Shown in pieces: positions 1 through 64,000 of a DNA stretch of 64,000 bases; position 1 is the first letter of the stretch, and each line of letters begins with the position of its first letter. The DNA is from an uncultured delta proteobacterium. GTDB taxonomy: Bacteria > Myxococcota > Myxococcia > Myxococcales > Myxococcaceae. The stretch covers positions 1 through 64,000 of the forward strand of contig CAVYSY010000021.1 of assembly GCA_963771175.1 (NCBI GenBank), written 5' to 3'. Made by a program: the position numbers and the translations under genes. The notes beneath the pieces were generated by a model that was not told where the DNA came from, ran no database searches, and saw only the letters and a program-made list of their open reading frames with translations.

Positions 1-96
1 GTATCCGTCCGGCGGACGACGTGGCTGGATTTCCGGCAGCCACTCGGCCTTCCTGCCGAAGACGTGCCGCTCCAGGGCGGCAGTCTTGGCCTCCAA

Positions 97-642
97 TTAC
101 AGCGAGGGGTAGCCGACCACGTTGCCGCAATAGGCGCTGGAGCCGCAGGTGGTGCCCGCGTTCACGTACCAGGCGGACTTGCGGGTGCCGTACGAGCGGT
201 TGTCGGAGTGCACGTGCGCGCCCGTGGAGTTGCCGGTGGAGCCCACCAGGCCCAGCGCGCAGCCGTCGCACGTCTTGGAGCCGGAGCTGGTGTTGGAGTT
301 GACGTGGAGCTGGCGGAAGTCCCAGCCGCTGGCGCCGGTGACGACGTAGTAGTTGCCCGCGCCGCCGTTGCAGGTCGTGCCGCCGACGCAGTTGTTCGCA
401 CAGCCGCCGTAGTACTTGTAATAGAAGCTGCCCGAGAGCATGGCGCGGTGGTTCCACTCGCTGCACGTGCCGTTGCTCATGTCGAGCGCGGTGTGGCTGC
501 TGCCCGAGCACGAGTAGTACGTCGTCGAGCCCACTCGGGCCGCGGTGTCGCAGATGGCGCCCTTGGCGGTGGCGGCGGTCGCCACGCCGGCGAAGCCCGC
601 GACGAGCGCCGCGGCGGCGTACATCATGTTCTTCACGTTCAT
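97..642 (-). CDS. Secreted Cys-rich M23-family metallopeptidase-like protein
   Basis: Signal peptide MNVKNMMYAAAALVAGFAGVATA; HxxxD (HTALD) and GSTGNSTGAHVH (HxH) M23 motifs; 10 Cys; GGAGG RBS before ATG 642. Confidence 0.75.
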   Translation of the reverse strand: MNVKNMMYAAAALVAGFAGVATAATAKGAICDTAARVGSTTYYSCSGSSHTALDMSNGTCSEWNHRAMLSGSFYYKYYGGCANNCVGGTTCNGGAGNYYVVTGASGWDFRQLHVNSNTSSGSKTCDGCALGLVGSTGNSTGAHVHSDNRSYGTRKSAWYVNAGTTCGSSAYCGNVVGYPSL

Positions 643-705
643 ACTTCCTCCTGGGGGTTGCACTGCATGGGGGTACTGCCTTGAGGCTGTTGGAGCGGGG
701 CCCCG

Positions 706-1692
706 CTACTTGCGGATGCGCTGCTTCTCGCGGAGCAGCAGGCTCCACTCCTGCAGGTTGAGGTTGAGCGCGGCCAGCCAGGCGTCGATCTCCGGATCCA
801 TCGCGGGCGCCACGCCGCGCAGCGACTGGAGCGTGGGTCTCGCGCCGGACATGCCCAGGCGCACCAGCCCTTCCAGCGTGGCCTTGCGCACCGCCGGGTC
901 CTTCTCGTTGCGGTAGAGCTCGACGAGGGAGCCGGTGGCCCCGGCGGACTCGGGCCCCGGTACCCCGCCGAGCGCCGTGGCGGAGGCCGCGCGCAGGGTG
1001 GGGTTCTCCCCGCGCAACTGGCCCGTGAGCTTGCTCACCGTCTCGGAGCCCACCTGCTCCATGGACACCTCGCGCAGCAGCTTCGCCGCCAGCTCCGGGT
1101 CGGACGAGGCCAGCGCGGTGTTCACCGCCGCCTCGGACACGGCCTTGTCATGGCCGAAGTACACCTTGGCGTTCTCCTCCAGGAGGTTGCCCACCACCGC
1201 CTCGCGCACCTCGGGCGAGCTGTCGCGGATGAGCTGCTCGTACGTCACCACGTTGTCGTTCCTGGCCATCAGGTCCACCGAGCCGGTGGCGCGCAGCCCC
1301 TTCACCGCCGCGGCACGCAGGTTCGGGTCGGCGTCCCCCAGCGCCCGTTGCAGCAGCGGCTGCACCAGGGCGGGGTTCTCGACGAAGCCCGCCTTGGAGG
1401 CCAGCGCCTTGCCCAGCGCCTCCAGCACGTCGGGCTCGCGCTCCTGCTCCACCGCCGCGAGCAGCTCCTCGGGCGGCAGGGCCTTGGCGGCCATCTTCAA
1501 CTGCTCCAGCGCGTACCTGCGGTAGGCGGGCGAGCCCGTCTTCAGTGCTCCGCGCAGCTCCTGCACCATGCCGCTGAAGGAGCACGTCGTCTGCTGCAGC
1601 GGCAGCGCGCCGCCCTGCGCCCCCGCCGCGGCCGGCAGCAGGCAGGTGGCGGCCGCGAGCAGCGCCGCGCCCCAGGTGGAAGAGCGAGTCAT
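706..1692 (-). CDS. Secreted HEAT-repeat protein
   Basis: Signal peptide then repeats such as DADPNLRAAAVKGL, DSSPEVREAVV, EKDPAVRKATLEGL; alternative start 1719 overlaps upstream stop (TGATG). Confidence 0.75.
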   Translation of the reverse strand: MTRSSTWGAALLAAATCLLPAAAGAQGGALPLQQTTCSFSGMVQELRGALKTGSPAYRRYALEQLKMAAKALPPEELLAAVEQEREPDVLEALGKALASKAGFVENPALVQPLLQRALGDADPNLRAAAVKGLRATGSVDLMARNDNVVTYEQLIRDSSPEVREAVVGNLLEENAKVYFGHDKAVSEAAVNTALASSDPELAAKLLREVSMEQVGSETVSKLTGQLRGENPTLRAASATALGGVPGPESAGATGSLVELYRNEKDPAVRKATLEGLVRLGMSGARPTLQSLRGVAPAMDPEIDAWLAALNLNLQEWSLLLREKQRIRK

Positions 1693-1718
1693 GCGAGTCC
1701 TTTCTTCACGGGGGCTCA

Positions 1719-2898
1719 TCAGTGGGGCGCTCCCTCTTCCATGATGCAGTTGTGGCGCTCCTCCACGCCCAGCCAGATGCGGGCGAAGTCCACCGTGCCC
1801 GCGGCGTAGAGCCGCTTGAAGTCCTGGTAGTCCTGCAGGAAGCGCGGATCCTGCGCGGCCATCTGCTCCAGCAGCGGCAGGGCGCCAGGGCCCGCGGCCC
1901 GGACGGCGAAGCGGAAGAGGGCCCAGCGCACGCACTCGTCCTGCTCCTGGGGGAAGGCGGCGCGGTAGTACTCCAGCGCCTTGTCCGGCTGCTCGGTGAC
2001 GGCCAGACGATAGGCCGCCATCTCCGCGCACGTCGCGCTCGCGGTCCGTGCGCATGATTTTGTCCAGCCGCTCCAGGGAGTCCCCGCCGATGAGGGGGTT
2101 GGAGTAGGTGGGCATCTCCAGGGCGAGCAGGCGCACGGCCATGTCGTCGGACTTCTCGCTGATGTCCATCAGCTCCTTCCAGTAGGGGGCGAAGGTGCCG
2201 GTGCGCTCGTAGTCCTCCTTCATGACGCGGCCGATGGTGCGCGTGGCCACCCAGGCGGTGGAGTCCAGCGACTCGTCCAGGGCGACGGCCTTCACCCGCG
2301 CCAGGGTGGCTGGGGTGAAGCGCTTCTGCGTCTCCAGGGCATCCATGGCCGCGCCCCGGTTGAGCAGCGTCGCGCCCTTGTCCTCACCCATCTTCAGCAG
2401 GCGCTCCACCACCTCGGGGCGCTGCACGGCGGCCGTGGCCTTCACCGCCTCGATGTAGACGCCGAGCTCCGGCATGCTGGCCCCCTCGGCCCACTCGAGC
2501 ACCTGGAGGGCACGGCTGGAGTCATCGCCCACCAGCTCGGTGAGCTTCTCCTGCAGGTAGGTGGCGAGCATCCGGTCCCGCCCGGAGATGGCGGCGGCCA
2601 GGGCCTGGCGGAAGTTGGCCAGGGTGAGCGTCTTGTCGAGCTCCGCCACGCCCTGCCAGCAGCCCGGCATGGGCAGCAGCTCCCGCGGAGGCTTGGGCTG
2701 CTGGGGCTGGGTGGAGCCGCCCGTGGCGCCGGAAGCGGCGGAGGCCTGGGCACCCGAGGCCTGTGAGACCTCGGACTGGGAGGCCTCCGAGGAGCCCTCC
2801 GCACCCGAGGCGGAACGGCGCCACAGCAGGGCCGCGCCGAGGAGGATGAGCAGCAGGGCGCCCACTGCCGTGGCGACCTTGGTGGAAGTGCGTTGCAT
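1719..2898 (-). CDS. Membrane-anchored HEAT-repeat protein (frameshift near 2025)
   Basis: N-terminal TM helix, Ser/Ala/Gln linker, helical repeats; frame continues DRERDVR / EMAAYRLA into ORF 1719..2021. Confidence 0.65.
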
Positions 2899-3029
2899 GT
2901 CTTGGAACCTGTTTTGCCGGGTATCACGGGAAAACATTTGAGTTCAAGTTTTTCTCGGAATTTGGGAGGAGGGCTGAGGTGGGGCGCCGTCCATGGCATG
3001 GTGCCGGCGTCTCCCCAGGAGGAGGACGG

Positions 3030-4178
3030 ATGCCACGCCACCCCGCCTACGCACCTTCGGTCTCGGGCATGTCGAGCTCGCTGTACTCGGGGCTCGCGGA
3101 TCGGCTGTCGAGCAAGGCGGGCGAGGTGTACCCGCTGCACGTGGGGGACACGTGGATGGAGCCGCCCGAGGGCTGCCGCATGGAGGACTTCCGGGTGGCG
3201 GAGCACCCCGGCATGCACCGGTACGCGCCGGTGCAGGGGCTGCCCGGGCTGCTGGACGCCGTCGTGGAGCGGGTGCGCGCGAGGACGGGGGTGCCCACCG
3301 AGCGCTCCGAGGTGCTCGTCACCACGGGGGCCACGGGCGCGCTGGGGGCGATCATCGGTGGGCTGGTGGCGCCGGGCGAGGAGGTGCTCATCCTCGCGCC
3401 CTACTGGCCGCTCATCTCGGGCATCGTCACGGCGTTCCACGGCAGGCCGGTGCCGGTGCCCTTCCTCGGGTGCGACGGTCCGGAGGCGCTGGTGGAGGCG
3501 GTGCGCGAGCGCCTCACGGAGCGGAGCGTGGCGCTCTACCTCAACACGCCCAACAACCCCTCCGGGCGCGTGCTACCGCGCTCCTGGATGGAGGCCCTGG
3601 TGGGGCTGGCGCGCCGTGAGGGGCTGTGGCTGCTCTCCGACGAGGTGTACGAGGACTACGTCTACACGGGCGAGCACGTCTACGCCCGCGCGCTGGCGCC
3701 GGAGCGGACGCTCTCCTCGTACTCCTTCAGCAAGGCGTATGGGATGGCGGGCAACCGGTGCGGCTACGTGGTGGGGCCGGAGGAGGCGGTGGGACAGCTG
3801 CGCAAGGTGAGCACGCACTCCTTCTATAGTGCGCCCACCGCCGCGCAGCTCGCGGGGGAGCGAGTGCTGCGGGGCCCGGGGGACGCCTGGGTGGCCATGG
3901 CCTCCGCCCAATACCGCGACACGGGGACGAAGGTGGCCGCGCGCCTGGGTGTTGCACCGCCCGAGGGGAGCTCCTTCCTCTTCCTGGACGTCTCGGCGCA
4001 CCTGGACGAGCGGGGGCTGCCCGGGCTCCTGGAGCGGTGCGTCGAGCGCAACCTGTTGGTGTCCCCGGGGCCGAGCTTCGGGCCCTTTCCCCACCACATC
4101 CGGCTCTGTTTCACCTGTGCGCCGCCCGACGTGGTCCTGAGAGGCGTGGAGGTGCTGGCGGGAATTCTGGGCCGGTAG
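3030..4178 (+). CDS. PLP-dependent aminotransferase class I/II
   Basis: NTPNNPSG, SDEVY, SFSKAYGMAGNRCG (PLP lysine) motifs; GGAGG RBS. Confidence 0.9.
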   Translation: MPRHPAYAPSVSGMSSSLYSGLADRLSSKAGEVYPLHVGDTWMEPPEGCRMEDFRVAEHPGMHRYAPVQGLPGLLDAVVERVRARTGVPTERSEVLVTTGATGALGAIIGGLVAPGEEVLILAPYWPLISGIVTAFHGRPVPVPFLGCDGPEALVEAVRERLTERSVALYLNTPNNPSGRVLPRSWMEALVGLARREGLWLLSDEVYEDYVYTGEHVYARALAPERTLSSYSFSKAYGMAGNRCGYVVGPEEAVGQLRKVSTHSFYSAPTAAQLAGERVLRGPGDAWVAMASAQYRDTGTKVAARLGVAPPEGSSFLFLDVSAHLDERGLPGLLERCVERNLLVSPGPSFGPFPHHIRLCFTCAPPDVVLRGVEVLAGILGR

Positions 4179-4186
4179 ATGCAGCT

Positions 4187-5328
4187 TCAGGCCGGGACGG
4201 CGCGCACCTGGTCGCCGTCGAGCACCAGGCGCACGGTGGACACCTGGGGCTCGCCGAAGTGGTCGTAGGCGGCGCGCTCCAACTGGGGCACCAGCGCGGC
4301 GCGCAGGCCGCGGGCTCCCGTCTCGCGCTTGAGGGCTCGCGCCACCACCCACTCGCGCACGGCGGGCTCCACCACCAGGTTCAGCCCCTCGTGGGCGAAC
4401 TCGCGCTCGTAGGCGCGCAGCACGTTGTCCTCGAGGATGCTGCCCAGCGTCGTCGCGTCCAGCGGCGAGAAGGACACGATGCGGCTGAAGCGGCCGATCA
4501 GCTCCGGGATGAAGCCGTAGCGCGCGAAGGCCGTCGTCTGCTCGAGCTGCTCGTCCGTCACCCGCTCGGCGATGGCCGCCTCGCGCTTGTTCACCTCGCG
4601 GCCGAAACCCATCCGCTCCTGTGGCCCCCCAGCTCCTCCGCCGTGCCCTTCAGCCCGCTGAAGGCCCCGCAGGCGATGAAGGTGAGGGCCGACAGCTCCA
4701 TGGGCATGGGCGGTGTGCGGCTGGTGAAGCCGAAGTCCGGCGGGAAGTCCGCCCGCGGCGCGCTCAGCAGGTTGAGCAGGCCGCGCTGCACGCCGAAGCC
4801 GCTCACGTCCTTGGTGGTCTGCTGCCCGGCGAAGCGCGCATCGGAGCGGCTGGTGGCGAGCTTGTCGAACTCGTCCATGCAGATGGCGCCGCAGCCCGCC
4901 CACGCCACGTCCCCGCCCGCCGCCTCGTAGAGGCGCGAGAGCATGGTCGTCACGTCGTCACCCACGTAGCCCGTCTCGGAGAACTGGGTGGCGTCCACGA
5001 TGAGCGTGGGCACGCCCAGAATCTCCCGGAACAGCAGCTCCACGAGGAACGTCTTCCCGCTGCCGGTGGGGCCCAGGAAGAGACAGTTCTCGCGCGTGCC
5101 GGGCTCGGGGGCGATGCCCTCCAGGTGGATGCGCCGCAGCCGCCGCACGTGCCGGTAGGCCAGCACCGACGCCGCGCGCCGGGCCTCCTGCTGGCCTCGA
5201 TAACCGAGCTCGGACAGGCGGGTGTCGATCTCCCGGGGGGAGAGCTCCTCCAGGGCGGCGACGCGCTCGCGGACGGAGTCGCCGTGCGCGGCGGGGAGGG
5301 CGTGCAGATGGTCGGGACGTGGGCTCAT
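4187..5328 (-). CDS. ClpX-like AAA+ ATPase lacking the N-terminal zinc-binding domain (frameshift near 4615)
   Basis: [45 protein letters not shown] loop, [19 protein letters not shown]. Confidence 0.8.
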
Positions 5329-5512
5329 GCGGTGGGCGGCATCTTTCCGGCAGCGACGGCACGGGACAAGCGTTGGTTGGAGACACCCTCGGTGCCCGGC
5401 CGCTCTCGGAGGAGGCGGACACCGTCGAGGCGGGGCCACCAGTGAACATCTTCTGGCCGCATTGGCTCGGAGGACACGTCACGCGCGGCGTGTGGGTGAA
5501 TAGTAGGAACCC

Positions 5513-7375
5513 ATGGAACGAGCAGAGGAGACGCGGGGACAGGTGCCTCGCCTGGGGGCCTGGGTGGAGCCGGGACGGGGAGTCCGGTGGCGTGTCTGGG
5601 CCCCCGGGCACCGCGAGGTGGCGGTGGTGCTGCACGGCGAGGACGGCCGACCAGGCGTCTCGCTGCCCATGGTCGAGGAGGGTGGGGGGTTCTTCTCCAC
5701 GACACTCGCCGGCGAGGGCGCGGGCGTGCGCTACAAGCTGCGGGTGGATGGCGAGGGCCCCTTTCCGGACCCCTGGAGCCGTTCCCAGCCAGCTGGCGTC
5801 CACGGTCCCTCCGAGGTGGTGGTGCCGGACTTCGCCTGGACGGACGCGGGCTGGAAGGGACCGGACCCGGAGTCCCAGGTCCTCTACGAGGTCCACGTGG
5901 GCACCGCCACGCCCGAGGGCACCTTCGAGGCGCTCGATCCCCCGCCTGCGCTCGCTGCAAGGAGCTGGGCGTCACCACGCTGGAGCTGATGCCGCTGGCC
6001 AGCTTCCCGGGCACGCGCAACTGGGGCTACGACGGCGTGGACCTCTTCGCGCCCCAGGCCGGGCTACGGCGGTCCCGCAGGGCCTGCGGCGCCTCGTCGA
6101 CGCGGCCCACGCCGAGGGGCTCGCGGTGCTCATCGACGTCGTCTACAACCACTTCGGCCCGGACGGGAACTACCTGCGCTGCTACTCGCCGCACTACTTC
6201 ACCGGCCGCCACCACACGCCGTGGGGCGAGGCCGTCAACTACGACGGCGAGGGCTCAGCGCGGTGGTGCGCGAGCTGGTGCTGTCCAACGTGGAGATGTG
6301 GATCCGCGACTACCACGCGGACGGGCTGCGCCTGGACGCCACGCACGCCATCGTGGACGACGGCACGCCGCACCTGCTGGCGGCCATCTCGGAGCGCGCC
6401 CGGGCCGCGGCTGCCCGGCCGGCGGGTGGTGGTCATCGCCGAGGACGAGCGCAACGACACGCGCCTGGTGCGCCCGCCCGCCGCAGGGCGGCTACGGGCT
6501 GGACGGCGTCTGGGCGGACGACTTCCACCACCAGATGCGCCGCGCCTTCGCCGGGGACACGCGAGGGCTACTACCAGGACTACACCGGCACGGCGGAGGA
6601 CCTCGCGCGCACGCTGCGCCAGGGCTGGTTCTACGAGGGGCAGGCGTCTCAGGTGCACTCGGCCACGCCGCGGGGCACGCCCGCGAGTGGCGCGGAGCCG
6701 CGGAGCGCTTCGTGCTCTGCATCCAGAACCACGATCAGGTGGGCAACCGCGCGCTCGGCGAGCGGCTGGGCGCGGACGTGTCCCCGGCGGCCTTCCGCGC
6801 CATGAGCACGCTGCTGCTGCTGCGCGCCCTACACGCCGCTGCTCTTCATGGGGCAGGAGTGGAACGCGAGCACGCCCTTCCTCTTCTTCACGGACCACCA
6901 CGCCGAGCTGGGCAAGCGCGGTGACGGAGGGGCGGCGCAAGGAGTTCGCCGGCTTCACGCGCTTCGCCGGCGGCGAGGTGCCGGATCCCCAGGCGCCGGA
7001 GACCTTCGTGCGCTCGAAGCTCGACTGGAGCGAGGCCGAGCGGCCCCCTGCACGCCGGAGTGCTTGCCCTCTACCGCGAGCTGCTGCGCCTGCGCGCCAC
7101 CGATCCCGTGCCTGAAGCAGCACCGCCGGGGCTCCTTCGACGTGCGGCCCACGGGCGAGCACGGGCTGGTGCTCGAGCGCCGGGGTCCCGGTGGCGCGCT
7201 CCACGTCATCGTCAACGTGAAGGGCACGCTGGAGCACCGGCTGCCCTCGGGTGCCTCGCTGGTGCTGTGGAGCGAAGCGCCCCGCTTCGGTGGCACCTCG
7301 AAGGAGGAGCCACTGCGAAGCGGGGGGTTGCTGCTCGAGGGGCCTTCGTCCGCGGTGGTTCGCACCACGGGCTGA
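5513..7375 (+). CDS. treZ: Malto-oligosyltrehalose trehalohydrolase, GH13 (several frameshifts)
   Basis: Fragments across frames: [75 protein letters not shown]. Confidence 0.85.
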
Positions 7376-7395
7376 GCCCCGTCGAGGTGGGGGCG

Positions 7396-8007
7396 CTAGA
7401 ACGCGCCGCCCAGGTTGAGGCCGAAGTTGATGTTGTTGCCGTGCTCGTCCCGCCCCAGGTTCTCACCACCGAGGATGCTGTAGGTGGCCCGCACACCGGC
7501 TTTCACGGCACCGACATTGTAGTCGATGCCCGCGGCCAGCGGCACCTCGGTGACGAAGTCGTTCTCGAAGAAGAGCTCCGCGTCCTTACTCGGGTTGAGG
7601 GTGCTCACGCCGAAGCCCGCGCCAACGAAGGGCTTCAGGTTGCCGTTGTTGCCAAGCTCCGGCCCCAACTTCGCGAGCGCGCCCACGTTGTTCCGCCACA
7701 GCCCGCCGTCGATGTTCACGAACGGGTTGCGCGAGCCCTCGTAGCCCAGTTCCAACCCCAGCAGTGGCAGGGGCCGCGAGTCGAGCATGATGCCGAGGGA
7801 CCCGCCCACTCCCGTGAGGTCCGCGAGGTCACCCGTGTACGTGTTCAGGCCGCCGCGGAGGGAGACCCCGAAGTTCCGGGTGACGCCTGTGCTCTTCTGG
7901 TCCTCGTCGTAGACCTTCGCCTCGCTTTCCTGTGCCAACGCGGGCAGCGCCAGCAGCATGGCCGCGGCGACCGCTCCGAGACCCCAGCTCTTCTTGATGT
8001 GCATCAT
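7396..8007 (-). CDS. Small outer-membrane beta-barrel protein
   Basis: Signal peptide, alternating strands, KPFVGAGFG motif, C-terminal Phe. Confidence 0.75.
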   Translation of the reverse strand: MMHIKKSWGLGAVAAAMLLALPALAQESEAKVYDEDQKSTGVTRNFGVSLRGGLNTYTGDLADLTGVGGSLGIMLDSRPLPLLGLELGYEGSRNPFVNIDGGLWRNNVGALAKLGPELGNNGNLKPFVGAGFGVSTLNPSKDAELFFENDFVTEVPLAAGIDYNVGAVKAGVRATYSILGGENLGRDEHGNNINFGLNLGGAF

Positions 8008-8450
8008 GTGCCTCCCTGTGAGCCCCCCGTCCGTTCGGGGGGGTCCGTCAAAAACTGGGAGCGGATGGCGGTGACTGGAAGCGCACACTCGCGCGTCTCT
8101 TCATTCCCCCCAGCCCTCCGAGCGGCCAGCGCTCCGGTCCTGAGGCTGGCCGTGGCTGGGCACGGTGAAGGTGACTTGCTATTCGGTCCACACCCTTCCG
8201 ACCTACAAGGTCGGCAGGCGAGCAACCGGCACGTGGCCCCACCGGGTCCGGCGCTGGCCACCCGAGTGGAGGTCCATCGGACGGATGTGACCTCATAGGG
8301 AGGGTTGCGGCCTGCAAGTGTTTGAAATTCCAAGGAAATTGATTGGAATTGATTGGGATTGCAGGCGTTTGCTGGCCAACACCAGGGATTGGGTGTGTCG
8401 GGAATTCCTTCCGGGCGCGCCGCTCCCTCCAACCCAGAGGAAGCAACACA

Positions 8451-9753
8451 TTGAATTGGACCTCTTCCCGCCGCACGCGGTTGTCCTTCGGGCTTCTCTC
8501 TCTCGTGACCCTCGGCGCCTCCCAGGCGCTGGCGGCTGGAGGCTTCGTCTCCGCCACCGCGAGTGGTGACGACGGCAACAAGCCGGCCAGCGCCATTGAC
8601 GGCAACCTCTCTACCCGCTGGTCCTCCAATGGTCGCGGCCAGTGGATTCAGGGGGACATGGGCGCGGTGAAGTCCCTCACCGCCCTGGACATCGCCTGGT
8701 TCAGGGGCAACGAGCGCTCCAGCCGTTTCGCCATCTCCACCTCCACGGACGGAGTGACCTTCAGCCCGGCGTTCTCGGGTGCCTCCTCTGGCCGGACGGC
8801 TTCCGTCGAGCGCTACGCCATCCCCGCCAAGAGCGCCCGCTACGTGCGCGTGACGGTCGACGGCAACACCCTGAACACCTGGGCGAGCATCTCCGAGATG
8901 GCCGCCATCGCCGGCACGGCGCCCACCCCGAGCCGCCGACGCTCCGACGCCCACCCCGACGCCGGAGCCAGCGCCCACGACGGGCAAGGACGTGTTCGGC
9001 GTCACCATGCTCTACCCGACGAAGGCGGGCGGCGAGACGTGGTTCCTCCAGACCGACGCGCTGAACGACAAGCGCTTCGACCCGCAGGACACCATCACCC
9101 GCAACGCGGACGGCTCCTGGAAGATGAAGGAGAGCCAGGTGCGCATGCACGCGCGCACCTCCACCGGGTACGACGCGAGCAAGATTCCCACGTATGACCG
9201 GGACGTCCTGGCGAGCCGTGGCTACATGCAGGCCGCCAACGACTGGAAGAACGTGGAGATGACGGGCTTCATCAAGGTGAACGCCGCCAGCGACATGAGC
9301 GACAACTTCGCCTGGTACGCGCGCGGTGGCCGCCACAACGACGACCTGGCCTGCGAGGGCTCCTCGTACAAGGGCAGCCTGCACTACGACGGCCGCGTGC
9401 GCTGGCAGAAGGAGTCCTGGCACGTGAGCTACGACCAGACCGCCTACAAGACGGGCACCACGTCCCTCAAGGGCCGTTGGGTGGGCTTCAAGTCCATCAT
9501 GAAGAACACCACCTACAACGGGAAGCCCGCGGTGAAGCTGGAGCTGTGGCTCAACGAGAACGCGGACAAGGTGACCTGGAAGAAGGTCTACGACACCCTG
9601 GACTACGGCCAGATTGGCGGCGACGCCACCCACTGCGGCGGCGCCGTGGATGCCATGCCCATCACCTGGGGCGGCCCCCTGGCCACCTTCCGCTGGGACA
9701 GCGCCTCGGACGTGGACTTCAAGTGGCTGAGCGTGCGTGAAATCGCCGAGTAG
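8451..9753 (+). CDS. Secreted discoidin (F5/8 type C) domain protein with C-terminal beta-sandwich domain (frameshift in Pro/Thr linker near 8940)
   Basis: AIDGNLSTRWSS, WIQGDMG, ARYVRVT motifs; second half is ORF 8992..9753; TTG start inferred. Confidence 0.75.
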
Positions 9754-9785
9754 CCATCGCCGCACTCACGCTGGATGAAGCACCG

Positions 9786-9817
9786 GGCGCGGAGAGCATG
9801 GCTCTCCGCGCCTTTTT
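9786..9817 (+). terminator. Rho-independent terminator
   Basis: GGCGCGGAGAGC-ATG-GCTCTCCGCGCC then TTTTT. Confidence 0.8.
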
Positions 9818-9957
9818 CGTCTGGAAAGGGTTGGGCGGGGGCGGCGCTTGAAGGAGCCGGAGCTCCAGGGGCGGGGTCCTCTCGGCTGCCCGAGGTCCGA
9901 GGGGGCGGGCTCGTGTTGTCGGGGCCGATGAGGCGGGCGCACCTTTGGCCCGAGGAG

Positions 9958-10365
9958 ATGCCCATGCGCTCACGGACCGTATTCGCCGCCGGGTTCACCC
10001 TGGCCACGTTCGCCCTCGGTGCCCGGGCAGCCGAGGACCCCACGCCCCCGAAACTCGAGGCCGTCGAGGAGAAGGCCACTCCCGGGGACCAGTTCACCGA
10101 GCGGGACGAAGGCGTCCTCGAGGGCACGGTGAAGGGGGCCACCGGCAACGTCCTCACGCTCGACGTAGGCCGGAAGGCGCCGCTGGTACAGGTCGTCCTC
10201 AAGGACGAGGACGCGGTGCCCATCCTCCAGGAGGGACAGCGGCAGGCGCTCGCCTTCGAGCAGCTCCGAGAGGGCACGCCCGTCCGCACCCACTTCCGCA
10301 ACGAGGGCGGCATCCGCGTCGCCACCTCCATCGACGTGCTCGAACCCGAGAGCGGCCAGCCCTGA
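9958..10365 (+). CDS. Small secreted hypothetical protein, possibly OB-fold
   Basis: GAGGAG RBS, signal peptide, beta-rich sequence. Confidence 0.6.
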   Translation: MPMRSRTVFAAGFTLATFALGARAAEDPTPPKLEAVEEKATPGDQFTERDEGVLEGTVKGATGNVLTLDVGRKAPLVQVVLKDEDAVPILQEGQRQALAFEQLREGTPVRTHFRNEGGIRVATSIDVLEPESGQP

Positions 10366-10407
10366 TAGTCCCCGAGTCCAAGGGCCCGCCCTTCGGGGCG
10401 AGGGGGC

Positions 10408-12030
<1,623 letters not shown>

Positions 12031-12122
12031 GGCGCGGTACGATACTCCGGGTTCCTAGAATCCGCGAATGTCTACCGCCTGACTCAGGACTCTGGGCAGG
12101 CAGGTAGCCGAGCGAGGCGCAC

Positions 12123-12884
12123 TCAGGCTTTCAGTTTGTAACCGGATTGCAATGCGCCCCAGGCCACGCCGGTGGCCACCACCGCCACGGCCAGGAGGAT
12201 GCCGCTGCCCAGCAGGGGCGAGAAGCCGCTGGTGCCCAGCATTCCGTACCGCAGCCCCTCCACCATGTAGACCATGGGGTTGAAGAGGCTGATGTGGTTC
12301 CACGGCGAGGGCAGCTCGCGCACCGAGTAGAAGATGCCGCCCAGGAAGGTGAGCGGCAGCATCACGAAGGTGGGGAAGAAGTTGATCTGCTCGAACTTCT
12401 CGGCCCACACCGCCGCGAGCACCCCCAGCACGCTGAAGGTGTAGGAGGACAGCAGCAGGAAGAGGAGCGTGGCGGGCGCGTGCTCCAGGCGGAAGCCGGT
12501 GAAGAGCGTGGCCACCGCCCAGGTGAGCCCGCCCACCAGCAGCCCGCGCACCATGGCCCCGCCGACGAAGCCGGCCAGCAGCTCCAGCGGCCCCAGCGGC
12601 GCCACCAGCAGGTCCACCACCGTGCCCTGAATCTTGGTGATGAAGAGCGAGGAGCTGCTGTTGAGGAAGGCGTTGTTGGCCAGGCCCATGAAGACGAGGC
12701 CGGGGACGATGAAGGACAGGTAGGGCACGCCCTCCACCTCGTGGATGCGGCCGGACAGCGAGTAGCCGAAGACGAGGAAGTAGAGCGAGGTGCTGATGAG
12801 TGGCGAGAGGACGGTCTGGCCCGGCACGCGCATGAAGCGGCGGACCTCCTTGGCCAGCAGGGTCTTCATCCCGAGGATGTTCAT
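12123..12884 (-). CDS. ABC-2 type permease, YadH-like
   Basis: [38 protein letters not shown]. Confidence 0.85.
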
Positions 12885-12918
12885 GGTGTCGTCGTGGGAG
12901 GGGGTGGGGCGCTCGGGT

Positions 12919-13866
12919 TCAGGCGGCGCTGGTGGCGGCGGGCTTGCCGCGCAGGATGTCGATGAGGATGTCCTCCAGGCGCGAGTGGCGTGTCTCCACG
13001 TCCCCCACCGGGAGGCCCTGCGCGTAGAGGGCGCGCAGCGATGTCGCCCCCGGGGGTGCAGCCCTCGCGCTCGGGGTAGGTGAAGGTGCGGCCGTCGGCC
13101 GAGAGCGTGGCGCCCGCCTCGCGCATCGGCTCGGGCAGCTCGGTGACGGGCGCGGTGAAGGTGACGAGCAGGCGCTTCTCGCCCCAGCGGCGCAGCAGGG
13201 CCTTCTTGTCCTCCACCATCAGCAGCCGGCCCTCGTCGATGATGCCCACGCGGTCGGCCAGCTCCTCGGCCTCCTCCAGGTAGTGCGTGGTGAGGACGAT
13301 GGTGGTGCCCTCGGCGGCGCAGCTTGCGCACGTAGGTCCACAAGTCCCGGCGCAGCTCCACGTCCACGCCGGCGGTGGGCTCGTCGAGGAAGACGAGCCG
13401 CGGCTTGTGCACCAGCGCCTTGGCGATGAGCAGCCGGCGCTTCATGCCGCCCGACAGCGCGCGCGTGAGCGAGTCCGCCTTGTTCCGCAGGTTGAGCGCG
13501 GTGAGCACCTCCATCACCCGCGCCTCGTCGCCGCTCGTGCCCGTAGTAGCCCTGCTGGATGTAGAGCGACTCGGCCACGGTGAAGAAGGGATCGAAGTTG
13601 ATCTCCTGCGGCACCAGCCCCACCTCGTAGCGCGGGCGCACCGGGTCCTCGTCCAGGTCGTGCCCGAAGACGAAGATCTTCCCGCTCGTCTTCTTCACCA
13701 GCCCGCACACCGAGCCGATCAGCGTCGTCTTGCCGGCGCCGTTGGGGCCGAGCAGGGCGAAGATCTCCCCGGGGCGGATGGTGAGGTTGACGTCGGAGAG
13801 GGCCGTGAGCTTGCCGCCATAGCTTTTGGTGAGACCCTGGAGCTCGAGCGCGGGAGGGGAAGACAT
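12919..13866 (-). CDS. ABC ATP-binding protein, YadG-like (frameshifts)
   Basis: [26 protein letters not shown] spread over three frames. Confidence 0.85.
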
Positions 13867-13930
13867 GGTGGTGGGCCTTTACCACCACCACGGCTCGCGA
13901 AAAGGCCCGACCGCGTTACAATGGGGCTGA

Positions 13931-14485
13931 ATGCTTACCGTGAGAGAGCTGAGAGGGCTGGCGGGGAAGCTGTCGGAGGCGTACTTCTGTCGGCAGATTG
14001 GTCCGTTCGCGCTGGTGCAGAAGCCTCCGAAGCCGGTGGTGGAGCAGATGGCGCTCCGATTGGGGGCCCAGCGCACGGTGCTGGGCAACGGCATGGGCAG
14101 CCTGGAGGCGCTCCAGGTGTCGATGCTGCTGAACTTCGACCAGCTGCAGGTGGCCACGCTGCCGCCGCTGCGCACCTATGACGCGCTCTCCGTGGGGCGG
14201 CTGCCGAGCTGCGACCTGGTCATCAACGACCCGTCGGTGTCCAAGCAGCACGCGGAGCTGCGCTGGCACGGGCCGGCCTCCACCTGCTGCGTGAAGGACC
14301 TGCAGTCCACCAACAACACCTTGCTCAACGGCCAGCCGCTCACGCCCATGCAGGAGTACGTCGTCCGGGACGGAGACCTGGTGCGCTTCGGGGACGCGGA
14401 CTTCGCCTTCTTCCTGGCGAAGTCGCTGCACGCCCGGCTCCTGCGGACGGGCCCGCTCGGGATGTCCCCCGAGGCGGATCGGTAG
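13931..14485 (+). CDS. FHA domain protein
   Basis: VGRLPSCD, SVSKQHA, DLQSTNNT, DGDLVRFG. Confidence 0.85.
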   Translation: MLTVRELRGLAGKLSEAYFCRQIGPFALVQKPPKPVVEQMALRLGAQRTVLGNGMGSLEALQVSMLLNFDQLQVATLPPLRTYDALSVGRLPSCDLVINDPSVSKQHAELRWHGPASTCCVKDLQSTNNTLLNGQPLTPMQEYVVRDGDLVRFGDADFAFFLAKSLHARLLRTGPLGMSPEADR

Positions 14486-14707
14486 GGCCCGGCGTCCCGC
14501 CTGGAGGGCAGGGGGCCCTGGGGAAGGCCCGGTCGCGGAAGCCTCGGAGGACGCGGGGCGCGGCGCGGGCTGTTCGTATCCGGAAGTGGCGGAAGCCCGG
14601 GGTGATATGCCCCCGGGGCGAGCGAGCGACCGAGCAGCTTGAGCCGGCTCGGGCTCCTTGGTATCCGCCACCGTTCACGTCACCTCGTCGGAGGCAGAAA
14701 GAGCACG

Positions 14708-16389
<1,682 letters not shown>

Positions 16390-16407
16390 GGGGTTCTCCG
16401 ACGCGCC

Positions 16408-16437
16408 ACGCCCCTCTCCCACTCTGGGAGAGGGGTG
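16408..16437. terminator. Hairpin after ettA
   Basis: CCCCTCTCCC-ACTCT-GGGAGAGGGG followed by T-rich sequence. Confidence 0.55.
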
Positions 16438-16547
16438 TTGTTTCTCGAATTCGGGTTTTCCCGAATCCTTTTGCTGCCTCCGTGGCTCATGTCTTTGAGC
16501 CACGCTCTCCCTGCGCGCGCACAGGGGAGCCTTCACAGGAGGCAGTT

Positions 16548-18194
16548 GTGCGACGTTTTCTTATATCCAGGGTTCCCCTGGCCCTCACCCTGCTGTCGGC
16601 GGCCTGTTCCTACGCCCAGACGGAGCCGGTGGCGGACCCTCGGTTCATCTCCACGCACTTCTCGGGCTCGGGCAACTGCGCCACCTGCCACAACGGGTTG
16701 AAGGACCCGTCGGGGACCGACGTCTCCATCGAGACGGACTGGGCGTCGACGATGATGGCCAACTCGACGAGGGACCCTTTCTGGCGAGCCAAGCTGGCCA
16801 GCGAGCTGCGCCGCAACCCTCAGCTCTCGAGCGTGGTGAATGACAAGTGCACGCGCTGCCACGCTCCCATGGCCAACGTGGAGGCCAAGCATGATGGCGC
16901 ACCCGTCCAGGTGTTCAACGGGGGTTTCCTGGATGCGCAGAACGCCTACTTCAACCATGCGCTGAACGGGGTGAGCTGCACGGTGTGCCACCAGATACAG
17001 GACAACGGCAAGCTGGGCACGCTCGAGGGCTTCTCCGGCAAGTACTCCATCGGGACGTATGCCAACCCGGTGAACCGCCTCATCTTCGGGCAGTACTCCA
17101 ACCCCCGCGTGGCACCGATGCAGAACCAGGTGCAGTACACGCCGGCGTACGGGGCCCACACCGCGAGCTCGGAGATGTGCGCGACCTGCCACAATCTCAA
17201 GACACCGTTCGTGGACGCGGCTGGCAACGTGGTCAGCACCACGCCCGAGAGCGAGTTCCCCGAGCAGATGGTGTACTCGGAGTGGAAGCACAGCGTCTTC
17301 GCCTCCACCGGCGCCGAGGCGCGCAGCTGCGTGGGCTGCCACATGCCGGAGGTGGACGGCGTCGTCATCTCCAACCGGCCGTTCAACCTGTCCCCGCGAA
17401 ACGGCTTCGGCAAGCACTACTTCGTGGGTGGCAACACGATGATGCTCGACATGCTGGACACCCACCGTACGGAGCTCGGGGTGACGGCGACCGGCTTCGC
17501 GACCACCATCGCGCGTACGAGGGACGTGCTCGCCTCGGCGGCCTCGCTGCAGGTGCTCTCCGCGAGCCGGAGCGGCGGCCAGCTCACGGTGCGGCTCCAG
17601 GTGGACAACAGCTCCGGGCACAAGCTGCCCAGCAGCTATCCCTCCCGGCGCGCCTGGCTCCATGTCACCGTGAAGGATGGGGCCGGCAACGTGCTCTTCG
17701 AGTCGGGCGGGGTGAACGCGGATGGCAGCATCATCGGCGTGGACGCGGATGCCTCTCCGTCCCTCTACGAGCCGCACTATGACGTCATCACCCAGGGCGA
17801 CCAGGTGCAGGTGTACGAAAGCATCATGGGGGACACGGACGGGAATCTCACCTACACGCTGCTGCGCGCCGCCACCTACTTGAAGGACAACCGCCTCCTG
17901 CCGCGGGGGTTCGACAAGGCCACCGCGCCCTCGGACATCCGGGTGATGGGCGGGGCGGCGAGTGATGCGAGCTTCATCGGAGGGAGCGATACCCTCACCT
18001 ATCAGGTGCCGGTGAGCGGCAGCGGCAACCTCACGGTTTCGGCCGAACTCCTGTTCCAGTCCATGGCCTACGGCTTCGTGCAGGATCTGGCCTCCGACGC
18101 GGCCGATCCCTTCGTGGCCCGCTTCCTGGGCTACTACGACCAGGCCACACTCCGCTCCGAGCGCATCGCCTCGGTGAGTGTCGTGGTGCCCTGA
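16548..18194 (+). CDS. Exported multiheme c-type cytochrome (5 CxxCH)
   Basis: CATCH, CTRCH, CTVCH, CATCH, CVGCH; signal peptide; [16 protein letters not shown]-domain; GTG start inferred. Confidence 0.85.
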
Positions 18195-18288
18195 GGCTCG
18201 CTTCCGTCACCGGGCCTTCTTCGGCGCGCTGGTCGCGCTCAGCGCCAAGAAAGACGCAAAGGTCGCCCTGGGTGCGCTTACGCGGGGG

Positions 18289-18858
18289 CTATACCTCCTC
18301 GAACTTCGTGCCGGTGGTGCCCATCCTCTCCAAGGCATCCTTGATGTCCTCGGAGACGATCAGGGCGACCTCCCATCCTTCCGGACGGAACACCTTGGCC
18401 TTGCCCACCTTCGTCTTGTCGATGTGCAGGTCGTCCACCGCGTAATACTGACCGACCATATCGGGTAGGCCATCCTCGGGCTGCCAGAACTGCACTTTCG
18501 AGGCTTTCTCGTCGATACACCGGAGCCGTCGCGTGGCCACCAGGAGGAGGTACTGATCGGGCTGGCCCTCGATGTCCACGGGAATGAGCTGCACGTCATC
18601 GGGAGCCATCTCCGAGAGGAGGGCGGCCACCTTGACGTGGACGACCGGGATTCTCGAATTCGTCTCGGAGAAGTCCAGCGGCCGGCCCTCGCGCTCGATG
18701 AAGATTTTCAAACGCCCATCGACGCGCACGGGCGTTCCCAGCCTGAAATCCCAGTCCTCTACCCCTCGGCCCTGGCTGTCGATGGGATTCTTCAGGTGCC
18801 AGCGGCCCCGAACATACACATCATCATGCAGATTGAAGAAGCGCTTCGGCATGGGCAC
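18289..18858 (-). CDS. Imm11/DUF1629-type immunity protein
   Basis: MPKRFFNLHDDVYVRGRWHL, GRPLDFS, LRCIDEKAS, VFRPEGWEVALIVSE pattern of myxobacterial AHH-toxin immunity proteins. Confidence 0.75.
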   Translation of the reverse strand: MPMPKRFFNLHDDVYVRGRWHLKNPIDSQGRGVEDWDFRLGTPVRVDGRLKIFIEREGRPLDFSETNSRIPVVHVKVAALLSEMAPDDVQLIPVDIEGQPDQYLLLVATRRLRCIDEKASKVQFWQPEDGLPDMVGQYYAVDDLHIDKTKVGKAKVFRPEGWEVALIVSEDIKDALERMGTTGTKFEEV

Positions 18859-18983
18859 CTATCGCGGCTCGGCTCGGGTGACGAGTTGGTTCAGTTCCGT
18901 GCGTCCAAATGGACATACCGTTGGGTCCCGCTGCATGCGGCATGCAGCATCAACAGCAGCGCACCTGTTCGACGCGGAATCAT
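18859..18983 (-). pseudogene. Internally deleted lipoprotein toxin gene
   Basis: Mini-ORF 18983..18891 MIPRRTGALLLMLHAACSGTQRYVHLDARN* fused out of frame to ...TELNQLVTRAEPR*, whose stop abuts the immunity start. Confidence 0.65.
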
Positions 18984-19175
18984 GGGTCATCCTACCCCCA
19001 TTGGTTCGAAAGCCGCCCCAGTCCGCCAGCGGCGGGGGTCCACACGGTTGGCGACCCAAGGACAGGAGACTCCCACCCGACCTTCCCTGGAGGGAGGGGG
19101 AAAGCCCGGTTTTCAACCTGAACCCGGCCGGGATATGGGCAGCGTCCCGGGTCGCGCTATGGTGCCAGCGCGCCC

Positions 19176-20336
19176 ATGAACGTCGTCTTCATCTCGCCCC
19201 ATTTCCCTCCGCAGTTCTTCCACTTCGTCACCGCCCTGCGCGAGCGCGGTGTCAACGTGCTGGGCATCGGCGACACCCCCTACGACTCCCTCCGCCACGA
19301 GCTGCGCGAGTCCCTCTCCGAGTACTTCTTCACCCCCAACCTCAACGACTACGACGCCCTCCTGCGCGCCGTCGGCTACCTCACCTGGCGCCACGGCCGC
19401 ATCGATCGCATCGACTCGCTCAACGAGACCTGGCTCGAGGTCGAAGCCCGCCTCCGCGAGGACTTCCACGTCCCCGGCCTCCTCCCCGCCGACATCGCCC
19501 GCCTGCGCACCAAGCTCGGCATGCACGATGTCTTCAAGAAGGCCGGCGTCGCCCACCCCGATGGCATCCCCGTCAAGGACGCCGCCGGGGTGAAGGCCTT
19601 CGCCCGGAGCGTCGGCTACCCGCTCGTCCTCAAGCCCGACGTGGGCGTCGGCGCCGCTCGCACCTTCAAGGTCTCCAGCGACGCCGAGGTGGACGCCGCC
19701 CTCGCGGCGCCCCTCCCCGGCTACATGGCCCAGACCTTCGTCCGCGGCGCCATCGTCACCTATGACGGCCTCGTGGACCGCGAGGGCCACATCGTCTTCC
19801 GCCTCAGCCACGAGTACAGCGAGGGCGTCATGGAGGTGGTGCTCGAGCAGCGCGACATCTCCTTCTGGAGCCTCAAGGAGATTCCTCCCGCGCTCGAGTC
19901 GCTCGGCCGCCGCGCCGTGGCCGCGCTCGGTCTGCGCGAGCGCTGGTTCCACCTCGAGTTCTTCCGCCTGTCCGATGGCAGCTACGTCGCCCTGGAGGCC
20001 AACCTGCGCCCGCCCGGTGGCTTCATGACGGACATGATGAACTACGCGTGCGACATCGACGTGTACCGGCTCTGGGCCCGCGTCCTCCTCGGCGAGGAGC
20101 TGCGCGACTTCCGCTACACGCCTCGCTACCACGTGTGCCACAGCGCCCGTCGCGCCACCCGGCGCTACCGCTACACCCACGAGGAGCTGGTGGCGAAGCT
20201 CGGCGACGCGCTCCTCATGCACCGCGAGATGCCCGCCGTCTACCACAGCGCCATGGGCAACGAGATGTACCTCACCCGCCACGAGAGCCTCGCCGCCGTG
20301 CACGACGCCGTGCGTCTCATCCAGAGCACGGTGTGA
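19176..20336 (+). CDS. ATP-grasp domain protein
   Basis: VGYPLVLKPDVGVGA, FHLEFF, LEANLRPPGG. Confidence 0.85.
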   Translation: MNVVFISPHFPPQFFHFVTALRERGVNVLGIGDTPYDSLRHELRESLSEYFFTPNLNDYDALLRAVGYLTWRHGRIDRIDSLNETWLEVEARLREDFHVPGLLPADIARLRTKLGMHDVFKKAGVAHPDGIPVKDAAGVKAFARSVGYPLVLKPDVGVGAARTFKVSSDAEVDAALAAPLPGYMAQTFVRGAIVTYDGLVDREGHIVFRLSHEYSEGVMEVVLEQRDISFWSLKEIPPALESLGRRAVAALGLRERWFHLEFFRLSDGSYVALEANLRPPGGFMTDMMNYACDIDVYRLWARVLLGEELRDFRYTPRYHVCHSARRATRRYRYTHEELVAKLGDALLMHREMPAVYHSAMGNEMYLTRHESLAAVHDAVRLIQSTV

Positions 20337-20349
20337 GTGTCCTCGGGCC

Positions 20350-20919
20350 TCAGCGCTCCTTCCAGGTGAGGAGGTAGGTGGTGCTCTCCTCCTCCCGGCG
20401 CACGATGGTCGCCTGGGGCTCCTCCGCGCCGCTCTCCCGCAGGAAGCTGACGAAGAGCGCCTCGGAGTACCCGGGCGCGTCCACCACCGAGTTCATCCAC
20501 AGCTCGTAGCTGCAGGGCCCCAGCTCCGTCAGCCGCGCCTCGGTGTAGTTGTCCGAGGAACGCAGCGCCTGCACCATCCGGCTCACCGTGCGCTTGGGGC
20601 CGAGCAGCCGCAGCAGCCGCAGCAGCGCGCGTCCCACCGGCGTCCGTCCGTAGCCCTCCACGTGGTCCACCGCGAGCTGGCGGAAGGCCTCCTCGCGCGT
20701 CAGGCCCGGGTACACCTCCTCGACGATGAGCTGGAGGCAGTGCACCCACTGCGTCACCCGGTAGGCCGGGAGCAGCGGCCGGTCCAGGTCCAGCCCCACC
20801 TGCTTCAAGCGCTCGCGCAGTCGAGGTGTCACTCGCGTGCCCACCCCGTGGCGGAGCAGACCCTCCACCACATGGAGGAGGACGACGCGGTCTTCCCGCT
20901 TCACGTCGCGGGGTCTCAC
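20350..20919 (-). CDS. DUF2378 family protein
   Basis: VEGLL, GLDLDRPLLPAY, GYGRTPVG, RSSDNYTE. Confidence 0.8.
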   Translation of the reverse strand: MRPRDVKREDRVVLLHVVEGLLRHGVGTRVTPRLRERLKQVGLDLDRPLLPAYRVTQWVHCLQLIVEEVYPGLTREEAFRQLAVDHVEGYGRTPVGRALLRLLRLLGPKRTVSRMVQALRSSDNYTEARLTELGPCSYELWMNSVVDAPGYSEALFVSFLRESGAEEPQATIVRREEESTTYLLTWKER

Positions 20920-20929
20920 CCGGGCCTCG

Positions 20930-21703
20930 TCAGCTCAGCAACCAGCGCATGGCGAACGGGAGCCGACGCTGCCAGTCCCGCTCGTGGTGGAGCCCGCCCG
21001 GCTCCAGCACCAGGAACAGCTCGTGGTCCGCGTACCCGAGCTGCTTGAGGTGGACGTAGAAGTCGCGCGTGGCCTCGCCATAGGGCATCGGGACACCGCC
21101 TGGGTTGATCCACTCGTGCTCCCCCGCGTCCAGGTAGATGCGCGACCAGCTCCGGGTGTGGGCCGTCCAGTTCTCGAAGAGCTTGGACTGGCTCCACATC
21201 ACCGAGGGCGACAGCGCCCCGATGCGACCGAACACCCCGGGGTACTTCCAGCCGAGGTACAGCGACATCAGCCCGCCGAGCGACGAGCCCATGATGCCCG
21301 TCCACTCGGGGCCCTGGCGCGTGCGGTAGACGCCATCGACGTAGGGCTTGAGCGTCTCGACGATGAAGCGCGAGTAGGCCTCGCCCCGGGCGCGCACGTT
21401 GCCGCGCGGCTCGTCCCAGGGGGAGTACTCCTCGAGGCGCCCGGAGCCCGAGTCCACGCCGACGATGATCCACGGCTCCGTCTGCCCCGCGCCCACCATG
21501 TGCTCCAGTGCGAGGTTGGCGCACCAGGTGTCGAAGAGGGCCGACTCGCGGTGGGCGAAGACGTTCTGCCCGTCGTGCATATAGAGGACGGGGAACCGGT
21601 GATGGGGGGCCTGGTCGTACCCTTCCGGCGTGTAGATGCGGACGGTACGGGCGAAGCCCTCCTGCGGGGAGACGAAGTCTCGGATGATGTGCACGTGGCC
21701 CAT
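20930..21703 (-). CDS. Alpha/beta hydrolase (esterase)
   Basis: PVLYMHDGQN, GSSLGG nucleophile elbow, HHERDW. Confidence 0.88.
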   Translation of the reverse strand: MGHVHIIRDFVSPQEGFARTVRIYTPEGYDQAPHHRFPVLYMHDGQNVFAHRESALFDTWCANLALEHMVGAGQTEPWIIVGVDSGSGRLEEYSPWDEPRGNVRARGEAYSRFIVETLKPYVDGVYRTRQGPEWTGIMGSSLGGLMSLYLGWKYPGVFGRIGALSPSVMWSQSKLFENWTAHTRSWSRIYLDAGEHEWINPGGVPMPYGEATRDFYVHLKQLGYADHELFLVLEPGGLHHERDWQRRLPFAMRWLLS

Positions 21704-21798
21704 GGTGGAGGGAGCGGCGAAGAACGGCCGGGCTGAACGATAATGGCCCCGGCGCTCCCGGCCAACCCTCTCGGAGCTTCGATTCCTACGCGCGGAGT

Positions 21799-24024
21799 GT
21801 GGGCGAGCGGCGAACGGGGTCCGCGGACTGGATGGGCGTTTCCCCCGCGGGACACCTCGCAGGTGGGGTCCCCGAGGTGTCCTCGTTGGTCTCCTTCGTG
21901 CAGGGGGCCGGCCGCGTGCGCCCCGCCTGCCTGTCTGCCCTCCTGACCGTTTGGACCCTCCTGGCCTCGTCCGGCGCGAGCGCCGAGCCGTACGAGGTCG
22001 AGCTCGCCATCACCGATGAGGGGGACCTCCGGGCGCTGTACGAGGACGGTGTTCTCTCGGAGGACGACTTCGCGACGCTGCTCGAGGTGCTGCGCACCGG
22101 CGTGGACCTGCGCACGGCGACGCGCGAGGGGCTGTACTCGCTGCCGGGCCTCACCTGGGCGCAGGTGGATGCCCTCCTCGCGTACCGGGCGCGGGGCGAG
22201 GGACTCGGGGAGCCGGGGGAGCTCGTGGAGGCCGGGGTGCTCACCGCGGAGCAGCTCCGCCGGCTGCGGCCCTTCCTCGTCGGGGAGGCGCGCGGGGCCT
22301 GGGACGTCTCCGGGCGCGTGCGACTGCTGACCGCGTACGCCGCGGCGGATGCGCTGGTGCCTCCGGTGCTGCTGCAGGCCCAGGTCGACGGGCCCCTGGG
22401 CTTTGGGGGTGGAGGCGTGGCTATGCTCACCCGGCGCCGACTGGGCCCGGTGCGCTACGACTCGCGCCGCCGAGCGCTGACGGCCGGGCTCCCGGGAGTC
22501 GCGTTCGAGCTGCCGAAGCTCCACGTGGAGTGGGCGGGCGAGCACGCCTCGGTGCTGATGGGGACGTACCGGCTGGGCTTCGCGCAGCGGCTCACCCTCG
22601 ACACCACGGGCCGCCCGGCACCGGATGGCTTCGTGCCCGACGAGGCCTTCCTCGCGCCCGGCGCCCCCGAGCGGCAGTGCATGCTCTCCGGAACGGGGGC
22701 CTGTTCGGCGGAGGAGGCCCAGGGGCGCGTCACGCCGGATTTCGGTGGGACGGAGGGCTTTCGCGGCGTGGTGGGCACCGTGCACGGGAGCGTGGAGGGA
22801 TTGAAGCTGTCCCTCACCGGCTTCGGCTCGTACCAGTCACGGGACGTCTCCCAATACGAGCTGCTCGACGTGAAGACCCGGAAGACGCCGGACGTGCTCG
22901 CGGTGCTTCCCGGGTCGCGGGTGCCGGGAGTCTCGCGCTTCGCTTCGCGCACCCTGCCGGACGTCTTCCACGAGCTGGCCGCGGGTGGCCATGTCTCCGT
23001 GGGGCTCTCGCCGCGCACGAGGCTGGGAATGACTGCCTGGAGCTCCTGGCCGGTGTGGGCGGTGGAGGGCGTGGCGCTCGATTTCCGGGAGAGCTCCCGC
23101 TACCCCGAGGGCGGTGGCTTCGGCGCGGTGGGCGTGGACGCCGCGTGGGGCGCCGGGCCGGTGGACCTCTTCTTCGAGGGCGCGCGCGGTTTCGCCGCTG
23201 GGCAAGGGGGGGGCTTCGGGGCCATCCAGCGCACGGTGCTCGGCGATCGGGCGCGGGAGCTGGAGCTGTCGCTGCGCTACTACGGGCGTGACTTCGCCAA
23301 CCCCTACGGTCGCCCTGTCTCCAGCCCCGACGAGTTCGAGGGCCTGCGCGCGAGCAATGAGATGGGGGCTCGGCTGCGCTACCTGCACCGGACGGCGGAG
23401 GAGGCGTGGCGGTTGTCGGGGATGGTGGACGTGTGGACGCAGCCACCCGGGGGCGAGGCGCCCGGCCTCGTCCAACTGCGGACCTCCGCTCGGGTGGATT
23501 ACATGGAGGTGCCGGAGCTCCTGCCCTCGGTGTGGGTGGAGCATCGCAACAAGGACCTGGGACGGAACGGGCCCGGGCTCTGCTTCGAGGGCACCGAGGG
23601 GACACGGCGCGGAGAGCCCATTCCCTGTGGCGGCGAGCAGTACCGCATCGCGGGCCGGGTGCGGCTCGAGGCCACCGAGACCCTGTCGCTCGCCGTGCAA
23701 TATCAGCACACCCTCACGGGCAGCGACCGCCACCCCGAGGGCCTCCAGAAGGATGGGAGCGCCGTGCTGGATGTCCTCTTCCGGCCGCTGCCCACGCTGC
23801 GCCTGCAAGGGCGCGCGAGCTGGCGGGACGAGGACCTCTTCGAGAGCACCCGACTGACGCAGGGGCTGCGGAGCTCGCTGGAAGTGGCGTGGGCGGTGCT
23901 CCCCGAGCTGGGCACTCGTGCGCGGTACGAGCTCGCGCTGGACCTGAAGTCCCCGGAGGGCGCGCGCACGCCACCCGAGCCACCACAGCACCTCTTCCGG
24001 CTGGAGCTGGAGGGCCGTTTCTAA
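21799..24024 (+). CDS. ComEA-like helix-hairpin-helix protein fused to a probable outer-membrane beta-barrel
   Basis: VDLRTATREGLYSLPGL...LLAYR HhH motif, long alternating strand region, C-terminal FRLELEGRF; true start may be near 21898-21916. Confidence 0.7.
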   Translation: MGERRTGSADWMGVSPAGHLAGGVPEVSSLVSFVQGAGRVRPACLSALLTVWTLLASSGASAEPYEVELAITDEGDLRALYEDGVLSEDDFATLLEVLRTGVDLRTATREGLYSLPGLTWAQVDALLAYRARGEGLGEPGELVEAGVLTAEQLRRLRPFLVGEARGAWDVSGRVRLLTAYAAADALVPPVLLQAQVDGPLGFGGGGVAMLTRRRLGPVRYDSRRRALTAGLPGVAFELPKLHVEWAGEHASVLMGTYRLGFAQRLTLDTTGRPAPDGFVPDEAFLAPGAPERQCMLSGTGACSAEEAQGRVTPDFGGTEGFRGVVGTVHGSVEGLKLSLTGFGSYQSRDVSQYELLDVKTRKTPDVLAVLPGSRVPGVSRFASRTLPDVFHELAAGGHVSVGLSPRTRLGMTAWSSWPVWAVEGVALDFRESSRYPEGGGFGAVGVDAAWGAGPVDLFFEGARGFAAGQGGGFGAIQRTVLGDRARELELSLRYYGRDFANPYGRPVSSPDEFEGLRASNEMGARLRYLHRTAEEAWRLSGMVDVWTQPPGGEAPGLVQLRTSARVDYMEVPELLPSVWVEHRNKDLGRNGPGLCFEGTEGTRRGEPIPCGGEQYRIAGRVRLEATETLSLAVQYQHTLTGSDRHPEGLQKDGSAVLDVLFRPLPTLRLQGRASWRDEDLFESTRLTQGLRSSLEVAWAVLPELGTRARYELALDLKSPEGARTPPEPPQHLFRLELEGRF

Positions 24025-25259
24025 TGGAGTCGATCGTGGAGAGAGCCGTTCCCGATGTCTGTCTTGTCATGGCCCTGGCGCTCACGGGCAGCGCCTGTGG
24101 TCTGCCTTTTGGTGAGGTGGAGCCTGCCTGCGAGGGGTGGAGGTCTGGAGATGTCGTCCTCACCGAGCTGCTGCCCGACCCGGAAGGGGCGGACACCGGG
24201 CAGGAGTGGCTGGAGGTCCACAACCCCGGGCGCTCGGCGGTGGACCTGCGGGGGCTCCTGCTCTACGCGGCGCGCGCCGATGGCTCGCAGGAACGGGCGT
24301 ACCTCTTCGAGGCATCCGTGCCTCTGGAGCCGAAGGGGTACGTGGTGCTCGGAGACGTGCGCTCCGAGTCGCCGCCGGCCCACGTGAATCATTCCTACGG
24401 CGACACCCTGGGCGCCCTGGGCAACTCGGGTGGACTCGTGGGGCTGCGCTGTGGGGATGTCGTCGTGGACGAGGTGCGCTACTCCGGACCGGTGCGTGCC
24501 GGTGTGTCGCGCATCTACGACGGGAGGCTCGTTCCGGACGCGCTCGACAACGACGCGCTGGAGCGGTGGTGTGATTCACCTCCGTCGGATGCGGGAACGC
24601 CCGATGCGGGCAGTGGCTCGCGCAGGAGCCCGGGCGCCGCGAATCCGGCCTGTGCCAGTTCCAGTGGGTCCCCCGATGCGGGTGTGTCCTTGGATGGGGG
24701 AGGAGTTGCCTCGTGCAGGTCTCCGCGCACAGGGCTTCTTCGGAACGTGTCGCACCCGAGCCCCGGTGACCTCGTCATCACGGAGTTCATGGCCGATCCG
24801 AAACTCGTCGCGGATACCGCGGGCGAGTGGGTCGAGGTGTATGCCCTGCGCGACATGGACCTCAACGGAGTGAGCCTCTCGGACGAGGGGGGACGGGGTG
24901 TTCCTCTCGCGGGCGAGCCTTGTCGGGAGCTGAGGGCCGGCTCCCATGGTGTGTTCGCACGCGGCGACGAGCCCGGGCTCAATGGGGGATTGTCGCAGGT
25001 GGTGGGGACCTTCTCCTTTGGGATGGGGAACAGCGAAGGCGCCCATGCGCTTCGGCTGACCCTGGAGGGCGTGTTGCTCGATGAGGTGACGTGGAAGCGC
25101 GCCGCGACTCCCGGGGTGTCCTGGCAGCTCGACCCCTCCAAGAAGGACTCTTTGCGCAACGATGCGGAGGCGAGCTTCTGTCTGACGCCGGAGGGCGTTC
25201 AATACAACTCCTTGGACCGGGGCACTCCTGGAATGGAGAACCGTCCATGCGTCCCGTGA
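24024..25259 (+). CDS. Lipoprotein with two lamin-tail domains
   Basis: Lipobox TGSAC; VVLTELLPDP...EWLEVHN and LVITEFMADP...EWVEVY; SPGAAN/GTPGMEN ends; TAATG coupling. Confidence 0.8.
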   Translation: MESIVERAVPDVCLVMALALTGSACGLPFGEVEPACEGWRSGDVVLTELLPDPEGADTGQEWLEVHNPGRSAVDLRGLLLYAARADGSQERAYLFEASVPLEPKGYVVLGDVRSESPPAHVNHSYGDTLGALGNSGGLVGLRCGDVVVDEVRYSGPVRAGVSRIYDGRLVPDALDNDALERWCDSPPSDAGTPDAGSGSRRSPGAANPACASSSGSPDAGVSLDGGGVASCRSPRTGLLRNVSHPSPGDLVITEFMADPKLVADTAGEWVEVYALRDMDLNGVSLSDEGGRGVPLAGEPCRELRAGSHGVFARGDEPGLNGGLSQVVGTFSFGMGNSEGAHALRLTLEGVLLDEVTWKRAATPGVSWQLDPSKKDSLRNDAEASFCLTPEGVQYNSLDRGTPGMENRPCVP

Positions 25260-25747
25260 GCGGATGGCGGGTGTTGCTCGTGGTGCTCGGGATGGGGCTC
25301 GTCATCCTCTGCGCTTGCGGCTCGGAGTCCGCCTGTGGCCCGGGGGCCGGCGTGGTGTCGCGGGTCGTGGACGGCGACACCGTGGTGCTCCAGAGCGGCG
25401 AGCGCGTGCGCTACCTGCTCGTGGACACTCCAGAGAGCACCGGCGGAAAGCGCGAGTGCTTTGGCACGGCGGCGCGGGACTTCAACCGCTCGCTCGTCGA
25501 GGGGCGCAACGTGCGGCTGACGTATGGCGAGGCGTGTACCGACCGTTACGGGCGGCTGCTCGCGTACGTCACCGTGGATGGCAAGGAGGTGAATGCGCAG
25601 CTCGCCGAGCAGGGGTATGCCTGCGTCCTCTACGTGCCTCCGGCGGGAGAGTCGCGACGCTCCGAGTTCCAGGCGCTCGAGTCCTCGGCCCGAAGGGCCG
25701 GGCGGGGGATGTGGGGGCAGTGCTCCGACGTGCCTTGTGCGCGCTGA
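25247..25747 (+). CDS. Thermonuclease (SNase) family lipoprotein
   Basis: RVVDGDT, VRYLLVDTPE, DRYGRLLAYV, GRGMWG. Confidence 0.9.
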   Translation: MRPVSGWRVLLVVLGMGLVILCACGSESACGPGAGVVSRVVDGDTVVLQSGERVRYLLVDTPESTGGKRECFGTAARDFNRSLVEGRNVRLTYGEACTDRYGRLLAYVTVDGKEVNAQLAEQGYACVLYVPPAGESRRSEFQALESSARRAGRGMWGQCSDVPCAR

Positions 25748-25756
25748 GGGGGAGTC

Positions 25757-26566
25757 TCAGAACTTCACGGCGATACCGGAGCGCAACTGCGTGTCGAACC
25801 GCGACACCGTGGCCGGCGGGGCCGCGTCGTAGCTGAGGACCAGGCCCATGCTGAAGATGAAGCGCTTGTTGGGCTCCACCAGCAGCAGCGTCTCGTTGAG
25901 CAGCCGCACGTCCGAGAACCGGGTCAGTCGCGGCTGCACGTACAGCGTCTCCGTCAGGCTCATGTTCTCCATCAGCTTCACCCGGCCCATCACGTAGCTG
26001 CTCAGCCGTGGGTCCACTGCCTCCGCTCCCGCGTCCGGCTCGTTGTCATGGCGCAGTTGCTCATACTCCAGCATCATCGCCGCTCCCAGGACGAGCGATG
26101 CCGCCTCCGTGCTCTTCAGCGTGAAGCGCGGCCCCGCTCCCACCAGCGCCCGCAGCCGCAGCCGCCGGAAGGCATCGAGCTCGTGCTGCACGAACGTCTC
26201 CCCCGACAGCCAGTCCGTGAGGCGGTAGCGGTAGCGCAGGTGCTCGAGGAACTTGCTGACGATGAGCTCCTCATTGGCGAAGCCGTACTCGCCTCGCACC
26301 ACCCCCAGCACCGTGTGCTTCTCCGTGCGCCACTGCCCCAGCAGCAGCGCTCGCGTCACCAGCAGATCCGTGCTCCCCGTGCGCCAGTCCAGGGACAGCT
26401 CCGCTCCTCCCGATACCCCCATCGGGGACGTCGCCTCGTCGAAGAGCGCCTGCACGTTGACGATCTGCGCCGCCGCCTCCCGCGACGTCAGCAGCGCCAG
26501 CACGAGCAGCAGCAGGCCCGCTGACCGACCCGGCGAGCGGTTCGTCACTCCGGTGTGGATGGGCAT
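25757..26566 (-). CDS. DUF481-type outer-membrane beta-barrel
   Basis: Signal peptide, AQIVNV, HLRYRY, LVGAGPRF, YVQPRL, C-terminal Phe. Confidence 0.75.
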   Translation of the reverse strand: MPIHTGVTNRSPGRSAGLLLLVLALLTSREAAAQIVNVQALFDEATSPMGVSGGAELSLDWRTGSTDLLVTRALLLGQWRTEKHTVLGVVRGEYGFANEELIVSKFLEHLRYRYRLTDWLSGETFVQHELDAFRRLRLRALVGAGPRFTLKSTEAASLVLGAAMMLEYEQLRHDNEPDAGAEAVDPRLSSYVMGRVKLMENMSLTETLYVQPRLTRFSDVRLLNETLLLVEPNKRFIFSMGLVLSYDAAPPATVSRFDTQLRSGIAVKF

Positions 26567-26738
26567 GGGGAAACGGCCCTTGGTTGTGTGTTTCGAGATC
26601 AAAGCAGGGGGCGGCAAGGGGCAGGGCGTGCAGGTGTCGGGGTGCAGCGAGCGGATGACGATGATTCGTGCGCGCGTGGCTACTCCGGGTCAAGGGCCCA
26701 GGTCCCTTCACGCCCTCCTCATTCTTCGCCCGAGTGCC

Positions 26739-27002
26739 TCATGCCCCGAGCTGGCGACGCACCCAGGGACCGCCCACCTCGTGGCGCTCTGCTTCCCATC
26801 CTTGTTGCAGTTCCAGAACGTCGAGGATGCTTGGATCTTGCTCGACCAGATGGTTCAAGCCGATGACTCGCGGCCCCTCACCGGGTTCATGCTCCTCCCC
26901 GCAAAGGAACTGCCAGTCGCCATCCTCATGCACGATCAGTCGGATGGGCCGGCTTCCTTCGAAGACATGGCGACAGACGAATGCAGCACGTTCTCGCTCC
27001 AA
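26739..27002 (-). CDS. Small DUF2185/Imm33-like putative immunity protein
   Basis: AFVCRHVFEG, HEDGDWQFLCG, DPSILDVLEL.GW.AER; TTG start two bases after the upstream mini-ORF stop, GGAG RBS. Confidence 0.6.
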   Translation of the reverse strand: MERERAAFVCRHVFEGSRPIRLIVHEDGDWQFLCGEEHEPGEGPRVIGLNHLVEQDPSILDVLELQQGWEAERHEVGGPWVRRQLGA

Positions 27003-27004
27003 GC

Positions 27005-27073
27005 TCAGCTCCAACTGCCGCACCCAGCCAGCAGCATCAGCGACAGCAGCGGAATCAACCGGCACGGCATCAT
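27005..27073 (-). pseudogene. Lipoprotein signal-peptide mini-ORF, probable collapsed toxin gene
   Basis: GGAGG RBS, MMPCRLIPLLSLMLLAGCGSWS* with LAGC lipobox. Confidence 0.55.
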
Positions 27074-27350
27074 GCGGGAGCCCTCCTGGCCCTGTCTCCT
27101 GGCTGCTGAAAGCGCAAAGCCGAGTAGTACCAGATAGCGGGCGCGGTGAGGCGGGACCGCTATCGCGACAGGAGGGCCTCGAGCCCGGGCGTCTCCCGCG
27201 ACACCTTGGCGAGCTGCGCCGGGGAGAGCCGGAGCGCCTCGGGTCAGGCCATGGCCTGGCCAGGCAAGAGAACCGTCTCGAAGAAACCAGCCCGGGTTCG
27301 CGGAACATGACCCTTGGTCCCCCGAGGCCGTGGCGCGGTATGACTTGGGG

Positions 27351-28097
27351 ATGTTCGAGCTCGAGGGGGTATCCAAGCGCTTCGGTGAGACGTGGGCGCT
27401 GCACCCGCTCGACCTGCGCGTGCCCGCCGGGCGCACCACCGTCCTCCTCGGGCCGAGCGGCTGCGGCAAGTCCACCCTGCTGCGTCTGTTGAATGGATTG
27501 CTCCGGCCCGACACCGGCCGGGTCCTCTTCCGTGGCCAGCCCCTGCGCGACGCGGACCTGCTCTCCGTCCGCCAGCGCATCGGCTACGCCCTCCAGGGCG
27601 GTGGACTCTTCCCCCATCTCACCGCCGAGGGCAACGTCACCCTCATGGCCCGCCACCTGAAGTGGCCCACGGAGCGCATCCGCGCGCGGCTGCGCGAGCT
27701 CGTCGAGCTGCACCCGTTTTCCTCCGGACGCCCTCGACCGCTACCCCGGCCAGCTCTCCGGCGGCCAGCGGCAGCGCGTGAGCCTCATGCGCGCGCTTGA
27801 TGCTCGACCCGGACGTGCTGCTGCTCGACGAGCCGCTCGGCGCGCTGGACCCGATGATCCGCCACGAGCTGCAGGGCGACCTGCGCGACATCTTCCGCCC
27901 GCTCGGGCAAGACGGTGGTGCTCGTCACCCACGACCTCGGCGAGGCCGCCTTTCTTGGCGACCAGGTGGTGCTGATGCGCGAGGGCCGCATCGTCCAGCA
28001 GGGCCCGCTCGCCGAGCTGGAGCGCGCTCCCGCCGACCCCTTCGTCACCCGCTTCTTCCAGGCGCAGCGCCTGCCCTTCGGGGAGCGTGGCGCATGA
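27351..28097 (+). CDS. Osmoprotectant ABC ATP-binding protein (frameshifts)
   Basis: [35 protein letters not shown]. Confidence 0.8.
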
Positions 28098-29603
28098 GCT
28101 CGCTCGCCGCTTGTGCTGCTGCTCGTGCTCGCCGCGTGCTCCGGGCATCCTCGGACGGCCCCGCCGTGCGCGTCGGCTCCAAGAAGTTCACCGAGTCGGT
28201 CATCCTCGGCGAGATGGCGACGCAGCTCGTGCGCGAGCACCGGGGCTCGGGCCGAGCACCGGCGCGAGCTCGGCGGCACCCGGGTGCTCTGGGACGCCCT
28301 GCGCCGCGGCGAGATCGACGTCTACCCCGAGTACACCGGCACGCTGCGCGCAGGAGATCTTCGCCGGCGCAGCGCCTGCCCGACGACGAGGCGCTGCGCC
28401 AGGCGCTCGCCGCCGAGGGCGTGCGCATGAGCGCGCCCGCTCGGCTTCAACGACACCTACGCGCTCGGCATGAAGGAGACCGAGGCCGAGCGCCTCGGCA
28501 TCCGGCGCATCTCCGACCTGCGCGCGCACCCCGAGCTGCGCTTCGGCTTCAGCAACGAGTTCATGGACCGCGCCGACGGCTGGCCCGGCGCTGCGCGACC
28601 GCTACGCGCTGCCGCAGCGGGACGTGCGCGGGCTCGACCACGACCTGGCCTACCGCGGCCTGGACGAGCGGCGCGCATCGACGTGACCGACCTCTACTCG
28701 ACCGACGCGGAGATCGCGCTACTACGACCTGCGCGTGCTCGAGGACGACCTGCGGCACTTCCCCGACGTACGACGCCGTGCTGCTGTACCGCGCCGACCT
28801 GGCCGAGCACGCGCCCGAGGTCGTGGCCGCGCTCGGGCGGCTGGAGGGCCGCATCTCCGAGCCGGAGATGATCGGCAGCTGAACGCGCGCGCGAAGCTCG
28901 AGCGCAGTCCCCGAGGCGGCAGGTGGCGGCCGACTTCCTGCGAGCGCGAGCTGGGCGCTGGCGGTCGACGGTGCGCGGCGGACGGCCGCGCTGCGCGAAT
29001 CCTGCGGCGCCACACGCGCGAGCACCTGTTCCTGGTGGGCATCTCGCTGGCTCGCGGCCATCGTGCGTGGCGGTGCCGCTGGGCATCCTCGCGGCCCGGC
29101 GGCCGCGGCTGGGGCAGGTGGTGCTCGCGCTGGCGGGCGTGATCCAGACGATCCCGTCGCTGGCGCTGCTGGTGTTCATGATCCCGCTGCTCGGCATCGG
29201 CACGCGGCCGGCCATCGTGGCGCTGTTCCTCTACAGCCTGCTGCCGATCGTGCGCAACACGCCCGCCGGGCTCGCCGACATCGCCGCCGCCGGTGCGCGA
29301 GTCGGCCGAGGCGCTCGGCCTGCCGCCCGGCGCGCGCCTGCGCCTCGTCGAGCTGCCGCTGGCCTCGCCGTCGATCCTCGCCGGCATCAAGACCTCGGCG
29401 GTGATCAACGTCGGCACCGCCACGCTCGGCGCGCTGATCGGCGCCGGCGGCTACGGCCAGCCGATCCTCACCGGCATCCGGCTCGACGACGTCGGGCCTG
29501 CATCCTGGAGGGCGCGGTGCCGGCGGCGGTGCTGGCGCTGCTCGTCAGCGGCCTGTTCGAGCTCGTCGAGCGGCTCGTGGTGCCGCGCGGGCTGCGGCTC
29601 TAA
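28094..29603 (+). CDS. Glycine betaine/choline ABC binding protein-permease fusion (heavily frameshifted)
   Basis: [55 protein letters not shown]. Confidence 0.8.
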
Positions 29604-29654
29604 GCCATCCGAAGCAAGTCCGTGCAGGGGGGGGCGCCGGACGCGCGCTCGCGC

Positions 29655-29870
29655 AACTGGTTCGATGGTCGGACCAGTTCGTGAGAAGCGCGACCTGGGA
29701 GGCCGGAGAATCGCGGCGGACAGAGGACCCTCCGGGCTCGGTCTCGAAAAACCTGTCCGACAGTCGGACAGGTTTTTGAAGAGCGCGACCGGAAGGCCGA
29801 TGGTTCTCGGAGGACAGGGGGCCTGGCGGACTCGGTTTTCGGCAACTTGTACACTTACGTGTACAAGTTG
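29655..29870. repeat. Cluster of three palindromes, REP-like
   Basis: AACTGGTTCGATGGTCGGACCAGTT (29655-29679); perfect AAAAACCTGTCCGAC-A-GTCGGACAGGTTTTT (29747-29777); CAACTTGTACAC-TTAC-GTGTACAAGTTG (29843-29870). Confidence 0.75.
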
Positions 29871-29999
29871 GAGAGAAACGCGGCCGGGAGGTGGCGGGTC
29901 TCAGAGGTTGTGACTGGCGTGCACGGACGAGGCCGCTGGCAATGCTCGTTACCCCTGAAGCGACTTACTTCTAATGGTTTAGGGCAAGCGGCCGGTGCT

Positions 30000-30826
30000 C
30001 TACATACCGTGCCGGGCACGCCGCCGCCGGGCCGCCATCACCGCCAGCGCCAGCACGAGCAGCGGCACGCCGAGCATCACCGGCCACAGCCAGAGCGGAG
30101 TCCCGGCTTGCACCACCGCGTGCAGCTCCTTGCCCTGTCGGGCCTCGTTCGCCAGGTCCACCAGGCTGTACTTCCACTCCACGGTGTCCTTCTTCTCGTT
30201 GAGCGTACCGTTGGTCTCCGGAATGGACTGCCCGTGCACACGAACGACGTAATAGTGGTTGCCCAGCAGGGCCCGCGCCATCTGCGTCCCGAAATCCCGG
30301 GCGGCCTGCTCCGTGGGAGTCTTCGCCCCATCCGGAGCGCCGGGCTGCTCCTTCGGCTCGCCGAACCTTTGGACGAAGACGTACTCCCCGAACCCGCGCG
30401 GCTCGATGCGGAAGGCGACGTCCGCCTGCCCCTGTTTCGCCGAGGCACTCTGCTCCATGGCCCGCTTCTGTAACTCGCCCAGCCGGGTGGCGTCCTTCAC
30501 CGTCAGGTCGTACACGAGGTGCTGCTGCCCGTCCTGCTCGTACTCCCGGAACTCGAATTTCGTCACGTCCGGGTCCTTCTTCAGGTCGGCCTCGGTGGCT
30601 CGGGCTTCCGCGCGGAGTCTCCTCGAGGGGGTCCTTCTCCCCGGGCTCGCGCGAGGTCGAGGAACGACGTGGGCAGGCCCACGTCGAACACCACGCGCCC
30701 CGAGCCATCGGGAAGAATCCAGATTTCCTGAAGCAGGTCGAAGCAGCCGGTGAGCGTGAGCAGCACCAGCGGTGCGAGCAGCCAGCGCAGGCGCGGCAGG
30801 GGGCGGCGGGCGGAGTGTTAGGCCAT
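30000..30826 (-). CDS. LppM-like lipoprotein with C-terminal TM helix (frameshifts)
   Basis: LTGC lipobox then ILPDGSGRV; ETNGT...VEW; C-terminal hydrophobic helix plus Arg tail. Confidence 0.55.
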
Positions 30827-30920
30827 GGAATCGAAATGAAGCTACACGGTGCGCTGCCCTCCGGCGAGTGAGAGCGGTGCCGGGGAGCAGCAGGCGCCTG
30901 GGGGCACCACCCCGTAGCGG

Positions 30921-33732
<2,812 letters not shown>

Positions 33733-33777
33733 GGCGAGCTGTTCCGGGGAATGCGTGAAGAAGACCCAGGGAGTCAC

Positions 33778-33793
33778 AGCATTCGCCGTGCCA
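33778..33793 (-). promoter_or_regulatory. Sigma-54 -24/-12 promoter of ppdK
   Basis: TGGCACGGCGAATGCT on the minus strand (GG-N10-GC), 46 bp before the ATG. Confidence 0.65.
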
Positions 33794-33890
33794 GGAGGGG
33801 CTCCAGCGAGGAGCCCCGCCCGGTGCGCAAACCTTGCGCTCCCCTGTCCCTGAAAGTGGGGATGAGGAGCCCGGGCGCGCAAGATGCGCG

Positions 33891-34904
33891 CTACTTGCCC
33901 TTGGTGTACTCGCGGCTGGCGATGACGCCCTGCACCTCGGCGAGCGCCCGCGCACCCGAGGCGGACTCCAGCGCCTTCTCGGCGATGGTCTGCACCTGTC
34001 GCTTGGCCTCGGCCAGCTCGGTCTGGAGCGCCTGGAGCGACTGGGTCTGCCGCGCGTTGGTCTCCTTGAGCGAGGAGATTTCCATGCTCGCCACGCGCTG
34101 GGCCGTCTCGGCATCCTTCTGGGCGAGGGTGAGCTTCATCTCCCAGTCATGCTTCACCCGGTTGCCCGCGATGGCCGCCGCCGCGTCCGTCTCCTTCTTC
34201 AGCACGGCCGGGAAGTCCGCCACCTGCTGGCGCAGCTCCTCCAGCTCCTTCTCGCGCAGCTTCAGCGCCTCCTCGCGGGCGGCCCAGTCCTTCTCGAGCT
34301 TCTCCTTGCGGTCGCGCTCGGCGGCACCCTGCTGGCGGAGCTGCTCGGCGAAGGCGTCCTGCTCCTTCTTGCGCTGGAGCTGGATGTTATAGACGTACTC
34401 CTCCTCGGCCCGCTTGCGCGCCACCTCGGAGGCCTCCCGCTCGGCCGCGAGGTCCGCGGCGAACCTCGTGCGCGTCTGGGAAATCTCCTCGTGGAGCCGC
34501 TCCAGCTCGGCCTCCAGGTCCGCCTTCTTCTTGTCGTGCTCGGCCACCAGGACGTCGATGGCGCTGGCGGCGACGTCCTTGCCGTGCAGGGCCGCCAGCT
34601 CCTCCGTCTTGAGCTTGATGGCCTCGTCGAGCTTCTTCAGCTCCTCGACGAGCGAGATGACCTGCTCGTTGATGCCGCCGAGCGTCTTGTTGATGGTGAG
34701 GCCGGCCTCGGTGACCTTCTTCACGGCCGACTCCGCCGAGAGGCTGGACACATCCGTCAGCACGTTGCGGGCGTGGGACTGCTGCGCCTCCTGCTCCTTG
34801 ACCGAGACCACGGGCTTGTTGCGGCTCTTGCGGGCCAGCTCCTCGAAAGCGCTCTTGGTCTGCTCGGTGGAACGACGGCGGGCGGACGAGTTGCGAGTAG
34901 CCAT
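33891..34904 (-). CDS. Coiled-coil hypothetical protein
   Basis: Glu/Lys/Arg/Ala heptads throughout; RKRAEEEYVY and IAEKALESASG motifs. Confidence 0.7.
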   Translation of the reverse strand: MATRNSSARRRSTEQTKSAFEELARKSRNKPVVSVKEQEAQQSHARNVLTDVSSLSAESAVKKVTEAGLTINKTLGGINEQVISLVEELKKLDEAIKLKTEELAALHGKDVAASAIDVLVAEHDKKKADLEAELERLHEEISQTRTRFAADLAAEREASEVARKRAEEEYVYNIQLQRKKEQDAFAEQLRQQGAAERDRKEKLEKDWAAREEALKLREKELEELRQQVADFPAVLKKETDAAAAIAGNRVKHDWEMKLTLAQKDAETAQRVASMEISSLKETNARQTQSLQALQTELAEAKRQVQTIAEKALESASGARALAEVQGVIASREYTKGK

Positions 34905-35129
34905 GACGTGATGCTCCAGGTTGGACGTGGGTCTCTGCCCCCCTCTCGGGCGGCCATGAACAAGGTTTACCCAATGGGTCTGACATGGCCGGGGCTCCGA
35001 GGACGCCCTCGGAGGTCCGGAGAGCCCGCTGGACGAGCAGGCGGCCGCGCCCGCGGTCCACGCCCCGTTACATCCGACTTCCCGGGACTCGAACAACGGG
35101 GAGGACTGGAGTCCTCGAGGAGGCTGGAC

Positions 35130-35339
35130 ATGAAGAAGAACGACAAGAACAAGGCCCCGCGGAAGGACAAGAAGCCGTTCTTCGCGCGGTTGTTGGAGGC
35201 TCAGGAGCTGGAGCAGGTGGCGGGTGGCGCGGGTGGCGTCCAGACTCGCAAGTTCCCCTCGGACAAGGACGAGAGCAGCGACGGGCCCATCGTCACCCAG
35301 AAGTTCCCCTCGGACACCGACGAGGGCGGGGGGTACTAA
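35130..35339 (+). CDS. Microviridin/marinostatin-type graspetide precursor, 69 aa
   Basis: PFFARLLE leader, ELEQVAGG double-Gly site, cores [10 protein letters not shown] and [20 protein letters not shown]. Confidence 0.9.
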
Positions 35340-35394
35340 GGCTTCGCGGGGGGCTCGGCGATGGGTGGGCCGCTCGCATGCCTATACTCGCGCC

Positions 35395-37491
35395 GTGCGA
35401 AGACACGGAACGTTGGGGTGGGGATGTCTGGCGTTACTGCTCATCTCCTGCTCGGCGCATCGGCCCGCCAGCGAGGTCTCCCGGCAAGCCGAGACCGGAC
35501 GGAGCCTGCGCGCGCGCATCTACCTGGCGAAGGGCGAGGCGGCGGTCGACTCGCGGCAATGGGGTCTGGCGGCAGCGTATTTCGCGGCCGCCCGTGTGGA
35601 GCAGGACTCGCTCGCGGCGCAGTGGGGTCATGCCTGGGCGACGAGCCATGCCTCCACCCAGCTCTGGACGAAGAAGTTCGAGGGCTCCGTCCTCGCCACC
35701 GCCTTCTCCCCGGATGGCCGGGTGCTGGCCTCGGCCGGATACGATTCCATCATCCGTCTCTGGGACGTGAGCCGCGGTGAGCTGCTGGCGGAACTCAAGG
35801 GCCATACGGCCGAGGTGCATGCCGTCGCCTTCTCCCCCGACGGTCGAGTGCTGGCCTCCGGAGGCAGGCCGGGAGAGATTCGAATCTGGGACCTGAGCCA
35901 GGGTCGGCAGGTGGCCCTGCTCGAAGGCCACTCGGACGTGGTGCGCGGGCTGGCGTTCTCGCCGAGCGGGAAGCAATTGGCCTCCTGTGGCGTGGACAAG
36001 ACGGTCCGTGTCTGGGACGTCGGCACCGGGACCGAGCGGATGCGGTTCGACCACGACGAATATGCCATCTCCGTCGTGTTCTCCGGTGATGAGCGACAGC
36101 TCCTCTCGACGAGCATGGACCGGACCGCCCGGCTGTGGGACCTGGATGCACGCAAGGAGCTGCGCCGCCTCCTCGGACACGAGGAGAAGGTGGAATCGGG
36201 TGCTTTCTCTTCGGATGGGCAGCTCGTCATGACCGCGGCGAGCGACCACACGGTCCGGTTCTGGAGCGCGCGGTCCGGACAGCTCGTCAATGTCCTGAGA
36301 ATCCCGGGCGGTATCGCGAGCGTCGCCATCGATCCCGGGTTCCGGCTCATCGTCGAGGCGGGATGGGATGGCCGCGTCCAGCTCGTCGATGCTCGCAGCG
36401 GGGAACTCCTCGATCGTCTGGATGCACATCACGCGATGACGATGGCGGTGGCCCTGTCTCCGGACGGTCGCACCTTCGCTTCTGGTGGAAGGGACGGCTC
36501 GTTGCATGTCTGGTCCCGACCCGAGGCTCCCGCCGAGGTCGTCCTCCGAGGCCATCAGGTCTGGATCGAGGCATTGGCGTTTCCCGAGGAGCAGGCGCTC
36601 GTTTCAGGTGCGGAGGATGGCTTGCGCCTATGGGGCCTCTCGGGAGGGAGCGCACTGGAGCCGAAATCGTTCGAGACGGGGAGCTTCTCCCTCGCGGTGA
36701 GCCCGGATCGAAAGCTCATCGCGGCGGGTGCGCCCGATGGAACGGTGCGCGTCCTGGAGGCCAGCTCGGGCCGGCAGGTGCTCGGCCTCTCCGGCGTGGC
36801 GGGCTCCGTTCGGGGCCTGGCCTTCGCACCCGATGGGAAGACCCTCGCGGCGGGCGGGGAGCGCGACGTCATCCTCTGGTCGCTGCCCTCCGGCTCCGTC
36901 CTCGGGCAGCTCGCGGGACACACGGGGAAGATCTGGTCCCTGGCCTTTGATTCGACGGGGAGCCGCCTCGCCTCCGGCAGCTCGGACGGTACCGCGCGGA
37001 TCTGGGATGTGAGTCGCCGTCAGCAGCTTCGACAGCTCGACACGGGGGGCACGGTTCGAGCCGTTGCCTTCACCCCCTCCCATGGCCTCCTGGTGACGGC
37101 GGGCATGAAGCAACCCCTTCGCCTCTGGGATGCCGCGGACGGCCGTCTGTTGAAGGAGCTGGACGATGGCCCTGTCGGCACCCTCTCCATGTCCTTGTCA
37201 CGGGACGGGCGGTTCATGGCCTCGGGCGGAATGGACCTGCTGGTGAAGGTCTGGAGCCTTCCTTCCGGCGAGCGGATGGGGGAGATCCCCGGTCATCAGG
37301 GGATGCCCACCGCCGTGGCCTTCTCGCCTGGAGCCTCGACCCTGGCCTCGGCGGGAGCGGACAGGACGATCCGCCTGAGCAGGATTGAAGGCATCGTTCA
37401 TCCGATGTCGCCCGAGTCGGCGCTCGCGGAGGCGCTGAGCCGATACGGGCTCACCCGGGAGGAAGAGCGGTTCCTCATCCAGTACCGCTGA
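35395..37491 (+). CDS. WD40-repeat lipoprotein, about 14 repeats
   Basis: LLISC lipobox; repeated GH...AFSPDG...LAS...D..IR.WD. Confidence 0.88.
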
Positions 37492-37709
37492 CGGAGGTCC
37501 GTGCTCATCTCCATCACTTCGCACCGAGGTCCAGCAATGCTCGAACCTCGACCTCGGTACCGAAGGTGCGGGCGCGAGCCAGCGGAGTCTGGCCGTTACC
37601 CTGCTCGGCACGTCCTAGCCGGCTGGGTGACGGGTGGGCGCGAGGCTCGCGTGGTGGGTCCAGGCTGGTTGCCCGAGGTCCGCTCAGCCTCCGGCGCTTT
37701 CCGCCGAAG

Positions 37710-37735
37710 TCATCCAATTGCTTCGCCGGTCCGTA
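37710..37735 (+). promoter_or_regulatory. Candidate SigK-like ECF promoter
   Basis: TCATCC-N15-CCGTA, 37 bp before the DUF4331 ATG. Confidence 0.45.
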
Positions 37736-37772
37736 GCGGGAGTGAAGACACCGCACTCCATGAGGACCGACC

Positions 37773-39341
37773 ATGCCGAAGTTGAACCCACTGGCCGCCA
37801 TCGCGGTCCTGTCGACGGCGACCCTGGCATTCCCGCTCGGGGCTCTCGCCGCCAGCCACCGCGAGGCACCCATCACCGCCTTGGACCACAAGGCGGACAT
37901 CACCGACTTCTTCGCCTTCGTCAGCTATGACAAACCCGACAGGGTCACGTTCATCCTGGACGTGGACCCGCTGTTGGAGCCGGCGAACGGACCCAACTAC
38001 TTCCCGTTCGATCCCAACATCCTCTACACCATCAAGATCGATAACGACCACGACGCCATCGAGGACGTCTGGTTCGAGTTCCGCTTCAACACGGAAATCC
38101 GCGCGCCCAACGTCTTCACGGGCTACGTGGGCGCGGGCTCGGGCATCGCCGCCCCGGGCAACTCGCCCCCGCCGATCGCGCCCGGAACCCCCGTCGTGCC
38201 GCCGGCCATCACCGCCCTGGACGGGCCCGGCTCGGAGGGGCTCAGCCTGCGCCAGCAGTACACGGTGACCCTGGCGCGCCGCGGTCCGGGCAACTCCGTG
38301 AAACGCACCCGCCTGGGCGAACGCATGCGCCTGTTCGCGCTGCCGAGCAACGTCGGCCCGCGCACCATGCCCAACTATTCCTCCCTGGCGAAGCAGGCCC
38401 TCTTCCGGGTGGGCCAGGACGTCAGGGTCTTCGCCGGCACCGTGGAAGATCCGTTCTGGATCGACCTTGGCGCGGCCTTCGACTCCCTGAACTTCCGCGC
38501 CACCGGTTTCAAGGTGCCCGGTGTGCTGTCGGACGCCCAGGACGCCGACGACACCCGCAACTTCGCCAGCGATGCCGTCTCCGGCTACAACGTGAACGCC
38601 ATCGCCATCGAGGTGCCCATCTCCCTGCTGACCCGCGACGGCAAGCGGCACGCACCCACCGAGCCCGCCGCCACGCTCGGCACCTGGGCCACGACCTCTC
38701 GCCAGCGTGTCTCCGTCCGCCGACACCCCGCCGAGCGGAACGGCGACGCCCGGGACGCCGACGTCTGGCGGCAGGTGCAGCGCATGGGCAACCCGCTCAT
38801 CAACGAGCTCCTCGTGGGCACTGGCTCCAAGGACCGCTTCAGCACCGACCAGCCCAGGAACGACTCGCGGTTCGCGCCCTTCTTCCTCGACCCCTTGCTG
38901 GCGCGCGTGCTGAACGCCGTGTATGGGATTGACATCCCCACCCCGCCCCGCACCGATCTGCTGCCACTGGTGACCTACGCGCCGCCCATCGCGGCCGCGG
39001 GCACCCCCGCTGGCCCGGTCGCCGATCTGCTGCGCTTGAATACGGGCGTACCGCCCACGCCGGTGGGCAAGCAGAAGCGCCTGGGCCTGCTCGCGGGCGA
39101 TCCCTCCGGCTTCCCCAACGGGCGCCGGCTGGGCGACGACGTCACCGACATCTCCGCACGCGCGGTGGCGGGTGTGCTGAACCCCCAGTTCAACAAGGCC
39201 CCCAACAACCGCATCGGCGACGGCGTCAACACCAACGACGCCCCGTACCAGAGCACCTTCCCGTACCTCGGCCTCGCGTGGGACGGCCGCAACCGCCGCC
39301 ACATCGACCCGGGTGAGGTGGGAGGCGGTCCCGTCAACTAG
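37773..39341 (+). CDS. DUF4331 domain protein
   Basis: ASHREAP, DITDFFAF, DPFWIDLG, QVQRMGNPLINE, GFPNGRRLGDDVTDI, FPYLG. Confidence 0.9.
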   Translation: MPKLNPLAAIAVLSTATLAFPLGALAASHREAPITALDHKADITDFFAFVSYDKPDRVTFILDVDPLLEPANGPNYFPFDPNILYTIKIDNDHDAIEDVWFEFRFNTEIRAPNVFTGYVGAGSGIAAPGNSPPPIAPGTPVVPPAITALDGPGSEGLSLRQQYTVTLARRGPGNSVKRTRLGERMRLFALPSNVGPRTMPNYSSLAKQALFRVGQDVRVFAGTVEDPFWIDLGAAFDSLNFRATGFKVPGVLSDAQDADDTRNFASDAVSGYNVNAIAIEVPISLLTRDGKRHAPTEPAATLGTWATTSRQRVSVRRHPAERNGDARDADVWRQVQRMGNPLINELLVGTGSKDRFSTDQPRNDSRFAPFFLDPLLARVLNAVYGIDIPTPPRTDLLPLVTYAPPIAAAGTPAGPVADLLRLNTGVPPTPVGKQKRLGLLAGDPSGFPNGRRLGDDVTDISARAVAGVLNPQFNKAPNNRIGDGVNTNDAPYQSTFPYLGLAWDGRNRRHIDPGEVGGGPVN

Positions 39342-39399
39342 TCAGCCCGCCGTGGGTGCGCTCACCGTGCGCCCACGGCTTTCCTTCCAGGAGGTTTCC

Positions 39400-40557
39400 A
39401 TGAAAGCGATTGGGAGTCTGGCGGGGATCCTGCTCTTCGCCTCTGTCGCCCTGGGTCAGATCCAGGTGAAGCCCACGCCCGCGGAGGTGCGGATCGCCCA
39501 GGCGCGCGGCGCCATCGAGAAGAACCCTGAGTACTACCAGGCCTACAATGACCTCGCGCTGGCCCTGGCTCGCCGTGCGCGTGAGACGGGAGATCCCACG
39601 AAGTACAGTGAGGCCGAGGAGGCCCTGAAGCGCTCCTTCCGGCTCCAGCCCGACAACTTCGAGGGGCAGAAGGTCCAGTGCTGGCTGCTGCTGGGAAGGC
39701 ACGAGTTCGAGAAGGCGCGCGAGCTGGCCCGCGAGCTCAACCGCCGTGCGCCCGACGACGTGCTGGTGTATGGCTTCCTCGCGGACGCCAACGCCGAGCT
39801 TGGCAACTACCCGGAGGCGGAGACCGCCGCGCAGTGGATGCTCGACCTCCGCCCGGGCAACATCCCCGGGCTGACGCGGGCGGCGTACCTGCGGGAGACC
39901 TACGGCGACGTCGAGGGCGCGCTGGAGTTGATGCGCATGGCCTACGACCAGACCGACCCGGGTGAGCTCGAGGACCGCGCCTGGCTCCTGACGCAGATCG
40001 GTCACCTGCACCTCATCCATGGCAAGCAACAGGAGGCCGAGGCCGCACTGCTCGAGGCCTTGCGCCTGTTCCCCCGGTATCACTACGCGCTCGGGACGCT
40101 TGGCACGCTGCGCATGGAGCAGCGCCGCTGGGCGGATGCCGTCGAGCTGTTCGAGCGGCGCTACGCCGTTGCGCCCCATCCGGAGAACCTCTATCCGCTG
40201 GCGGAAGCGTTGGAGCGCGCCGGCCGCTCCCGCGAAGCGCGAAGCGCATTCCGCACCTTTGAGCGGCAAGCCGTGCGCGAGAGCGTGCAGAGTGACAATG
40301 CCAACCGCGAGTTGATCTTCTATTACATCGAGCACGCCCACGAGCCGGCCCGGGCACTGCGCCTGGCGGAACGCGAGTCCGCTCGCCGCGAGGACGTCTA
40401 CACCCTCGACGCGTACGCCTGGGCGCTCCATGCCAACGGCCGTGACCGCGAGGCGCAATCGCAGATCGATCGCGTGCTGAAGATCGGGGCCCGCTCGCCC
40501 CTCTTCCAGTCACACGCCAGCGCCATCGCGGCCGGGCTCGGCCAGGTGTCCAGATGA
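39400..40557 (+). CDS. Exported TPR protein
   Basis: Signal peptide, ARETGDP motif, TPR helices; GGAGG RBS. Confidence 0.85.
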   Translation: MKAIGSLAGILLFASVALGQIQVKPTPAEVRIAQARGAIEKNPEYYQAYNDLALALARRARETGDPTKYSEAEEALKRSFRLQPDNFEGQKVQCWLLLGRHEFEKARELARELNRRAPDDVLVYGFLADANAELGNYPEAETAAQWMLDLRPGNIPGLTRAAYLRETYGDVEGALELMRMAYDQTDPGELEDRAWLLTQIGHLHLIHGKQQEAEAALLEALRLFPRYHYALGTLGTLRMEQRRWADAVELFERRYAVAPHPENLYPLAEALERAGRSREARSAFRTFERQAVRESVQSDNANRELIFYYIEHAHEPARALRLAERESARREDVYTLDAYAWALHANGRDREAQSQIDRVLKIGARSPLFQSHASAIAAGLGQVSR

Positions 40558-40599
40558 GACGTCTCGCGCTCCGCCCGGAGAGCACGAGCGGGCAACCTC

Positions 40600-40819
40600 T
40601 CAGGGCGTGGAGCGGACTCCCAGCATGCGGAGCGCCAGCTCGGCGAGGGTGTCGATGGCGAGCGTCTCCGACGGCTCGTACCAGTACGGGATGCGCAGCC
40701 CCATCGTGGCGATCGCCACCGCGGTGACGAGCACCTGGGGTGGAGAGAAGAGACTCATGGCCACCCCTCGCGCGATGACCTCGAGCAGGAGGGCGGAGGA
40801 CTGGTCGCGCAGCGCCGCG
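40600..40819 (-). pseudogene. TetR-family C-terminal fragment
   Basis: VIARGV...AIATMGLRIPYWY...LALRMLG with no HTH and no start. Confidence 0.5.
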
Positions 40820-41062
40820 CTACTTCTCCCGGAGGGCCGTGAGGACCTCACGCGCGGCGGCCACGGAAGAGGCCGGGTTCTGGCCGGTGATCAGCCGCCC
40901 GTCATGCACCGCGAAGCTGCTCCACAGGGGCCCTCGCTCGTAGCGGGGCCCCAGGTCGCGCAGCCGCGTCTCCAGCGGGAAGGGCACCAGCTTGTCGAGC
41001 TTCACCGCGCGCTCCTCCTCGTCGGAGAAAGCCGACACACGCTTGCCGGCCACCAGGGCCAA
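40820..41062 (-). pseudogene. DJ-1/PfpI (type 1 GATase-like) C-terminal fragment
   Basis: LVAGKRVSAFSDEEE, VPFPLE, DGRLITGQNPASS; N-terminus and catalytic Cys absent. Confidence 0.7.
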
Positions 41063-41217
41063 GAGGTGAGACTCGCCTCTGCCCCCCGAGGGCTCACACT
41101 ATCTCCCGTGTAGCCGACTTATTGGGTGTGTCCACGAAATCGGGGCAGGCTCATCATGGACGTGAGCCGGCACGACGCCGGAGCAGGACGCATTCCCACC
41201 GCCCAGGAGGAGGGCAT

Positions 41218-43426
41218 ATGAAGGACCACAATCAGGGAACCGATGCGACCGGCAGCAGCGGCGACGGTTCGAGCGGAAGCGGTTCCGGCGGCGACTCCGG
41301 CAACGGGTCGACCCCGCCGACCCGGCCCGTTCGGCCGAACGTGCTGATGATCATGGTCGACCAGCTGTACTACCCGGGGACGGGCTACGGCTCGGCCGGG
41401 TTCGCGGACGACATCAAGCGCATCCTCTCGTTCGTCGGCAGCCTCGAAGGCAACGACTACGTCCAGCACTTCCCCGGCTTCTGCAAGCTGCGCGAGTACG
41501 CGGTGGTGTTCACTGATCACACCATCGCGGAATCGGCCTGCATTCCCAGCCGCGCCAGCATCATGACCGGGCAGTACGGGCCGCGTACCGGCGTCACCCA
41601 GACAGATGGGCTGTTCAAGAGCGGCGACGCCTCGAACTTCCCGTGGCTGCGCGCGGACGGGGCGCCGACCGCGGGCGATTACTTCCGCGAGCTCGGTTAT
41701 TCCACGCACTACTTCGGCAAGTGGCATGTCAGCGATCCGCCGGAGCACACCCTGCAGGGCTTCGGCTTCGGCGACTGGGAGCTTTCGTGGCCGGAGCCGC
41801 ACGGCGCGCTGACCAACAACATGGGCGTGTATCGCGACTACCAGTTCGCCGATCTCGCCTGCGCCTTCCTGCGTCGGCGCGGGCTCGGCGTGCCGTTCTC
41901 GCGCGCGAGTTCGACCGCTGGCGATCATCATCCCGAGCACGGCTTCGTGCCCACGCCGCCGCCGTTCTTCGCGGTGTGCTCGTTCACCAATCCGCACGAC
42001 ATCGCCACCTATCCGGTGCTGCCGCGCGCGCTGAGGCCGGCCAGTCCCGGCGCCACCGTCACTCCGCAGGCGCTGGTCGGGCCGGGCGGTTCGGTGCCGA
42101 TCCCCGCACACGGGCACGGTCAGCGCGAAGCCGCAGAGCGGCACCTTCCGCGTGCCGCTGAATCCGACCGGATTGCCGCAGGACTGCGCCAGCGCCTCGC
42201 CGACCCAGAAGGAGAACCTGCTCGACAACAAGCCGCGCGCGCAGTTCGACAGCTCGTACAAGGTCGCGCTCGGGCTCGCCGCGAAGACCGGGCTCGGTGT
42301 CGCCCAAGCCATGGGCGGCGATTCGCAGACCGTGCTCGCCAACGCGGTGAAGGCGACGCTCGCCTCCTCCTTCCCGTTCCAGCTGCAGAGCGATCCGGAC
42401 GGCGCGGGCACCGGCTTCCTGCAGTACTACGCCTACATGATCTCGATGGTCGACCGCCACATCCTGCGCGTGCTGGAGGCGCTGGAGGAGTCGGGCCTGC
42501 GCGACGAGACCATCGTCGTCTTCGCCTCGGATCACGGCGAATACGGCGCCGCGCACGGCATGCAGATCGAGAAGTGGCACGGCGCCTATCAGGAAGTGGT
42601 GCACGTGCCGTTCCTGATCAGCTCGAGGACCTACAACGATGCCACCGACGCGCCGATCGCGATCAACGCGCAGACCAGCCACATCGACATCCTGCCGACT
42701 CTGTTCGGTTTGATCGACGCCAGGCCGGAGGAGCTCGAACGCGCGCGCCGCGCGCTGTCGAAGACGCATCTGGCCGCGCCGCTGCCCGGCGCCAACCTGG
42801 TGCCGGTGATAGCTGCCGGTGGCGGTCCGGTCATCGGCCCCGACGGCGAGCCGCGCATTGGCGTGCTGTTCGCGACCGACGACATGATCACCGAGCCGCT
42901 GCCGCGCGACGACGATCCGCACAACCAGGCGTCGTGGCAGCAGTACGCGGTGTACGCGGCGACGGTGGAGCTGTTGCGCACGCCGCCCGCGGACGGGCAG
43001 TCGCATCCCTATGTGCCCGAGCTCGCGCCCGGCCCGGTGGTGCAGCCGGCGCACGTGCGCGCGCTGCGCTCGGGCGACTGGAAGCTGGTGCGCTACTGCG
43101 ACCCGTGGAGCGAGAACCCGGTGCCGGACCAGTGGGAGCTGTACAACCTCGCGGTCGATCCGGTCGAGGCCACCAATCTGCTGATCTACGACGGCGCGTT
43201 CCCGACCGTGATTGCTGGGACCGCGTTGCCGGGCGGGCTGACCGTGGCCCAGGTGACCGACGCGGCGAACACGCTGCGCGCGGAGCTGGCGCGTCAGGAG
43301 GCGCGGCTGCTGTCGCCGTATCCGAGCAAGTACCCGACCGCCGGGGAAGGTGTCAGAGGACTCATCCCGACACCTCGCTCCCACGAGTCGTCTGATACCC
43401 CATCCGGTCTCCTACGAGTCGTCTGA
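41218..43426 (+). CDS. Sulfatase-like hydrolase (frameshift near 42120)
   Basis: RPNVLMIMVDQ, CIPSRASIMTG (CxPxR), YFGKWH, FASDHGE, HVPFLI, WELYNL..DP.E. Confidence 0.85.
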
Positions 43427-43470
43427 CACCCCATCCGGGTTCGGCGTCTCCTACGAGTCGTCTGACACCT
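43342..43470. repeat. Short repeat cluster
   Basis: ACGAGTCGTCTGAYACC at 43383, 43414 and 43453 plus inverted copy GGTGTCAGAGGACTC at 43349. Confidence 0.8.
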
Positions 43471-43493
43471 CGTTCGGAAGGTGGGCGGGGCGC

Positions 43494-44069
43494 TCAATTC
43501 AGCGTCCCGCACTCGGCGATCCGCTGCACCCGAAGCGCGTCCAGCCGCTCCAGCGCCGCCGCCGCCTCCGGTCCCTCGAGCACCGCCACCGCGCGGGCGA
43601 TCGCCTCCAGGGTGGACATCCCAGACGGGTGCGTGGGCTCGCGGAGCCGGAGCGTCCCGGGCGCGGGCGGCGGCAGCACCAGCCGGGGGAGCGTCCGCAG
43701 CGCGGGGAGCCGCTGGGTCATCCGCCGCGCCTGCGACCAGCTCCCGTCCAGCACCACCAACTGCCTCGGCGGAGGGGCGTCCGGCGGCGCGGTGGGGCCA
43801 TCGGGGAAGAGCAGCCAGGTGCCGGGCTCGGAGAGCAGGGCGGTGTCGAGGGCCTCGTCCAGTGCGCCGTAGGTGAGCAGCCTGGCGTTCACGAGGGCCA
43901 GTGCGGCCACCCGCCCGGTGTTGCTCTTCTTCCGGCTCTCCACCGCGTGCTGGAGGAGGAGGAAACGAGTGCGCGTCTCCACCCGGGGAATCTCGGCACA
44001 CAGGCACAGGTGCGGCGGGAGGTTGCAGCGGTCGCAGCGGGGCCGGAAGCGGGAGATGCGGGGAGACAT
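43494..44069 (-). CDS. DTW-domain tRNA-uridine aminocarboxypropyltransferase
   Basis: CDRC...CLC, SNTGR, LLFP, VLDGSWSQARR, MSTLEA. Confidence 0.85.
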   Translation of the reverse strand: MSPRISRFRPRCDRCNLPPHLCLCAEIPRVETRTRFLLLQHAVESRKKSNTGRVAALALVNARLLTYGALDEALDTALLSEPGTWLLFPDGPTAPPDAPPPRQLVVLDGSWSQARRMTQRLPALRTLPRLVLPPPAPGTLRLREPTHPSGMSTLEAIARAVAVLEGPEAAAALERLDALRVQRIAECGTLN

Positions 44070-44182
44070 CCTCCGGCATCGTGTTCCAGCGGACGCGGGG
44101 AGGGAAGCGTTCGTTTCCGCTCCCGGCGCTCGCCCGCCCGGTCCCCGGGGAAGGCGGGGAAGGTGTCAAAGGCGCGCGAGCC

Positions 44183-45148
44183 TCAGGCCACCGAGGGCAC
44201 GGGCTTCTCCTTCACGTCCGCCCTCGGTGCGCCCAGCGCGAGCCCCGCCGCGCTCAGCCGCACCAGCACCACCCACACCACGTCCGCCAGCAGCAGGTGC
44301 ACGAGCTGCATCCACACCGGCGCCAGCAGCACCAGGTTCACCAGCCCCGCCACCAGTTGCAGCGCGTACAGCACGCCCAGCAGCCTCGCGGACTTCCGCA
44401 CCGCGGGCGAGGGCCGCAGCCGCGCCACCATCGTCGCCGAGAACACCACCAGCGCTCCCACGGCCACCGCCAGCACCGGGTGCAGCACCCGCAGCCGCAG
44501 CAGCACGTGCGCCGTGGGCGACACGTCCTGGCTCAGCCCCTCGGCGAGGCTCGTCGCCGGGAAGAGCGTGTCCCCCAGCGCCGCGATGGCGCCGCTCACC
44601 CCGAGCACCAGCACGCCCACCAGGCTCCCCGCCACCAGCCACCCCGTCAGCCCCTGCCGCCTCAGCACCACCCGCTCCCGGCCCTCCGCCCACCAGCACG
44701 TCAGCGCCATCGCGCCCACCAGCAGGAACGTGTTGATGAGGTGCGCCGCCATCCACCAGGCCCGCGCGGTGGAGGGGTTGTCCGCCACCATCTTGAAGAG
44801 CACCAGCCCCGCGCCCACCGCCGCCTCCGTCAGCATGAAGAAGAGCGAGGCCCCCGCCGCCTTGCGCACCGGGTGGCCCTTGGCGTGCGCCCGCAGCCCC
44901 CACACGCACAGCACCACCGCCAGCACCAGCGCCAGCCCGCTCGTCAGCCGGTGCGTGTACTCGATGAGCGTCTCCACGCTCGGCGCGCGCGGCACCACCT
45001 CGCCGTTGCACACCGGCCAGTGGTCTCCGCACCCGGCGCCCGAGCCCGTGGCGCGCACGTAGGCGCCCCACAGCACCACGGCCAGGGTGTAGACGAGGGT
45101 GAGCCAACTGAAGATGCGGAAGGAACGGGAGGACACGGAGGAGCTCAT
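44183..45148 (-). CDS. ctaA: COX15/CtaA heme A synthase family
   Basis: GAYVRATGSGAGCGDHWPVCNG, IEYTHR, conserved His in TM helices. Confidence 0.85.
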   Translation of the reverse strand: MSSSVSSRSFRIFSWLTLVYTLAVVLWGAYVRATGSGAGCGDHWPVCNGEVVPRAPSVETLIEYTHRLTSGLALVLAVVLCVWGLRAHAKGHPVRKAAGASLFFMLTEAAVGAGLVLFKMVADNPSTARAWWMAAHLINTFLLVGAMALTCWWAEGRERVVLRRQGLTGWLVAGSLVGVLVLGVSGAIAALGDTLFPATSLAEGLSQDVSPTAHVLLRLRVLHPVLAVAVGALVVFSATMVARLRPSPAVRKSARLLGVLYALQLVAGLVNLVLLAPVWMQLVHLLLADVVWVVLVRLSAAGLALGAPRADVKEKPVPSVA

Positions 45149-45415
45149 CGGCGGGCAGGTCCCCGGACCAGGGGGCACGGGTGGCTCCTCCCTAACGCAC
45201 TTCGCCCCCGACCGCCGCACCCGCGTGCCGCCGCTCCGGGCGCCTGCTCCCTTCTCCCGCCTGCCTTGTCGGTGTTCCTCCTTCCCTATCCAGCCGGGTC
45301 TCTGGATACCCCCCGCCGCGCTTTGGATGGGCCGCTGGAAAGGCCTGCCTGCCCTCGGCGGCGTCCTGGAAAGGGATTGGATGATTTCCAATCGGCCCCC
45401 AGGGTCCGAAATCGT

Positions 45416-45431
45416 TGGCACGCGAACTGCT
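45416..45431 (+). promoter_or_regulatory. Sigma-54 -24/-12 promoter
   Basis: TGGCACGCGAACTGCT (GG-N10-GC); no ORF follows on this strand. Confidence 0.75.
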
Positions 45432-45438
45432 ACATGTT

Positions 45439-45532
45439 GACTCGATAACGATTTCGAGTTCGGGCGCCTCGGTGCCTGAAGCGCTCCGTGGGTCGGGGGA
45501 CCCCCCCACCTCGGCCCGCGAGCGCATCTTTT
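45439..45532 (+). ncRNA. Pxr-like small regulatory RNA
   Basis: Three consecutive hairpins directly after the sigma-54 site; third loop GACCCCCCCA; ends in TCTTTT. Confidence 0.65.
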
Positions 45533-45626
45533 CGCGGTTGTCGTCGTAGGTACGCACCGCGGGTCGGGTTCGCCCCCTGTCCTGGCCCGCGGTGTTCTTA
45601 TGTCCTCGGCTCGCGGCTCCGGGCGC

Positions 45627-48599
45627 TCAGCCCGTGATGCGCAGCCGATCCGCCCCCAGCACCGCCGGAAGCGAGCCGAAGGCCAGCGAGCGCTCGATGA
45701 CGTTGCGCAACTCGCGCACGTTGCCCGGCCAGGAGTGCGCGGTCAGCGCGGCCAGCGCGTCCGGCCCGAGCCGCGGCGGCTCCTGGCCCTCGGGGGTGAG
45801 GTGGCGGACGAAGTGGCGCGCCAGGGCGAGCACGTCCTCGGGCCGCTCGCGCAGCGGAGGCACCCGCACCGGCACCACCTGCAGTCGGTAGTAGAGGTCC
45901 TCGCGGAAGCGGCCCTCGCGCACCAGTTGTCCCAGGTCGCGGTGCGTGGCGGCGATGACGCGCACGTCCACCTGCACGGGCCGCGTCTCGCCCAGGGGGA
46001 AGATTTCACCGTTCTCCAGGAAGCGCAGCAGCTTGGGCTGCACCTCGAGCGGCAGCTCGCCAATCTCGTCGAGGAAGAGCGTGCCCCCGTGGGCGGCGCG
46101 GATGACGCCCGGGTGGTCCGTGGCCGCGCCGGTGTAGGCGCCGCGCCGGTGGCCGAAGAGCTGGCCCTCGAAGAGCTCGCGCGGCACCGCGGCGCAGTTG
46201 AAGGCCACGTAGGGCCTGTCCGCCCGCGAGGACAGCTGGTGGATGGCGCGCGCCACCACCTCCTTGCCGCTGCCGGACTCGCCGGTGACGATGACGGTGG
46301 CGCGCGAGGCGCTCAGCCCCGCAAGCTCCGTCTTCAGCCGCCGCATGGCGGGCGAGGCGGCGATGAAGCCGGGCACCTCCGGCGTGCCCTCGGGCTCGCG
46401 CGTGGGGGAGGGCGCCGCCTGGGCGAAGCCGCGCAGCACGGCCACCTCCAGCGCGAAGCCGGCCAGGCGCGCCAGTGCGGTCATCAGGGCCCGTCCGTCC
46501 GCGGGCAGGGGTCCGGCCACGCCCAGGCGCAGCCGGCGGCCACACCCGTCGCCGAACTCCACCCACTCGCTGGCGGGCACGCCGTCCTGGCCCAGCAGCG
46601 GCGTGGCGTGGCCCTGCGAGTCCAGCTCTTCCAGGCGCGGGGAGCGGCCGGGGAAGAGTCCCTCCAGCACCGCCACCAGCTCGCGCTGGATGAGGGGAGC
46701 GCCCATGCCGCGCACGGCGAGCCGCTCGAAGGGCACCAGCAGCGACTCGGCGCCCAGCCGGGGCGTGGCGTCCGAGGGCACCGTCTCCGGCGCCCGCGCC
46801 TGGAAGTGCTCCGGGCCGGAGTTCGGGGGCGGGGTGATGCCGTGGCGGCGCAGCTCCTCTTCACTCTGGTGGAGCCGCGCCGCGGCGCCGGGCTCGCCCC
46901 AGGCGCGCGCCACCAGGGCGAGCGTGCGGCGGGTGAGGGCGCTCTCCGCGACATCTCCCGCGAGGGTGAAGGTGGCCAGCGAGGCCTCCAGCTTCTCGCG
47001 CGCCTCGTGCGAGCGGCCCTCGCGCGCGAGCAGCACGCCCTTGTGGCGGTGGAGCATCGCGGTGCACCAGGCGGAGGGGAGCTGCTCCATCATGGCGCGG
47101 GCCCGACGCAGCGCCGCGCGGGCCTCGGGGAGTTGGTTGGCCGCGGCGCGCGCTCCTACCTCGGCGATGACGCAGTCGCGCCGCAGGTAGGGCCAGCCGC
47201 CCACTTCCAGGGCGCGGGCGTGGGCGGCGGCGAAGCCCTCCGCGGCCCGTTGCGCGTGGCCCTCGGCCCAGTCCGCCAGCGCCTCCACCCAGCACCCGTA
47301 GACGCGGGTGAGGGGCCGCTGGATGGGGCCGCTGTATTCCGAGAGCCGGGCCGCCAGCCGGCGCAGGTCCGCGTAGCGGCCGGTGAGATACAGGAGGCGG
47401 GCGCGCTGCACCGCGAGGTGCTGGGGCGTCCATTTCAGCTCCTCCACCACCGCGTCTCCCTCGTCCAGCACCGCCTCGGCTTCGGCGAAGCGGGCCAGCC
47501 GCAGCAGGGCATCCGCCTCCGCGCGCACGGCGAAGATGAAGGAGAAGCCCCGGGTCATCCGCCCGCCCCAGGCCGCCTCCCGGGCGCGGCGGATCAGCGC
47601 GAGCGCCTCGTCGGGCTCGCACGCCTCGTCCAGCCGACGCTGCGCGAGGAAGGCGAGGGCGCGCGCCTCGAGGAAGGCATAGCCCATGCGCGCCGCTCCC
47701 TGCGCCACCTCGCGGAAACGTTGCGTGGCCAGCGCGGCCTCGCCGCGGATGGCGGTCTCGTGCGCGATGACGTCCGCGGCCATCAGCCGCAGCGCGGGGT
47801 CCGACACCCCGGCGAGCGACTCCTCCATGTGCCCGGACTGGCGGGCGATGAGCTCGGGGGCAACCAGGTTGAAGGCCGCGGTGGCCTCCGCCACGCGCAG
47901 CATGGCGCCCGCCTCCGCACGCGCGAAGAGGGCGTGGTGCAGCAGCGCCTCGGCGCGCGCCACGTGGACGTTCGCCTTGCCCGCGTCGAAGTGCCGGCCG
48001 TCCGGCGAGGCGAAGAGGTTGGCGGCCATGACATGGACGAACACCTCGGCGGACCCGGGCAGCAGGCCCGCCTCCGCCTCGGCCAGGTGGGGCAGCAGCA
48101 GGGAGAAGGCGCGCCGCACGTCCTCGGAACCCCAGCGGTACACGTAGGCCAGGCTCACCGACGCCAGGGCGCGCGCTCCCACGGAGCGCAGCTCGCCCGA
48201 GCCCAGCAGTGCCATCAGGGCGTCCTCGGCGGCCCGCCACTGCGCCCGCTGCAGGAGCGCCACGCAGGTGGAGAGCTGGGCTCGCTCCTCGCGCGAGAGC
48301 TCCTGGCGGAGCACGTTCTGGCCCAGTCGGGCGGGAGGAGGGGGCAGGAGCGGTTGCCCGCCCTCGGCGAGCTGGCGCAGCGCCTGCATCACCCGGCCTC
48401 TCGGCCGGCGGGCTTGCGGAGCGGCTGGCGGTAGCTCCCAGCGGTATACGGTGAGGGGCGTTACTCCGAGCTGCCGGGCGAAGGCCGCGCGGCTGAGTTC
48501 TCCACGCAGCGCGCGAATCGCCTCGGGTCCGAACCCCTCTGCTCCAGTCGTCGCCACCTGTTCATCCCCTTGCGTCCCCACCACCCGCGCTGCCTTCAT
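45627..48599 (-). CDS. Sigma-54 enhancer-binding protein with N-terminal XRE HTH and helical middle region
   Basis: [59 protein letters not shown]; no C-terminal Fis HTH. Confidence 0.88.
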
Positions 48600-48709
48600 C
48601 GATCATTCGGCGCGGAAGGGCAAACTCTGTGGGTCCGCGAACAAGCGGGCGTGGCGCATCCATCCCGCCAGTGCGCGGAGGGGAATGCGAGGAGTGCCCC
48701 CTCGTCTGA

Positions 48710-50123
48710 CTACTCGTTGGCCTGGGCCTGCGCCCTCAGGGGCGTGGTGCTCTGGGCGGACACCAGGCGCACCGTCTTGATGTTGAGGAACTCGAGGATG
48801 CCGTGGCGCGCCAGCTCGCGCCCGTGGCCCGAGGCCTTCACCCCGCCGAAGGGCAGGCGCGGGTCGCTCGCCACCATGCCGTTGACGAACACCGAGCCGG
48901 CCTCCAGCCCGTCGATGAAGAGGCGCTGCTCGGCCTCGTCGCTCGTCCACACCGAGGAGCCCAGCCCATACGGCGAGTCATTGGCGATGCGCAGCGCGTC
49001 CTTCGCGTCCTTCGCGCGGAAGAGGACGGCCACCGGGCCGAACATCTCCTCGGTGTAGGCGGGTGAGCCCGGGGGCGGGTGGGCCAGCACGGTGGGCGGG
49101 TACCAGAAACCGGGCCCGGAGGGCTTGAGGCCTCCCAGCAGCAGCTTCGCTCCCGCGGCCACGCTGCGCTCCACCTGCTCGTGCAGCCCGCCGCGGATGG
49201 CCTCGGTGGCGAGCGGCCCCACCTCCGTCTTCGGGTCCGCGGGGTCTCCCACCACCGCGCGGCGCATGCGCTCGACGAAGCGGCGCTCGAACTCGGCGTA
49301 GATGGGCTCGGTGGCGATGAAGCGCTTGGCGGCGATGCAGGACTGGCCGTTGTTGATGAGGCGGGCCTTCACCGCCGTCTCCACCGCCGCGTCCAGGTCC
49401 GCGCTCGGCAGCACGACGAAGGGGTCGCTCCCGCCCAGCTCCAGCACCACCTTCTTGAGCTGCTGGCCCGAGCGCTGCGCCACGTCGCGGCCCGCGCCCT
49501 CGCTGCCGGTAATCGTCACCGCGCGAATCGCGCGGGTCCTCGATGAGCCGGCGCGCCCCCTGCACGTCCACCAGCAGCGTCTGGAAGGCGCCCGGGGGGA
49601 AGCCCGCGCGCAGGAAGAGCTCCTCGAGCGCCAGCGCGCACTGGGGCACGTTGTGCGCGTGCTTGAGCAGCCCCACGTTGCCCGCCATCAGCGCCGGGGC
49701 GGCGAAGCGCACCACCTGCCAGAAGGGGAAGTTCCACGGCATGATGGCCAGCACCGGCCCGAGCGGCTGGTAGCGCACGAAGCTCGTGTCCGGCGCGGTG
49801 TCCACCGGCTCGTCCGCCAGGAAACGCTCGGCGTGCTCCGCGTAGTAGTGGCAGGCCGTGGCGCACTTGCGGGCCTCGGCGCGCGCGGCCTCCAGCGGCT
49901 TGCCCATCTCCTCCATCATCATCCGCCCGTAGCGGTCCGCCTCGGCCTCCAGCAGCTCCCCCGCCCGGCGCATCCACCCGGCGCGCTCGGCGAAGGAGGT
50001 GTGGCGGAACGTGCGGAACGTCTCCTCGGCCCGCCGCAGCTTCGTCTCCACCTCGTCCTGCGAGTGGGCGTCGAAGGTGCGCAGCGTCCGGCCAGTGGTG
50101 GGGTCGATGGTGGCGAAGGCCAT
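48710..50123 (-). CDS. NAD(P)-dependent succinate-semialdehyde dehydrogenase family (frameshift near 49525)
   Basis: [47 protein letters not shown]. Confidence 0.88.
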
Positions 50124-50553
50124 GGGCTTCCTCCCGGGCGCGGAGTGTGGGCCCGGCTTCTGGAGGCCACAAGCCGAGGGTATCGCCGCCGTTCACACCC
50201 GCACGGCTCCCCACGACAGGAGGGTCATGGTTGACGGAGGTGTCAGGGCACACTCCTCTCACGGAGAGAGCATGTCTGTCTTACTTAAGGAGAATTACAC
50301 GGTTTCTGATTCATTCTTGAAGCATGGGTTTCACTTTCGATGCAACTCGTCCGCTCCCTTTGAAAATCAGGCTTTCCTTTGTTCACTGTCAACGGCATGT
50401 TTCAGCCCTGACGGCATGTCCCAGGGGGCATTCCAATCCTTTCGCGGGCTTGGAGAGTTGGACCAGTTCCTGCTTTCGACCCGCGCCTATTGGGCCGGTG
50501 AAGCGGCAGAAACGTTGCTTCTCTGGTCCAGAAGAACCCTTCGCGAGGAACCC

Positions 50554-51975
50554 ATGCGCTTCCAACTCCGCCACATCGTCCCACTCGCCCTGCTTTGGAT
50601 GGGATGCGGTGCAGAGACTCCCGTCTCCGAGGCGCTGCCCTCCGAGGTCGAGGAGCTGGTCCAGGAGCAGTCGATGCTCCAGGTGTCCGACAACCCGAGC
50701 TTCCTCGGGGGCATGGCGGAGGCCCGCCTCGTGAGCGGCTTCGAGCGCGAGCGGGTGGTCGACGACATCTACCACTACAGCGCGAAGCTCCAGGTGGGCC
50801 CCAACCCCGCGCATGACGTCATCACCGTGCACCGCGTGGTGCGCGAGCGGCTTCCCGGGCATCCGGCGGCCAGCCCCGAGTCCGTGTTCATGCTGCACGG
50901 GGACGGGTGGAACTTCACCGGCGCGTTCATGGCGAGCACGCAGACGCAGGCGGTGCCGACGGACCACTCCATCGCCATCTACCTGGCGCGGCGGGGCGTG
51001 GACGTGTGGGGCGTGGACCTGCGGTGGACCCACGTGCCGCTCGAGGAGCAGGACTTCTCCTTCATGGCGGGTTGGAACATGGGCATGCACGTGCGCGACG
51101 TGGGCACGGGTCTGGCCGTGGCGCGCAAGGTGCGCGCGCTGACGGGGAGCGGCAACGGCCGGATGGACCTGCTGGGCTGGAGCCGCGGCGGCATGCTCGG
51201 CTACGCCTACCTGAACGCGGAGACGCGGCTTCCCCTGAACGTGCGCCACGTGAAGGGCTTCATCCCGGTGGACGCGGTGCTGCACTTCGGGCCCCAGGCC
51301 GCGCAGCAGCGCCAGTGGGCCTGCGCGCGTGCGGCGCTGGCCGAGGCGGGGCTGACGGCGGGGCAGCTCGAGGGGGGCCTGCTCGGGCCGGGCGCCGGCG
51401 TGGGCGTGCTGTCGCTGGGCCAGGCGGCCATCTCCCTGCCGGACGAGGTCGCCCTGCCGCCGATGCCGCCGCTGCCCTACCGGCAGCTCGCCGTCGTCCT
51501 CGGGGCGGCCACCTTCCAGTTCATCTCCAACCCGACGCTCGGCGTCGAGCCGACGGTGCCCTTCTACCACTTCACCTCCGGCGAGTTCGGCGGGGGGTCG
51601 CTGCTGCCTTCGGGGCTGCGGTACGTGAAGGAGCGGCAGTTCTTCGACCTGCTCGCCTCGGCGCGCCCCTACCAGAGCTTCGAGGAGGTGGTGGAGGGCG
51701 AGCAGCTCCTGTGCGGCCAGAAGGACCTGCCGTATGACGACCACCTGGCCGAGGTGAAGGTGCCGGTGCTGTACGTGGGGGCCGCGGGCGGCTTCGGCGA
51801 GTACGGTGTGCACTCGACGACGCTGCTGGGCAGCCGGGATGTGAGCATTCACCTGGTGCGGCGGCAGTCGTCCGAGGCGCGCGTCGCCGACTACGGCCAC
51901 GCGGACCTCTTCCTGGCCAGCGACGCGGACAAGGCCGTCTGGGCTCCCATCCTCGCGTGGATGAAGCGTCACTGA
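50554..51975 (+). CDS. Alpha/beta hydrolase lipoprotein
   Basis: WMGC lipobox, MLHG, VWGVDLR, GWSRGG, DYGHADL. Confidence 0.75.
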   Translation: MRFQLRHIVPLALLWMGCGAETPVSEALPSEVEELVQEQSMLQVSDNPSFLGGMAEARLVSGFERERVVDDIYHYSAKLQVGPNPAHDVITVHRVVRERLPGHPAASPESVFMLHGDGWNFTGAFMASTQTQAVPTDHSIAIYLARRGVDVWGVDLRWTHVPLEEQDFSFMAGWNMGMHVRDVGTGLAVARKVRALTGSGNGRMDLLGWSRGGMLGYAYLNAETRLPLNVRHVKGFIPVDAVLHFGPQAAQQRQWACARAALAEAGLTAGQLEGGLLGPGAGVGVLSLGQAAISLPDEVALPPMPPLPYRQLAVVLGAATFQFISNPTLGVEPTVPFYHFTSGEFGGGSLLPSGLRYVKERQFFDLLASARPYQSFEEVVEGEQLLCGQKDLPYDDHLAEVKVPVLYVGAAGGFGEYGVHSTTLLGSRDVSIHLVRRQSSEARVADYGHADLFLASDADKAVWAPILAWMKRH

Positions 51976-52002
51976 GCGAGGGGGCGTTGCCGTCGCCCTC
52001 CC

Positions 52003-52040
52003 ACCGGGCCTCGCGGAGACGCGGGGCCCGGTTCTTTTTT
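52003..52040 (+). terminator. Rho-independent terminator
   Basis: ACCGGGCCTCGCG-GAGA-CGCGGGGCCCGGT then TCTTTTTT. Confidence 0.85.
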
Positions 52041-52131
52041 GGCGCCTCCCCGGGCGGGGAGGTTCCGGTCCCTTCCCGACTCCTTAGATTGGGAGCCTGT
52101 GCTCTGGGATCTTCCCGGAAGGAGGGCCGCC

Positions 52132-52830
52132 GTGGTCGACAACATCTGGACCGAGTTCGCCAGGAGCTATGACGCCATCTGCTCCCAGCTCAATTGCTAC
52201 CGGCGCATGGTGGCGAAGGTTCACCGGGACACCGAGGGACGCCGGTACGTCATCGACGCCGGATGTGGCACGGGGCTGGTGAGTCAGCCGCTCGTCGAGC
52301 GCGGGCACACGGTGGTGGGCTTCGACAACAACCCGGCGATGCTCGGGCTGGCCCGGCGCAGGCACGAGGAGGCGCCCGAGGAGGCGCGTCGGCGCTGGAA
52401 GGTGTTGGAGGGGGACGTGCGCTCCTTCCCCGCGGAGGTGCCGGGCGAGGCGGACGCGGTGCTGCTCAACAACGTCCTCTTCTACGTGCGCGAGCCGGAG
52501 GAGGTGCTGCGCGAGGCCCACGCGCACCTCAAGCCGGGCGGCGTGCTCATCGCCACCGGCCCCCGCCAGCGGCCGGACCTGCGCAAGGTGATGGTGCGCT
52601 CCATCGAGGAGTGGACGGCCGAGGGCCGCTGGGACGCGGCGCTGCAAGCCGCCACCACCTACCACGTGGACTTGACGCGCCGGCTGGTGATGGACCCCAA
52701 CGAGATGGTGACCTTCTTCGAGCCGGACGTGCTCGTGGACACGCTGCGGCGGGTGGGCTTCTCGCACGCACTCGCGGCCGACAGCGACGACTACTACGGC
52801 GAGAACTACTACGTCTGCATGGCGCGGTAG
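52132..52830 (+). CDS. Class I SAM-dependent methyltransferase
   Basis: IDAGCGTG, VVGFD, LKPGGVL. Confidence 0.85.
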   Translation: MVDNIWTEFARSYDAICSQLNCYRRMVAKVHRDTEGRRYVIDAGCGTGLVSQPLVERGHTVVGFDNNPAMLGLARRRHEEAPEEARRRWKVLEGDVRSFPAEVPGEADAVLLNNVLFYVREPEEVLREAHAHLKPGGVLIATGPRQRPDLRKVMVRSIEEWTAEGRWDAALQAATTYHVDLTRRLVMDPNEMVTFFEPDVLVDTLRRVGFSHALAADSDDYYGENYYVCMAR

Positions 52831-52863
52831 TGCCCCGCCCCCCGCGCCCGGGGCCGCGCCTCG

Positions 52864-53337
52864 TTAGAGGACGAGCCCCAGGGCCCGGGCGTCGTGGATG
52901 ATTTTCAGCCCGTCCACCTTCAGCCGGTGGGTGAGGAAGGGGGCGATGGTGTCCCCGTGCTTGTGCAGGCGCGCGTAGTTGTTGTCGTAGATGCGCGTCA
53001 CGATGAGCTGGGCGGAGGCGATGATGCGCTGCAGGTTGTGCTGCAGCTCGTTGCCCTCCATGACCAGGTGGAGCTCGCAGATGTACTTGCGGTGGTCCTC
53101 CAGCATCTTGAAGAGGGCCTTGCGCTGCTCGCCGTTGGGCACCCGCGCCTTGGGGGCGGTGGTGACGACGCAGACGAGCTGCTGCCGGTAGGCCTCGTAG
53201 GAGTCCCGGAAGCGCATGGTGACCGTCTGGAGCTCCAGGGCGTTGGGCGGCTGCTCCCAGCGGATGAAGAAGACCTTGTTGATGAGACCCGTCTTGAAGT
53301 TCGGGGCGGACGCGAGATTCGGGGCGGTAGCGAACAT
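52864..53337 (-). CDS. Hypothetical protein, possibly STAS/SEC14-like
   Basis: GC3-biased ORF with non-shadow amino-acid composition starting MFATAPN. Confidence 0.55.
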   Translation of the reverse strand: MFATAPNLASAPNFKTGLINKVFFIRWEQPPNALELQTVTMRFRDSYEAYRQQLVCVVTTAPKARVPNGEQRKALFKMLEDHRKYICELHLVMEGNELQHNLQRIIASAQLIVTRIYDNNYARLHKHGDTIAPFLTHRLKVDGLKIIHDARALGLVL

Positions 53338-53577
53338 GGGGACCGTCACTCCCAAAGCGGGCCGAGGGGTGGGGGCTCGGACAAGGATGGTGCCTGAAAT
53401 CTGGTGACGGGGTTCGGCCCGCCCAAGTCCCACCGCGAGTCGTCTGCACGGGAGCGTACAAATGCGTGGCCAGAGCGTCGGGGATTGCACGCATGGGCGG
53501 GCTCCAGGGGCCACGGCAGCCGACATCCCGGCCTGGAGTGGGCTCCCCGATGACGGGGGAACGGTTAGTGTGGGCGG

Positions 53578-54321
53578 ATGCGACTCGCCGAGCTGCGGGA
53601 GCGCGTCCCCAAGGTGATGATGGGGGCGGACGGCATCGGCCTGCTGGCCACGCTGCTGACCCTGCTGACGGTGGGGCTGGGCTTCATCGCGCTGTCGGAC
53701 GAGGTGCGGGAGAAGGACACCCAGCACCTCGACGAGCGCGTGCTGCTGTCGCTGCGTCGAGCGGGCAACCCGGAGGTGCCGATCGGCCCCCATTGGCTGG
53801 CCGAGGTCGCCCGGGACGTGACGGCGCTGGGCAGTGTGTCGGTGCTGACACTGGTGGTGTGCGCGGTGAGCGGCTTCCTCGTGCTGGTGCGGCGCTGGCG
53901 GACGCTGGCCCTGGTGGTGGGCTCCACGTTGGGCGGGGCGCTGGTGAACGCGCTGCTCAAGAGCCTGTTCGCCCGGCCGAGGCCCACGGTGGTGCCGCAC
54001 CTCACCGGAGTGCTGATGGAGAGCTTCCCCAGCGGGCACGCGATGCTGTCGGCCATCGTCTACCTGACGCTGGGCGCGCTGCTGGCGCAGCTCACCGAGC
54101 GGCGGTGGCTCAAGGCGTACCTGGTGGGCGTGGCGCTGCTGCTCACGCTGTTCATCGGGCTGACGCGCGTGTACCTCGGTGTGCACTACCCGACGGACGT
54201 GCTGGGCGGGTGGATGGCGGGGCTGGCATGGGCGCTGCTGACGGCGCTGGTGGCGCGCGCGGCCAAGCGGCGCAGCCCCGCACTGCGCGAGGAATCGCGG
54301 GGAGAGACGGCTCCGTCATGA
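53578..54321 (+). CDS. PAP2 family phosphatase
   Basis: KSLFARPRP, SFPSGHA, TRVYLGVHYPTDV. Confidence 0.9.
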   Translation: MRLAELRERVPKVMMGADGIGLLATLLTLLTVGLGFIALSDEVREKDTQHLDERVLLSLRRAGNPEVPIGPHWLAEVARDVTALGSVSVLTLVVCAVSGFLVLVRRWRTLALVVGSTLGGALVNALLKSLFARPRPTVVPHLTGVLMESFPSGHAMLSAIVYLTLGALLAQLTERRWLKAYLVGVALLLTLFIGLTRVYLGVHYPTDVLGGWMAGLAWALLTALVARAAKRRSPALREESRGETAPS

Positions 54322-56095
54322 GCGCGTGGGTGGATTCCAGGGGGCTGGTGGGCCGGTGGCGCGACTGGTGGGCGCACCTGCGTCCCGCGCTGCCCGTCTT
54401 CTACGACGAGGCGTATCGCCCGCCGCTCACGGCGCTCGAGTCCTCCGTGAGCGTGGAGCCGCGGGGCATGGACTTCACCGCCTGGTACCTGCTGGAGACA
54501 GGCGTCCTCCGCCCCGAGCACTTCCACCGTCCGCGGCCCGTCTCCTACGCGGAGCTCTCGCGGGTGCATGGCGCCGCGTACCTGGAGTCGCTCGGGCGGC
54601 CGGAGACGCTGGCGCGCATCTTCGGGGTGGACCCGTCGGACGTGCCGGTGGATGCGCTCCTCCACACGCAGCGGCTCATCTGCGGCGGCACTCTGGGCGC
54701 GGCGCGGCTGGCCCTGGCGCGGCGAGGCCCCGCGGCGCAACCTCGGGGGAGGCCTGCACCACGCCATGCCCGACAAGGGTGGGGGCTTCTGCGTCTTCAA
54801 TGACATCGCCGTGGCCGTGGCGGCCCTGCGCGCCGAGGGCTTCTCGGGATGGGTGGGGGTGGTGGACCTGGACGCCCACCCACCGGATGGCACCGCCGCG
54901 TGTCTGGCGGGAGATGCGCGCGCCTGGGTGGGCTCCCTGTCCGGCAGTGACTGGGGGCTCGTGCCGGGTGTGGACGAGGTGCTGCTGCCACCGGGCTGCG
55001 ATGACGCCACCTACCTGCGCCTGCTGCACGGGTTGCTCGCCCGCATGCCGAGGGTGGACCTGGCCTTCGTCCTCGCGGGCGGGGACGTGCTGAAGGGGGA
55101 CAAGCTCGGCCGCGTGGGCCTCACGCTGGACGGAGCGCGGCGCCGGGATGGGAGCGGTGGCCTCGGCCCTCCGGGGCACCGCCAGCGTGTGGCTGCCCGG
55201 CGGTGGCTACCACTCCGAGTCCTGGAAGGTGTTCGCCGGCTCGGTGCTGGTGCTCACTGGCCGGGAGCGGCGGCGCATCACCGCGCGGTTCGATCCGCTC
55301 AGCGCGCGCTATGCCCATGTCGCCCGGCGGCTCGTGCGGGAGGAGGCGGCCCACGCGGAGGAGCTGTTCACCCTCACCCAGGAGGACCTCGAGGGCTCCC
55401 TGGGCCGGCAGTCGTCCCTTCGCGCGCCGCGCCTGCTGGGGCACTACACCGCGCAGTCCCTCGAGTACAGGCTCCACCGCTACGGGCTGCTGCCGTACCT
55501 GGAGCGGCTCGGCTATGGCGACCTGACCGTGGAGCTGGGGTCCACGGGGACGGGAGACCGGATGAAGCTGCTGGGACAAGCGGACGGCCAGCGGCACCTG
55601 CTGGTGGACCTCGTCGTCGAGCGCCAGCACATGGGAGGAGAGGACTTCCTCTTCGTGAACTGGCTCACCCTGCGCCACCCGCGCGCGCGCTTCAGCGAGC
55701 TGCGCCCGCGACTGCCGGGACAGGAGGTGCCGGGCCTGGGGCTGGCGCGCGAGATGGCCGAGCTGCTGGACAGGGCGGCCGAGCACCTGGGGTTGGCCGG
55801 AGTGGCCTTCCGCCCCATGTGGTACCACCTGGCCGTGGTGGCCAGCTCCCGCTACCGCTTCCTGGACCCGGAGAGACAGGGGCGCTTCGAGGCGCTGCGG
55901 GCGGCGCTGGCGCACCTGACCCTGCTGGAGGCCACGCGCGCGGTGGCCGAGGGACACGTGTGGCTCGACGGAGCGCCCTACGCGTGGGAGCCGGACCTCA
56001 TGGTCTCCCGGGTGACTCCCGGCCCCGAGGACGCGGCCCGGGTGGCCGCCGAGCGCGAGCGCCACCGCTTCACCGTGGCACCCGCCGCGAGCTGA
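54318..56095 (+). CDS. Histone-deacetylase family protein with C-terminal extension (frameshifts)
   Basis: RVHGAAYL, GGGLHHA, GFCVFND, DLDAHPPDGT, AGGDVL, PGGGY; ATGA overlap with PAP2. Confidence 0.8.
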
Positions 56096-56113
56096 GCCCG
56101 CGGGTCGGGTGAC

Positions 56114-57379
56114 TCACGACGCGGAGAAGAGGGGCCCGTGGGGGAGGGAAGGGAGCCGCATGCAGAAGGCCACGCCCTTGGGGTGGTTGTCCTCCACCCA
56201 GAGCCACCCGCCATGGGCCTGCACGGCGCGGCGGCAGAAGGCGAGCGCCAGCCGGTTGCCGCCCTCGGCGCGGCCGGTGGTGGGGGCGTGCTCGGGCAGG
56301 TGGGCGTCGAAGAGGTGCGCGCGCGCGGCGGGGGGGATGGCGGGGCCCTCGTCGCGCACCCGCAGCTCCAGCAGCCCCGGCTCGGGGTTGGAGGCCTCGA
56401 GCGTCACGCGGCTGCTGCCCAGCGCGGTGTACTGGAAGGAGTTGTCGAGCAGGTTGATGAGGGTGCGGCGCAGCAGCTCGCGGTCTCCGGTGAGGAGCGG
56501 CTCCACCAGCTTCATGTTCTGGGTGAAGCGGCGCGGGGAGCCCACCAGCCGCTGCTGGAAGTCGCGCACCACCTCGGAGAGCAGCAGCGAGACGTCGAAC
56601 TGCGCCGGCTTGAAGGAGAACGAGGCCTCGTCGCTGTTCGCGTCCAGCAGGTTGTGGACCGTGCGCTGGAGGCCGTCCGCCGCGTCGCGGATGTCACGGG
56701 TGGCACGCAGCACCTCGTCCGGCAGGTGCGGGCCGTACAGCGTGAAGGCGGCGTTGGTGAGGATGCTGGACAGGGGCGCCTTGAAGTCGCGCATCACCCG
56801 CTGCATCAGGTGGTCCTTCTGGCGCTGCACGCTGGCCAGCGTGTCGCGCTGCGAGCGCAGCTCCGCCTCGCGCCGCTCCAGCTCGCGCACCCGCAGCCGC
56901 AGCAGGAGCTGGGCCTCCACCTGCTTTCCGAGCACGACCAGCGCCTCCTGCTGCTGTGGCGTGAGGTGGCGCGGTTGGTGGTCGATGACGCACAGGGTGC
57001 CCATGTTGAGCCCGCTCGCGCCCTTGATGGGGATGCCGGCGTAGAAGCGCACGTGCGGCCCGCCGGTGACGAGCGGGTTGTCATGGAAGCGCTCGTCGTC
57101 GTGGGAGTCCTCCACCACGAAGAGCTCCTCGCCGAGGATGGCATGAGCGCAGAAGGCGAAGTCGCGCGGTGTCTCCGGCGCCTCCAACCCGATGCGGGAC
57201 TTGAACCACTGCCGGTAGTGGTCCACCAGGGAGACCAGGGCGATGGGCGTCCCACACAGCTGAGAGGCCAGGCGCGTCAGGTCGTCGAAGCCGGCCTCTG
57301 GCGTCGTATCGAGAATCTCGAGGGTGTCGAGCGCCTCGAGGCGGGCGTCCTCCTGCGGATGGAGCGGTGCGGCCTTCAT
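56114..57379 (-). CDS. GAF-domain sensor histidine kinase, degenerate
   Basis: GAF motifs RQWFKS, FCAHAI, VRFYAG; H box reads MRDFKAPL; NLLDNS, DEGPAIP. Confidence 0.8.
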   Translation of the reverse strand: MKAAPLHPQEDARLEALDTLEILDTTPEAGFDDLTRLASQLCGTPIALVSLVDHYRQWFKSRIGLEAPETPRDFAFCAHAILGEELFVVEDSHDDERFHDNPLVTGGPHVRFYAGIPIKGASGLNMGTLCVIDHQPRHLTPQQQEALVVLGKQVEAQLLLRLRVRELERREAELRSQRDTLASVQRQKDHLMQRVMRDFKAPLSSILTNAAFTLYGPHLPDEVLRATRDIRDAADGLQRTVHNLLDANSDEASFSFKPAQFDVSLLLSEVVRDFQQRLVGSPRRFTQNMKLVEPLLTGDRELLRRTLINLLDNSFQYTALGSSRVTLEASNPEPGLLELRVRDEGPAIPPAARAHLFDAHLPEHAPTTGRAEGGNRLALAFCRRAVQAHGGWLWVEDNHPKGVAFCMRLPSLPHGPLFSAS

Positions 57380-57510
57380 TCGATGTTCTCCGGGCGGAAG
57401 CCTCCTACCAACGGCGTCCCGCCACGCAACACTCTACCTGGGGGCTTCGTGTCGGGGGGCTCGCCTGGAGGGCTGGAGAGCATCCGGCGGCGCGGGGCCT
57501 GGTGGGGACC

Positions 57511-58133
57511 TCAGGATTGCGGCTCGGGGTCCTTCGCGCCCTGCTCTTGTTCCAGCGTCTTGCGCCACTCCTCGAACCGCTCGAAGAGGGAGAAGGGGTG
57601 GAAGGCGAGGTGGTCGATGTTGCGATGGTACGCCGCGAGATAGGGCTCGCCCCCGAGTTGGATGACGGCCTGTGAGGGCCGCTCGGGCAGGCTGTAGAAC
57701 CAGGCCCGGGCCTGCTCCCGGGTGTCGAAGCTGGCGACCGGCGGTGGAGGACGGCCGTCCTTCATCATCTCCTCAAAGTGGTACTCGATGGAGTGGGTGG
57801 AGACTAGCTTGCGGAGGTTGATGTCTCGCCAATAGTAGACGGAGTGGTATTCGTCCGCGATCAGCACCGCGGCCGTACGGGGTGGTTTGGGATGGTTCTT
57901 CAGCCACGCCTCCGCCTCTTCGCGCGTTGCGAAAGAGGCGAGACCATCTCGGGTCCTTCGGTCCTGAGCTCCTGGCGGTAGTCCTCGAAGTCATACTGCT
58001 GGCCCGTCGTACTGATGAATTGGAGCGCGTCGGCTGCGGTGAGAAGCAACTCCTTCTCCTCGGCGGACTCGGTCTTCTCAAGAATCAGGCCGAGGAGATT
58101 GATGGCTTCGAAGATGGGGCTTTGGGGTTTCAT
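57511..58133 (-). CDS. Hypothetical protein with internal duplicated motif, putative immunity protein (frameshift near 57935)
   Basis: Repeated F.TRE.A.AW...P...AV.I..E.Y unit; lower GC; directly downstream of a lipoprotein. Confidence 0.55.
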
Positions 58134-58774
58134 GTTATGCCTCGGTGATGAGGAACCGAGCAGGGCTCATCAGGATGCCAGGAGCACCGCGGGGGCGAGG
58201 ACCACGAGCCCCGCTCCAGCGGAAACCGTGACGAAGGCCACTCCGGCGATGACGACAATGCTGCCCACCAGAATGCCCTGGTGATGGCGCTTCAACCAGT
58301 CGACGGCTTCGTCCACGGCCGAGAACTCCTGGCGCTGACGGCGCTCCAACTCCCGGCAATCATCGTAGGCCTGTTGGCATTGCTCGCGGCACCACGTTTC
58401 CTTTCCGCCCATTCCCCTTCCCCCGGACGTGATGTGTCCGAACCCCCGAGGAAGGGGGCGGCTCATGCACATCTTGATGCACTGACGGTTCTCCGCATCA
58501 CAGTCGCGCTGGTAGCTCATCGATGACGAGCACGATGCGTCCATACGTCGACCCACGGGCGCTCGACGGGCAGCCTGTATCCTGAGAGGTCGAACTCCTC
58601 GGCGCGCCGCCAGTCGTGGGTGACCTGCCCGCCGGGCGACTCCTCGAGGACGAGCACGTAGCGGTTGAGCTCTTCGACGGCCGGGGTCGCGGTGTAGCGG
58701 GTGGCACTACACGAGACGAGCAGCATGCAGAGGGTCGGGGCCAGGAGCCACGTTGGCGCCATGCGGTTCTTCAT
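58130..58774 (-). CDS. Cys-rich lipoprotein with hydrophobic C-terminus, putative toxin (frameshifts)
   Basis: LVSC lipobox, RYVLVLEE.PGGQVTH.W, six-Cys domain, GILVGSIVVIAGVAFVTVSAGAGLVVLAPAVLLA. Confidence 0.55.
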
Positions 58775-58818
58775 GAGGAGCGCGCGTGTACCACGGGGGT
58801 CCGTGATAGTCAGGGGCC

Positions 58819-59498
58819 GTGGACGACCTCGACGCCCGCCGCCGCGAGCAGCACAAGCTGCGCCTCTCCTGGATGCCGTGGCTCTACTTCTCCCTCAAGC
58901 CGCGCCACCGGGAGTGGGCCCACGCCTGGCAGAAGGAAGTGCAGGACCAGCTTGCGCGAACTGGAGACGGTGGAGATCGTCGAGGGCTGCTTCGTCGCTC
59001 CGGAAGCGCGGCTCTTCGCCGAGCCGGGCCGCACCATCCGCATCATCGGCCCCGGGGTGAGCATCGCCGCACATGCCTTCGTCCACGGGCCGGTGGTGCT
59101 GGAGGCGCGACGTGAGCCTCAACGCGCGCGTCAGCCTGGATGGCGGAGCGGGAGGCATCCACATCGGTGAGGGCAGCCGCATCGCCACCGGCGCCGCCCT
59201 CTACGCCTTCGACCATGGCCTCGCCCCGGACCGGCCCGTGCGCTCCCAGCCCGTCACCTCGAGCGGCATCGTGCTCGGCAAGGACGTGTGGGTGGGGGCC
59301 AACGCCGGCATCACCGATGGGGTGCGCATCGGAGACCATGCCGTGGTGGGCATGGGCGCCGTCGTCACCCGGGACGTGCCCGCCTGGGCCATCGTCGCCG
59401 GGGTGCCCGCACGCGTCATCGGTGACCGCCGCGACCGCCGCCACTCCGGTGCGGCCGGCTCCGGTTGGTCACCACCGGACGATTCCCAGGAGGAATGA
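58819..59498 (+). CDS. Hexapeptide-repeat acyltransferase (frameshifts)
   Basis: IVLGKDVWVGANA, IGDHAVVGMGAVVTRDV, VAGVPARVI. Confidence 0.8.
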
Positions 59499-59619
59499 GC
59501 CGACATTCCCTGGCTTTTCTGTCGACTCCTGAGAAACCAGTACCTGAGAGCGGTACCTGAATTGACTCGGAATTCATTTCGGGACCGTATGCTCTCCCCT
59601 GGGGACAAGGAGCGTGGAC

Positions 59620-60807
59620 ATGGCGTACCAGCCGCTGTCGCAGGTCGTCGCCCTCGATGCCGAGCGTCCCGAGTCGGACTCGCTCTCACGGCTGTCCATG
59701 CTGGCGCTCGCCTCGGGTCTCCGCTCGGGACTGTCGGCGGACGCGCTGCGCTATCACTTCCTGGCGGAGCGGCTCTCCGAGGTGGTCTTCCACCTCGACG
59801 GCTCGGGGCGCCTCTCCTTCCTCGGGCCCGCCTGGACGTCCCTCGCCGGCCAGTCCGTGGAGGAGGTGCTCGGCAAGCCGCTGGTGGAGGTGATGCACCC
59901 GGAGGATCGGCCGCGCGTGCAGGCCGTGCTGGATGCGATCGCCGCGCGCGTGCAGGCCTCCTTCCGGCTCGAGCTGAGGCTGATGGCCGCCAGTGGTCCG
60001 CTCTGGGTGGAGCTGGCCGCGCACAGCTCGCCCACGGGTCAGGGCGAGGTGCTGGGCACGCTGGCGGACCTCACCGAGCGCCGGCAGATGCAGGCGCGCC
60101 TGCAGCTCTCCGACAGGCTGGCCACCCTGGGGATGCTCGTGCCGGGCTTCGCGCACGACATGAACAACCCGCTGGCCTACATGCTGGCCAACCTGGACTA
60201 CCTGCTCTCGAGCATGGCGGGGGTGGCGGGCAGCACCTCGCCGGACCGGGTGGCCGAGTGGCGCGAGGCGATCGGCGAGGTGCGCGAGGGCGCCGAGCGG
60301 TTGCGGCAGATCATCGGGCACCTGCGCAGCTTCCGGTCGGATTCGAACCAGGGGCCGGTGGACCTGAACCTGGTGCTCGATGGGGTGGGGCAGATGGTGG
60401 CCAGCACCCTGCGCTCGCGCGGGCGCCTGGTGCGCGACTATGGCGCCCGGATGCTGGTGACGGGCAGCGAGGGAGGGTTGCGCCAGGCCTTCCTCAACCT
60501 CGTCCTCCACGCGGTGCTGGCGCTGCCCGAGGGCGACACGGAGGAGAACGAGGTGCGCCTGGTCACTCGGGAGGATGGCGAGGGCCACGTGGTGGTGGAG
60601 GTGCATGACACCGGCGCGGCCATCCCCCCCGACGTCCTGCCCCGCCTGTTCGAGCCCTTCTTCTCGCTCCGGGGCACGGAGGCGGGGCCGGGTCCGGTGC
60701 TCTCCGTGTGCCGGGACATCCTCCGCGGGCTCGGTGGGAGCATCACCGTGACGTCCTCACACGGCCGGGGGACCGTCTTCCGGGTGACGCTGCCCATGGC
60801 CTCCTGA
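59620..60807 (+). CDS. PAS-domain sensor histidine kinase
   Basis: PAS motif MHPEDR, AHDMNNPL, HATPase with atypical N and G boxes. Confidence 0.8.
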   Translation: MAYQPLSQVVALDAERPESDSLSRLSMLALASGLRSGLSADALRYHFLAERLSEVVFHLDGSGRLSFLGPAWTSLAGQSVEEVLGKPLVEVMHPEDRPRVQAVLDAIAARVQASFRLELRLMAASGPLWVELAAHSSPTGQGEVLGTLADLTERRQMQARLQLSDRLATLGMLVPGFAHDMNNPLAYMLANLDYLLSSMAGVAGSTSPDRVAEWREAIGEVREGAERLRQIIGHLRSFRSDSNQGPVDLNLVLDGVGQMVASTLRSRGRLVRDYGARMLVTGSEGGLRQAFLNLVLHAVLALPEGDTEENEVRLVTREDGEGHVVVEVHDTGAAIPPDVLPRLFEPFFSLRGTEAGPGPVLSVCRDILRGLGGSITVTSSHGRGTVFRVTLPMAS

Positions 60808-60887
60808 GCGGGGCCGCCGGGCCTGCACCGCTGCTCGCTCATTCCTACCCTTCAAGAGCGGCGGCTCCCGCCGTGCTGGAGGTGTGT

Positions 60888-62966
60888 GTGCGTTCGTGGG
60901 TCATCCGCCTGGGTGCGCTCGTGTTGGCACTGGTGCTCGCCGCCTGTGGTCAGCGGGGCTCCAAGGCGGGACAGGAGGAAGGGCTTCCCCTGGGGCAGGG
61001 CGGACAGGGGCTCGGTGGCACCTGTGCCGGGCAGCAGTCGTTCCTCGTCGGCAGCGGCATCTACGACATCACCGGCCCCGCCGCCGAGCTGGGGATGCTG
61101 GGCTACGTGGAGCTGGAGCAGCAGACGGCGGGCATCCACCAGCGCCTGCGCTCACGGGCCTTCGTCATCGCCTCGCCGTGCAATGGCAAGCGCGTGGTGT
61201 TGGTGACGGCGGACCTGGGCATGCTGTTCCAGGGGGTGAAGCAGCAGGTGATGGAGCGGCTGCGCGCCGCCTACGGGCAGCTCTACTCCGAGGACAACGT
61301 GCTGCTGAGCGCCACCCATACCCACAGCGGGCCGGGGGGCTTCTCGCACTACGCCCTCTACAACCTGAGCACGTTTGGTTTCGAGCCGAGGAACTTCGAG
61401 CTCATCGTGGAGGGCATCTACCAGTCCATCGTCCGGGCCCACGAGCACCTGGGGCCGGGCCGCGTCTTCCTGGCGGCGGGGGACCTGCTCGACGCGAGCC
61501 GCAACCGCTCGACGGAGGCCTACCTCCTCAATCCGCCGGAGGAGCGCGCGCGCTACGCGCATGACACGGACAAGCGGATGACGCTGCTGCGACTCACGAA
61601 GGACTCGGGGACGGAGGTGGGGCTCATCAACTGGTTCTCCGTCCACGCCACCTCGATGGGAATGGAGTACCAGCACATCAGCGGCGACAACAAAGGCTAC
61701 GCCGCCTACCTCTTCGAGAAGGCGAGGGGCACGCGCTACGACGCCACCGGGGACACCTTCGTGGCCGCCTTCGCGCAGGGCAACGAGGGCGACGTGACGC
61801 CCAACATCCATGGGGGCGAGGACGGCGGCGGGGAGGACGACTTCGAGAGCACCGAGCTGTCGGGCCGCAAGCAGTACGAGCGGGCCGTCTCGCTCTACGC
61901 GAGCGCCACCACGCGCCTCACCGGAGGGGTGGACTACCGGCACGTGTACGTGAAGATGGACGACGTGGCGGTGTCTCCCTCCTTCACGGAGGGCACCGCG
62001 CGGCACACGTGCCCGGCGGCCATCGGCATCTCCATGCTGGCGGGCGCCGAGGACGGGCCGGGCGTGGGGGGCGAGGGGGCCACGTGCGCCGTCAGGCACA
62101 ACGTGTGGAGCGCCTTCACCTGCACCACCACCACCACGCCCTGTCAGGCGGAGAAGCCCATCGTGCTGGAGATGGGCTCGATGAAGCCCTACCCGTGGAG
62201 CCCCGAGGTGCTGCCGATGCAGCTCATCACGGTGGGCACCCTTGCGCTGGTGGCGGTGCCCTTCGAGCTGACGACCATGGCGGGCCGCCGCCTTCGTGAG
62301 ACGGTGCGCGCCCGGCTGGCACCCGCGGGGGTGACGGAGGTCGTCATCGCGGGCCTGTCCAACGCCTACGCCGGCTACGTCGCCACGCGCGAGGAGTACG
62401 CCAAGCAGGAGTACGAGGGGGCCTCCACCCACTTCGGGCCGTGGACGCTGGCGGCGATACAGCAGGAGTTCGACGCCCTGGCCCGGGCCCTGCGTGAGGG
62501 CACCTCGGTGCCGCCGGGGCCGACGCCGAGGGACTTGAGCCGCCAGCAGAAGCACCTGCGGCCCGGGGTCCTCTTCGACGACAAGCCGCTGTGGGTGGAC
62601 TTCGGCGACGTCCTCACCGACGCGCACGAGTCCTATGCGCGCGGCGACACGGTGCGCGTCACCTTCTGGGCGGGGCACCCGAAGAACGACCCGCACACCC
62701 AGGGCACCTACCTGCGCGTGCAGCGCCGCGAGGGGCTCCTGTGGAAGGACGTGGCGTACGACTGGGACTGGGAGACGAAGTACACGTGGCGGCGCGGCTA
62801 CTGCCTGCCCACCCTCGCGTGCTCGCACGCCCTCCTCGAATGGGACATCCCCCCGGACGCGGAGCCGGGCCTCTACCGCATCGTCCACGAGGGGGACTGG
62901 AAGTCCGGCTGGGACGGCAAGGTGCGCTCCTACCGGGGCACCTCGCGCTCCTTCTCCGTGCGATGA
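60888..62966 (+). CDS. Neutral/alkaline ceramidase lipoprotein
   Basis: DITGPAAE, RLRSRAF, ATHTHSGPGG, HATSM, ISGDNKG, EGDVTPN, YEGASTHFG. Confidence 0.9.
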   Translation: MRSWVIRLGALVLALVLAACGQRGSKAGQEEGLPLGQGGQGLGGTCAGQQSFLVGSGIYDITGPAAELGMLGYVELEQQTAGIHQRLRSRAFVIASPCNGKRVVLVTADLGMLFQGVKQQVMERLRAAYGQLYSEDNVLLSATHTHSGPGGFSHYALYNLSTFGFEPRNFELIVEGIYQSIVRAHEHLGPGRVFLAAGDLLDASRNRSTEAYLLNPPEERARYAHDTDKRMTLLRLTKDSGTEVGLINWFSVHATSMGMEYQHISGDNKGYAAYLFEKARGTRYDATGDTFVAAFAQGNEGDVTPNIHGGEDGGGEDDFESTELSGRKQYERAVSLYASATTRLTGGVDYRHVYVKMDDVAVSPSFTEGTARHTCPAAIGISMLAGAEDGPGVGGEGATCAVRHNVWSAFTCTTTTTPCQAEKPIVLEMGSMKPYPWSPEVLPMQLITVGTLALVAVPFELTTMAGRRLRETVRARLAPAGVTEVVIAGLSNAYAGYVATREEYAKQEYEGASTHFGPWTLAAIQQEFDALARALREGTSVPPGPTPRDLSRQQKHLRPGVLFDDKPLWVDFGDVLTDAHESYARGDTVRVTFWAGHPKNDPHTQGTYLRVQRREGLLWKDVAYDWDWETKYTWRRGYCLPTLACSHALLEWDIPPDAEPGLYRIVHEGDWKSGWDGKVRSYRGTSRSFSVR

Positions 62967-62979
62967 GCCGGCACGGCGC

Positions 62980-63576
62980 TCAGCTACAGGTGCGGTCGGG
63001 GCTGCAGTTCTTCTTGCACTTGCGGCACGGCCCGCCGCCCTTGCCGCACTTGTCCCGCGTGTTGCCCGGCTCGCAGACGTTGTTCGAGCAGCAGCCGTCG
63101 CATCCGGAGCACGAGCCCCCATCCGGGGTGCCCGTTCCTCCTCCCGTCTCATCGGGAGGGACCGGCTCCAGCCGGATGGTGACGTCCACCTCGTACCCGT
63201 CGTGGAGCTGCGCGCTGCCCTCGCCCCGGGCCACCACGAGGTTGTCGCGCAGGCCCTCGACATACACCTTCGCCCGCACGCCGTTGGCTTCGTCCTCCAG
63301 CAGGACGCGCAATGTCTCTCCGCTGGAGAGCAGGCGCTCGGGCTGTTCGGGAAGCACGTGGGGCCCGAAGGGCTGTCCGCCCTCCACCGAGCCCCCCACG
63401 CGCACCTGGGTGAGCAGCAGTGTGGGATCGAACGCCGTGGTGACGTAGAGCGCCGTTCCCGACGCCGCCGCCGGATCCCGGCAGGACGCCAGCAACACGG
63501 CGCACACGAGTCCCAGGACGCCGCGCCATCCGACGCGACTCCCTCCCCCGGTCCATTCCCCAGATCCGCGCATCAT
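62980..63576 (-). CDS. Hypothetical lipoprotein with Cys-rich C-terminus
   Basis: LASC lipobox, GTALYVT, DGG linker, CSGCDGCC...CRKC. Confidence 0.65.
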   Translation of the reverse strand: MMRGSGEWTGGGSRVGWRGVLGLVCAVLLASCRDPAAASGTALYVTTAFDPTLLLTQVRVGGSVEGGQPFGPHVLPEQPERLLSSGETLRVLLEDEANGVRAKVYVEGLRDNLVVARGEGSAQLHDGYEVDVTIRLEPVPPDETGGGTGTPDGGSCSGCDGCCSNNVCEPGNTRDKCGKGGGPCRKCKKNCSPDRTCS

Positions 63577-63692
63577 GGCGCACATGAGGTAGCCATGGAG
63601 CACCGCGTGCGTCCCTGGACCGGCCGGGTCGATGTCGAGCAGGCGGCGTTGCGGTGGAGCCGAATGACGGGAGGCGGACACCCCTCGTCACA

Positions 63693-64000
63693 TCAGAGCG
63701 GTGCAAGGGCCTCCTTCGTCGGATCGGATTGTGTGCCCGCGGACGGGCCGCTCACCGGGCTGAGCCGCAGGAGGTGCTCGCGCAGCATGGGCGAGGGGTT
63801 GATGAACTGGAGGCCCACCCCCGGGGACATGCGCCAGGCGCGCGCCTGGGCCGAGTCCACGTGCCGCACCACCTCGCCGACGCACTCCACCTCCTCGCCG
63901 CCGAGCAGGAGGGTGAACTCGAGCCGGGTGAAGAGCTGGGGGAAGGGCTCGGCGCAGCACATGAAGAGGCCACCGCCGCTGAGCTCGGTGCAGTGGACCA
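63693..64000 (-). CDS. C-terminal PilZ domain of a gene truncated by the window edge
   Basis: ELSGGGLFM, GEVVRHV, GVGLQF. Confidence 0.7.
   Translation of the reverse strand, partial: VHCTELSGGGLFMCCAEPFPQLFTRLEFTLLLGGEEVECVGEVVRHVDSAQARAWRMSPGVGLQFINPSPMLREHLLRLSPVSGPSAGTQSDPTKEALAPL

Follow-up and report, generated by a model that had tools for sequence, protein, structure and literature searches.

A candidate sigma-54-dependent small RNA gene with cytosine-rich hairpin loops beside ctaA in Archangium and related myxobacteria

The window analysed here (64,000 nucleotides, positions 1 to 64,000 of contig CAVYSY010000021.1 of an Archangium genome) contains an intergenic region bounded by ctaA, the gene of heme A synthase, and by the gene of a sigma-54 activator (Table 1). 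Both genes lie on the minus strand, so that relative to the plus-strand unit between them ctaA is divergent and the activator gene convergent; their Pfam matches bear out the initial annotation, which had given the neighbours as ctaA and an activator other than PxrR. By eye, ctaA could start at an ATG at 45146 or at a GTG at 45177. Its leader (~45185–45215) carries a motif conserved between genera, GAAGTGCGTTA on the ctaA strand, followed by a G-rich Shine-Dalgarno site, and the G-run of the Myxococcus ctaA leader, AAGGGGGAG, is complementary to the C-rich loop described below.

The activator has an unusual build: an N-terminal XRE-like helix-turn-helix, a stretch of about 700 amino acids that bears TPR repeats, and the AAA+ domain of sigma-54 activators, but no receiver domain. 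It ends right after the AAA+ lid and is therefore without a C-terminal DNA-binding domain. At the N-terminus Pfam gives a weak match to HTH_28 (residues 29–54, E 0.0034, below the cut-off), and a Protein Atlas search with the N-terminal part returned TPR proteins only, none of them scoring above 0.80, and thus gave no more than a lead. Orthologues of the activator with 64–66% identity occupy the same locus in Myxococcus and in a smaller genus of the family (g47).

Table 1. Features of the ctaA–activator intergenic region and its flanking genes (positions in the window).
Feature	Position	Strand	Evidence
ctaA (heme A synthase, COX15-CtaA), divergent	44183-45177	-	Pfam PF02628, 3.9e-39
Upstream regulatory region, seven TGGAW/WTCCA half-sites	45288-45391	.	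half-site count and cassette search
Sigma-54 (-24/-12) promoter, TGGCACG-N4-CTGCT = TGGCACGCGAACTGCT	45416-45431	+	sequence and motif count
SL1, short A/U-rich hairpin, loop UAACGAUU	45440-45459	+	fold
SL2, 8-bp hairpin, YUYG tetraloop (CUCG here)	45460-45479	+	fold and 19 orthologues
SL3, first C-loop hairpin, 17 bp	45481-45525	+	fold, alignment, R2 61 bits
First U-run, TCTTTTC	45527-45533	+	sequence
Second C-loop hairpin, 15-bp stem, C5 at 45573-45577, then U-run	45554-45601 (hairpin 45554-45595)	+	conservation, R2 49.5 bits
Sigma-54 activator, 990 aa, convergent	45627-48599	-	Pfam, NCBIfam, translation

The claim that a sigma-54-type promoter without a downstream ORF precedes a structured unit held up: the promoter is followed by a strand-specific fold and a U-run, and no plus-strand ORF was found downstream of it. 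There are two matches to the strict pattern TGGCAYG-N4-YTGCW in the window, where 0.10 would be expected, and 22 across the 9.8-Mb genome, where the reversed control gives 10; the GG and TGCT elements of the promoter are unchanged in 19/19 aligned orthologues. The other match to this pattern in the window (TGGCATGGGCGCTGCT, 54224–54239, plus strand) is located within a long plus-strand ORF (53578–54321) and is probably due to chance. Taken by itself, the -24/-12 spacing would place the start of transcription at about 45441–45443. All seven TGGAW/WTCCA half-sites fall within 121 nt upstream of the promoter (0.29 expected), a number matched nowhere else in the 64-kb window; among the elements of this region is the palindrome TTGGATGATTTCCAA (45377–45391), whose spacing to the promoter is fixed. 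Overlapping these TGGAT repeats there is a weak Rfam match to DUF3800-III (45335–45402, plus strand; 13.2 bits, E 7.9), which at far under the gathering score of 43.8 was rejected as a chance match. It was the only one at E≤10 around the site, and no Rfam family reached its gathering score anywhere in the window.

Downstream of the promoter, the plus strand folds far better than expected by chance (-55.5 kcal/mol, z -4.84; 0/200 shuffles as good), compared to a z of -0.75 for the minus strand, where 47/200 shuffles were as good. Three stem-loops are present, as the initial annotation had stated; the pairing that it gave for SL2, however, leaves a 2-nt loop, and the actual helix is shifted by one base and has a loop of 4 nt. 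SL3 is topped by a 10-nt loop, GACCCCCCCA (45499–45508), in which seven consecutive cytosines occupy 45501–45507. The U-run after SL3 is likely to be the end of a short form of ~90 nt, by predicted intrinsic termination; a scan with a terminator consensus did not report SL3 because the loop limit of the scan is 8 nt. Further downstream lies a second C-loop hairpin that had been overlooked in the initial annotation. Its U-run is found 3' of the hairpin on the plus strand only, and it is likely the 3' module of a long form of ~160 nt, the whole 167-nt stretch including this hairpin having a z of -5.32. Neither of the two U-runs is long and clean. Nearly every column of the second hairpin is unchanged in 19/19 genomes from two genera, a degree of conservation above that of the RNA body, and strong BLAST matches to it are restricted to the same two genera.

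The initial annotation had proposed covariation across orthologous regions as a check, and the structure came through it well. In an alignment of 19 orthologues, 94.3% of the cells pair in the three-stem structure, a share that drops to 48.5% or lower on sliding the partners, and 14 cells carry two-sided changes against 4.5 in shuffles (reached by 0/500), although such shuffle controls overstate the significance because the alignment contains many closely related genomes. The three stems contribute differently. In SL1, 81.6% of the cells pair, changes are one-sided only and three genomes show a register shift, while in SL2 100% of the cells pair, with five one-sided pair changes (G-C to G-U) and one two-sided change. 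Many of the substitutions are of this G-C to G-U kind, which keeps pairing on the plus strand only and produces A-C mismatches on the minus strand. In this alignment no change is seen in the promoter, in the C-run or in a large part of the stems. A broader alignment of the C-loop hairpin module (47 sequences from seven genera, leaving out exact duplicates, a hairpin of another type and one located within the activator gene) gave a similar picture: the 11-bp inner stem pairs in 93.3% of the cells, two-sided changes amount to 44 cells against 13.7 in shuffles (0/500, with the same caveat on close kin), and five loop cytosines are invariant.

From these alignments we built two covariance models, R1 for the candidate RNA (from the 19 orthologues) and R2 for the C-loop hairpin module. 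Searched across the Archangium genome itself, R1 matched the candidate locus only (107 bits) and R2 matched the two hairpins of the locus, plus one marginal match (E 0.49). BLAST for paralogues of the candidate within this genome returned only short chance matches.

We then looked at the distribution of the locus. By BLAST, the stretch is present in 17/17 other Archangium genomes and in one other genus; no match was obtained in the 18 remaining family genomes or in 24 genomes of other families. R1 recovered the RNA in 8/8 sampled Cystobacter genomes (53–71 bits) and gave weak matches in three further genera. Those in Myxococcus (30–33 bits) were discarded, since in 3/4 genomes they fall not on the RNA but on an adjacent hairpin overlapping the activator stop codon; the true Myxococcus orthologues were located by gene neighbourhood and promoter cassette. 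These loci share the layout of ctaA, TGGAT-type repeats, sigma-54 promoter, stem-loops, C-loop hairpin and 3' end of the activator gene. The orthologue of an M. xanthus strain, for example, has three stem-loops with the loop UUUCCCCCCU and folds with a z of -4.79 on the plus strand versus -0.59 on the minus strand. R2 found the locus in 34/151 genomes of the family, belonging to 7/51 genera, and one weak hit among 106 genomes searched outside the family. A single copy of the promoter cassette, GGATGATNTCC-N27/28-TGGCAYG-N4/5-TGCT, is present in each of 52 of the 208 family genomes, with 0 control matches; by genus, it is present in 16/17 Archangium (the seventeenth locus, which gave no cassette match, is at a contig end), 2/2 g55, 1/1 g47 and 32/32 Myxococcus/Pyxidicoccus (g69) genomes. 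As far as sequence comparison goes, the candidate family spans Archangium, Cystobacter, Myxococcus/Pyxidicoccus and four smaller genera. Many of the genomes that bear an orthologue have two tandem C-loop hairpins, and what is conserved across the whole family are the C-runs in the apical loops only, the 5' stem-loops varying between genera. A degenerate pattern of the loop, searched over all genomes, was of no use: it matched 65 places, mostly in Streptomyces and other GC-rich bacteria, which by a rough estimate is about what chance would give.

Another small element was noticed at some of these loci. The stretch from the RNA to the activator stop codon holds, in Myxococcus, Pyxidicoccus and g55, a conserved hairpin that has a 22-nt core and a GGGG loop (349–372 in the M. 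xanthus locus, L214); on the strand of the activator the loop would read CCCC. This hairpin may be a pairing partner of the C-loops or else part of the activator 3' UTR. The exact 22-nt Myxococcus-type element also appears in two unexpected records, one labelled Comamonas sp. KCTC 72670 (L217) and one labelled Corallococcus terminator BB12-2 (L213), which may be mislabelled or contaminated. In the model search, neither the 14 nor the 11 genomes sampled from genus g13 yielded a member.

The neighbouring genes were followed by tblastn at 13 loci from seven genera. The RNA gene is adjoined by ctaA in 12/13 and by the activator in 9/13; the exception for ctaA is one Myxococcus-group locus (L166), where no match was found within the DNA covered there. 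Cystobacter departs from the general layout in several respects. There the RNA adjoins ctaA but the activator gene is not beside it, a query with the N-terminal part of the activator found no match in 3/3 Cystobacter genomes searched, and the sigma-54 cassette is present in 0/8. At one Cystobacter locus, inspected by eye, a sigma-70-like TGGCCA-17-TATGGT replaces the cassette (L068, 1440–1500). At this locus a gene on the same strand begins ~110 nt past the RNA terminator. Activator and sigma-54 cassette co-occur, and both are missing in the Cystobacter genomes searched for them, from which we infer that the activator drives the RNA; the adjacent activator is probably the cognate one of this RNA gene, and it is conceivable, as a guess, that it binds to the TGGAT-type repeats. 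The promoter swap and the missing activator in Cystobacter would amount to a natural experiment in the rewiring of the input to an sRNA.

Given the position of the hairpins, they could also be taken for the 3' end or terminator of the activator gene, or for a source of antisense or interference in cis on the activator, with no trans-acting RNA involved. The unit does abut this gene, whose stop codon is 26 nt past the second U-run, and contigs from RNA libraries bridge SL3 into the activator coding region (records 17 and 25, both strandless). Besides, no intrinsic terminator is visible for the activator on the minus strand, so that the activator mRNA may extend across the RNA gene. Such a role nevertheless fits poorly, because on the minus strand there is no U-run after either hairpin, the structure is weak there (z -0.75, and -0.59 in M. 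xanthus, no better than shuffles) and the RNA persists in Cystobacter, which retains it without an adjacent activator gene. The conserved G-U pairs, which become A-C mismatches on the minus strand, and the conserved sigma-54 promoter, which faces the opposite way, argue in the same direction, and we consider this explanation very improbable. A leader of a downstream gene was discarded as well for six genera, in which there is nothing 3' on the same strand; only Cystobacter has a gene there, at ~110 nt.

Soil RNA contigs from four libraries cover parts of 45258–45725 at low depth (X1 45258–45499, X2 45451–45599, X3 45470–45660 and X8 45478–45725; depths 2–40). They are strandless and show no stops at the predicted ends, and one of them takes in the promoter region together with DNA upstream of the promoter. 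A pile-up at 45690–45740 corresponds to a conserved AAA+ motif from many organisms. Since libraries of this kind can contain DNA and these contigs carry neither strand nor marked ends, expression of the candidate RNA is not concluded from them.

The best point of comparison for the candidate is Pxr, the RNA that blocks fruiting-body development while nutrients last. The two have much in common: they occur in the same bacteria, with a sigma-54 promoter and an activator gene next door, a length of ~100 nt, three stem-loops and an apical loop with six to seven cytosines (the 10-mer C7ACC is common to both in this genome), and both would work without Hfq. One suggestion of the initial annotation was that the locus is a dispersed Pxr paralogue. 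The Rfam model of Pxr (RF01812) speaks against it, with no match in the window at the gathering score (80 bits) and none at E≤10 in 45200–45700, while on contig C31 of the same genome it found four tandem pxr copies (81.3–99.3 bits). No Rfam family at all matched six orthologous loci at E≤0.1. The reciprocal searches were at chance level: on the pxr hairpins R1 reached 7.3 bits at most with filters off (E ~1), and R2 gave no match on pxr at E≤1. The other suggestion, a new sibling family, is the one favoured by these results.

The pxr array itself (C31, ~275,100–276,150, minus strand) consists of four tandem copies, one more diverged than the others, each with a sigma-54 promoter TGGCA-N6-TGCT; CTGCAA-type repeats are found upstream, and an ORF that by eye resembles a GNAT acetyltransferase follows. 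A published Northern probe, given in a passage of PMC5568312, matches three places on this contig. According to the same paper, pxr lies downstream of pxrR (nla19), between pxrR and the NADH dehydrogenase/pxrA genes; the neighbours of the candidate, ctaA and the HTH-TPR-AAA+ activator, differ from this location, and the pxr array is on C31. The requirement of Pxr for seven cytosines in SL3, as given in the initial annotation, proved wrong: in the pxr copies of this genome the seven cytosines sit in the loop of the first stem-loop. This agrees with PMC5684412, in which replacing C by A in the loop of SL1 is reported to inactivate Pxr and an 8-bp segment of the SL3 stem is reported to be required; the functionally essential C-rich loop is that of SL1. 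A match of the candidate to this 8-bp segment is unlikely because the RF01812 covariance model fails here.

A true Pxr paralogue, that is, a diverged and relocated pxr copy that keeps the function of Pxr, would explain the common sigma-54 promoter, three stem-loops, terminator hairpin and C7ACC in an apical loop, and would be in line with the similar taxonomic ranges (Myxococcus, Archangium, Cystobacter) and with pxr duplication, which PMC5568312 describes in this genus. We find this very improbable given the failure of RF01812 at this locus and its orthologues when it detects four true pxr, the chance scores of the reciprocal models, and the different position of the C-run and type of upstream repeats. 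The candidate shows no sequence or structure homology to Pxr by the covariance model of either family, has its C-run in the terminator-proximal hairpin (SL3) and not in SL1, is located at ctaA and the HTH-TPR-AAA+ activator instead of pxrK-pxrR and pxrA, is preceded by TGGAT and not CTGCAA-type repeats, and is single-copy, often with a second C-loop hairpin, as opposed to four tandem pxr. Judged on these comparisons, the candidate appears to resemble Pxr in design, not in ancestry.

Like sigma-54- and activator-dependent sRNA genes in general, the unit has its own -24/-12 promoter, upstream repeats, no ORF, a structured body and a predicted intrinsic terminator. It is very probably a real, uncatalogued gene for a regulatory sRNA with C-rich hairpin loops, and we regard it as likely that the gene stands alone and encodes a trans-acting sRNA, of a family outside Rfam, that is transcribed and acts along the following lines. 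The HTH-TPR-AAA+ activator would bind the TGGAT-type repeats upstream and switch on sigma-54 RNA polymerase at the promoter, with a start near 45441. The transcript would end either after SL3 (~90 nt) or after the second hairpin (~160 nt). Its working parts would be the invariant C-runs, which one or two long hairpins hold in their apical loops, and these runs would pair with G-rich stretches near the ribosome-binding sites of target mRNAs and block their translation without Hfq. M. xanthus has no hfq (PMC5684412 and the preprint 10.1101/2025.09.11.675593), and a figure legend of the latter, a TRIC-seq study, has Pxr and another candidate sRNA pairing near the Shine-Dalgarno sequences of several mRNAs. 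With the C-runs as the only feature conserved family-wide, the lack of hfq and this pairing at Shine-Dalgarno sequences, we infer that loop-to-mRNA pairing is the most likely action.

Alternatively, the C-rich loops might bind a protein or titrate another RNA, and not act on ribosome-binding sites of mRNAs. The loops are conserved far beyond the needs of pairing, as is the entire second hairpin in Archangium, and the GGGG-loop hairpin just downstream in Myxococcus and g55 could pair with the C-loops. However, no candidate binding protein is known, C-rich loops of other Hfq-free bacteria act by pairing with G-rich ribosome-binding sites, and Pxr, with the same kind of loop, pairs near Shine-Dalgarno sites in the figure legend of the preprint (10.1101/2025.09.11.675593). 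A protein-binding or sponge RNA is thus the least probable of the explanations considered, and we retain pairing of the loops with mRNAs.

Other known sRNAs offer partial parallels. The 6C RNA of Actinobacteria has two hairpins with runs of about six cytosines in the loops and is also found in high-GC bacteria that form multicellular structures, but no Rfam family matched the window, the phylum is different and 6C is not known to have a sigma-54 promoter. RsaE/RoxS of Firmicutes carries several unpaired C-rich motifs that pair with G-rich Shine-Dalgarno sequences without Hfq; its sequence is unrelated, and its promoter control and phylum are others. RsaE/RoxS is tied to respiration and redox, and at our locus it is the gene of heme A synthase that is conserved next door, although a link of the candidate RNA to respiration would be a guess from the gene neighbourhood. 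As to transcription, Qrr (LuxO), GlmY (GlrR), CrcZ (CbrB) and NrsZ (NtrC) are all sigma-54 sRNA genes with upstream activator sites and often with the activator gene nearby. The activator at our locus differs from theirs in having an N-terminal helix-turn-helix and TPR repeats instead of a receiver and a C-terminal DNA-binding domain.

Judged by titles and abstract openings, the papers found in our searches include none on a second sigma-54 sRNA in myxobacteria or at this locus. The TRIC-seq preprint (10.1101/2025.09.11.675593) lists new sRNA candidates of M. xanthus, and the candidate RNA may overlap one of them, such as MXnc1. The presence of the RNA in this model species and its Pxr-like seed make it of interest to myxobacterial biology. 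To our knowledge, Pxr is so far the only well-studied myxobacterial sRNA, and its targets stayed unknown for 15 years. At its most speculative, and this we think rather unlikely, the candidate could be a second developmental or metabolic gatekeeper that shares the C-run seed and part of the targets of Pxr, has an HTH-TPR-AAA+ protein as sensor, is linked through ctaA to heme A and cytochrome oxidase biogenesis, and had its input rewired in Cystobacter; if this were true, respiratory and nutrient state would converge on the same ribosome-binding sites. The family is a candidate addition to RNA catalogues, and it raises the questions of what the C-run loops recognise, which signal the odd activator senses, and whether a sibling RNA backs up or opposes the developmental control exerted by Pxr.
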